DNA of 64,000 nt from Octopus sinensis (Eukaryota), in contig NC_043015.1 in NCBI RefSeq assembly GCF_006345805.1, positions 38,936,001 to 39,000,000 of the forward strand, read 5' to 3'. The notes under the pieces are model-generated. The model made no database searches. It worked only from the letters and a program-made list of their open reading frames with translations, and had not been told where the DNA came from. The position numbers and the translations under genes are program-made. Each line of letters starts with the position of its first letter. Within the stretch, counting starts at the first letter, position 1. Below are positions 1-64,000 of this stretch, piece after piece.

Positions 1-160
1 GGCAACTCATTGCACTCCTTGAAACAATCAAGCATATCCATACACACACACGCATGCGTGTGTGTAAGTATATGTGTATATACATATGTGTGTGAGAGAG
101 AGAGAGAGTGTGTGTGTATGTGTGTGTGAGAAAGAGTGTGTGTGTGTGTGTGCATATATA

Positions 161-206
<46 letters not shown>

Positions 207-744
207 ATATATATATGAACATTTGTGTCTATATATATATTTATCTTTGTGTGTATATAAGTGTATATATATATATATATATATAAACATATACACACGC
301 CCACATATATGTCTATGTATACATTTGATAATATCCAACACATGTATAAATATATATATATTTACATGACACAAGCACATCCACGTATATATATATATAT
401 ATACGCATTTACACATACACACACCTATACATATGTCCACACACACACAAAGCATTAAGTGGACATCGTTTGCGACTCTTCATTTCTGTTTCTCCGTTGT
501 GTCTTGGATTCCCCACGTCTCCACGTCGGTCTGGCGACAGTTCTTGGGAGTTCTTAACGTAGCGTTAATTCATTACAAATCATTCTTTCGACCGCATACA
601 CCAATCCATACACACATATGAATATCTACATACACACTTACACGTACCTGCTCATTGATACACGCACCCACCTTTCCCAATATAGATATATATGTTGATA
701 TACACAAACACACAGCTCCACGGATACATACAGGTATGAGATTA

Positions 745-821
<77 letters not shown>

Positions 822-1178
822 CCAATGCACACACTTATTCAGACAGACATAGACATACACTCGTATATATATCCACACACATACACACCTATATTTATAC
901 ATATACACACATGCATGTATAAATATCTACACACACACACACCTACATACAGCTCCATGGACACATACAGGTGTGAGCTATACCCTCATACGCTAATCCA
1001 CTTATATACACATACATACATCTATCTGCATATGTGCACATGCAGAGAGCCATACGTGCAGAGAGTTATAGATCTGTCCTCACATATAATGAATGCACAA
1101 GTACATACATATATACACACATATATACATACATATATACACACATATATACACACATATATACATACATATACACAC
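1..1178. repeat. Compound (TA)/(CA)/(TACA) microsatellite region, representative of dozens in the window (e.g. 12822-13826, 41070-41850, 47810-48540, 53787-54220, 58215-58800)
   Basis: Direct inspection. Confidence 0.95.
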
Positions 1179-1324
1179 AATTTAAAGACTAAACTATTTT
1201 AGAGGGTTCTGAAAATTAAACACAGTACATATAGTTAAAAGTTACACCAGTTTATGTAAATATGAAGAAAGATTAAGCTTGCTGACTATAGTCACAATAA
1301 TTAATTAACTGTCCGTATTCTATC

Positions 1325-2726
1325 GTAAAAGTGTGTACCTGAGTCTCTGGTTTCATCTTATTATCCTTTCGGAGCATCTGTTGATTAAGTTCTGTTCACT
1401 CAATAAAATGCACAGGGGTTTCTCCGAGCATAGATCGCAATTTCTAGAGAAATTATTACAAGGGTGCGTAGTCTATATTACGGACCAAGTAATACTCTAT
1501 TTTATTCCATCTTCTATTAGTCTCTATATTAGATCCGCTAGTGAGGTAGAATGCCTCTTATCAATTCTACAGACAGTGGCAACATGGCTACCTTTTCAAT
1601 TTTTGAAAAAATCGCAGATGCTCCTATATGCACACATATGCACCTTCTCTTGTACCCACTGACAGTGCTTTTGTATATTATGCTACGACACATACAGTGG
1701 TTCTGTAAAGGACATGTACTTTTGTCCCTGCATATGCAATTATTTTTTAGTACTCTATATTTACTTTTACGTAATTCTTTTTTCTTCTATTCTTAGCGTT
1801 TCTTCCATCATTTTTCTTTCTTATATTATGTGGATCTAATTGGCTTTCGCTGTGTTCATTGCTGCTTTAATGAGTATTATGAGCATTCGAATTTTCACCA
1901 GATTTGCTGTCGGCAGAATTTTCTCTGTATTTGCTTATACTATTAATTTCATTGTAATTATTTGAAACAGTTTGACTTTTTCCTCTTTATTATCACAGCC
2001 CTTTGTAGATAAATTATTCTTTATTGTTCCCTCTCTTACTGTATTATTTAACATCCAGTTCAATTCCTTATAATTAATTTTATGTGAATAATATTCTTGG
2101 TTATAACAATTTGCGTATGATACCTTCACCGTGTGATGTTAAAAATCTTGTGATATCAACTGGATTTTGGAAAACATTTATCCTATACCGTAAAGAATTC
2201 CTTAGCAACCTTAAATGATATTTGTAACACGTTGATAGGATTGTTCTATAGAACATTAGATTTATTTTTTGCTCGGTCTATTGTTGCTAATATGCGGTGT
2301 GGAAGTGTCTCTATTTAATGGTTATACTTAAAACCCATCTTTTAGTATTCCTTATTCTCAGTTCCTATTTTAGTACATTTATTTCTTATTCGTAGTTTAT
2401 TCTGACCGTCTCCCTCGATTCTTTGGTTACATTTTGCGTCCTTATGTTGGAGTTTAGTTTCCTTAGCATCGTAGCTCCTAGAATTAGCCATATCACTATC
2501 GTACATATATTCTTTTATTTGTTTCAGTCATTTGACTGAGGCCATGCTAGAGTACCACCTTTAGTCGAACAAATCGACCCTAGGACTTATTCTTTGTAAG
2601 CCTAATACCTATCGGTCTTTTTTGCCGAACCGCTAAGTTACGGGGACGTAAACACACCATCATCGGTTGTCAAGCGATGGTTGGGGACAAACACAGACAC
2701 ACTCTCTCTCTCTCTCTCTCTCTCTC

Positions 2727-2758
<32 letters not shown>

Positions 2759-3116
2759 CGAAGGGCTTCTTTCAGTTCCTGTCTACCAAATCCACTCACA
2801 AGGCTTTTGGTCGGCCCGAGGCTGTAGTAGAAGACACTTGCTTAAGGTGCCACACAATGGGACTGAACCCGGAGCCATGTGGTTGTTAAGCAAGCTACTT
2901 ACCACACAACCACTCCTGCGTAATTCTTTTTTTCTGTAAATCTGGTCTTAGCCAATGCGGTATTACAATACTGAGCATGCGCGTTAAAAATTGCTTCATT
3001 CGCTGATAGTCTTGATATTCCATTGGATATGATTTTTCTAGTCCTTTTATTATAGAAAGTGGGTGATGTGACTGTTTATTGATGTACCGTAGTTTCTCAT
3101 TTGACGTGTGGAAGTC
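1325..3116 (-). pseudogene. Decayed Penelope-like element ORF (RT thumb, linker, GIY-YIG endonuclease), interrupted by a SINE
   Basis: Minus-strand translation with stops and frameshifts gives YINKQSHHP..IIKGL..ISRLSANEAIFN..YCNTAL (~3116-2930); KCFPKS..HKIFN..TVKVSYANC (~2200-2100); NCICRDKSTCPLQNHCMCRSIIYKSTV..HIGAS (~1745-1615); and ITWSVI..CDLCSEK..LINR (~1495-1375). These are PLE GIY-YIG signature motifs. Confidence 0.85.
2511..2920 (-). mobile_element. SINE family B (tRNA head, CORE-like CCTTGGGCAAGTG, internal microsatellite)
   Basis: Same as 16228-16650 in reverse complement; inserted into the PLE fossil. Confidence 0.85.
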
Positions 3117-3461
3117 AAATATATATCTTTTTGTAGTTTCTTTTCATATATCTTTTATAAAAGAAAGATTAATGCTAGACTATAAGTTGTTGCAAGCTTG
3201 AGAAATGGTAAGAATAACTTTGATGGCAATTTACAGGAAGTTGCAGGATCTTTGTTGCCATCGCTAAATACTTGAATGATGACCAGGAAAAACGTTACAA
3301 CGTTACAGAACCAAGAATAATAGCAATTAGTTCTTGAGAATTGTGAAGATCTGAACAGACGGCTCCACAGCTTGATAAATAAATTATGTTGATTGTACAT
3401 TTCCTTACTAAACGTTCTTTTAATATTTCATCTCAAGAAAGTACTTCACTTGTAAATTGCG

Positions 3462-3498
<37 letters not shown>

Positions 3499-3947
3499 CA
3501 CACACACACACACGCACGCACACACACACACACACACACACGCACGCACGATAGTGTTAAACTGTGCAACATGTTATACCTACCACAGTTGTACAGTGTG
3601 TTTAAATGCTTAAAGTTGTTTGGTTTGTGAAAGAATTGTGGCATGAAAAATTGATAGTTTTTGAATGCAAAGGAGAAGACTTTTAGAGATGTTTATAAAA
3701 AGGTGGTGGTGTTACCACTACTATTACTACTACTGCTACTACTACTGCTACTACGTCTACTACTAATAATAATAATCCTTTCTACTATAGGTAGAAGGCC
3801 TGAAATTTTGGGGGAGGGGGCCAGTCGATTAGATCAAACCCAGTACGCAACTGGTACTTAATTTATTGAACCCGAAAGGATGAAAGGTAAAGTCGACCCA
3901 GGCGGAATTTGAACTCATAATAATAATAATTATTATTATTATTGTTA

Positions 3948-3988
<41 letters not shown>

Positions 3989-4446
3989 GAGTCAATGTGT
4001 CGCCATTGTGCGGGCTATTCTACGAGCGAGAAGAAACAGTAGCTCACACAGTAAGTAAATGGCTAAAAGTGTCGATCCTTTGTCATCGCCTGGAATGCAT
4101 GTGTGCATATGTTGCGGTCTGAACGCAAAGAACCGGAGGAGATACTGCGATGCCCCTTTCTTGAGGTCCTTTAGCAGTCCCTTTCCAATCCACCGTCTCG
4201 GTTTAGTACTTACTTTCACCATCCGCGAAAACTGAATTCGATTTTGGTTCCAACTGAATACAACCCGGCGGAACAAATGCCGCCAACCATTCTCCTCAAT
4301 AGCTCCAAAGATTCGATCACGTCGCCGCCATAGACGCGGCTTCTTGCGCACATACATAGCACGAGTAATAGGGTACATCTAGGATTTCAAACCAAAATGA
4401 TGCCTGGCCGCTAGAACTATGTAGGTAGACTAATATATATATATAT

Positions 4447-4833
4447 ATATTGTTGTATTTCGGGATGGTCATTTTTTTGCCAAATAAACACACGCACTAT
4501 ATATTCGTTCTTCTCTGTTCGTATTCTAACTCATGTCGATTTTCCAGAAATCTTTCGTCACACATCTGTGACCTCTTCAGCGATACTTTCCGTCTCCGTG
4601 TGTGCTCTTGCTCCACTTATTTCTTGTAATAGAAGAACATAATAAAATAAGTAGAGCAAGAGCACACACGGTGACGGAAGGTGTCGCTGAAGAGGTCACA
4701 GATGTGTGACGAAAGATTTCCGAACAATGGACATGAGTTAGAATAAGAACAGTAATAAATGAGTGAGGAACGAATATACAGTGCGTGTGTTTATTTGGCG
4801 AAAAAAAATGACCGTCCCGAAATATCACAATAT
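4447..4833. mobile_element. Inverted-repeat element (about 180-bp arms) carrying a hammerhead in each arm; PLE inverted-pLTR-like
   Basis: 4447-4622 is a diverged reverse complement of 4645-4833. It abuts (TA)n. Confidence 0.8.
4684..4723 (+). ncRNA. Minimal type-I hammerhead ribozyme motif (mirror copy on - strand at 4544-4583)
   Basis: tcg CTGAAGA g gtcaca-gatg-tgtgac GAAA gatt TC cga. Confidence 0.7.
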
Positions 4834-4960
4834 CCGTTTCAACACACGGTTTCACATCAGGAACCTTGCAACACAAATTCGTAAAGTATGTATTCTTAGT
4901 TAATTAAAGCTTGTGGGTACACCTGGTAGTGTGCCGAATATAGCACGTTCACTTTCGAAA

Positions 4961-5068
4961 AGTCACCTGTAGGGACACATCTGCATCGAAGGATGCACTA
5001 CAACCAATTATGTGGTAACTCACCTGCGCAGTATCGATGCAAGGTGGGTCGAAACGATCGTTGTGATT
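4961..5068 (+). ncRNA. Degenerate hammerhead with long stem II
   Basis: agtcac CTGTAGG gac...gcatcga//tcgatgc...gtc GAAA CGATCG TT gtgatt. Two core substitutions. Confidence 0.5.
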
Positions 5069-5768
5069 AATAATCTTGTAAATTCCATTTCCTGTTTCTC
5101 TCATTTGCTACACACACAGGTGTGTGTGTGTGTTTGTGTATACAGTTACAGATTTTTCTAGTCGGATAGATCTAGAAGTAAAAAGTAACCGAATCATATT
5201 AGCGATGTATTTAACTGAAGCACCCCAATGGAAGGAGGACATCTGATTGGTTATATTAAGTAAACGAGAATTGGTAAATGTCGCTGTGAAAGCAACGAGA
5301 GAGGAGAAGCGGAGACAGCAGGAAGATAGGGGTGTGTGGATGGCAAGAATTTCGGGGGATTAAAATGGACGTTTATTCATCAATGAAGAATAACAATTTA
5401 CACAAGAATTTCGTCTACAGCTTTACAAGTACTTAAAACAAGTTCCACGTTGTTCTATTTCTCACACCTACTTTAACTGAAGTTGAAATGGAGTGTTAAC
5501 CAAAAGAGGCAGATTTCATTACGAAGGTCTCACACAACACACTCCTCCATCAGCTCTCTCTTCCATCAACTGGATTTATTCTCAATCTACACATCAGCTT
5601 TTACAGATTTATTTGAGCCGTACATTTGAGTTAACCCCTTAGCCACCCCGTTTCAACACTCAGCTGCAGTTCACAAAAGTTGTCCGCATACTATTCTTAA
5701 AAAGGAATGAACGACACAACATTCCTTTTACCCTTTCAACTTTATATTTCAATATGTAATTGTGTGTA

Positions 5769-6149
5769 AGGCGGCGAGCTGACAGAAACGTTAGCACGCC
5801 GGGCGAAATGCATAGCCGTATTTCTTCTGCCGCTACGTTCTAAGTTCAAATTCCGCCGAGGTCGACTTTGCCTTTCATCCTCTCGGGGTCGATTAAATAA
5901 GTACCAGTTACGCACTAGGGTCGATATAATTGACTTAATCCGTTTGTCCTCTCTGTGTTTAGCCCCTTGTGTGTAGTAAAGAAATAGGTATTTCGTCTGT
6001 CTTTATGATCTGAGTTCAAATTCCACCGAGGTCGACTTTGCCTTTCATCCTTTCGGGGTCGATAGATTAAGTACCATTTGGATACTGGGGTCGATCTTAT
6101 AGACTGATCCCTCCCCAAAATTTCGAGCCATGTGCCTAGAGTAGAAAAG
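5769..6149 (+). mobile_element. SINE family C, dimeric (Meta/MESC-like central domain)
   Basis: GAGTTCAAATTCC B box plus GTCGACTTTGCCTTTCATCCTTTCGGGGTCGAT..AAGTACCAG, present twice. Many more copies: 3775-3917, 18655-18866, 31093-31435, 35952-36172, 48932-49147, 50255-50425, 55165-55320, 56610-56800, 58958-59160, 59870-60155. Confidence 0.85.
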
Positions 6150-6205
6150 AACATATAAATGTGTGTGTGTTTGTATGTATATATATGTATATATATGTAT
6201 ATATG

Positions 6206-6275
<70 letters not shown>

Positions 6276-6479
6276 ATATATATATATGCGGTTTTCACCG
6301 TTAATACATGGTGTTTGTCAATTTTAACCCACGCTGGTGGAAAGGGGAGAGCAGAAATTCTTCGCTTGCATATTCGAATTTGATAGCACTTTTAGTTCGA
6401 GCAGAATTCTAGAGGTGATTAGAAGCCGAAAGGGTATGCTCCCGACTTTCAGTGTTCCCAAATCCGATTCAAGGAATTC

Positions 6480-6531
6480 TGAGCTGAAGAAAGAAATGTC
6501 GAATTGACTAATCTAGAAACGTACGTTCTCA
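6480..6531 (+). ncRNA. Minimal hammerhead motif
   Basis: tgag CTGAAGA aaga-aat-gtc gaatt gac-taa-tcta GAAA CGTACG TT ctca. Palindromic ACGTACGT stem III; AATAAA follows. Confidence 0.65.
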
Positions 6532-6816
6532 AATAAACTTTGCACTTGATTTTTTAATGTTTTTTCCCCCATACTTTTGTGAGTTGGTTTAGGCAAACAC
6601 TATCTGAGAGAGATCTTCTTTAAGTATTAGAAATAGCTGAAGAAATTTCTTTAGCTGCTATTTCTAATGAGTTCAGTATGTGGCAAAGTAATTTATTTTA
6701 CTAAGCCCTTATATATAATGTAATATTTTGAATTCGCCTATAATGGTCCCTTTACATACTGAATACTTGGTGAAATTGATTAATAATTAATTAATTTTAC
6801 CCTCAATTGTTGAAAT

Positions 6817-6848
<32 letters not shown>

Positions 6849-7576
6849 TATATATCAACTTTTACTCGCGCTCACACGCATATACATACATCATGTGATC
6901 GACCAGACTATAGTCACAATGAGTTTTGCCTCGTAGTTAGGGTGCTGCGCTCACGATCGATAGTTCGCAAGTTCGATTCCTGGATTGAGCGGCGTTACCT
7001 CAGTAACACACGTACAGCGCGCGTTTTTAGTCGCAAAATGACCCTCCCGAGACGCAATACAGGTGCACTCACAGATGCTTCACAGCGAATAGAGAAACCT
7101 TTCCCTGATGTGATATCGCTCAGAGATATCCCACAGAGAAGAGAAACTTCATACAAATTATCGGTTAAGATTCATCACAGGTAAATGTCCTACAAAGTAC
7201 ACACACATACACGCACGCACGCACACACGTGCACACACACATACACACACACAGGTAATGATGATGATACAAATAAAATAAACACGCTTGGGCTTGATAT
7301 ATAAAATATATATACACACATAAACACACATACAGATTATTTTTTTCATTTTTTAATATGTTATTTTATCTAGTTTTAGCTCACGGGCTGTGGCCATGCT
7401 GGGGCACCGCCATTACATAGATAAAGGAATACAAAAAATAGCACAAGAACGCAAAAACATCCTGACAGATGATACAAAAAAGGGACAAGAAAAACAAGGA
7501 CGGGTCATTCGGAGTTTTCTTTCCTCAGTCGAGTTCCAGATTATCTTTGCAATTTCGGCTGGTTTTATATATATAT

Positions 7577-7664
<88 letters not shown>

Positions 7665-7711
7665 CTAGCCCCTACACGCATTTTTTTCTCTCCTTGTTTC
7701 TTTTCTGTGTA

Positions 7712-7749
7712 TCTTTCTGTTGAAGAGCGTAGGCTCGAAACGTAAAAGA
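7712..7749 (+). ncRNA. Variant minimal hammerhead within a 185-bp element (7663-7847) in (TA)n
   Basis: tcttt CTGTTGA a gagc-gtag-gctc GAAA CG TA aaaga. One core change (CUGA to CUGU). Confidence 0.6.
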
Positions 7750-7956
7750 CTTGTTCTATTTCTATTCCTTAGCGCCATACTAATACAATTGTTCGTTTGT
7801 ACTCCACCTGCCTTCGTCTTTTATTTATCTTCGTAAACCTTCCGGTTATATATATATGGAGAGAGAGGGGGAGAGGGGGGAGAGAGAGAAAGAAAGGGGG
7901 AAAGTAAGGGGAGATGATGATGATGCAAATAAGCACGCTCGGGCTTGATGTATTAA

Positions 7957-7994
<38 letters not shown>

Positions 7995-8632
7995 TCCGCA
8001 TGGCTGTGCTGTTGTGTGCAGAGGTTAACTCTGTTAAACGCTTACAGTTAGACATGTGGAACTAGGGACACCTTGTTCAGGATTTAGACCCGGCTTCCAC
8101 ATGTTTCCCTTCCTCCACCACCGCCGCCACCACCGTTACCACATGTTCAATCCTAATAACGAGGAGATTCACCATTGCATGTTGTCAAATCCGTTCAACG
8201 TAATCCACTGTAAACATTGAAGTATTAAATAAACAACGCTGTGGAATTGACAAACAACTGTTGAATGGTTTAATTTAATTAGCTTCAGATAAAATTGCCA
8301 CACACGCACACACACACACACACACGCTTATACACATGCACAGATATTGGCACACACATAAACACCATACAGACCTGCACGCAAACACACACGCACGTAT
8401 CCACGCGTAGATTTCCAGCTATGTTCGTCTATAAATATATATCGCTATATTCTGGCAATCTCTATTTTCCCGTGTACGTATGCATGTAAATTTATACATC
8501 TATATAATTAAATTAAGGATATAAATCCTCGTAAAGGGACGACAGCATCAAAGTTCCCCGGTTTTATCCAGTGTATCAGTAAAATCCGAAGATGTTAGCT
8601 CCACATTGATGGATATGGGTATAGTATCATTT

Positions 8633-9512
8633 ATGTATGAGAAAATATAGACACCATTTTGTTAGAACGAAATACAATTCTGTGGAGGCGCAATGGCCCA
8701 GTGGTTAGGGCAGCGGACTCGCGGTCATAAGATCGCGGTTTCGATTCCCAGACCGGGTGTTGTGAGTGTTTATTGAGCGAAAACACCTAAAAGCTCCACG
8801 AGGCTCCGGCAGCGGGTGGTGGCGATCCCTGCTGTACTCTTTCACCACAACTTTCTCTCGCTCTTACTTCCTGTTTCTGTTGTACCTGTATTTCAAAGGG
8901 CGGCCTTGTCACTTTCTTGTCACTTTTCCGAGAATTACGTTAAGGGTGCACGTGTCTGTGGAGTGCTCAGCCACTTACACGTTAATTTCACGAGCAGGCT
9001 GTTCCGTTGATTCGGATCAACCGGAACCCTCGTCGTCGTAACCGACGGAGTGCTTCCACCAATACAATTCTGTACAGTATCAAACTCAGTCTCACCTACA
9101 ATTGTTTCCGCGCCCAATTAAATCAATTTGAGAAATTAAATTAAATTTCCATAACGAATATCGTTAACTGGGGATTTCAACAGGGGAAGAATTTGATAAA
9201 AAGGAGCTACATTCCGATGTGTTGCGTTTGACCCTTGATAGACTTGATTCAGTCAAAGGTCAAACAACACATCGGAATCGAGCTCCTTTCAATAAAATTT
9301 CGCCCCAGCTCCTTTTTATCAAATTCTTCCCCTTTTGAAATATCCAGTTAATGGTATTCGTTATGGAAATTTAATATAATTTCTCAAATTGATTTAAATG
9401 GGTATGGAAATAATTGTAGGTGAGACTGAGTTTGATATTGAACAGAGTTGTATTATGTTCTAATAAATTGATGTCTATATGTCAATTTCTCCGTTTTCTT
9501 TTTCTCATACAT
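8633..9512. mobile_element. Old foldback/MITE interrupted by a SINE
   Basis: 8633-8683 plus 9074-9235 pair with 9255-9512. A SINE is inserted at 8684-9060. Confidence 0.75.
8684..9060 (+). mobile_element. tRNA-derived SINE family A, full length with 13-bp TSD
   Basis: A box TGGCCCAGTGG, B box GGTTTCGATTCC; TSD AATACAATTCTGT at 8671-8683 and 9061-9073. Confidence 0.9.
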
Positions 9513-9552
<40 letters not shown>

Positions 9553-9713
9553 ATTATATATATGTACACACCATCTAATTGAAACTCTCTTCTTTTAATT
9601 TCTCTATTTTTGTCCCTCCTTGTCTATCTTTTCCTTAGAAGCGCAAACGCTAAACTTACAGTACCGGTTGTCAAGCGATGATGGAGGGAGAAACACACAT
9701 ACACACACACGTA

Positions 9714-9749
<36 letters not shown>

Positions 9750-9753
<4 letters not shown>

Positions 9754-9988
9754 CGTGATCACCGTGACCGACCAGATGTTGCTACACACCGCTGGTCACA
9801 ATGCGCTTCGCATTGTTTTAGCCTTCAAATGACGCCACCCCGCTGGCTAAGCGATCAGGCCAACAGAAGAAAGAGTGAAAGAAAGTTGTGGCGAAAGAGT
9901 ACAGCAGGGATCGCCACCACCTGGGAATCGAAAAAGCGATCCTCCGACCTCGAGTCCGCTGCCCTAACCACTGGGCCATTGTGCTTCC
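9750..9988 (-). mobile_element. SINE family A (alternative 3' tail, internal deletion)
   Basis: Reverse complement of the family A head and of the 37433-37733 tail. Confidence 0.8.
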
Positions 9989-9996
9989 TATATATT

Positions 9997-10028
<32 letters not shown>

Positions 10029-10387
10029 TATACACACTATATATACACGACGAGCTTCTTTCAGTTTCCGCCTACCAAATCCACTCTCAGGCTCTAGTCA
10101 ACCCGAGGCTATAGCAGAAAACACTTACCCAAGCTCTTTGAAATTAGCCATGACTCATTTAGACATCATTTTTTGAAAATTGAAAATTATCAAATTCCTT
10201 ATCGGTGTGAGGAAGAAATTGGCCTAAAATCCAACAGAGAAAAGAATATTGATTCTTAAACACCAAAAATAATCCAGATATTATTAACAACCACAATCAC
10301 AATCGGATCAATGTTGAGGAAAAGTTTCTTAGAAGACAAAAATGCCTGCAACCTAGGTTCTAAACTCTAGATCTATGGTCTAAGCTT

Positions 10388-11125
10388 TAGATCTATAGGA
10401 TCGATTTCAACATATGAATTAGTAAATTCAATAGCTTTATCAAGCAGCGATCTAGATTTTATCAGGCATGCGAGGAAAGCATTTTTGTTCACTAATGGAT
10501 TAGCATGGGTAAAAACATCGCATAGTGATGAAGTATTTGATGTATCTATGGGGTCATATGATAGTGCTGTGATCTTGTGGGTTTACTTATATTAAACACA
10601 TTGAGGTATAGATACCTAGCTAATGACATTGGCCTATACCGTGAAGACGGTTTAGGTATTTCCCATGTGTGTAGTGGTCACAACCTTGGTAGATTTAGGA
10701 AGGAACTATTTCTCAACCTTTAATCAATTAGGACTTAAAATCACAATAACTACTAATCTCTGTATATTCCATCATTTAGATGTTTCCCTAGATTTAAACT
10801 CCTCCTCATGTAAACCTTTCCATAAGCCTAATGAGAAACTCGCATATATCCATAAACAGTCTTGTCACCCTCCTGAAGTATTTTAAAATCTGATAGCTAA
10901 TATTTGTAACAGACTGACTAACATCTCTTCCAAAGAAATTTTCGACAAAGCTGCCCCCTATTATAACAAGGCCCTAGCCAAATAGTGGCTTCGAAGATAA
11001 ATTAACATATAATCCCTCTATTAATCAAAATATTAATAATACGAGTAGATCTAGTGGCATCAACGATAAGGTAGTACTTAACCATCCTAATATTAATGAG
11101 GATAATAAGAAACCAAAAAATAGTC
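10388..11125 (+). pseudogene. Decayed Penelope-like reverse transcriptase fragment
   Basis: IRHARKAFLF..WVK..FDVSMGSYDSA, DIGLYREDGLG (YRDDG variant), LDVSLDL..KPFHKPN..YIHKQSCHPP and IFDKAAPYYNKAL..SGF. Frameshifted. Confidence 0.88.
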
Positions 11126-12822
11126 CTTGAAACCCAGGTTGTTGCAGTAACTGGTCCTGAAGCGTGATGGCATTGCTGGGATCTTTGGCACTATCCAGTG
11201 TTATCCCGTTCTGGCATTGGTATAGCTTACAATGCCAAATTTTGGCACAATTCCTTCCAAGATCTTCCAGATATATATTACTGCATACCTCTCCCGTCTT
11301 CTCTCCAGGGAGTAGAGTCTTAACTGTTTCAACCTTTCCCAGTAGCTGAGCTGTTGCAAAGAGACGATCTTCTTTGTGAATCTTCTCTGGATTGCTTCAA
11401 GGTTCGCTGTTAATTTCACATTGGTGGGTGACCATAGCTGTGAGCAGTAATCCAGGCGGCTGAGGACGAATGTCCGCCAGAGGACCATCATGGTTTCCTT
11501 ATCTCTGGTTCTGAATGTTCTAGGATCCATCCAGCCAGTCGTCTGCACTTTGTCGCCATCCTGGTAATGTGCACTTGGAAAGAGGTATCATCACTCACGT
11601 CGATACCCAGGTCCCTCACTGACTTAGGTTCTGGGATTAAAATTTCCTGTGGACCGGTGTACTCTGTAAGTTTCATATTCAGTTTTGGATGCTGGTAGCG
11701 CAGAGCTTGAAACTTTCAGCATTAACCTACATATTATTATCCTCAGCCTATCTGTAAATTGAGTCCAACTCTTGCTGCAGGTGTGCAACATCGCTGGGGT
11801 TCTGTATTTTCTGCGAGACTTTCGTATCATCTGCATACCTTTGCCAGAGTGGCTATCTGAGCATTTGAGGGCATATCTGAAAGGGCCACTATAAAAAGCA
11901 GTGGTCCCAAGACAGTGCCCTGTGGAACACCGCTCACTATTTGTGTGTTCATAGAGGTGGCTCCATTAGCCACTACTGCCTGACTCCTATCTTTCAGGAA
12001 GTCATGTAACCACTCTCCAAGTTTTCCAGCTATACCAAGGTCACGCAGTTTGTGGCATATCATACCATGATCCACCTTGTCAAAAGCTTTTGCAAAATCA
12101 AGGTATATTACGTCCACATTTGATTTGTTGAGTAACTGCCTCAACACCCAGTCATAATGTTGTAAGAGCTGGGTCAGGCAGCTCCTACCTGATCGAAAAC
12201 CACGCTGGGCATCACTCAGCAAGTTATTTTCTTCAAGGAATGCGATTAGTTTCCCCTCTGACTATCCGTTCCATGACTTTGCTGATGTGTGAAGTCAGAG
12301 AGATAGGCCTATACTTTTTGGCATCTGCTCTGTTCCCCCTTTATGCATTGGGTGTATTATTCCCTCCTTCAGCTTGCTTGGCAGTTTGCCATTTGTAAGA
12401 TAGCTCTGGAAGAGAATCTGGTGGAGTTTTGCCAGGGCATGCTTACATGATTTGAGGAAGATTGCTGGGAAACCATTAGGACCAGCAGTTGAGTTTGTGA
12501 CCACTTCACCTATGGCTAGTAGTATATCTTCTTCGCTAATGTCAATGTATTTCATTGTAACTGACCTCGCCGGATATAGGTGAAACGGCAAAGAAGTCCA
12601 CTGGTTCATTCACTTTTCTGGTCATTCAGTATCTCACTGATCTTAGTTGGACTGTCTGTGGCGGAGCCATCTTTTTGGAGGAGGAGTCCTATCTTGCAGT
12701 GTACTGAGGCAGTTTCTTTCGCGTAATGAAAGAAGGCCTTTGGGTTTGACTTAATGTTTTTTTATAACCCAGGCTTCTTTGTCTGCTTTCTCCCTCACAT
12801 AGGATTGTTGCACTTTTTTCCA
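11125..12822 (-). mobile_element. CR1/L2/Jockey-group LINE ORF2 fragment (RT), frameshifted
   Basis: [54 protein letters not shown], (Y)ADD, RDLGI, LDYCSQLWSP and YSLERRR, spread across ORFs 12295-12609, 11827-12222, 11488-11676 and 11201-11548. Confidence 0.92.
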
Positions 12823-12841
12823 TATATATACATATATATAC

Positions 12842-12872
<31 letters not shown>

Positions 12873-12967
12873 CATACATACATATATATACATATATATA
12901 TATATATATGTATACATACATATATATATATATATATACATATATACATACACATATATATACATAC

Positions 12968-13031
<64 letters not shown>

Positions 13032-13088
13032 ATACATACATATATATGCATACATACATACATACATACATATATACATACATATATA

Positions 13089-13345
13089 TCACGTGACCGA
13101 CCAGACCATCAGATGTTGCTACACATCGCTGGTCACAATGCGTTCGCATTGTTTTAGCCTTCGAATGACGCCACCCCGCTGACTAAGCGAGTAGACCAAC
13201 AGAAGAAAGAGTGGGAGAAAGAGTGGTGAAAGAGTACAGCAGGGATCACCACCCCCTGCCGGAGATCGTGGAGCTTTTTTAGGTGTTTTCGCTCAATAAA
13301 CACAGACAACGTCCGGTCTGGGAATCGAAACCCCGATCCTACGAC

Positions 13346-13348
<3 letters not shown>
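13089..13348 (-). mobile_element. SINE family A, 5'-truncated
   Basis: Matches 37433-37733 in reverse complement. Confidence 0.8.
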
Positions 13349-13420
<72 letters not shown>

Positions 13421-13477
13421 ATATATAATATATATATATATACACATACATATATATAAATACATACATACACACAC

Positions 13478-13529
<52 letters not shown>

Positions 13530-13581
13530 ATATATACATATACATACATACATACATACAAACATACACACACACACAGAC

Positions 13582-13612
<31 letters not shown>

Positions 13613-14289
13613 AGTATGTATGTAAGTATGTATGTATGTCAGTATGTATGTATGTATGTATGTATGTGTGTGTGTGTATGTATGTATGTATGTATGTATG
13701 TATGTGTGTGTGTGTGTATGTATGTATGTGTGTGTGTATGTATGTATGTATGTATGTATGTATGTATGTATGTATGTATGTATGTGTGTGTGTATGTATG
13801 TATGTATTATGTATGTATGTATGTATAGCGATGTAGCTGTGGTATATCTGCTCGGCATAACCCTACCTAGATTGGATAGCCGAGTAGTGTGTGAGCTGTT
13901 CACTAGAGATAGAAGTAGAAAACAAACAAACAATAGAAACAAAAAAACAAGAAAACTTTAGACTAATAACAGAAAAAAAAAAGGATCAAAGGTGAGAGCG
14001 AAAATGAAAACAGTTGCAGTGTGGTTGGAGTGGTTACAGCTGCACTCCGTTTGGTGCGATGGTCAGAGGATGAAATGTGGCAGGAAGAAAAAGCTCGCCG
14101 AAGTGCGGGCCTAAAGAGAGTCCCTAACATTTCTTGTTAGCATCGTCGCAAGTCTAAGCACCACTGGAGACGGAGGTGCCAAACATCTCCAGCCGAAAGC
14201 TGAAGAGTGAGTGTGCCGTACGTAAGATGCATAGCTGACCTACTACTACTACCACTACCACTACCACTACTACTACTACTACCACTACC

Positions 14290-14321
<32 letters not shown>

Positions 14322-14494
14322 CACCACCACTACTACTACTACCACCACTTCTACCAGAGTGTGTGTGTGTGTTTGTGTGACTCCATCTTCCGATATACAT
14401 CATCAAAACACACCATATTTATGTTATCTTATATATCATTCAATTTGTCAACATGTCTCTCTTCTCTCTCTTGCATCAGCATTCCACGCACCTG

Positions 14495-14737
14495 CTCTCG
14501 CTCTCCCTCCTCTCCTTCTCTTCCCCCTCTCCCTCTCGCTCTCCCTCCTCTCCTTCTCTTCCCCCTCTCCCTCTCTCTCTCTCGCTCTCCCTACTCTCCT
14601 TCTCTTCCCCCTCTCCCTCTCTCTCTCGCTCTCCCTCCTCTCCTTCTCTTCCCCCTCTCCCTCTCTCTCTCTCTCTCGCTCTCCCTCCTCTCCTTCTCTT
14701 CCCCCTCTCCCTCTCTCTCTCGCTCTCTCTCCTCTCT
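14495..14737. repeat. Polypyrimidine minisatellite (about 40-bp unit x5)
   Basis: CTCGCTCTCCCTCCTCTCCTTCTCTTCCCCCTCTCCCT repeated. Confidence 0.9.
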
Positions 14738-14991
14738 GTTCGTTCAAACTCTCTTTATTCTAAATTTCTATATATAATGTGTCCAACTTTCAATCATATA
14801 TTAACTTTGCTGTCAGATTTTAATTAAATATATTTTAACTCGATTTGTTTACACATCTATCTCTCAGCCCGTCTGTGTGTCTTTATGCCTGCCTCTATCT
14901 CTTCATCATTTGTGTCTGACAATATAGACCTGTGTGTGTGTGTTTGTGTGTGTGCGTGTGTGTGTGTGTGTGTATGTGTGTGTGTGAGAGT

Positions 14992-15106
14992 TTTATCTAT
15001 AATGTAATGTAAAAGTTTATGTACATTTCAATCTTTCTACCTATCTGTACACACACGCGCGTGTGTGTGTGTGTGTGTGTGAGTGTGTGTGTGAGTGTGT
15101 GTGTGT

Positions 15107-15169
<63 letters not shown>

Positions 15170-15227
15170 TACAGATAGGTAGACAGATTGAAATGTACAT
15201 AAACTTTTACATTACATTATAGATAAA
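14992..15227. repeat. 58-bp inverted duplication around (GT)n
   Basis: 14992-15049 is the reverse complement of 15170-15227, with one mismatch. Confidence 0.9.
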
Positions 15228-15346
15228 CAATCAACAACCCCAGACACACAGACAGACACACACAGAGACGTGTGTGTGTGTATGAGTGTATGTGTATGAG
15301 TGTATGTGTATGAGTGTGTGTGTGTGAGTGTGGGTTCTATGTGCGT

Positions 15347-15400
<54 letters not shown>

Positions 15401-16008
15401 GTGTGTGTGTGTGTGTGTGTGCTTGAGTCTAGGTATCTACATTTAAAAATGTAGCTCTAACACTTTCCCTCCCGCAAAACATAAATATTATTAAATTACT
15501 TACTGGGGGAAAATTAAATAATAAAGACTGCATATTTTACACAATAACAACAGCAACAACAACAACATCACCAATCCAATACATTTCACAAATGTCGTTA
15601 AAAACCTGTCAATCACTGAACGTGTCACCGATGTTTTAAAAACCACCCGGGAACCCCAAATATTTCTGCTTGATATCATCCGTGTCTATGTTTAATATTA
15701 GAGTATGCGCATGTGGGTGTATGCACGCGTGTGTGTATGCGCGTATGCGTATATTCGCGCGTGTGTATGCGTGTGCATGCGTATACCCGTGTGCATGTAT
15801 GCACGTGTGTGTGTATGCATGTGTGTGTATGAAAGTGTGTGTATGAAAGTGTGTATTTTTGTATGCTTTCCGTGTGTCCGTGTGTGATAACTGTTATAAT
15901 TAAATGCTTTTTAATATTACGTAATAACAGATTTAATATTTCTCGTTACGAAATATGTAATAACTTCAGTTGTGATATCACCAGTGCCATGCATTATCAT
16001 GCCACATG

Positions 16009-16104
<96 letters not shown>

Positions 16105-16108
16105 CATA

Positions 16109-16189
<81 letters not shown>

Positions 16190-16227
16190 CATATATATAT
16201 ATATATATATAATATATATATATATAC

Positions 16228-16393
16228 AGGCGCAGGAATGACTGTGTGGTAAGTAGCTTGCTAACCAGCCACATGGTTCCGTGTTCAGTCCCACTGCGTG
16301 GCACCTTGGGCAACTGTCTTCTACTATAGCCTCGGGCCGACCAAAGCCTTGTGAGTGGATTTGGTAGACGGAAACTGAATGAAGCCCATCATA

Positions 16394-16456
<63 letters not shown>

Positions 16457-16647
16457 TTGTCCCCCTAGCATTACTTGACAACCGATGCTTGTGTGTTTAC
16501 GTCCTCGTCACCTAGCGGTTCGGCAAAAGAGACTGATAGAATAAGTACTGGGCTTACAAAGAATAAGTCCCGGGGTCGATTTGCTCGACTAAAGGCGGTG
16601 CTCCAGCATGGCCGCAGTCGAATGACTGAAACAAGTAAAAGAGTAAA

Positions 16648-16650
<3 letters not shown>
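16228..16650 (+). mobile_element. SINE family B
   Basis: GGCGCAGGA..GTGTGGTAAG..GTTCAGTCCC head, internal (TA)n(TG)n, (AGTAAAAG)n tail. Confidence 0.85.
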
Positions 16651-16722
<72 letters not shown>

Positions 16723-17835
16723 GTGTGTATATTTAATATATAGAATGTATGTATATACTATGTAACAACATGGCGCAGCGTTTGTATTATCGTGTAATCG
16801 TGTCTACTTGTATCGAAATTGCCGTCGCTGTTATTGTGTATTTCATTGTCTGTGAAAGGGGGCGGAGAACCGGGAAGATTGAAAAGGGGCCGAAGAAGGA
16901 AGCATTTTAGGGACATTTTTACCTTAATAAACAATTGGATGCGGGGAGTTATTTGTCAGTTTTGAGAACCATTTGGCTGTTGCTCGACTTGCTAAAAATA
17001 ACAGTTCATTATCCCTCAAATCATGCTGTACTGTCTTAAATAAAGGACGCATAGGGCAATGCAGTGTTAGATAGTCTTCTAAAAGGTCAGGGATTGTCAT
17101 GGCTAGATTGACCTCGATCGTCTTAACGTTGACCTCTACAGTATTTTCTCATTTATACGGTTGTGAGTGTTGTAGATGACAAGATTTTGGTATCTGAGAA
17201 CGCAATCCGGTTTCAATTCCCCGGTGAAATACTTCACTTCTCTTATTCCATTTATACTTCTGGTAAGGTCATGACTGCCACAACATCTCATTTGCAGAAT
17301 ATTTATCGCCTGTGCAGGGCAGTAGCGTTGTCTTTATTTTGCTCTGAATTACTTGGGAGACGATTATTGCACATCACTAATTTCCATTAAGGAATCAATA
17401 TAATTTTGCCTGATCGATTCAACTGGCTGATTGGGAGATCAAATACGATTTAGGTCCAAGAATTAAGCATCAAGCATGTTGCGGTGGCGGAATTGACGAG
17501 GTGGAGTCTTGATCAGTAAAATAATCTCAAGCTGTTCCGAGCACTAAAGTCAAATACCCTCTCCCTGATCCTGATTTTGTCCGCGACCTCCCCTCTCTAG
17601 TAAACTTATTCATCCGGGCCGTACATCCATATAATTAACTAGAAGACTTCACTGTTCTCTCTAAATGATACTTAGAACTTAACATGTATTTGATTAGAGA
17701 GAAAAATTATACATACATACGTACGTATGTATGTACATACATACATATATGCATACGCACGTACGTACGTACATAGTACATACATGCATACATATGTACG
17801 TTCGTATGTAAGTGTGTGTGTGTGAGTGTATGTAT

Positions 17836-18500
17836 GTCATTATGCAGTTTATTTCAAAATTTCTTGCCAATAGAGAAAGAACCGGTTTCTAACCTAGATC
17901 CAAGGTTCCTTCCTTGGAATTTCAACATCAAACACAGGGTATGTATGTATGTATGTATGTATGTACGTATGTATGTATGTATGTATGTATGTATGTATGT
18001 ATGTATGTATGTATGTATGTATTATGTATGTATGTATGTATGTATGTATGTATGTATGTACGTATGTATGTATGTATGTATGTATGTATGTATGTATGTA
18101 TGTATTATGTATGTATGTATGTATGTATGTACGTATGTATGTACGTATGTATGTACGTATGTATGTATGTATGTATTATGTATGTATGTATGTATGTATG
18201 TATTATGTATGTATGTATGTATGTATGTATGTATGTATGAGTGTATGTATGTATGTATGTATGTATGTATGTATGTATGTATGTATGTATGTATGTATGT
18301 ATGTATGTATTCTCATGCATATAGTTGCATATCTCATATATATTTGATAGGCTCATATATATTTAAATGATGAACTTCTGGAAAGTTTTACAGATTTTTA
18401 CAGTTCCAGTGATGGATTGGATCTGTAGTCTTCGAATTAGCTCTCTCCTTTCTGGTTTTGAGAAACCTAAACTCACAAGATTGGTATTTAGGCAGTGTGG
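17836..18500 (-). mobile_element. 3' end of an RLE-type non-LTR retrotransposon with (TACA)n inside the 3' UTR
   Basis: ORF end ...RRLQIQSITGTVKICKTFQKFII*, then (TACA)n, then a 105-bp terminus also found at 45959-46061 (+). Confidence 0.6.
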
Positions 18501-19182
18501 TGTGGTATGTATATATGTATGTATGTATTTATGTATGTATGTATGCATGCATGCATGCATATATGTGTATCATACAAGTATGTAGGAGTGTAGGCCTACA
18601 ATATAGTAAGCCATAGCTATATCTTCCTATCGTATGTAACGCGGCAGAAGCATATTGATTCAAATTTTGGCACGAGGCCAGCAATTCCGAGGGAAGCGTT
18701 CAGTCGTTTACATCGACCCCAGTGTTCAACTGGTACTCATTTTATCGACCCAGCAAAGATGAATGGCAAAGTCGACCTCGGTGAAATTTGAATTCAGAAC
18801 GTTGAAACGGACGAAACACCGCCAAGCATTTTGCCCGGCACATTAACGATTCTGCCGGCGCGCCGCCCAAAGGGACAGAAATATATTAAAATAACCGAAG
18901 GCTGAAAAATCCAGGTAGCAACTTCGATTCGAGAACAAATAGTAGAACATGTACTTTTGGCTGGTAGACACTGCAAGAGGACGTTGACCAATTCTATGTA
19001 TTAACACTCAGCTTTTCAATATAGTCATGTAACACAACAACAACAACAACAGACTCAGCCATTCTATTCTTTTTTGTCGTCTTTGACTCAAAACATCAAA
19101 CCATCCAATCACTGATGTCTTTTTATTTCTTCTCCAATTATGCTATCAGCTTTCTTGTTTGCTGCTGCAACGTTCACGATCG

Positions 19183-19219
<37 letters not shown>

Positions 19220-19220
19220 A

Positions 19221-19261
<41 letters not shown>

Positions 19262-19639
19262 ACACACACACATTACCTATTCATGTACACATATGTTCTT
19301 CTATAAGTGTCTTGTATGCAATTATAACCGATGAACAACGGGAAGAATTCATTGTGTTGAATATCAAATATTGAACGGTTCCAATTACGTCTGGAATACA
19401 ATGGAGATATCGCTTAGAATTCATATTTATATTACTGCAGACTAACTTACCATTTTTCTGCTTGATAACAAATCGGTTTAATCCTCGAAGATATATGCAA
19501 GTATATTTTACAAGAATATTTTGTTTAGGTATTAAAGTAAAGCTTGACGAGGCTTGCCTTGGTATTGCACCGTAGAACAAGAAGCAGAATTCCTGGCGAG
19601 TCCAGACTCTAATTTTAATTCAATAAATTCGTTAATCAC

Positions 19640-19850
19640 TGCCCAATAGACCAAGTGTTGGCACAAAACATGTCACTCTTGAGTGACTTCTACGGTACCC
19701 GGTGGGTGGCACCTGCAATTCAAAGACACAGTCTTGTCAAGTATTTTGTCACTCTGATTCTGGCCGAGTATCATGTTAAGGCTAGATGTGTCTGGGCAAT
19801 ATAAAACCGCAGATAATTCAACGGACCGAACAACGGAATCTTCATCGTCG
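19640..19850 (+). promoter_or_regulatory. Candidate Arx core promoter
   Basis: Repeat-free, relatively GC-richer patch with CCAAT (~19642) and TATAAAA (19800-19806), about 400 nt upstream of the ATG. A possible short UTR intron runs from GTATGT (19965) to AG (20091). Motif-only evidence. Confidence 0.25.
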
Positions 19851-20160
19851 AAACCGACGGAAAACCACACACACACACACACTGTTTCAAATTCAAATTT
19901 TATTTTCCAAGTAGAATTAATTCAATTCAATGTGTCTAAGATGAAAAATGAAATGCTTCAAATTGTATGTGTCTTTGACATTTATCTGAAATATGCTCTT
20001 ACACCTGTTGTAATATATTCGAAGATTCCAGGTGAAAAGTATTGTTTTGAAAATATTCCCAGATATTTATTTGTGTTATTTTTCATTTCAGGTCAGCATT
20101 GTCCTTACTATAGAAACATTAACTCGCAACGGCAGCTTACAAAAGTCAGTTTCTATGTGA

Positions 20161-20796
<636 letters not shown>

Positions 20797-21245
20797 TAAG
20801 GTCAATTCTATATTTTAAATCGAACTTGTTGATTTATTTAATTATAACTTTCCTTTGTGTTGTAACAATGAAGATATGGAATATAGCAACTAGAATTACA
20901 AAGCCACAACATTTTCATCTGAAATGTTTATTAACAGTCCTAATTAAGTAACATGTGTGAGTGTTTGTATGTGAGTGAGAGAGAGAGCGAGAGAGAGATC
21001 GGGGAGAAAGGTGGGGGTCCTTAAATCTTGGAGTCACAATGAACTGTGTTCACCTTTGAACCCCTTTGAATATCAAAACCAAATCAGTTTAGGTGTTGAT
21101 ATCAACTCAGGTAAAGACTTCCAAACAACTAATAAACTACTGAAATATTTCGGGCTTGTTTTTAATAGAACAGATATGCTATCAAAACTTTATAAGATGT
21201 CCCCCGCTTAAGAGGAAACTATTACTATTTTCTCTCTCCCACCCC

Positions 21246-21307
<62 letters not shown>

Positions 21308-22029
21308 CAGTTATTACTTTTAACCGTCACGGACCTGGCAAGAAAAATGATCGATGTTTAGACTTCATCTTACGTGAACCAATAATGTTGTCTTCGTATT
21401 GTCACAATAGCACAGTTATCAACGTAAGAGTACAGTTAAATATTAATATAACAGTACGGTTAATGCAGCAATACTTAACATTATAATGCAGAACAATTAT
21501 GAAGCGAGGTATTTCTTCAGTAAAGTCAATACAACAACAAACACCATTGTCCAGTGAACAAACACCATTGTCCAGCACAAGTGACACAACTACTCAGCGC
21601 TTTCAAACTGAGAACTAATTTAATGGTACTGACCAGTGACCAACGGTACAGAACGGTTAACAATACCATAGACCAATTCACAACATAACAGTAGTTTATT
21701 ACAATGTACTAGTAAAATAATATGTACTAATTATCTATCTCATTAATATTGCACCGTTGATGTTGATTACCTCATTAACAAAGTAATTAGTGAGATAATT
21801 AACTCATTACAGCAGGCTCTAGGGGAGGCCAAATACACAATCTGAACTCTTATGATACAGTGCAGTTAACACGCAGAATAGTCTACATGTAGCCCGCTAC
21901 ACGTAGAGCGTTCTGTGTGTTGCCCTACATGCAGCACATGAAATGAACTACAGTTCCCAATCACTCATCTTACGTAGAGGCAATGTTTCACTGATAAGGT
22001 CAAATAAGATCGAAACATATCTGAACTCC

Positions 22030-23160
22030 CACACTCATTTTTAAATCTTGATTTATATAAATTTCATTAAGCGTACGAAGACAGGGAAAACATCCGGAAC
22101 AACTGTTGAGATGCTGAAAACATCTAGTGAAGTAGGACCCGCGCTAGTAATTTGTGTAGTCAATCAAATTGTAAAAGGCGGCGGTTTATATCTAATGCTA
22201 AAGAGACAATTGCAGGGACATCAAACTGATGGATTAAGTTATGAGAATAACAACAAAAAATTAGGATTGTTTAGGGAGAGAACCCACTTAAATGAGATGA
22301 AGTTCGGTTCGTACGAGGATGGAGTAGCACCGACGCTTTCGTCTTAGTGTAATTGAGTATATAAGTTCTTAGCTATTACGCCAAATAATCAGTAAGTTAA
22401 AGAAAGCGTATGAAATTTGGTAATTACGCTCTGTAATTTGGTAATCTTTAAGAAAACTAGGCGTAGAATGATGAATTGTGAAAGGGTCCAGTTAGGTGCC
22501 CATCAGGGTTCGGTTGTCTCCCATTATTATCCTTAAAGCCGTAACAGAGGTGCAGAGAAGGAAAACTTCGTCTGTAACAGATGTACAGGAATAGTAAGAG
22601 TAGAAATAGTTTGAAATAGTCGAAAGAGTCCATAGAAGTAGTTGATGACTTTTGTTAGCTAATTAGCAGCGGAGGAGAATAATCCGACAGTTTAGAAGCT
22701 GAAGGAAGAAAGGATGGGAGAAGTTCCGTAGTTATTATCTCTGACTGCAAGAAAAATATTCTCTGAGAGAGGTTTATGGCATGAGGCTTGTGTAGAATGG
22801 GCGATGTTGCATGGTAGCAAAATATGGGTATTTGCTGGGCGTGGAATGTTAGTATATATAAATGACAGGGGACAAAGGAACTGAGGGGAAAACTGGATAC
22901 GAGAGAAATGAGTTGTCGCGTGAAAGAGAGATGACTACGCTGGTACGGACACGTGATACGTGCGGAAGATGAGAGTTGAGTAAAGAAAAGACAAGAGATC
23001 CAATTTGAAGGAATTCCGGAATAGAATGACCAACGAAGACAAAGGATGGATTGGGGAAGGATCTTAAGAGGTTAAAACCCACAAGGGACCACGACAAGGG
23101 GCGGGAAAGTGTACTGGAGAAATTTCACCCGACCTATGCAAGTATGGAAAAGCGGATGCA
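22030..23160 (+). mobile_element. Highly decayed RTE-clade LINE
   Basis: Remnant motifs KTGK..EMLK, (Q)FG, G.HQGS, VDDFC, MLHGS..W, RWYGHV. Confidence 0.6.
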
Positions 23161-23407
23161 AAAAGATGATTGAAATTTCTAAACTGTTAAATTATCAGAA
23201 TGATACTGATGTAAAAGCGTTAAATCTTCTATAGAAACCTCCAGAAATGATATTGTAACAACACTCCCACACACACACACACACGCGCGATATGTGTTAT
23301 TTATAGCTAAATGTTCCGTTTTAAATGGATCTTCAGGCAAACAAGAAACAATATATATTACTTCACATTGCCTAAAGAGCCATATTACGGTGGAACTAAT
23401 CGTTGTA

Positions 23408-23448
<41 letters not shown>

Positions 23449-23792
23449 CGTATATGTAAATGTCTATACATATATTCATTCGTTATCATCATCATCATCA
23501 TCATCATCAGACAGATATTTCTTCTTGTCCTCCTAACATGTTTTGTCCAAGATTTTTATTCTGCTGTGCTGATATTACAGAGTTCTCTAAATACAAAATA
23601 GTTAACCAGAATAAGCAAGAAATGGTCAACTAGTTTCTGTATTCCCCACTGAAATCAATGCCAGCGTCTTAACCTGCTCATGGAGCTTACAGCCTCTCAG
23701 CTACGCTACATGTTGCTCAATAATATGGCGTATGCTGTAGGTGATTCTCATGTGGAGTGGCACCGGAGTAGGAGGAGGTGAAGGAGGAGGAG

Positions 23793-23866
23793 AAGAAGAA
23801 AAAGAAGAAGAAGAAGAAGAAGAAGAAGAAGAAGAAGAAGAAGAAGAAGAAGAAGAAGAAGAAGAA
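23793..23866. repeat. (GAA)n microsatellite in Arx intron
   Basis: More than 20 GAA units. Confidence 0.95.
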
Positions 23867-25479
23867 AAAGATGATTTGTAGAACATAAATTAGCGAACGA
23901 ACTTGATTGATGCTTAAGAGATAAAGAGAGGAAGAGAGACAGTTGTAGTATTGACTGGAATGTGAGTGATGACTTTGGTGGGGGTGAGGGAGGAGAGGTC
24001 GGGAGAAGAGAGAGAGAGAGAGAGAAAGATGAGACGGATCTAACTTGTAAATCAATTTATTTAATTTACATATGAAAGATCAATTATAAAATCAATTAAA
24101 AGCAGAAACCACCAAAAAATTTATTTACAGCTTCAGGAGAAAGGAATCAACGTTATTAAACTAATTATCTTGTCATTAGTCATACTAATAAAATTGTTAG
24201 AACTAATCGGACAAAGCAGATGTTACTAATATGTTTTATTTTATAAATTGAAGCAAATTACTAATTTAATTATATCAGAGCTACCAAATTAATTTGTTCA
24301 TTATAAAAACAAAACTAATCGTTACCACAATAACGTATTTTCTCACTTATTTTGACATTCAAATTGCTCTGAGGAATTCAACACAAAAATTAACTTCTCC
24401 GCCCACACACCCTTATCTCTCTGTCTTTTATTCAGCTCTTTTTGAAATAGAAACTCACCGAACACCTGCGGTGGATCAGCAGTTCATACTCAAATATTCG
24501 AGATCGAATCCTATAATGGCAAACCCAATGATTGGCAAACCTTAAGTTCTTAACACTCTACAGAATGCGTGACTCTCTTTCACCTATCTTCAGCTGATAA
24601 CATAACGTCGTCTGTTTCTTATTTCTTTATTGCCCACAAGGGGGACAAACAAGGACAGACAAAGGGATTAAGGTGCAATCCCATGGTCATTCGTGACCGA
24701 AGGGGGTCTCCTCCTCCTACTCCTCAGCTAAAACATATCTAGTAAAGAACAAAAAGAAACTAGTTGAAAAGCTACAAAAACCCAAACAGAATAGTTTTAT
24801 GGTTAAGATTCCACTTCGCGACCTCATTGTTCCGGGTTCGAACTCACGGCGCAGAAATATGTGTATCTTCAACTGTAATCTCGTGTGGACCTACATCTCA
24901 TGAGTTGAGAGAAGTCATGAACAAATTCACGGCGCGCCCGCACACACACACACATTTGTTTGTGGCAATGTGTTTATATTTACACCTATCCAAACAGTCG
25001 ATATTTCTTATGCTTGTCAAATTTTGTACATTGAATTAGCATCTCAACAAATGAACAGCAATGAAAATAGATACCAGACTGAAATAAATACTGGCAGTTG
25101 ATACGATCCCCTGAAAATCACTTGAAGAGGATGCCGAGGCATGGCCACAATCTTATGACTGAAACTAGTGAAAGAATGAAATCTAAACAGAAATAAAATT
25201 GTTTTCAATGAATTCAAATAGAAAAGAAGGACAGGATGAAGAGAATTATGAGGAAGCTTGAAAGAGGCGGAAGCATGACCCGTTAAAACGATGGCAAGTC
25301 ACAAAATATTCTTCCGCGTCTGAAAGGGCGCGGAAAATTGAAAAGAAATGATAGACTTTGCTGAGAAACACGAAATCAAAGATTTTTTTTTTGCAGTTCA
25401 AAGATTTTTATTGTGTTTCTGACAGGAACCACGAAAATTATGGAACAAAACAATATATCATACAGCAAGAGAATCTACA

Positions 25480-25920
25480 GAGTCTGGCAGGAAACAATTT
25501 AATACATTGTCTCTGGTTGCCCGGTTTTAGCTGAGAGTGAATACATTCACGGGCAGAACCGAGTCAAGCTTTTATATAAGAGAGACTATAACAATCCAAC
25601 GCATACAAAGGAGAAAGACTGACAGAATGCTAAAGCAACCATAAACTGGAATATGTCAGTAAACACAGACAGAGAGTTCGAGGCTAATCAATTAGATATT
25701 ATTGTCAAGAACCACCGGAAAAACTGCCTCGTAATCGAAGTATCGATCTCAACCGATGATGATTTATTTCTCAAACACATTGTGAAAACATCCAACTATA
25801 AAGATCTGGAAAGTGAGATAACCTGAATGTAAAGAGAGAAAACAGAAATAATCCCTGTGATGATAGTTGCTTTCTATCCACTGCACACACATACCTTACA
25901 TTGGAGTGCTGCCCATACAT
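25480..25920 (+). mobile_element. Decayed R4/Dong-type LINE restriction-like endonuclease region
   Basis: DIIVKN..CLVIEVSI..YKDLESEI..IIPV remnants. Confidence 0.55.
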
Positions 25921-26140
25921 TAGCGAATACAAACTACTGCACGTGTAAAGGGAGTTGATTTTCCGTTCTACACTGAATGGTTACTGAAAAAAATCTGATG
26001 TTTTAAGTTGCTGTAGTGAGACTTTTAACTATAAAACCCCTTCACGGGAATTTACTCGCGTTTTAGTTTTTTTTTTTCCCCAGTGACGAGAAATAAAGAA
26101 AATTTGTGAATATTATTTATTGTTCTTTATGCGCCAAGCC

Positions 26141-26575
26141 TACAGGTGTCAGTGCCTCCATGTGCGTGGATACAGGCATCGGAGACACCATGTACAATAC
26201 CCACAGGCATCGGAGACTCCATGTGGTGTGCTCGCAAGCGTCAGAGACTCCATGTGCCATTCCCACAGGCATCGGAGACTCCATGTGCCATGCCCACAGG
26301 CATCGGAGAGTCCATGTGCCATGCTCACAGGCATTGGAGACTATGCGCTGTGCCCGAGAGCATCGGAGACTCCATGTACCGCGTCCACAGGCGTCAGAGA
26401 CTCCATATTCCGCGTCCACATGCGTCGGAGACTCCATGTGCCATGCCCACAGGCATCGGAGACTCCATGTGCCATACCCACAGGAATTGGAGACTATGCG
26501 CTGTGCTCGAAAGCGTCGGGGACTCCATATGCCGCGTCCACAGGCGTCAGAGACTCCATGTAACGTACCCACAGA
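26141..26575. repeat. GC-rich minisatellite, about 31-bp unit with a 153-bp higher-order period
   Basis: CACAGGCATCGGAGACTCCATGTGCCAT units at 26264, 26295 and 26326. Variant GGAGACTATGCGCTGTGC at 26336 and 26489. Confidence 0.9.
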
Positions 26576-27214
26576 AGTAGGTGATCATGCACTTCCACAC
26601 CATTCTCTCCCACATATAACTTATGAGGTTGATCTTCCAGTAACCAGCTGGAAAGGTCAAGTATTTTCTCTCCTCTAATTTTCACCAAGTCTTTATCTTC
26701 TCATATAATGTCCAGTGAGCTAAGCTTATTTGCCTCACCTCCTTATGATGATAAGAAGCTTTCTGGAAGCCTTGGCTCATCTAAGGACTTTGGCAGATAT
26801 TACACTTCCTGCGTATCTTCATTAGTCTGAAGGATCACTCGTTTGCAGCTTTGATAAGCATTTGCATTTGGTAATTAATGTCCCAAGTTACAGAAATATA
26901 TAGGAATGAGTTCTATGTGTGTCTCCTAAAATTCTTACTTTTAATGATAGCTTTTTATTTAACAATGCATATTTGATTTCACCATAAGAAATTCTGAACT
27001 GTCCAATCATCAACTTTATTTCTATGATACTTTTTCTCACCTGATAGAATCATAATTCTCAAATATTTAAAGCTATCGACTTATTCTCAGAAGGCATACT
27101 AATGGCGACTCTCTTTGAGATAGTCTTTCTTTAATTTTTCAGTTAAGATTTAGACCTACCTTTCACTGGAATCTTAATAATAATAATAATAATCCTTTCT
27201 AATAGGTGGATAAA

Positions 27215-27385
27215 GAAAAGAATGAACGGACAATTTCATAGGGATGTTGAAGATAAGACAGACAGAGAAAAAATGGCTGTGGATGACTAAAAGTGATTTA
27301 AAACTGGATACGGAGGTTCTAATCTATGCTGCCAACGAGCATGCATTAAGAACCAATTATATCAAATACAGAATAGACAACACTA
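27215..27385 (+). mobile_element. R4/Dong-type LINE fragment
   Basis: WMTKSDLKLDTEVLIYAANEHALRTNYIKYRID, next to (TAA)n. Confidence 0.65.
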
Positions 27386-27476
27386 AATCGAAAGCTATTA
27401 TTTTAATAAAAAATTATTATTCAATCATTTATTATTATTATTATTGTATGTTAAAAGAAAAATCTTTATTTTCCAG

Positions 27477-27522
27477 AGAGGAGTTAGCTATGCGGATTGA
27501 TTTAACGGAAGCACGAGTTCAA
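27477..27522 (+). CDS. Arx: Arx 46-nt internal homeobox exon (R)EELAMRIDLTEARVQ
   Basis: Acceptor tctttattttccAG (27475-27476) and donor GTGAGT (27523). Phase 2 to phase 0, joining both neighbours in frame. A 46-nt exon at this position matches vertebrate ARX exon 3 (recalled). Confidence 0.96.
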
Positions 27523-27586
27523 GTGAGTTAAATATCGACATTTTCTTTTTTTATTTGCACATGACTGGTGTATAGTTCACCTCAAA

Positions 27587-27630
<44 letters not shown>

Positions 27631-29080
27631 AAGAAGAGGTGACTCATCCAAACAGATGAGGCATTAGGCGGTAGAAACACGAGTTGAGTGTTTACGTCTC
27701 CTATTGGCTTTAGGATGTTTCCGGTGTGGAAACTCGGTGACAATCTGAATGAAATATTTTTTGGAGATTATCTTTTTTGTTTAAAGCAATTGAATCCAGA
27801 GTTATGCACTGGCTTTAGGGATCCGCAAATGTTTTGGGTTAATATTAATCTTGTTCCCTGACTTATGTCAGGCCGTCGCCATGCTTGTAGCCAGCTAGAA
27901 ATATAAATAATCATACTTAACTGACCAGAACTACACCTACGACTGTAATATTTTATTCTAAATTAATAAACATATGTGTCTGTTACTAAGCAATTCATTG
28001 GGTCTCATTTATTCATTTCTAAAAATTGGTGTGAATGTCTACAAAAATCACGAGATAATCCATGGATTATCACAACTGTTGAGAAACCTTTAGAATATGT
28101 TTAACCTAGAAATAAAAGTTGAAAATCTGCATGATGGTTAAATATATTTTGAACAAATACAAAATTTGGATCTATAGATATACCGAAAGAATATGCAATG
28201 TTCAGGGTCCTTTTCTAAAATGTCGCCGATTCACAGAACAATCTTATTTTTCTGGTGAATGTCTACTAAATTCATCTTTGGCTCCTAATTGAAAATACAG
28301 CTATTGCAGTTCTTTACTGGAAATATATTCCTTGAATATCTCTCCATATCCTAGTAATATGTCTGCTAGTTTGAATGTCGCAAAGAATCAAAATCGATAG
28401 CACACATGATAGATTCTCCCATTTATTTTAACTCCTCAACGTCCAGTTTTTCGATCAATTCGACGATCTAGTCACTGAACTAAAGTGCTATGTGGCTGAG
28501 TACTCCAGAGACATGTAAGTTGTTAACGTAATTCTCAAATTGAGTCAGCGTGACACAGTCCGACGAGACTGAACTCTTCCATTAGGGTTACAGTCCGTCC
28601 GTCCCATGGTCTTCCGTACAGTCTCCCACTGACAAATGTCTCACTCAACTGGCAAAGAAGCTGCCAGGAAGTTGGGTTCACTCGTGACTTTGATAAAAAC
28701 TCTTGCCCAAGGTGTTAGGGTGCGCGCTCTAACCTAAGTCGTAAATGCTAATCCACACCAGCATCGATATGCTGGCGCGCGCGCGCATGTGTTTGTGTGT
28801 ATGTGTGTGTATGCGGAGATATTTTTCACGCCGAAACATTGTATCTGGTAGCCTTTGACGTCCCCTAGAGCTTGGTGTGTGCAAACACACGAAGTTTATT
28901 GAGATAAATATGTTCTTAGAGACAATATTCCTAAGCAAATGCACTATAGGTTCGAGATAAATTCTACTGGCACGGAAGTGCTGCCAGGGGGGTCAGTCCT
29001 AGACATGCGCAGAGTGACGAACCTACATTGCACCTATTATGTCCGAACCTTTGGGTTTCACAATCTCCTCCTCTTTCTCC

Positions 29081-29137
<57 letters not shown>

Positions 29138-29970
29138 CATTATTGAGTGAGAGAGTAGTGCATGCCATCAAAATGACACTGGGGTACAAATATACGAAGC
29201 CCGACTTACCCATCATGATTACCCGTTTGATAAGGCTGACTTCGTTCCAAGCTCAAATTCCACTGAGGCCAACTTTACCTTTTATCTCTCCGGTAAGATT
29301 AAGGACCAGTTATGTACAAGGGTCGATATCTATGACTGTTCCCTCTCTATGAAATTCATTGTGTTAAGGACGGATTATGGCAGAAACTGTAGAGTAACAG
29401 ACAAAATATTTCGCAGCGTTTAGTTAAGTTCCGAGTTCAAATCCCGCAATCGACTTTACAATTTCATCCTTCCGGAGTCGACAAAGTACCAATAATATAA
29501 TGAAATTATTTTAATCCATTGCATCCGTCTCTTAACTTTTAAGGTCTTCTATCCTTTATTTTTTTTTTCATTTTTGTCATCTTATACCGTAATAAGTCAT
29601 CGATCCTGTCCTTTCTGATATACCTGACACGACCAACCGATGACGATAATCGAACGCTTTTCAAAAATATTCGGTTTTACTTTGTCTTACTTAACACTCT
29701 AAATCTACATCACAACCAATATCTATCTGGAAACTCTAGAAATATATCTGTGAACATCCCTATTACTAAACATTACCCCCACCCCAACCCCATCATTTAT
29801 TAGCTGACTGTGTGTGTGTGTGTATGTGTATGTGTGTATGTGTGTGTGTGTGTGTGGTGGGGAGTATGAAACACCAACAACTTTGGAACCATTTTCACAC
29901 GGAGATTATTCTTCCTCAATCGTTGACCACATCACAATAATTCATCTCACGCACTCTATTAATCATAATT

Positions 29971-30016
<46 letters not shown>

Positions 30017-30638
30017 TGTTATCATTTTTATTTTTATTATCATTGTTATTGTTATTGTTGTTGTTGTTCTTCTTATTATTATTACCATTATCATCAGTGT
30101 GTTTATTTGTATCGCATATCATAATGACATATTATGAGTGGTTTATGGACAAAACCCGTAATCTCGGTATGAGTGTCATTTGCCAACTATTCGGGGTGTT
30201 GCTAATTGTTCGCCAGGAGCCCCAGGTGGCTGACTTTTCTAATTTTGATTTTTGGCATCGCTGCAGGAATAAAACGTAATTCTCTGGAAGACAGAGAAGA
30301 GAAAGAAAGCAATGATATTCAGAAGAAGAAGAAAAAACAAACAAACAAACAAAAAACCATTATGCCTGACGGTGACTACAGAAGCAGACTTTTAGCGAAA
30401 ACGGTTTTGTCTGGCGTAGGTTTTTGATTGCACACGTATTGTTCTTTCCTGACAAAGTATTCCTTTCTCTCATATTGTGACATGAAGAACTCTTTAGAAA
30501 AAACACCAATGATTTAAACCAATATATGTTCCACTTAGAGTTTCAGATTCTTAAGTTTTGATTACAATAATGGTTTTCTGGTTTGCTGGCACGAGTTACA
30601 GACCAGAGAACATGCGCTTATTGTAATTGTGGATACGC

Positions 30639-30989
30639 TTTTACTTGTTTCAGTCATTTGACTGCGGCCATTCTGGAGCACCGCCTTTTGTCGAACAAAT
30701 CGACCCCAGGACTTATTCTTTGTAAGCTCAGTACTTATTCTGTCGGTCTCTTTTGCCGAACCGCTAAGTTACGGGAACGTAAACACACCAGCATCAAGCG
30801 ATGTTGGGGGGACAAACACAGACATATATACGACGGGCTTCTTTCAGTTTCCGTCTACCAAATCCACTCACAAGGCTTTGGTCGGCCCGAGGCTATAGTA
30901 GAAGGCACTTGCCCAAGGTGCCACGCAGTGGGACTGAACCCGGAACCATGCGGTTCGTAAGCAAGATACTTACCACACAGCCACTCCTG
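30639..30989 (-). mobile_element. SINE family B
   Basis: Colinear with the other copies. Confidence 0.85.
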
Positions 30990-31831
30990 TCAACTTTCGA
31001 GGAAAAACCAAGCGAGGCAACTACGCAGAGATTCGATCGCAGAACCTAAAGCACTGAATACTTTTATGTATCTAATCAGGTTTCTATTCTCTTCTCGAGG
31101 CACAAGGCCCGAAATTTTTGGAGAGGGGGGAGCAGTTGATTAGATCGATCCCAGTACGCAACTGGTACTTAATTTATCGACCCCGAAAGGATGAAAGGCA
31201 AAGTCGACCTCGGTTGAATTTGAACTCTTTAAGGCGGGTAGCTGCCGGAATCGTTATCGCACCAGCAAAAATGCTTAGCGCCATTTCTTTTCCGACTTTG
31301 CGTTCTGAGTTCAAATACTGCCGAGGTCGACTTCGCTTTTCATCCTTTCGGGGTCGATAAATTAAGTACCAGTTGATGTAATCGATTTATCCATTCCCCC
31401 TAAATTGCTGGCCTTGTGCAAAAAATTTGAATCCAAAATAATAATGATTTCCAGGCGCAAGACCACATATATTTTGGATGAGAGGTACAACCTATGAGAT
31501 GGAACCAGTTCTTTACTGGTACTTCTTGCCCCTGGATGGTTGAAAGGGTTGACTGAAGTGGGATTTGAACATTGAACACAGAGGTACATAATATTTCAAT
31601 GTATTTTCCCGCTGCTTTGGCTTTCTCATATCAGCACAACGCTGAGTTATATAATCAGCTGAAGCGACTCCATTATATAACTGGTATCTGTCTTATACAA
31701 AGTCAGCTTTAATTTCGTCCAACATTACTGCTTCTATCATTCCCCACTTTTGAAGTTGTTCTTGTTGTACAGTAACAGTTCCAGCCAAATTGATCTGATC
31801 TTTGATTTATGTGTGTATTGATACGGTTTTG

Positions 31832-32160
31832 TGGAGAGGCATTGGGTCAGTGGACTCGCGGTTTCGATTCCCAGACCGAGCGTTGTGAGTGTTTATTGAG
31901 CAAAAACACCTAAAGCTCCACGAAGATCCGGCAGGAGGTGGTGGCGAACCCTGTTGTACTCTTTCACCACAACTTTCTCTCACTCTTTCTTCCTGTTTCT
32001 GTTGTACCTGTATTTCAAAAGGGCCAGCCTTGTCACATTCTGTCATGCTGAAATTCCCTGAAAACTACGTGTTTTCGGGTAGATTTCGGGGAGTTCACGT
32101 GTAGGCTGTTCCATCGATCGGATCAACTGGAACCCTTGTCATCGTAACCGACGGAGTGCC
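31832..32160 (+). mobile_element. SINE family A
   Basis: Colinear with 8684-9060. Confidence 0.8.
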
Positions 32161-33412
32161 AAGATAAGGTTTATTCATTCTAAATTCAATTAGTTCGCCA
32201 TGAAACTAAACAGATTTGCAATTGTCTTCCACCCACAAGATGATGGCAAATGGCGATATATCCTTCATGGGAAGATATTTCAAGTCGGATGATATCTGAT
32301 ATGGCGACATCAATATTTCAGGTAAATAGCATTCTAAGTCGGCGATGTATGCATACATATATATGCGCACGTGCACATACACACACGTATGCCTATATAT
32401 ATATATGTGTGTGTGTGTGTCTCCCTAAGCATGAGTGTGTGTACATATGTATGTATATATGTACGTATGTGTGTTTGTATATATATATATATATATATTG
32501 ATGAACAAACCAAATTTGTTTCTCCATTTTCTTATTTGTATTATAAATTTACGGTAAAACTATTTCTTTACCTTCACCCGTTTAATACAATAAATGAGTT
32601 AATTGCATTGCAATTAAAAACATTTATGTATTAAGAATCTGGGTACTTTACCAACAGTATATTGGATAAATGATATCCCATAGTGGGTTACACCCATAAC
32701 CCCTATCTTACTTTGTGTGTGTGTGTATGTATATATATATATATATATATTTGAATGGATTCCTTTATAATATCCAGTATACTCCGATCAGATTGCTGTT
32801 ACCGGTAATCTTTGAATGCTTTTCAAAGACCATCTTAAATCTATCATGGTTTTATTGTTACCATGGAAATAATTATATGTAATAGTTTGGTTGTCTTAAA
32901 CATCAACTTTACATCACCAATAACAACAACAATCATATCACCGACCTTTTTTTTTCTTTATTTTGTTTTATTTTTTCTTCTTTTCCACGTATTTTTAAGA
33001 ATACGAGAAGGAAAATTACCGTTGCGAAATAGTTAAATCGCTGAAACAGTGAAAACAAACAACAGAAGTCAATCATGTTGATTTTACAGGTGTTCAATAA
33101 TCTAACGTTCGATAATGTAATGTTTAGTTGTTCTATGAAGATATTCCTCTCATTGTCTTCAGACATGGCGAATGGTATGGACGTAGGAAAGATGCTGAAA
33201 TATTTTATCACGGGGAGAAAGCGTGGTGGGAGCCGGGGATTTAGAATAAACAGACCTTTGACAGGACTGACCACTCGATGCGGCAATAATAATAATTTTG
33301 AAACAAAATTCTTGATAGAAACAGAATCTTTGAAATTGTAAGTAAATAATAATCAGATTGTAAAGAAAACGATGATGTGTGGATGTTTGTGTGCATGCAT
33401 TACACACACACA

Positions 33413-33463
<51 letters not shown>

Positions 33464-34654
33464 CGCGTATACAAACGCACACATGTGTCTACCTGACACG
33501 ATTCTATTTGTCCACGGCAAATGGAAACTCACCGATTGTATAATTCCAAAATAACATTCACCAGACACGTGGCTAAGGATTTTAGAAAAGTTTGTTTATT
33601 CTTTGTATATTCTTAGCAGAAATGGGAAAACAAGAAAAGCTTGGTATTTTGTTTGTATCGACACATTCTGATTTCAAATCCCGCCCAAAATCTACTCCGT
33701 TTCTCATCTTTCCAGGGTTGACAAAGTAACAGTCAAATACTGGAATCAATATAGCAAACACACACAAAAAAAACAAAAACAAACCAACAAAAAACAATTA
33801 TACCTCCCCTTATTTCTACCGAAGTCCAAGCTTTGTGTCATAATGCAGGAGAAACAAAACGATACCGGATTAGATGACAGTGCCGGATTAGATGACAGTG
33901 CTGGATTAAACTCCTCCCTGTGTTAGATTTCTTATATTTTGAATTTAAATCCTTTGGAATTGATTTTGTTTTTCATTTCCGTAATCGAAGAAATACTAGT
34001 TCAATCAATCAATCAAACTCTCTTCCTTTACAACTAGAACCCTCCTCCTTTACAGCTATTAACCACCCCTATTCTAGGACTATAAACCCCTCCTCTACAA
34101 CCCCAATCCCCTTTTCTGCTCCCAGTTAGTACCCACAAAAAAAGATTAAAATACTTGTTTCGTTACCAGGATGAAAGCGAAGGAGAAACAGACGACTTGC
34201 TTCGTTTCGCCCTTTTGTCCTGTTTCCTTTTTATCATCTTTCGGTGAGGAAGAGGAGTCGGACCATAAACGCTGCAAACTGGTCGAATTCCTCGAGGAAA
34301 AAAAGGTTTTATAACATGGGGCCATTTCCACAAATTAGGGGCTGGAGACTGAACTGTCGGATGGAATCGATTAAGTTGGCCAGTTTATTACTGCTAACTT
34401 CTTTTTATGGATTCCACAAAAAAAAAAAATAATAAATAAATAAAGTTAACTTCTTGGGGATTTGAATTTACTGCTTTGCCGGGTGAGGATGATTCTTTTA
34501 AGTCTATAAGAAACGACAAAAACCAATAACGACAATACAGAATGCAACACACACACACACAAAGGTAGATATCATCTGTAGATGAAATTAAAACAAGCTT
34601 TCTAATGACTAAGTTAGGCCTGACAAACTTCATGCCTTCTATCCATAAGGTAAA

Positions 34655-35047
34655 TCTTTATATATAAAGCTGAAGTTGTCTGTGTGTGGCAGGTTTGGTA
34701 GGCTTCAACTAACACTATCTCCTCCGAGACCCTGCGGCGCAAGTTGACCAGAATTGAGAGTATTATAGAAGAAGGCTTGCTCTTCATTCCATAAAAGAAA
34801 AAATTCAAATCGAACCATATTAACACCAAAAATTATTTGCATCAAAAAGGTGCTTTATTTCTATGAAAATCCCTATTTTTTTTACGATTTTTTTTATTAC
34901 TGTGTCGCTATTTTTCGGTGTATTTCAACCAGAAACATGTCCACTTAAAGAAAATAACAAGCTACATAATGCAAAATTTTTACTTTTCAAAAATTCCAAT
35001 TCTAAAGGGTCGAAACAAACCCGAGCAACGCCGGGCGATACTGCTAG
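34655..35047 (+). mobile_element. Non-autonomous Helitron, 393 bp
   Basis: A|TC 5' end, subterminal hairpin CCCGAGCAACGCCGGG, CTAG|T 3' end. Second copy at 52273-52665. Confidence 0.85.
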
Positions 35048-36460
35048 TATTTAATAAAGTCATGTTTCAGCTTCTCTTAGCCTTAACAATGCCTCATGCT
35101 TGTCATTGGGTGTACGTTTTAAATATCATATTTAATATCGAAGACGTGTTTCGTTGAGCCTACAGAGTGTCTACTTTAAGGTTAATTGGATAAATATTCT
35201 TTTCAATTTAGCAGGCAACTAAACATGCTGGAAAACTCGAGAGCAATTGTAAATGTTATTATCTGAAAGTGATAAGTAATTATCAATTTTGCAATTAGTG
35301 ATTTCATCGCCGCAGCTGTGGCTTTCATATAAGAAAAAAAAAGAAGAGAAAAACGACATCTCGTTTTTGGTGAGTGGAAACTTTGAATAAGCAGGTGTGG
35401 AAGAGGATGGGAGAATTTAGTGGAATTAGAGGAGAACATGTGATCTAGTTGATGCCAGTCGTAGACAACAGAACGCCGCTATAGAAGCAGAGCGTACTTG
35501 AAATGGCACCACAAAAGGAGGAATTACATTGAAGAGAATAATAAACGAGAAAATGTAATAGTGAAATAGAAAGGAAAGTTGGAAATGGTGGATGTGGTTT
35601 ATTAGATGCTAGGAAGCCTAACAAGTTGCACAGTCGGAGTATTGTGGAGAAGTTGATTGAGAGAGCGAATGAAATCCAGTGCCAATTATATAATTTGGAG
35701 TGGTTTAAGCGACAATAATAACTCTTCTGTCCCTTACACATACCAGCAAAATGGTGCTGGAAATTGCAACAAATTCTAAGAATAAACGATGGTAAAATAA
35801 TTAATATATGTGAGATTGCACCTGAGAGTAAATTAAGAAATAAGAAAATATTGAATCAAGAAAATTAAAATAGTTTCTCAGAAGTTATTTAAGGGTTTCA
35901 ATTATCTTTGGAATTAAATGGAAATACTTCAGAATATTATAAATTTAAGATGGGCAGTGAGCTGGTAGAATGGTCAGCACGCCAGGCATCATGCTTAGCA
36001 GCATTTAGTCCGTCTTTACGTTCTGAGTTCAAATTCCACCGAAGTCGACTTTGCTTTTCATCCTTTTGGGGTTGATTAAATACGTACCAGTTTAGCACTG
36101 GGGTAGATGTAACAGACTTACACTTACGCGCTTCTCTGAAATTACTGGCTTTGTGCCAAAATTTGAAACCATTATTATTAATCTAATACTGTTCCTAGAA
36201 TATTTTAATGAAACAGTTACGCTGATATCTTTAAAGCATTCCTAAATATTGTTGTTTAACCCCAGTTCGTCTCTGATTGGACAAACCTATATTAAAGGCG
36301 TTCTAGGCATGACCATTTTCTTTTTTCTTATGTAGTTATAATGTATCTGATATTACATTAGGCAACGTGTTCTCCCGTTTTTAAAACAGTAGGGTATGAT
36401 TCAAGCGAGATGCAGTTGATATTTCCAGCAAGTCGAACAACAGTGTGTGGTGTGTGTGTG

Positions 36461-36512
<52 letters not shown>

Positions 36513-36529
36513 AATATATATATAATATA

Positions 36530-36590
<61 letters not shown>

Positions 36591-36599
36591 ATATAAATA

Positions 36600-36653
<54 letters not shown>

Positions 36654-36658
36654 ATAAA

Positions 36659-37320
36659 TATAAAATATTATTCGAGACAAAACCACTATTTTGCAAAACA
36701 AACAAGGAAAGACTTAATCAATACATAAATTTTAATAAATAGTCAAAAAAACCGCCACTACAATCGTTTCTTGTCTTGATCGACAATCTTCAGGTGGACT
36801 TCCAATAATGGTTTCAAATTTTGGCACAAAGCCAGTAATTTCAGAGAAGCGCGTAAGTGTAAGTCTGTTACATCTACCCCAGTGCTAAACTGGTACGTAT
36901 TTAATCAACCCCAAAAGGATGAAAAGCAAAGTCGACTTCGGTGGAATTTGAACTCAGAACGTAAAGACGGACTAAATGCTGCTAAGCATGATGCCTGGCG
37001 TGCTGACCATTCTACCAGCTCACTGCCCATCTTAAATTTATAATATTCTGAAGTATTTCCATTTAATTCCAAAGATAATTTGACACTGAATTATTGGAAG
37101 TCCACCTGAAGATTGTCGATCAAGACAAGAAACGATTGTAGTGGCGGTTTTTTTGACTATTTATTAAAATTTATGTATTGATTAAGTCTTTCCTTGTTTG
37201 TTTTGAAAAATAGTGGTTTTGTCTCGAATAATATTTTATAATATTTTACTATAAAATCGATTTAATCCTAAATCTGATTTTTTCCCTGTAAATTTGGATT
37301 TATTCCCTAATATTTATTAT
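36659..37320 (+). mobile_element. Young PLE-type non-autonomous insertion in (TA)n: inverted arm, captured host DNA, direct arm with 3' tail
   Basis: Arms 36659-36809 and 37090-37240 are reverse complements (151 bp, one mismatch seen). The direct arm continues about 80 nt further. The spacer 36804-37080 is the reverse complement of 35900-36176. (TA)n lies on both sides. Confidence 0.85.
37102..37144 (+). ncRNA. Intact minimal type-I hammerhead ribozyme (mirror copy on - strand at 36755-36797)
   Basis: ccac CTGAAGA ttgtc-gatcaa-gacaa GAAA C gatt GTA gtgg. Predicted cleavage after A37140. ACGAUUGU is self-complementary with G-U pairs. Confidence 0.82.
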
Positions 37321-37389
<69 letters not shown>

Positions 37390-37432
37390 ATATATATATT
37401 ATATATATATATATTATATATATATAATATAT

Positions 37433-37732
37433 GGGGGCGCAATGGTCCAGTGGTTAGGGCAGCGGACTCGCGGTTGTAGGATAGCGGTTTCGATTCCTAG
37501 ACCGGGTGTTGTGAATGTTTATTGAGCGAAAACACCTAAAGCTCCACGAGGCTCCGGCAGGGGGTGGTGGCGATCCCTGGTGTACTCTTTCGCCACAACT
37601 TTCTCTCACTCTTTCTTCTGTTGGCCTGCTCGCTTAGCCAGCGGGGTGGCGTCATTTGAAGGCTAAAACAATACGAAGCGCATTGTGACCAGCGATGTGT
37701 AGCAACATCTGATAGCCTGATCGGTCACGGTG

Positions 37733-37733
<1 letters not shown>
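37433..37733 (+). mobile_element. SINE family A in (TA)n
   Basis: A/B boxes and shared body. Confidence 0.85.
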
Positions 37734-37780
<47 letters not shown>

Positions 37781-37885
37781 TTGTTATATGGCTACAGTGA
37801 CTACCACAACGGCTTTAATTTCAACAGAATCAACAATCAAATCATTTGCCGTGCAAGTTCAACACAAAAATATAGCGCACACACA

Positions 37886-37916
<31 letters not shown>

Positions 37917-38199
37917 CGTTTCTTTTGCTGCTATAGTCGTCTTTGTCCTTCGGTTCTGACTAACCTCGTGTCATCTCCATCGTGGACCGTCCGACACAAA
38001 TCGCCTCGTATCCCCTCATCACCCACATTGCCTCCCCATAGCTGACCCTTAATCACTCTTCTAAATTCTTCTTCCTTCGGACTGTCCACTCTCTGAAATA
38101 GGTGCCCTGTCCTTAGCTTTTCCTGCAGCTGTCGACTGCTGGTGTTTCAGAGGGAATTTGGACAGAACACTCGACTGACCAGTTGATGGACCCTCGGCT

Positions 38200-38285
<86 letters not shown>

Positions 38286-41200
38286 GACTCAATGCAGCTG
38301 TGAATTGTTTCCTGCGATAGATTGGTGTCGAGTTCAGAGAATGATTTATCTTTCATTTGACGCGACCGAATACGGAGCAAGGCAGCGTTCGTTGGAGATT
38401 TTGTGGTTTCTGAAGACACCATTACCACTTCGCCAGGATTTATATTTTCACAGTGCACTGAATAGGTGAGAAATATTGTTTTACAGGACGCTCCTTACGC
38501 CATATCTACTTGGGAAAAATAAGCTATTAATTTGCTAACAGAACCCAACAAATAAATAAAATTTCTCGTCGATGAGAATGCGGGGCTGGCAGCGTTCTGA
38601 ATAGATTCAACACTGAACAAATATTTGACTACTCAGATGGGATGTCACAATAATTATTGAATCTCCGTTGAACAAGATTCAATTACACTGATTAATTAGC
38701 CATTCTCTAGATCAAATATAGTCAATTGATGCAATCAAACGAAAGCAATAATAGCGACACAGGTTTTGTGTGTCTAGTAAATAAGGAACACCGGATGTGC
38801 TCCAAGTCGGCCTATTGACAATATATTAGCTCTAGCGTTCTATGTCAACGTGTTATTAAAAAAAATCAAACTTTCCTTTAATGCATGAAGTAAACTGAAT
38901 AAGATGGCTGACGGGGGAAATGTAAAGATGGCGTCAGACGCCAGGATAATGATCGATGCTTTAACATTTGGTAGCTTTAGAAATGGACAATTGTCAGTAT
39001 TTATTTTCCTTTCCTATTTAATAAACTTCAAATAGTGTCCGCCATTTCAGAAAATATTCTAGATTTTTCACAAAGACCCAGGAAATGTTTTAAAATGAAA
39101 CTGTTGATTAAATTCAATCTTACATATGCGCTGAAATTAATTTACGATTAACAGTTTTCTTTCTTTTTTTTCCACAAGAAAATACAAAAAAACAAAGAAA
39201 CCTAAATATTGACAAATATGGTTGTTGTTGCTCTGCTTCACAATGGCGACTACGAAGGTAGCTCTAACGTGTCTATAAACATACAGAAAGTGAAAACTTA
39301 GTTTTGATTAACCAAGGGATGACGGCCTCGCCGATTACCCACATCGCAATGTGTGTGTGTGGGGGGAGTAAATATGTTTGGTGTAATAGGTCTGGGGTAA
39401 CGTTTTTGTATTAGAAAACTCCCATAGAGTCACTATATGCCATAGCTTTTCGATTTACTGTTATCAATATTAATGTCGATATGTTGGCTGTTGAGCAATC
39501 ACATCAACCGCAATCTACACACAAGCAGACATACTCAATGTTGCCAGGGGGCCGAATATATAAAAAAATTTTTTTTGTTTAAATTTAGCAAATTTTTGTG
39601 CAGTTCTTGTATTATATTTGCATATAAATTCTTTATTGCAATACAGGTAAATTTCTAAAGTTGTTTTTTTTTTGTAGGCTTGTTTGTGTGATACCTTTGT
39701 GACTGTGTTCTTTCACTTGAGCAGACTGCAATAGCAATCGGGTCGAGTGAAGGAAATTTTGCCAAAACTAGATTAATCAAGAAACGTTTTACTTGTTCCA
39801 GAAGCATCGAGGATCACTATCGTACCCGAGTGAAATGTCAGAGGTAGCTTGATCCGTGTATTTCTTTTTATCTGGAACCAAGACAAGTTCCTTTTGGTAG
39901 ACATACTGTTCTAGTTGTTGGATGTCATAGCTGGCTGCCTGAAGAATCTCTCGACTAAAAATTGTGGCTGCACTTCGTACTGTCACCGATAGTCCACATT
40001 ATACAAGATCTTTGCCAGCCATGATCTACATAGTACTTCCAATGAGGATCAGGCCTTGGTTGCACGGGGAAGAAGTTAAATTTTAGGTGTGTGTGTGTGT
40101 GTTTTCATCTTGTGTTTGATGCAATCATATTGTCTTGGTGATTATTTCAAAGTTGTTGAGGATTCGGTGGTGAACGGACGCAGAAAGTAAAAGTAAAGAG
40201 GCTCGTAATCTTGTTTGGAGGATGCACTCTTCCAGTCAGTACCAAATTCCGTGAGGCACCTTGACTGGCAAACTTCGCGAAATATTGTACAAATATAGCA
40301 AAGAACTGTTTTCAAGTATCTGAATGAGGCTGGACCGAGAATTTGAGCGAGAATTATATGCAATTTAAACAGGTTATTAAAATTCCTCGTCTAAAAATCA
40401 AATTCCTCTACTGTAACGGGGATACGGGGACGTTTAAGAAACCACCACCACAAAATATGGTTTCAGAGGCAAGTAAAGAAGGAAGAAGAGGAGAGTGTAG
40501 CGAAAGATGTAATCATCTAAATTTCACGTTGTTTCAAGTCAGAGAGAATCTATCAAATATGGAGCAATTATATTATTTATTACATCGTATTGATTAAAGA
40601 ATTTAATTAAGCTATGCTTATTAATCACTTAGCAAAATACAAAAAGTCAAATATCTAGGGACACGCTCTACAGGAAAGCCGAATGGTATAGCAGCTGTTA
40701 GTATAATATAAAAGAATTAAGAAGTGTTAATTAATTAGAATTCTATACGTTGTGAGAAAGCCAAGTGATTATGCTAATGCATGCCTTAATTTTCCTCTGA
40801 CAGCGAATAATAAAAACGCTTTGCTGTAGAGGTTTGATAACACCGAAACATTTCCAGAGTTATCTCTCTTTAGTTCAAAGCCAAGATTCAATCATCAAAC
40901 CTAATGATTCTTTCCCCTCACTCCAGGTGGAATTTTAATCAATTAATCTGTGTAGACTCATTACATCTGTAAACCAGCCTCAAGGCAATTCACAGCAGTG
41001 TCATGGACGAGCAATCACAAGGACTCTTCGCTTTATTAAAAACTTCACATTTTTTTCACCTAATACTTACACACATAGATATATGTATGTATGTATATAT
41101 GCACACAGATACACACAATTATACACACATATACATACATACACACACATAGATAGGTGTATATATATATATACACACACACGCACGCACATAGATAAAC

Positions 41201-41666
41201 GCACATTTACTTATATATATATATATATATATATACGTACGCAGGTACATAAACGCAGCTATATACGCAGACATGTATACATATATACACAAATATATAT
41301 ATATAATATATATATATATATATAATATATATATATATATATACACATACATGTATACTTACACAAATATATGTATGTATGTATATATATATATATATAT
41401 ACACTCACACACACGCACACACATTTTATACACACACACATAAAAAGACCCCTTCTGTTATGAATGACCATGGGATTGCACCTGAAAAGTTACCCTCCGA
41501 GGCACAAATCTGGGCAGGGTTGTTCATGGAAGACCAGCAGTTGCCCATGCATACCAGCCTCCCCTCTCCACATCACCGATGTTATCCTAGGGAAAGGCAC
41601 GCACATATGCATACTCACACACACGTACACAAACATACACGTAAATATATATATATATACACATAC

Positions 41667-41742
<76 letters not shown>

Positions 41743-42689
41743 GCATACATACACACACATATATAAACATATATAGGTACACATATATTCATACATATGC
41801 ACATATACGCATACATATACACATATATACTCACATACATATACACACACTTGTATACACAATTGAGAAGAGATGTTGTATACAAAAATGGTCGTGAAGA
41901 AATCAGAAAAAAGTTGAAACTGTAATCACTATTGTTGCTTACGACAGCTGTTTATGTATCACAGTCTGCAAGTGACACAGAAGCCTCCACAAGGCCACTC
42001 ATTTAGCTAGAAGTAACAATCGTATTTTCCTCAAATCTCACCCTACCATCTTATTAAACGAAACCCCCGATTTAAACCTCAGCTATAACCGTGTTGGACT
42101 TCTTAAGTAATATATGTTACAATACAGACTAATACAGCATTGTAAATTTACTTATGAAACCATTGCTTGCTTGTGACAGTTATATATATTATTAATGAAG
42201 AGAGATGGCAGTACAAAGTCGATTAATGCTGCAATAATTAAAATTTAATACAGCCAGAAGAGATTCGGTAATTTAGTCAGAACGGCAAAGAGCTATAAAT
42301 AATCCTTATTGATTGTCCAGAGTTTAGAGGGAAGTTCCTCTTGAATTCTTTCCTTCCAGTGGCTGGGCTGACATTGACCATAAATTTGTTGAAATACTCG
42401 GACGTTTGCTCAAGGCATTCCGAAGCTTATCACAGGTTTTTGTCACATTCCGGAAAACCCGATTTTTTTCCTTCCGTGCCAGAACTTCGTTCCGCAACTG
42501 AAACAGATGCGATAAGGTATCTTATCAAATGGATCAATACTTAATCGAACCTGAATGAATGAAAGCAAAGTTGACCTTGGTGCGATTTGAAGTTATAGAT
42601 TTGAGGGCCGGGGCAGATACCGTAAAGTATCCGACCTGATGTTCGAAGGGCTCGGCCAGTCCGAAGACTATCCTTAGAGATGCACATGA

Positions 42690-43030
42690 AGAATGTTTGA
42701 AGGATCTTGGGAATAGGAAGTTCGCTAGCGGTCCCCAGCCGCAAGAATTCATCTACGGGGCAATTACCCTAGCCCCCATTCAGGATTGGCGGGGGCGATG
42801 TTGTGGACAACGGGAAACCTGGCTGGTGACAGTCGGGGCTGATCTGGAACCCAACCTAGCCCGCCCCCATGTCTACGGCGTTCGCCGCTGGAATAGGGAG
42901 TGGTTGGAGATCACGCGGTCGTTAGCCTCAGATCGCCAGGCCTGGTCGGCGTTTGTGAGAGATGCACCATTAAGGATGAATGAAGCCAGTTCAACCCACC
43001 CCGGGTGAATGCTGCACAAGTAAGTAAGTA
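42690..43030 (+). mobile_element. RTE-type LINE 3' end with (TAAG)n tail
   Basis: GQRETW..DL..YGVRRWNREW..LASDRQAW, then AAGTAAGTAAGTAA. Confidence 0.7.
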
Positions 43031-43583
43031 ATCCTTAGAGAGGAAATATAAAAATTTCACTTATGGCATCTTACCTATGGCATCTTATGAAATCAACTAT
43101 TAATTCTTCTTATTACATTGTTCTTTAACTGTAGATTACATGGCCTTGTCTCCGATATGTCAATGCACGTGACACTTAAGTGGGACCACCATAAATAAGG
43201 AGAACTCTCCAACGAAGGGTTTCAACCATAACTTTAATCCATCTTTAATCCAATAAAGCGCCATATTGTCTCATTCAATGATCCAAGAATGGATACGCTT
43301 CATTAGGGATTTGCCTTTGATTTTCTGGTTGTTGTTTAACCCTAGGTCAGCTCAGAATAGACAGATCTACGATCATAAATCAGTATATTTATGGCCATAC
43401 CGTTTGCTTGGACAATATTCACCAACATTATTGGTAACTTAAAATCGAACTTGATTTCAGCTGCTGTACGATGGCGATAAATGATGTCAGGTGGGGAATT
43501 AATAATTTCCTCGCAAATATAGCACTATCTGCCGTACTTTATTTATAAATACAGATATATTTAGCTATTTGCACCTTATGCGT

Positions 43584-43878
43584 GGAGGTACATGGCCTAG
43601 TGGTTAGAGCAGCGGACTCGCGGTCGAGGGATCGCGGGTTCGAATCTCAGACCGGGCGATGTGTGTGTTTATGAGCGAAAAACCTAAACTCCACGCGCCT
43701 TCCGGCAGAAGGTAATGGTGAACTTCTGCTGAGTCTTTCACTACAACTTTCTCTCATTCTTTCCTCCTGCATCTTACAGCTCACCTGCGACGGACCCGCG
43801 TCCCGTCCAGGTGGGGAACCTATACGCCAAGGAAACCAGGAAACCGGCCCTATGAGCCAGGCATGGCTCGAGAAGGAA
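43584..43878 (+). mobile_element. SINE family A relative (third tail type)
   Basis: TGGCCTAGTGG...GGTTCGAATC head and shared core; different 3' part. Confidence 0.8.
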
Positions 43879-44585
43879 ATTTGCACCTCATTCTCTCCCA
43901 ACCATCTCTTTGTTTTTCTACCTTTACTTCCTCAGTTGTTCCTCCTCCCCACCACCATCATTCTTACATTCCCCTTGATACCCTGTCCTTTGAGTTGAAC
44001 ATCAAATTATAACCCCAGTGAAGTTTGTTTTTGAGAAACAGTAAAATCTGGTCCAGAGATCAACACCACAACATTTATTGCATAACAATTTTGATTAACA
44101 ATAGTAAAAAAAAAAAACGTTTCTTCTTTCTTCAAACATTTTTGAGGAAAAAGCCTCAACTAGTAACAACTCGGTGGAACAAAGTTCAGCCCAAAATAGG
44201 ATAAATATGTTAGTGAAACAAATAAAAGGGTTAAAACTGAACTAAAATATAACAGAAAAATTACCTTATTGCAATCGGTTTGGAGGTGAGCAGGTCAGGT
44301 TAGGGTACAACAAGCAGGGTCGAAATCGGAAACTCGAGCAACACAGCCAAACAGTCTGAGCTGGGTTTTCTGAATCGTACAAGTAACAGGATACATCCCG
44401 GGTTCTGAGCAGAGTCGTTGGTTGGTCACGAAACCCGACCATGACGGGGCGTAGCTGCAGAGCAAAAGAATGAAGAGGAATGGTATATAAATGGGTATTT
44501 TCCTGAATAGAATCCAATATTGAGACAGGGATGTCAGTTCCGTGGTAATTTCGTAACTCTGAGACTGGTTACTGTAAAATGGTAG

Positions 44586-44848
44586 GGTACTAGTAGCGTA
44601 GACTGGACCCGGTTTGCGCACACGCGCAGACGCGTGTCCGCGCTAGCCAGACGTAGGCAGTCGATCCTACGAGCTGACTGGCGCATGCACGATATATACT
44701 TGTATCGATATATACTTGTATATATCGAATACAAGTATATATCGTGCATGCGCCAGTTAGCCCGTAGGATCGACTGCCTACGTCTGGCTAGCGCGGACAC
44801 GCGTCTGCGCGTGTGCGCAAACCGGGTCCAGTCTACGCTACTAGTACC
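44586..44848. mobile_element. 263-bp hairpin MITE, Mutator/MULE-like
   Basis: Near-perfect palindrome GGTACTAGTAGCG...CGCTACTAGTACC, flanked by a perfect 9-bp direct repeat AAATGGTAG (44577-44585 and 44849-44857). Confidence 0.88.
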
Positions 44849-45482
44849 AAATGGTAGTCTGTGAGAGATTCCAAAGGGTAAAGTAATCCATTTTTTGAAA
44901 ATAATAAACTTTTGATGGGCTACAATTGTCAGTAAGGGTCATGAGCAATGTTGGAAGTCTATTGCCAATCGCCCTGCCTTCGAAATAATTTCGCACTGCG
45001 AGTAGAAAGGAAATCGAGCAAACTTGTTTAACAAAATTGTTTTATTTTTAAAGAAGTTCGTACCATGCGAGGAAAAGGGTGGCAGACTGCTTCAAGCTTT
45101 CTTCTCAATGTAGCTTTTAGTTTTATGCAAATTATTATCTGCCTAAATTACGTATGACCGTTGAATTACGTTCGTGTGAGTCATGGGTTCGAATCCCACA
45201 AATAACAATTTATCTTTCGGATGATACATTAATTCCCGTTACATTAGACTGTAAATAATAAAATAAAATATTTTCATTATTATTGCCAACACTAATTAAT
45301 AAGGCTTCTGACTGATTGATGAAACAAGTGGAAAAAAAAAACACTTGTGAACTGTTAATAGCTCAGAAAACATCTTTTGTATTGGATTGCTGCAGAAAGC
45401 TTTCTGCTAAAAGAATAGAATTTGATTTTATGAATATGTTGAGGATCGAGATGGAATTAAAGCTGAGTTGATGCACGCACTC

Positions 45483-46061
45483 ACATATACATACATACAT
45501 ACATACATACATACATACATACATACACACATACATACATACACACATGCATACACACATACATACATACATACATACATACATGCATACCCACATACAT
45601 ACACACATACATACATACATACACACATACATACATACATACAACATACATACATACATACATACATACAACACACATACATACATACATACATACATAC
45701 ATACATACATACATGCATACCCACATACATACACACATACATACATACATACACACATGCATACACACATACATACATACATACATACATACATGCATAC
45801 ACACATACTTACACACATACATACACACATACATACATACATACATACATACATACATACACACATGCATACACACATACATACATACATACATACATAC
45901 ATACATACATACATACATACATACATACATACATACATACATACGTACATACAAAAACACCCTGTTGATGTTGAAATTCCAGTGAAGGAGCCTTGGACCT
46001 AGGCTAGAAACCGACTCTTTCTCTATTGGCAAGAAATTTTGAAATGAAAATGAATAATGAC
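45483..46061 (+). mobile_element. Second 3' UTR copy of the same element: (TACA)n plus terminus
   Basis: 45959-46061 is the reverse complement of 17836-17940. Confidence 0.65.
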
Positions 46062-46393
46062 ACACACACACACACAACACAGAATGAAAACGTGAAATTC
46101 TCTGTTTATCCAGCCATATTTTTTTATAAAGTAGAACATATTTCTCCAGCATCATCTCTTTTGGTGCAAAGCCAGAGAGAGAAAGGTTGCTACCCAAGGA
46201 GATACTTGTATTCCGTCGCTCATCAACCAAATATATTCTACATACATTAAAATGGTGTATATATATGTATAATGCAGAGGATTTCTCTGCCGTTGCAATG
46301 AAGTCTATGGTTCTTTACAGAACAGTGTTCGCTAGTTTCTCATATATTTTTTTATATTCTAATTTATATTTCTTGTTCTTTTTCTTTGTTCAG

Positions 46394-47050
46394 GTTTGGT
46401 TCCAGAATCGCAGAGCAAAATGGCGCAAGAAAGAAAAGGTCGGTCCCCAATCCCATCTTTATGGCCCCTATTCCAATAACCTGAATGTTGGACGCGTTGG
46501 AGTGTTGCCCAGCCATCAAAGTTATGCGGATCTCTTGATGAAATCCTACGAAAACCATATCCTTGGTCGATACACTCTGGCCTCGGCCCAGGGTGCGAAC
46601 CCACAGTTCTCACCCCCAACAGCAGCTGCTGCAGCTGCTGCTGCCGCTGCTGCCGCCGCAGCCGGGTTTTACAGTCCTATGGCGTTAGCAGCAGCAGCGG
46701 GGTTGTCGTCCACGTCATCGTCTCAGATAAGATCTTTTCCTTCGTTCAGCACACATTTACCTCCTCCTGGCTCTTTCCAGCATCTTTTGGCAAGTATGAC
46801 GTCAACGGCGGCAAAGACCCGCGATGGCAACAGTAACGGCAACGGGTCGCCTGCCAGCAACAACGTTAGTTCTGGAGAGTCGACATCGGCGTCACAATCT
46901 CCGCCAACCACGGCAGGACTGACGGTAACCTCGGGAAGTTTCGCTGACGCTGACAGACGTTCATCAAGTATAGCTGCTCTTCGAATGAGAGCCAGAGAAC
47001 ACGAAATTAGGCTCGGGCTTAATGGCAAATGTAACAGTATTGTTTATTAA
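46394..47050 (+). CDS. Arx: Arx last coding exon: recognition helix VWFQNRRAKWRKKE (Q50), poly-Ala, OAR domain, stop
   Basis: Polypyrimidine acceptor ttctttttctttgttcAG (46392-46393). 14 Ala codons at 46622-46663, OAR motif SSSIAALRMRAREH at 46961-47002, TAA at 47048-47050. The spliced homeodomain differs from recalled human ARX at only about 3 of 60 positions. Confidence 0.96.
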   Translation, partial: VWFQNRRAKWRKKEKVGPQSHLYGPYSNNLNVGRVGVLPSHQSYADLLMKSYENHILGRYTLASAQGANPQFSPPTAAAAAAAAAAAAAAGFYSPMALAAAAGLSSTSSSQIRSFPSFSTHLPPPGSFQHLLASMTSTAAKTRDGNSNGNGSPASNNVSSGESTSASQSPPTTAGLTVTSGSFADADRRSSSIAALRMRAREHEIRLGLNGKCNSIVY

Positions 47051-47700
47051 GGGGCGAATATTTGGGGGAAAAAAAAGAAAGAAAACAACAAAATATTGTA
47101 AAATTTACAACTAAATTTATAACAACGAAATTCTGTGAAATTTAGAGAAAATAACTGCATTAATTCCATTGATTAACTAATATTTGTTCAAAAACTAAAT
47201 GGAAAGATAAGGGAGTTTCTTTGTTTTTTTTTATTTACATTAACATTTTTCTACCTGCCAAATTTCGCATTTAATTACAAAGATTCGAGAAATCCAAGAC
47301 GGAAAAACTGAACAAAATACAAAAAAAACAAAACAAAACAAACAAAAAACAAACATGAAACTGAGAATATAAAGTCAAAAAAGCAGCCGTTTGCTTTTTT
47401 TCACTTCCAACAGTAAAATTGTACAACAAACTGTAGGAAAAATGCAATATTAAACAAGAACAATTCTGGAAGGACATTTTTGTTTCAGATCCTTTGATAT
47501 TGTATCGCCAGAAATAATTTTAAATTGTACTGCAAAAAACTACAAAAAAAAAAACGCAAACAAAACTAGTTTTTATCGCATAACAAGACGAAAGGTCGTG
47601 TTCCATGGACGATAGAGTCTTTTAATTATTCCATCGACCAATTTGATCAAAAATCTTCATTCTCTTTCCACAGTATTTCCGATCTCTTTTCACTGATGTC
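47051..47700 (+). other. Probable Arx 3' UTR
   Basis: Repeat-free A-rich sequence after the stop codon, with ATTAAA near 47448. The true end is not determinable from sequence. Confidence 0.5.
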
Positions 47701-47906
47701 CATGTATGGATGTACGTAATTCTGTGTATGTGTTCGTGTGATATGTGTGTGTATGGTTCTTCTGTGTATGTCTGAGACAAGATGTGCATGCATGTGTGTG
47801 TGTACATATCTATCTATATATACATGTATGTATATACACGTATGTATATATATGTATATATGTGTGTATATATATATATAATATATATATATATATACAT
47901 ACATAC

Positions 47907-47956
<50 letters not shown>

Positions 47957-47978
47957 TATATATATATATATATATATA

Positions 47979-48081
47979 AAGTAGTACCTCGGTAGTAAAT
48001 CGTGCTTTATATATATATACATTTATATATAAAGCACGATTTGTTCGTGATCAGAGGCGTTCGTAAACCGAGGTACTACTG
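47979..48081. mobile_element. Tiny pogo/Tigger-type MITE remnant in (TA)n
   Basis: TIRs AGTAGTACCTCGGT / ACCGAGGTACTACTG followed by TA. Confidence 0.6.
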
Positions 48082-48113
48082 TATATATATATATATATAT
48101 ATAATATATTATA

Positions 48114-48157
<44 letters not shown>

Positions 48158-48280
48158 ATATATATATATGTATGTATGTATGTATATATATATATGTATA
48201 TATGTGTGTATATATATATATGTATATATGTATATATATATATATATATATACATATATGTATATATATATGTATATATG

Positions 48281-48338
<58 letters not shown>

Positions 48339-48669
48339 TGTATATATATATTATATATATATATATATTATATATATATATATATTATATATATATATAT
48401 ATATCTATATATATATATATATATATATACATTTATATATATATCAAAGACATATATACATATATATGTATATTTGTATTTGTATATCTATGTGTGTGTG
48501 TGTGTATGCATGTGGCTATGTGCGCGTATGTCTATGTGTGAACGTGAGCAAGCACAGGTGTTTATTTAATTAAAATCATATATTTCGAATTGCCTGATAA
48601 TCTTTTTCTGTTCTTGTATTTGATTTGCAAAATTCTTGATGTGAACACGTCGTGTTGAAACACATTTTC

Positions 48670-49346
48670 TTGTACCTTGGTCGATGGGTGGAGGTGGGGG
48701 AGGTCATAACGCCTGTAATAAACACAAGCACTGGTTTTATCTCACCTCCTTATTATTAGCCAATTGCTAAGTTATTTAACCAACCAATTAATCGGGTGCT
48801 TGCTTAATCAGTCGCTTAATCAATCAATCAGTCGTTTGTCAAAGTCCTTTCGTCGCTTTTCGCGACCTCATCAATGACATGCTCCTTTTCAAGTCTGTCT
48901 GTTGTTTGGTTCCTATTTGTGTAGTATTTTAGGCGTCGGGCTGGCAGAGTTGTTAACACGTCAAGCAAAATGATTTGTGGCGTTTCGTCTGTCTTTATGT
49001 TCTGAGTTCAAATTTCGCCGAGGTCGACTTTGCCTTCCATCCTTTCGGTGTCGATAAAATAATTACCATTTGGGCACTGGAGTTGATGTAATCGACTTAG
49101 TCTCCCTCCTCCGAAATTGTTGACCCAATGCCAAAATGTAGAATCAATATTTATATAGTATAGCCATATATCTCTCTCTCTCCCTCTCTGTTTCTCATGT
49201 ACATGACTGATTGATTAACCGAATGATTAAGCAAGCAATCTATTAGTTTGCTGGTTAAATAAGTAATCGATTGACTAATAGGAAAGAAATGAAACAGAAC
49301 CAGTGCGTGTGGTTATTACTGACGTGATGACCCTCCCAAGATACAA
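48670..49346. mobile_element. Diverged foldback element with a SINE C inserted in its spacer
   Basis: 48670-48833 is an approximate reverse complement of 49205-49346. Confidence 0.65.
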
Positions 49347-49373
49347 TCTTTTTTCTGTTTATTCTCAGTTTTC

Positions 49374-49406
<33 letters not shown>

Positions 49407-50764
49407 ACAATAGCAACGAGAGCTTCAACTACAACTGTTTAGTAACTAACTGATTTGAACTGAATTCCATTTTCCTCCTTTTATCCCACTTTTCTCCCTC
49501 TTTTCTCCCCCTATATTCCCTGATGTTCTACACTGAAGATCAAAGGTTAATAACGTTTAAGACTTGTCAGCTAAATATATCCACAATGACACTGCAAGCA
49601 TCTTAAGCCAATATGCAAACCTCTATCCATCTTTATACACGACCTCGACACTATCTTCATGTATCACTTCTCTTATATGATCTCCATACCATCCTAATAT
49701 ATTCTGTGCTAACTTCATACTTGGCCTCTGTTGCGTCATATTTCCTTACACGACTTCCAAACTCTCTTCATATCTGGCCTCTGTACCATCTCCGTACGTA
49801 ATCTCTACCCTCTCTTTCTGTTTTATATCACATGAAGCCAGAACATTCGCCTGTGGCTCTTTATCAGAGGCAAAGCAGCAATCATACTTCGCCATTTGCC
49901 TGTTATCCAGAGCTGCTAGGAGAAGGGGTAAGTTATCCTCGGACCAAAGACCAGAGACCTGAATCCTTCCAACTGAACAGCACCAAGTGATGGTATTAAA
50001 CCTGGTTACCGATTCCTTTCAATGTGTTCCTTGTGTTTTAAAACTGTTTATTACAAATCTGTCGTCTCAGGAATAATTTGTCTAAAATATCTAAAATTGA
50101 TTTCGGAAAAAGGTTGCGAATGACACTTTTGAATAATTTGGAAAACTGATGAAGAATACATAAACGGGTAGCAGCTTTATAGAGAGGGATCTGTAATAGA
50201 CGCCCTACGGGGACCACCGTTGTAAGTCGGTTGATCATATTTAAGCTAACCTTTGCGGCATTTCGTCCGTCTTCGTGTTCTGAGTTCAAATTCCGCCAAG
50301 GTCGACTTTGCTTTCTATCCTATCGGGGTCGATAAAATAAATACCAGTTAAGCACTGGCGTCGACGTAATCGACTTTCCTCCCTCCCCCGAAATTGCTGA
50401 CCTTGTGCCAAAATATGAAACCAACATTAAAGCTAACGCCATTTTAGTAATTGGTCTGGGCTAGTGACCTGAATAAAAATTTATTTTTTCAATGGAATGA
50501 AATTGTCTGGATTTACCAAGCTTAAAAGACTATCATTGACATCTAAGTTAAAGATATAATCACCACACCTCTTACTCACATTTGAACATATACAAATAAG
50601 AACTTCACGACACAATCCATAATGCGCACATGTAAATGTTACATAAAAAGGAATGAGCAGATTTATGTTTTTGAAATATATATAATACATAAATAGAGAC
50701 AGATGGCGCGTTAAAGTATCATAAAAGCATGAAAATATTAATAGCTCTTACACTTGCCTATTAG

Positions 50765-50824
<60 letters not shown>

Positions 50825-50984
50825 TGTGTATACTTTGGGTATGGTAGATGAGTTCAGCAAAAATTTAGATTCAGATGAATATGGTGCTTAAGTTGAGGCA
50901 CCAGAATTTAGTACGGTATTATCCATACAATTTCAAAGTAAGGTGGTTAAAATCAAAATAAGCAACAAGGATATCCAGAGGTAA

Positions 50985-51071
50985 TGCAGTACGATCGTTT
51001 CATGCAACTCCATTTAATTGGACAATGCAATCAATAAATCAATTTAAAATGCAGAGCAATCCTCAGCTGCA
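50985..51071 (-). ncRNA. Type-I hammerhead with long stem II and palindromic stem III
   Basis: Minus strand: tgcag CTGAGGA ttgc...gcat GAAA CGATCG TA ctgca. Lies in an element that starts next to (GT)n at ~50830. Confidence 0.75.
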
Positions 51072-52272
51072 CAAAGACGTAGAATTTAATTAAATTAGAA
51101 CAATTGGACACATCAGCATAATTATACTTAAAATCTCCAAGAGGTTTAAGGAGAGAGACAAAGAACATGCTGTCTCCACTCCAGCACTCTTGCATGGTTT
51201 ATTGTTCCGCTTGTAATGTGCGAATCATTTGGTTGACTTCTTTATGTATGTATGTATGTATGTATGTATGTATGTACGTTTGTTTGTATGTATGTTTGTA
51301 CGTATGCACATATATGTATATGTGTGTGTATGTGTGTATGATAGTATGTATGCACGTATGAATGTATGCATGTATTATGTGTTATTTTTTCTTTTTTTTT
51401 CTTTAATTCTTTGAATTATTTCTACAAGAAAGGCAATGGTGTTCTGCCAAATGAAAAAAATAAACTCTTCACTGGAGTTTAGATAACAACAGCAGTGAAG
51501 ACCTCCATGTTGAATATGTGAAAAGTCGTCTCAATTTTTCTGTTCCTAGATTGTATTTGAAATAACTCGTTGGTCGGTCACCTTCTTTGTTTGAAAACAC
51601 CAATTTTTCGAGATTGCCTCCTCTACTTTTGCTGCCAATATCTAAAAGTAAAAATTCTTGCTAATCTTATTTTACTCGTGGTTCAAAAAGACAAAGATTG
51701 ATGTTCCATCAAGTCTAAACTATCGTATTTCTACAAATCGTTTGTCCTTGAGGTTTGTTTTCTTTTAATTGCCTTTCATCCTCTTTAATTAAAAAAAAAC
51801 TTAACCAGAATCATAATTAAAAAAACAACTTCCACACTCATTTATATACCACAGTACAAATCTGATCCGAGCCGTTTTCCTACATCGATATATGCATTAG
51901 AGATCGATAATATTTATAGCAACATTTTATCTACTTTAGCCTCTTATTAATAATTAATTTTGGGCTCCGATCTAACAAGCAGTGAGCCTTAAACAAAAAC
52001 TAAGGCTCTCACGCGTTTGCTTCGTCCTTTCATTATCCCACTCCCCTCCCTTTCTATTACGTTCCTTTCCTCTCACCTTCACCTTTTACGTCCATACAAT
52101 TTTCTATGCATTCGATACTTACACCTCCTTCTCCCTCTCTCTCTTCAATCTCCATATGACTCCCCTTCTCCTTCCTCTCGGTCTGTCTGTCTCTGTCTAT
52201 CTCTCTCTCTCTCTCTTCCTCCCTCTCGTTTACTCTTTTATTTTCTATTTCTTTTACATCTTTATTCTATAA

Positions 52273-52665
52273 CTAGCAGTATCGCCCGGCGTTGTTCGGG
52301 TTTGTTTCGACCCTTTAGAATTGGAATTTTTGAAAAGTAAAAATTTTGCCTCATGTAGCTTGTTATTCTCTTTAAGTGAACATGTTTCTGGTTGAAATAC
52401 ACCGAAAAATGGCGACACAGCAGTCAAAAAACCGTAAAAAATAGGGATTTTCATAGAAAAAAAAGCACCTTTTTGATGTAAATAATTTTTGGTGTTAATA
52501 TGGTCTGATTTGAATTTTTTCTTCTACGGAAGGAAGAGCAAGCCTTCTTCTATCATACTTTCAATTTTGGTCAACTTGCGCCGCAGGGTCTTGGAGGAGA
52601 TAGTGTTAGTTGAAGGCTACCAAACCTGCCACACACACACAACTTCAGATTTATATATCTAGAGA
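52273..52665 (-). mobile_element. Non-autonomous Helitron, second copy
   Basis: Reverse complement of 34655-35047 with the same termini and length. Confidence 0.85.
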
Positions 52666-52732
52666 TTTAATTTCCCCATAACTTCCGTTTCACTTCAGGG
52701 TTTTTTTTTTTTTTCAAAATAAACTTTCTTTA

Positions 52733-53102
52733 TTCTTTACTTGTTTCAGTCATTTGACTGCGGCGATGCTGGAGCACCGCCTTTAGTCGAGCAAATCGAC
52801 CCCAGGACGTATTCTTTGTAAGCCTAGTACTTATTCTATCGGTCTCTTTTTGCCGAACCGCTAAGTTACGTGAACGTAAACACACCAGCATCGGTTGTCA
52901 GGTGATGTTGGAGGGACAAACACAGACACACAAACACACACACACACATATATATATATATACATATATACGACGAGCTTCTTTCAGTTTCCGTCTACCA
53001 AATCCACTCACAAGACTTTGGTCGGCCCGGGGCTATAGTAGAAGACATTTGCCCAAGGTGCCACGCAGTGGGACTGAACCTGGAACCATGTGCTTGGTAA
53101 GC
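52733..53102 (-). mobile_element. SINE family B
   Basis: Colinear with the other copies. Confidence 0.85.
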
Positions 53103-53459
53103 ACATATTTCCACCCAGAAGGAGACAACATCTTCTCGTGAAAGAGCTTCTATGAAGTTCACTGCTCCTCCTCTCGTGTCTCTGAACACCGTTGCCTGGT
53201 TCCGGTTTAATTTTTGCTTATTGTTTTTCTCTCGGTTTCTTCTCTTTTGACGTAGGAGTTTCTCCCTGAGAGCTTTCAGTTCCTGCTCGAGATTGATCAG
53301 TTTGCAAGCGACGAGTGTTCTCGGCTTTTTATGCCGTGTCCAGTGTTGGAGTTTGCTTACTTTGGTAGCTTAAGTTATTCTTTCTTGAAAATTTTTAGTA
53401 AGGGCACATTTCACCGTTATACAACTTTGACTACTACTACTACTACTACAACTACTACA

Positions 53460-53491
<32 letters not shown>

Positions 53492-53714
53492 AACTACTAC
53501 TGCTGCTGTTGTTAAGCAAGAAGACGGGTAAGGGTGATTAGGTGATGGCCTAGGGCTTAGGGGCGGGGACCCCAGACCTTGGGAAAAAAACAAAAATACT
53601 TTAGTCGTCTTGTTGTAGTCGAGGGTTCTTCGTTGACGCCCGACACCACTGGGAGGTGGCCCTGGAAATGGAGATCTCCAGGTCCAAATTCTTGAACGGC
53701 TACTGCTGCTGCTG

Positions 53715-53762
<48 letters not shown>

Positions 53763-54568
53763 GCACCACCACTACTACTACTACTATGTATGTGTATATA
53801 TGTATGTATGTTTGCGAATGTATGTGTGTATGTATGTATGTATGTGTGTGTATGTATGTGTGTGTGTAAGCATATATATGTGTGTATGTATGTATGTGTG
53901 TATTTATGTATGTGTGTGTACGTATGTATGTGTGCACATATGTATGTATATGTGTATATATGTATGTTTGCGAATGTATGTGTGTATGTATGTATGTATG
54001 TGTGTGTATGTATGTGTGTGTGTAAGCATATATATGTGTGTATGTATGTATGTGTGTGTACGTATGTATGTGTGCACATATGTATGTATATGTGTATATA
54101 TGTATGTATGTTTGTGAATGTGTGTACATGTATGTATGCATGTATGTATGTATGTATGTATGTATGTATGTATGTATGTATGTGAGTACATGTATGTGCG
54201 TGTGTAAGCATATATGTATGTAGGTGGGTAGGTGGGTAGGTATGCGATGCGATACGAGTCCAGTTGTTTACATACCTCGATGTCGAAGGGAAACACACGT
54301 GTCACAATGCACAGACGTCAATGTCATGTTGCACAAAACTAAATTAATTAAATATTTCTAAATCGAATTTTATATTTCAGGTAAACAGACAGGATGTTCG
54401 TGGCTGTGGATGATACAATGTGTGTGTGTGTGTGTGTGTGTGGTTTGACATTAAATTATATAATTGTAGTTTGGGTAGCAATATAGTCATGTGCAGAGTG
54501 TTGGTTTGTGTGTAGCCTTTATAGACAATTCTTCTTCTTCTTCTTCTTCTTCTTATTATTATTATTAA

Positions 54569-54612
<44 letters not shown>

Positions 54613-55008
54613 GCACACCGGACAAAATACCAATCACCATTTCGGCCGTCGGGATTTGGGAAAGAAATTAGTGACCGGTGAAGGGATGCCCGCAGCAATG
54701 CCCCACCCCATCATATTTACATTAACAACACACTAATATTTAATGTTAGTTCTACCACATTGTACCAATAACAGACTGTACCCCATTGTACTCCACTGTA
54801 CGCCACATTATACTAACAAGCCACTACTGTAACCCTGGAGTATACCATCGTACGTCCATACCCGACCGACATTCACTTCGCACTTCACTAACGCCTCATT
54901 ACGCAAACGCAACTCGAACCACATTACATTAATAACACTCTGCATTAACATCGCATCACATCAACACAGCCAGACACTAACACCAAACAGCACACACACA
55001 GACATACA

Positions 55009-55047
<39 letters not shown>

Positions 55048-55354
55048 GACAAGAATTTTGCTGAATATTTCGGTTTTCCATCAGTCTATAAGGACGGCAT
55101 CTTAGGTGTTCGGTGGGTTCTCATTGTGAGTAATTACAAGAACAATAGCAACAATTTAAATACGGATCCTTTCTACATTTGGGACAAGGGCGAAGATTTC
55201 GGGAAAGGGTCAAGTGGATTACATCGACCCCAATGCTCAACTGGAGTTTATTTTATCGACTCCCGAAAGGATGAAAAGCAAGGTCGACCTCGATGGAATT
55301 TATACTCTGAACGTAAACCTTCAGTCAACACATTAGCTGATCTTTGATGTCTTC

Positions 55355-55518
55355 TCGCAATACCAGAGGGCGCACACTCTCCTACCCTGATGTAATCTCC
55401 AGGGATACAGGCATCCAGCAACAGGACCTCCGTAATGCTATGATGGACCGTGAAGTCTGGCGTAACATAGTAAATTCCATTGTCTCGACCACGGTCGAAC
55501 AATGAATGATGATGATGA
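55355..55518 (+). mobile_element. 5'-truncated RTE-type LINE end with (TGA)n tail and 10-bp TSD
   Basis: TSD TGATGTCTTC at 55345-55354 and 55519-55528; DL.NAMMDREVW motif. Confidence 0.75.
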
Positions 55519-56438
55519 TGATGTCTTCAGATTTACCATTAAATTGAGCAAATGCCTGATTTCTTTTCCGAGTTTAGTCATTCTGTGACATTGGGCTCCT
55601 CCTATTTCCCATCTTTCAACCATTTTTTTCTGCTTATTCTTTTCCTTTTTCCTCTTCAACAGTTTGCAAAATCTGTGGCCTCCTTTTCTCTTCCATTGTC
55701 GTAAGGTAATAGATGTTCTTTTTAATGTAAGAGGTTGGTGGCTTCGGTTTCCTGCTTACCAGTTTCTAGGATTCTTTCATTAATTCTCAATCCTCGACTG
55801 GTGTGCCTTCACAATAACATTTTTTTATGATTCTCTCTTATGGTAGCTGCCGCCGATCTTCTCTTCTCGTTTACCAGTTGTTCCGAAGAAAAAGGCCTTT
55901 ACTTCATTGCAGATGATAAGATGTGATTAGAGGATGTTTAGGTTGCTATTTCTAACCTGTGTCGAATGACTCCAAAGAGGATCCCAGTCATCAGGGGCTA
56001 CAGATGGAGGAATAAATCAGCAGAATATCCCAAGAATGCATTGCTATCGATATTGCCGGGGAGAATTATGAACTTTGGCAGGAACGGAATTGGCAACGTC
56101 ACTGTAACCACGAATTTAATTGATGAACCTTGGCTTTGAGAATAAATGCCGTAAGTGAATAAATCTGGATAAGCTTGGATTTTCAGAAAAAGAAATCAAC
56201 CAACTAACACGCATATCATAAATACAATGTGTAAGCGGAACAATAAAAATATGCAAGACTTCTCCCAGGTTCAAAACATGATGTTGTTATCTACATTCCA
56301 TCGATGGAGCTTTGTATCTTTGTTAGAAACCAGATCTTTTTCTCAAAGGAAGAATTTATATAATTAAAAACAGAATAGAGCATATTTAAATACGTATATG
56401 TGTGTGTTTGTGTATTTGTGTGTGTGTGTGTGCCTGTC

Positions 56439-56538
56439 NNNNNNNNNNNNNNNNNNNNNNNNNNNNNNNNNNNNNNNNNNNNNNNNNNNNNNNNNNNNNN
56501 NNNNNNNNNNNNNNNNNNNNNNNNNNNNNNNNNNNNNN
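56439..56538. other. Assembly gap (100 N)
   Basis: Run of N inside a SINE B copy. Confidence 0.99.
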
Positions 56539-56948
56539 CTAAAAGCGGTGCTCCAGCATGGCCACAGTCAAATGACTGAAACAAGTAAAAAGAGTAAAAG
56601 GGAGTATAGGCACAAAACCTAAAATTTGAGAGAAGGGATGCTGGCTGATTACTTCGACCCCAGTACTTGTCTGGTACTTATTTTATCGACCCCTTAAAGG
56701 ATGAAAGGTAAAGTCGACCTCGGCGGAATTTGAGGACATGAAGACGGACGAAATGCCGCGGAACATTTTGTCCGGTCTGCTGACGATTCTGCCCGCTCGC
56801 ACCAGATTGAAATTAAGAGGAACTTTGATAAGTTGACCGTCCCCTTACGACTCCCGGCTCGGCAGCTGAAGATGCGAAAGATGCGAATAAGATTCCCAGA
56901 AGCGAAGGAATGGAACAGGTGAAACACGGAAAACGCGTATGTATACAC

Positions 56949-56994
<46 letters not shown>

Positions 56995-57087
56995 TTTGAG
57001 GATGTAATTTCCTTATAAGGGTTTGTTGATAATAATCCAGATGCCAACTGGCTTTATCAAACATATTGAAAGAAACTTCCTCAATGC

Positions 57088-57500
57088 CGCAGGAGTGGCT
57101 GTGTGGTAAGTAGCTTGCTAACCAACCACATGGTTCCGGGTTCAGTCCCACTGCGTGGCATCTTAGGCAAGTGTCTTCTACTATAGCCCCGGGCCGACCA
57201 ATGCCTTGTGAGTGGATTTGGTAGACGGAAACTGAAAGAAGCCTGTCGTATATATGTATATATATATATATGTGCATGTGTGTGTGTTTGTGTGTCTGTG
57301 TTTGTCCCCCTAGCATTGCTTGACAACCGATGCTGGTGTGTTTATGTCCCCGTTACTTAGCGGTTTGGCAAAAAAGACCGATAGAATATAGGCTTACAAA
57401 AAGAATAAGTCCCGGGGTCGAGTTGTTCAATTAAAGGCGGTGCTCCAGCATCGCCGCAGTCAAATGACTGAAACAAGTAAAAGAGTAAAAGAGTAAAGAG
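57088..57500 (+). mobile_element. SINE family B
   Basis: Colinear with 16228-16650. Partial copies also at 10026-10130, 60157-60243 and 63527-63700. Confidence 0.85.
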
Positions 57501-57530
57501 TATATATGTACAAACAGTCTTAATAACTTA

Positions 57531-57805
57531 TAAAATTAATAAAAGACGATGGAGAAGAAAGAATATAATAGAAACTTGGTTAATTTCATTTGTATCACAA
57601 TGGGAAAGTAATGCAGAGTAAAAGGGATACCAAGGATGAGGATAAAAGGAACCGGAGCAACGAAATAACCCCAACATATTGTTTCGTTGATCCGGTTCCT
57701 TTTATCCTTATAAGTATCACTTTTACTTTGCATTACTTTCCCATTGTGATACAAAAGAAATTAACCAAGTGTCTATTATAATTTTCTTCCCTATTTTCAT
57801 TATTA

Positions 57806-57811
<6 letters not shown>
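57531..57811. repeat. Foldback with about 135-bp arms and a 10-nt loop
   Basis: TAAAATTAATAA...CAACGAAATAA ccccaacata TTGTTTCGTTG...TTATTAATTTTA; abuts (CA)n. Confidence 0.85.
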
Positions 57812-57844
<33 letters not shown>

Positions 57845-57845
57845 C

Positions 57846-57891
<46 letters not shown>

Positions 57892-58316
57892 ATACATACA
57901 TATATACATATATATATATATACATATATATATATACACATATATATATATATACACATACATATGTATACGTGTATATATATATATATATATATAATAT
58001 ATATAATATATTCTGTTCGGCAACAAAAGACTGCCAGAACAAAATGTAGGCATAAATAAAATGAAGGAAAATCAGTTCTGTGGTCGATACGTTCGATTAG
58101 GAATTCTTCAAGGCGGTGCCCCAGCATGGGCGCAGTCTAATGAATGAAACAAGTTAAAGATAAAAGATAAAAGATTTATTCGTGCAGACATACACCTGTA
58201 CGCAGGTGAAGGCTGTATGTAATGTGTGTGTGTATGTATATATGTATGTGTGTGTATGTATGTATGCATGTATGTTAGTGTGTATGTACGTGTGAGTATG
58301 TATATATGTGTGTATG

Positions 58317-58350
<34 letters not shown>

Positions 58351-59161
58351 TGTATGTATGTATGTATGTATGTATGTGTGTGTATGTATGTATGTATGTA
58401 TGTATGTATGTATGTATGTATGTATGTGTATGCATGTATGTATGTATGTGTGAGAGTATGTATGTGTGTGTATGAATGTATGTATATATGTATGTATGAA
58501 TGTATGTGTACGTATATATGTATGTGTATGTATATATGAATGTATCTGTGTATCTATGTATGTATGTATGTGTATGTGTGTATGTATGTATATGTATATA
58601 TGTATGTGTACGTATGTATGTGTGTGAATATGTATGTGTGTATATGCATTCATGTATGTATATATGTGTGTAAGTGTGTGTGTATATATATGCATATATG
58701 TATGTATGTTTGCAAATATGTATGTATATATTTATATATGTATGTATGTGAGTGTGTATGTATGCGTGTGTGTATGTAACATGCATAGTATTTACATATG
58801 CATGTACTTGTATGTATGTTATTTGTGCATCTAGTCTGCATATTAGATGTATGCATTATACGTGAGTTGGTCGTGCAACCACACTTTGCCCGCTTTTATT
58901 TTATGCGTGTTGTGTAAAATGGAAACTTTTGCCGCGGCTGAATATTTCCCAAGCACCGGCGCCGAGCTGGCAGAATCGTTAGCACGTCGGGTAAAACCGC
59001 TTAACGGCATTTCGTCCGTTGCTACGTTCTCAGTTCAAATTCCGCCGAGGTCGGCTTTACCTTTCATCTTTTCGGAGGTCGATTAAATAAGTACCAGTTG
59101 AATACTGGGGTCGATTTAATCGACTCATCCCTTCCCCCAAAATTGCTGCCCTTGTGGCAAA

Positions 59162-59493
59162 CAGTCGTGTTTGTTCGTTCGTTTGTCCGTGGACCAGATA
59201 TTTCAAGAACTGCTGGATGGATTCGGATGAAACTTTCAGGGATGCTTGACCTCATACTGGCATGAACTGATTAGATTATGGGATCGATCCGATACCGGAC
59301 AAGGATTCTGGATTATTTTTCCGTGTTTTTTACTTAACCCTTGAGAGCGGTCGGGTTCATTTTTAGTATTCTCGTTTGTGAGAGCAATCGAGTTTATTTC
59401 AGATATTCTCGTTTTAAAAATCGTCTCCGGCTAATCGTTGAGAGGACGTTGGTGTTGCCTTGGCGGAGGTTTGCGCTCTCTGAATGCTCTTGT
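59162..59493 (+). mobile_element. Helentron/HINE-like non-autonomous element, 5'-truncated
   Basis: (GTTC/GTTT)n near the 5' end and a 3' end CCTTGGCGGAGGTTTGCGCTCTCTGAATGC, typical of a HINE subTIR plus hairpin (recalled pattern). Confidence 0.6.
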
Positions 59494-60994
59494 TGTTATT
59501 ATTAGCTTCGTCATGTCTTTATGTTCTGAGTTTAAATGCTGTCGCGGTGAACTTATTTCAGAGTTGATAAATTAAGTAACAGTGAAGCACTAGGGACAAT
59601 AATCGGCAAGCCCTCTCCCCAGATCTCCAAGCCTTGTGCCTGTTGCAGAAGGGACCATTATTATTTGAAGGTCGGGTAAAATGCTTTGTGACATTTCGTA
59701 CGTCTTTAAGTTCTAAGTTCAAATTCCGACGAGGTCGAATTTACCTCTCATCCTTTCGGCGTCGAGGAAATAAGTACCAGTTGAGTAGTGGTGTCGGTGT
59801 AAACGACATATTCCCGACCCCCAACATTGCTGGCCTTGTGCCAAAATCTGATACCAATATTTACATTGAAATAAGGCGGCGAACTGGTAAAATCGTTAAC
59901 ACACCAGCCAAAATGCCGTGGCAGTATTTCGTACGTCTTTAAGATGAAGGTTCGAATTCCGCCGAGGTCGACTTTGCCTTCCATCCTTTCGGGGTCGATT
60001 AAATAAGTACCAGTTACACACTGGGGTCGATATAATCGACTTAATCCGTTTGTCTATCCTTGTTTGTCCTCTCTGTGTTTAGCCCCTTGTGGGTAGTAAA
60101 GAAATAGGCATTTCTTCTGCCATTACGTTCTGAGTTCAAATTCCGTCGAGGTCGATACTTGTCCAAGGTGCCACACAGTGGAACTGAACCCGGAACCATG
60201 TGGCTGGGAAGCAAGCTTCTTACCCCACAGCCATGCCTGCGCGTATGTACTTGAGAAATGCACGAAAACCATACAATCTCATCTCTCCTCAAGCCAACTC
60301 TTGTATCTACGTAATACACGAATATTTCCAAACTGTATCTTAAATATTTGAAACTATTTCACATTTAAAATGCTCGAGATTTAAGATGCAATTTGAGCAA
60401 ATGCTTTCGGTTAACGTCTAAATATCAGTGAATTCACTTGTTTGTATCACGCTGGGAGAGTCAGACTGTGTCTACATCCAAAGTGCTTAAATCTCGTTGT
60501 CTCTGTTGACCAAACTGCAAACAAGTGTCAAGCGGACACAGTTCAACGTTGGAAACATCTACAAACAGTGTCCATCCATCCATCACTCTATCCGTCTACC
60601 CGTCTATCCACCCATCCATCTTTTCTGCTCTCTATTCCTGGGAGGATCGAGAGGGAAGGGTCCTCTCCAGGCTGTGTAACTGACAAACGTCTTTTAATAA
60701 CCTGTAGAATTCCCCCCAATCTTCTACAAGAATTTACCGTTGATAAAGAGCCGGAGTCCACGGAAACGACTCGCCTTGAAGACTGTCTTTCGTTTGTGCC
60801 ATCTCAAACCACTGAGTCACTCTGGCCTGGTCCTGGCGCACAAAGACTGAGCCACACGTGAAATTGATATCCACTCTAGCTATAGGCTAGCATTATGATG
60901 ATGGTGGTGGTGGTGATGGTGATGATGTTGATGTAGCGCTTGTTGTGATGATGATGATGATGATAGCGGTGTGTGTTCCCATCTATAGCAAGAT

Positions 60995-61041
<47 letters not shown>

Positions 61042-61055
61042 GTATGTATGTATGC

Positions 61056-61097
<42 letters not shown>

Positions 61098-61160
61098 TAT
61101 ATATATATGCATATATATATATATATATATATATATGCATATATATAATATATATATATA

Positions 61161-61219
<59 letters not shown>

Positions 61220-62789
61220 CGGGAAGCTTTATGAAAATAGACAAAAGACGAAGGCAGGTTTACGGAAATATATATATATATATATATAAGTGAAATTACT
61301 CATGGAAGCTAATGTGTTCAAAACAATCTTTTATTTACACCAACAGAAAAGAAACACCAACAAATCAGCCTGTAGTTTTTGTTTGTTTGTCTATATTTTT
61401 TTTTACTCTAAAATCTAACGAAATCTGTTTTCTCTTTATTATGTCATGTACATTTGTTAATAATGGATTATTTGTATAACAGCCCTAATACAATCTATAT
61501 TTCATCGGTCTATTTAGGAGAAGCAGTCAAGCACGCTCTATTAGTTCCACCATAACGCACCGAATCTCACACAAAAAAAAAAGGAAAAAGGAAAAGGAAA
61601 AGAAAAGGAAAGCGTCGAGTCAATGGCGTGGTTTAACTGTTGTCTGCACAGTTTTTTTGTGTTATTGTTATTACTGGTGTTGTTGTTGTTGTTGCAGGTG
61701 GCTGTGGTATTGGCTGTGGTTGTGGTGGTGGGACCCGGCCCGGCCCGGCCCTTTGATCGAGAATTCATCAGCTAATCTCCACGCTCCTGAATGTAGCCAA
61801 TTAATGTTTAATTCTTCTGCTCGACTATATCAGCAGTCATTAATAGTTTAGTGCAGTTCCGTTGTTGTTCGGCGGACGATCTATTCTTGCCGGCCACTTG
61901 AGAACACAATGGACCTCTGGCAACTGGCTACTAAATAATATAACCGACTCCCGCTAGAAGAGAGCAATCACTTTAAAATGTGCAGCGTCCAATGAAGTTG
62001 GCCATAATCACTGAAAAGCGGGGTAGAATCAAGTTTTAGCTAATGACCACCGATCGATACATTTACACAATACCTGCACTCGTGTTCCATCACCGACTAC
62101 ACATACCATTGCAAACCAATTGCCAGCCCCCCTCCAGCCCCTCGCCCTCCGTTCATCACCCCCTACTATCTCTATATCACTTCTCTTTCTTCTTCTTCTT
62201 ATCAAATCTACACCATTTAACCTGATAAACTCCCAGTCAGTTCAGCTGGCGTCGTGGTTTCAAGTCATGGTTAAGGATACTTCACTCGCGCGACGTCATT
62301 AACTTAAACTTTTCCTCACGGAAAAAAAAATTATAAATAAATAAATAAAACACAGAATGAACGCCACACAATCTTATTCCACGCCTTGTTCTGTTCCTTA
62401 TCAAAGATTAGCCATTCACTTCCTACTCCACCTTCCCCCCTCTTAATCCTCGCTTTTATTCATCTCCACCCCTGTCACCACTTCCCCACCATCAGTTCGT
62501 TCACTTCTGATAATCCTTTAATCAAGCCCCGCGGTTCACAAACGGGGTCCCTACGGCCCTTTGCCGGGGGACGAGGGCGAGGGGGTTTCATGTAAGGTTT
62601 TGTTGTCAAAGTTTATACTCAGTAAATTGCATTTACTTGTATAAATATTTTCACAATTTTTGTTACATCAGTCCCTAATAATATTTAATTATAAAAAAAA
62701 TAATGGGGATTTTTTCTTTTTGCATGAAGGTCCAGTAGAGCGAAATAGGAATCAGAGAGGTCCATAGGTAACCCCTCTGATTCCTATTA

Positions 62790-63153
62790 AGGCGACGAGC
62801 TGGCAGAAACGTTAGCACGCCGGGCGAAATGCTTAGCAGTATTTCGTCTGCCGTTACGTTGTGAGTTCAAATTCCGCCGCGGTCGACTTTGCCTTTCATC
62901 TTTTCGAGGTCGATTAAATAAGTACCAGTTACGCACTGGGGTCGATGTAATCGACTTAATCCGTTTGTCTGTCTTTGTTTGTCCCCTCTGTGTGTAGCCC
63001 CTTGTGGGTAGTAAAGAAATAGATATTTCATCTGTCTTTATGTTCTGAGTTCAAATTCCGCCGAGGTCGACTTTGCCTTTCATCCTTTCGGGGTCGATTT
63101 AATCGATTTTCCCCCTCCCCCCAAATTTCGGGCTTTGTGTCCAGAGTAGAAAC
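62790..63153 (+). mobile_element. SINE family C, dimeric
   Basis: Colinear with 5769-6149. Confidence 0.85.
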
Positions 63154-63778
63154 AATATCTGGCCGGTTGTACTTTGAACGGGTCCATATTTTTATTGGAA
63201 TATTCCACCAACAATCTTTATTTTAAAAGGGATGAATATATTCTGCTTGGTGTGGCTTTCGCACAGCCACCAAAAAATCTTTCCTACCTAAGACAGGATA
63301 TGCAACCAGTAGAGGATGCATATAAACATTACCATAACACCGGCTCCCTTCATCAGGATGGAAAGATAATCCTCCTCTACGGGTGGCATATCCTGGCATT
63401 TTTGCACACTCCATCTGTCATTACAACTATGACATAACTCCGAGCAACCAGGAACAACATTCGGTCTTAAAGCCTTCTCCCTTTAGATTTCTGTATTCCA
63501 TATAAATTAATATATATTTTGCAAATAGGTGCAGGAGCGGCTGTGTAGTAAGATGCTTGCTTCCCAACCACATGGTTCCAGGTTCAGTCCCACCGTGTGG
63601 CATCTTGGGCAAGTGTCTTCTACAACAACCTCGGTCAGACCAAAGCCCTTGTGAGTGGATTTGACAGACGGAAACTGAAAGAAGCCCGTCGCATATATAT
63701 CATATATGCTATGCCTACATGGAGTCACTACACACACACATGTATATATATGTGTGTGTGTGTGTTGTGTGTGTGTGT

Positions 63779-63823
<45 letters not shown>

Positions 63824-63943
63824 TGAATTGTCTATCTTTAACATCTTACAACATGCAATTAATAATAACAAAATAATTATCGTTACAACTGCTGACATCG
63901 ACAATTCATAATATTGTGTACCAAATCAATTTAAAACCGTTAC

Positions 63944-63995
<52 letters not shown>

Positions 63996-64000
63996 ATAAA

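Follow-up and report, generated by a model that had tools for sequence, protein, structure and literature searches.

In a 64,000-nt stretch of the Octopus sinensis genome (hereafter the window), the spliced 5' end of a PLE (Penelope-like element, a retrotransposon) lies within (TA)n as two head-to-head arms, and between them sits an inverted 265-bp copy of neighbouring host DNA that was probably made while two cDNA ends were being joined, a reading to which a probability of about 0.65 can be attached. The locus combines a spliced junction with a 6-nt microhomology at both junctions of the copy, and the same architecture recurs in the family to which the element belongs.

The structure is flanked by a left (TA)n array (36461..36662, no strand) and a right one (37310..37432, no strand), both part of the microsatellite target, and other copies of the PLE family are likewise flanked by (TA)n. 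The left, tail-less arm (36659..36809, minus strand) corresponds to the 5' end of the PLE RNA, bears a hammerhead motif on the minus strand and stops at the family's inner fixed 3' boundary, which is found again in other family copies; at its inner end it is short of ~20 nt. The right arm starts with a remnant of the element's short exon 1 (37075..37092, plus strand), joined to exon 2 at 37092/37093, continues with the exon 2 portion that matches the tail-less arm (37093..37244, plus strand) and ends with a tail of ~76 nt (37245..37320, plus strand) that is present on this arm only. Nine nucleotides (37081-37089) that an earlier interpretation of the letters alone, here called the sequence-only reading, had regarded as a linker are in reality the element's own exon 1. 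Its description of near-identical inverted arms between TA arrays holds: 36659-36809 and 37090-37240 match at 150 of 151 positions, the sole mismatch being 36693/37206.

The captured host DNA (36810..37074, minus strand) is an inverted copy of 35906-36170. It is framed on the left by AATAAT (36804..36809, plus strand), common to the arm end and to the template end at 36171-36176, and on the right by ATAATT (37075..37080, plus strand), common to the template end at 35900-35905 and to the element's exon 1. Only the former had been noticed at first, correctly for its own junction. Counted with both microhomologies, the copy spans 36804-37080 and equals 35900-36176 in reverse complement at every position (277/277), as had been proposed, and the identity stops at both edges. 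A non-palindromic spacer of 627 bp separates the template from its inverted copy. The template (35900..36176, plus strand) consists of ~50 bp of unique DNA followed by an old SINE copy at ~35951-36176, the ~50 bp at 35900-35950 lying beyond the SINE homology detected within the window. When the insert was searched against the genome, matches of 100% were returned only for itself and for the local template; among the 40 scored candidates of 6459, the runner-up reached 83% over 218 nt and no other match extended past query base 246 of 265. Because only the local sequence matches the insert at 100%, 35900-36176 was the template, and the earlier statement that this locus rather than another SINE copy had been copied is upheld.

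The nature of the element can be read from its longer copies. The ORF of the long copy L040 contains a PMG...YRDD core, an S.HP thumb, VYKC...YIGST and CC..C...H, which we take to be motifs of RT and of a GIY-YIG (EN) domain. A single ORF with RT plus GIY-YIG at the C terminus, as in EN+ PLEs, is seen in the long copy, the window copy being non-coding, and the nearest Atlas clusters (0.94-0.97) have HTH_animal, RVT_1 and GIY-YIG on 17-99% of their members. A Pfam search with seven frameshifted ORF pieces returned only Clathrin_H_link and SPMIP10, both below the cut-off, and these were dismissed as noise. Ahead of the GIY-YIG motif lies a Cys-rich linker, C.C....C.....C; a Cys-rich, Zn-finger-like linker between RT and EN characterizes Neptune (PMC3846280, PMC8557442, in part; sources so marked were available in part, and statements citing them extend to that part), although Nematis likewise has a linker finger (PMC8557442, in part). 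From its motifs the element reads as an EN+ PLE, and as one of Neptune type when judged by the linker alone. In the same ORF (L040:3070-4863), thumb and linker are separated by a long Asn-rich stretch, which resembles the N-rich inserts known from rotifer PLEs (PMC3846280, in part). The combination of direct partial-tandem and inverted copies typical of pLTRs is seen in L050, where direct repeats 5.7 kb apart flank a frameshifted ORF and are accompanied by an inverted arm, and in 576 head-to-head pairs. A non-LTR retrozyme, whose definition calls for tandem units arranged head to tail, every one of them bearing a type I hammerhead (bioRxiv 2026.07.22.740005, in part), was considered and rejected, the window copy being one head-to-head pair and not a series of head-to-tail hammerhead units.

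Long copies run from exon 1 through GTAAGT, an intron of ~1.3-1.9 kb and TTTTTTAG into exon 2 with the hammerhead. GTAAGT is found in 13/13 unspliced exon-1 copies, and the family holds both retained and spliced copies, as expected of a spliceosomal intron. Because exon 1 abuts exon 2 at 37092/37093, the window copy came via a spliced sense RNA. The commonest young copy comprises the spliced 5' end only. Full-length short copies all end at one base, inside TCACTTC, which presumably resembles an initiator. An Inr-like TCACT has been described in a rotifer pLTR (PMC3846280, in part). Both arm boundaries are located upstream of the in-frame ATG that comes first in L050. An extra cap-derived 5' base was also sought and a C was found in 16/34 full-length ends, but this candidate was abandoned, as the partner arm can supply the C.

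With regard to age, exact matches to the 39-nt hammerhead core number 1618 across the genome, and the family must be very young because its 40 best copies of arm plus tail are 99-100% identical, in agreement with the very recent event assumed from the letters. Homopolymer indels of the kind typical of long-read assembly occur among the copies. In one public sequencing run (X3), the depth of the arm contig (37100-37165) is ~1-8% of that in another (X1) at similar single-copy depth and with the template flank present; depth is not copy number, and the difference gives a hint that the burst is lineage-specific.

The hammerhead at the window locus is a type I motif of dimer type (37102..37144, plus strand) with a 2-bp helix III and a self-complementary loop. 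Its core comprises helix I (37102-05/37141-44), CUGAAGA (37106-12), a 5-bp helix II, GAAA and the 2-bp helix III, with a predicted cut after GUA at 37140. The motif announced by the sequence-only reading is present, but its designation as intact is not matched by the models: an Rfam scan of the window gave no match at gathering score, the MFE structure obtained on free folding of 37090-37160 is another fold (z -0.03), and the hammerhead-constrained monomer reaches -5.9 vs -7.5 kcal/mol for the MFE. Helix III and its loop self-pair at 8/8 positions, two of them G-U, with -5.8 kcal/mol, which is the behaviour of a dimer-type hammerhead as judged against PMC4209133 (in part). Because the motif is of dimer type and only one sense copy is found in the host transcript, self-cleavage at this locus appears unlikely. 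The insertion of PAc, an Anolis Poseidon PLE, is independent of hammerhead cleavage (PMC11167929). Type I hammerhead-like motifs form another head-to-head pair elsewhere in the window, at 4580 (minus) and 4687 (plus); this pair belongs to a different, more diverged family and is probably an older PLE insertion. At L002 and L020, hammerhead-like motifs of other families lie within 250 bp upstream of the arm, which suggests that PLEs share (TA)n targets.

The two-armed arrangement is general in the family. Searching the genome with the exact core yielded 576 head-to-head pairs, of which 488 have a centre of 0-55 bp and 88 a centre of 56-500 bp. Near-perfect 175-bp palindromes with centres of 0-4 nt are common in the family. 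The tail is on exactly one arm in 90/94 loci, the one-end tail known from PLEs; the PLE identity and the inverted arm lacking a tail that had been suggested are borne out. In 66/66 loci typed on both arms, the splice or subfamily form of one arm is also that of the other, vs ~0.30 by chance. The 32 apparent solos on C1 resolve into nine tail-less only, ten tailed only and 13 pairs; in six of these 13 pairs it is the tail-less arm that extends further 5', and in two (L143, L156) the arms do not overlap. A tail-less arm that can extend further 5' or fail to overlap is no fold-back copy of its tailed partner. Read most simply, these data have both cut ends in (TA)n priming RT on one RNA, at two fixed sites ~76 nt apart. 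Arm concordance could also result if each cell had a single source locus or if one arm converted the other, and arm truncations could post-date insertion through later deletions.

A lack of local capture elsewhere in the family had been named beforehand as something that would speak against the sequence-only reading, and the recurrence found answers that test. All 49 pairs with centres of 100-500 bp were fetched and sorted by script, giving 17 local copies (the window included), 18 element-only centres, five double elements and nine others. The 17 local copies measure 74-417 bp (median 218) and are 93-100% identical to their templates; nine are direct and eight inverted. Their source lies in the flank of the tail-less side in 11, in that of the tailed side in five and on no assigned side in one, at a distance from the arm end of -1 to 2443 bp (median 198), and within 500 bp in 14/17. 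Local capture occurs in at least 3% of pairs (17/576), a lower bound given the exact-match patterns, the 500-bp limit on centres and the flank lengths searched (10 kb with foreign inserts and, with the majority of element-only centres, 3-4 kb). As a control, 16 inserts were compared with 71 loci of 10 kb, and the own flank was best in 16/16, by a small margin for L095. At the 5' junctions of 11 spliced solos, where only ~0.3 would be expected, long local capture was not found.

The 32 junctions of the captured pieces comprise 16 with 2-6 nt of microhomology, one with 1 nt, four blunt, eight with extra bases and three unresolved. Plain centres have at least 2 nt of microhomology in 12/24 scorable cases vs a 16-21% baseline (17/41 rows being unscorable and two subtypes serving as reference), which lends weak support to end-joining. 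Flank-templated inserts and junction microhomology are found as in Pol theta-type repair, and the insert lengths are not the <25 bp of such repair. Particular loci add to this picture: L068, which did not pass the automatic filter and is classed among the nine others and outside the 17, has pieces of 55 and 29 bp, one from each flank; the insert of L076 is composed of iterated short repeats; and in L078 the capture folds back into the flank by way of the locus's own arm. In L068, L070, L072, L076, L094 and L100 the arms are near or at the RNA 5' end despite the capture (lengths 24-30 of 26-30). Shorter inserts are also present at some centres.

The nine pairs classed as other are L068, L075, L083, L089, L090, L091, L092, L097 and L099, and not all inserts at centres are local. 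The centre of L075 is a microsatellite, that of L092 contains part of a 535-bp tandem repeat family, and in L083, L089, L090 and L091 the same foreign sequence is found in both arms. In L089 (4883-5094) this sequence derives from a whole coding-like exon with AG and GT ends on another chromosome (L174, G000:C26:6976037-6976207), and an unspliced copy of the family lies 27 kb downstream of that exon on the same strand. L089 reads as a host exon spliced at its donor to the element's acceptor and then retroposed into both arms. The foreign piece of L083 (4745-5228) has a source on C10 that ends at a GTAAGT donor, and a search of the 35 kb downstream of this exon detected no element. Foreign 5' sequence on both arms is also seen in L090, L091 and L198, and the L090 type has been met at three loci or more. 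To judge from these sequences, RNA-borne capture exists in the family and, unlike the window insert, is splice-bounded, distant and present in both arms. Pieces of the element's intron are also present at some centres.

Kilobase-spaced inverted pairs on C1 were screened as possible large host captures, but 8/9 groups turned out to consist of duplications or of element copies of greater length, and group A was the one that contains non-element DNA: its 600-bp centre insert (L031:4681-5280), outside the 49, is made of two reordered pieces from G000:C28:757119-757772 on another chromosome, and a search within 10 kb of this source detected no element. The 535-bp tandem repeat family is itself abundant (L176, L177, e.g., G000:C1:135002842-135005226; 97-98% identical), and its arrays often open with a single inverted unit and show 26 nt that resemble the PLE 3' boundary. 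It is possibly a non-autonomous PLE passenger, and a hammerhead motif pattern search of the unit found none.

For the window locus, the following course of events is proposed. The element's GIY-YIG nuclease would cut both strands within (TA)n, and each 3' end would prime RT at one or the other of two fixed internal sites, ~76 nt apart, in a sense RNA common to both, the two priming sites giving one tailed and one tail-less arm. The resulting two cDNA 3' tails would be of identical sequence and unable simply to anneal, and would be handed to microhomology-mediated end-joining. The left cDNA 3' end (AATAAT) would fold back onto its own resected strand and pair with ATTATT at 36171-36176, a template that lies 481 bp beyond the arm end and that resection of ~900 nt would expose; it would then be extended by 271 nt to 35900, released and annealed via ATAATT to the right cDNA 3' end. 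In the family, inverted captures would represent fold-backs on the same end and direct captures priming on the opposite end, and every side and orientation seen is compatible with priming on one of two 3' overhangs. The sequence-only reading had supposed a template switch of the nascent strand; the local template stands, but with microhomology at both junctions the joining of two separate cDNA ends reads better. A host polymerase of Pol theta type, one acting in SDSA or the element's RT may have carried out the extension. Like the steps above, the capture during insertion and the use of DNA as template are inferred. Some points speak against the scheme. Templated insertions made by Pol theta are typically far shorter, usually <25 bp vs the 74-417 bp found here, so another polymerase may act; and some inserts are non-local, from another chromosome or the 535-bp tandem repeat family. 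The broader proposition, that one spliced sense RNA is read twice from both cut ends and that end-joining recurrently traps stretches of local DNA hundreds of bases long (at least 3% of the pairs), pieces of distant DNA and, via splicing to the element's acceptor, entire host exons, is held with slightly better than even confidence.

Among the other explanations, the one that deserves most consideration, though it is rather unlikely, is that an ordinary palindrome was inserted first and that a later break at its centre was repaired by end-joining with a templated insertion from the resected flank. The near-perfect 175-bp palindromes common in the family are hairpin-prone, the repair substrate would be identical to that at insertion, and the ~20 nt missing from the inner end of the window's left arm fit a break there. 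Against this, several captures lie between arms that reach or nearly reach the RNA 5' end (e.g., L068, L070), and non-local and element-intron pieces at centres would be expected of a junction formed in the presence of element nucleic acid; both points fall short of deciding the matter. It is clearly less probable that the RT, while copying the element's RNA, switched to the host pre-mRNA and then returned. The orientation agrees, since RNA of the plus-strand gene could template extension of the left cDNA, and the family does carry host RNA, as in the C26 exon present in both arms of L089. However, such RNA-borne captures are splice-bounded, distant and two-armed while that of the window is single, intronic and local, and RNA of an 18.9-kb intron would not favour captures from both flanks and in both orientations of which 14/17 lie within 500 bp of the arm end; the pre-mRNA that had been offered as a possible template is disfavoured on these grounds.

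Somewhat less credit still can be given to the formation of the second arm by self-priming or fold-back, as in the antisense-template model (PMC3846280, in part), with the host piece as a loop-out. Arms of the same type in 66/66 loci, the frequency of palindromic centres and the fold-back of L078 are in its favour, whereas the short copies, spliced with a sense-strand donor and acceptor, imply that the template was sense RNA, and tail-less arms occur alone, longer than their partners or without overlap (also in group H), the non-overlapping arms of L143 and L156 having already weakened the model. Least probable of all is an assembly artefact next to the TA repeats. Such an origin could be suspected from the long-read-type homopolymer indels and from the public contigs: in four of 24 public runs, 0/32 pieces shown on 36660-37312 bridge 36804 or 37080, and the single-copy contig of the template (936-991 bp) departs at 37080 into its own flank, unbranched, in 4/4 runs. 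Contigs lose rare joins to high-copy repeats, however, and cannot show absence; the structure is not a symmetric fold-back, given its 627-bp non-palindromic spacer; both junctions coincide with element-specific microhomologies; and 16 other loci have the same architecture with different distances and orientations. A 98-bp piece with a depth of 84.6 vs 56.8 for the single-copy contig in run X1 was considered as a sign of an extra dose and set aside, as depth gives no copy number and X3 is similarly inflated.

Several features of the element agree with EN+ PLEs of the Neptune clade (PMC8557442, PMC3846280, in part), namely the RT with C-terminal GIY-YIG, the Cys-rich linker, the hammerhead pLTR, the inverted 5'-truncated arm, the tail at one end and the (TA)n target, and, as in Penelope from D. 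virilis, the intron ends just 5' of hammerhead helix I (PMC4209133, in part). In contrast, the tail measures ~76 nt vs 30-40 nt in known PLEs (PMC8557442, in part), the most frequent young copy consists of nothing but the spliced 5' end, and there are centres with locally templated host DNA, which are absent from the available parts of the EN+ PLE descriptions (PMC8557442, PMC3846280, in part). Unrelated DNA between pLTRs has been reported in A. vaga, its source not being described there as local (PMC8557442, PMC3846280, in part). In vitro, PAc cuts and extends both strands of an AT-rich target, uses two internal RT start sites that define the tail and is predicted to be a dimer (PMC11167929). 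The two-ended priming proposed here fits this behaviour; the PAc work leaves the head-to-head junction unexplained (PMC11167929), and the genomic copies show both the junction and its inserts.

As in L1, both break ends would be primed on one RNA (bioRxiv 2024.08.27.596794, PMC11702581, in part), and the inversion junctions of L1 twin priming are closed by end-joining with microhomology (PMC11702581, in part). Twin priming in L1, however, involves mostly non-overlapping parts of the RNA and a poly(A) start, whereas here both arms usually correspond to the same 175 nt and start at two fixed sites (bioRxiv 2024.08.27.596794, PMC11702581, in part). Templated insertions of L1 amount to 22 cases, mostly <250 bp and typically within 15 bp of the site, compared with a median template distance of 198 bp, and up to 2.4 kb, in the present family (bioRxiv 2024.08.27.596794, in part). 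The flank-templated, microhomology-primed and in places patchwork or iterative inserts (L068, L076) resemble those of Pol theta end-joining, which are generally <25 bp vs 74-417 bp here (PMC12426944, in part).

The origin of the tandem and inverted repeats of PLEs has been stated to be open (PMC8557442, in part), and one published model invokes self-priming on an antisense template (PMC3846280, in part), with which the apparently spliced and independently primed arms are at odds. PLE inverted repeats and templated insertions are both known; within the literature covered, which leaves aside most subscription papers, older Penelope structure papers and supplements, neither their combination at family scale nor evidence for separate priming of the arms on a spliced sense RNA was found, nor any report of local templated capture or two-ended priming for PLEs. 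With more than 570 junctions in a very young family, PLE repeat formation becomes testable by counting, and recurrent local copying is itself a clue to PLE insertion. If true, the reading of one RNA twice would replace antisense self-priming, and the family would constitute a natural set of hundreds of integration junctions. The family also illustrates how a retroelement can make small local inverted or direct duplications and move host exons.

The host is a plus-strand gene encoding a homeodomain and an OAR domain, a pair from which we take it to be Arx/aristaless-like, and the whole structure is enclosed in one of its introns (27523..46393, plus strand, 18.9 kb). When 35880-37330 was folded as plus-strand RNA, template and insert formed 276 pairs and the arms stayed unpaired, since the one inverted repeat crosses the other. 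The host pre-mRNA is predicted to form a duplex of 277 bp, in keeping with the long dsRNA that had been anticipated in a developmental gene; an effect of the structure on the gene, however, is unsupported. A single locus is of little weight for the host, deep as it lies in an 18.9-kb intron of a window rich in oppositely oriented SINE copies. Other repeats of the window include broken RT-like frames at 11000-12600 (minus), presumably from a LINE-type element, and mirrored ORF pieces on both strands at 44534-44938, which suggest a long inverted repeat near 44590-44860. A 31-bp minisatellite of ~14 copies (26117-26574) is situated in the first intron of the homeobox gene.
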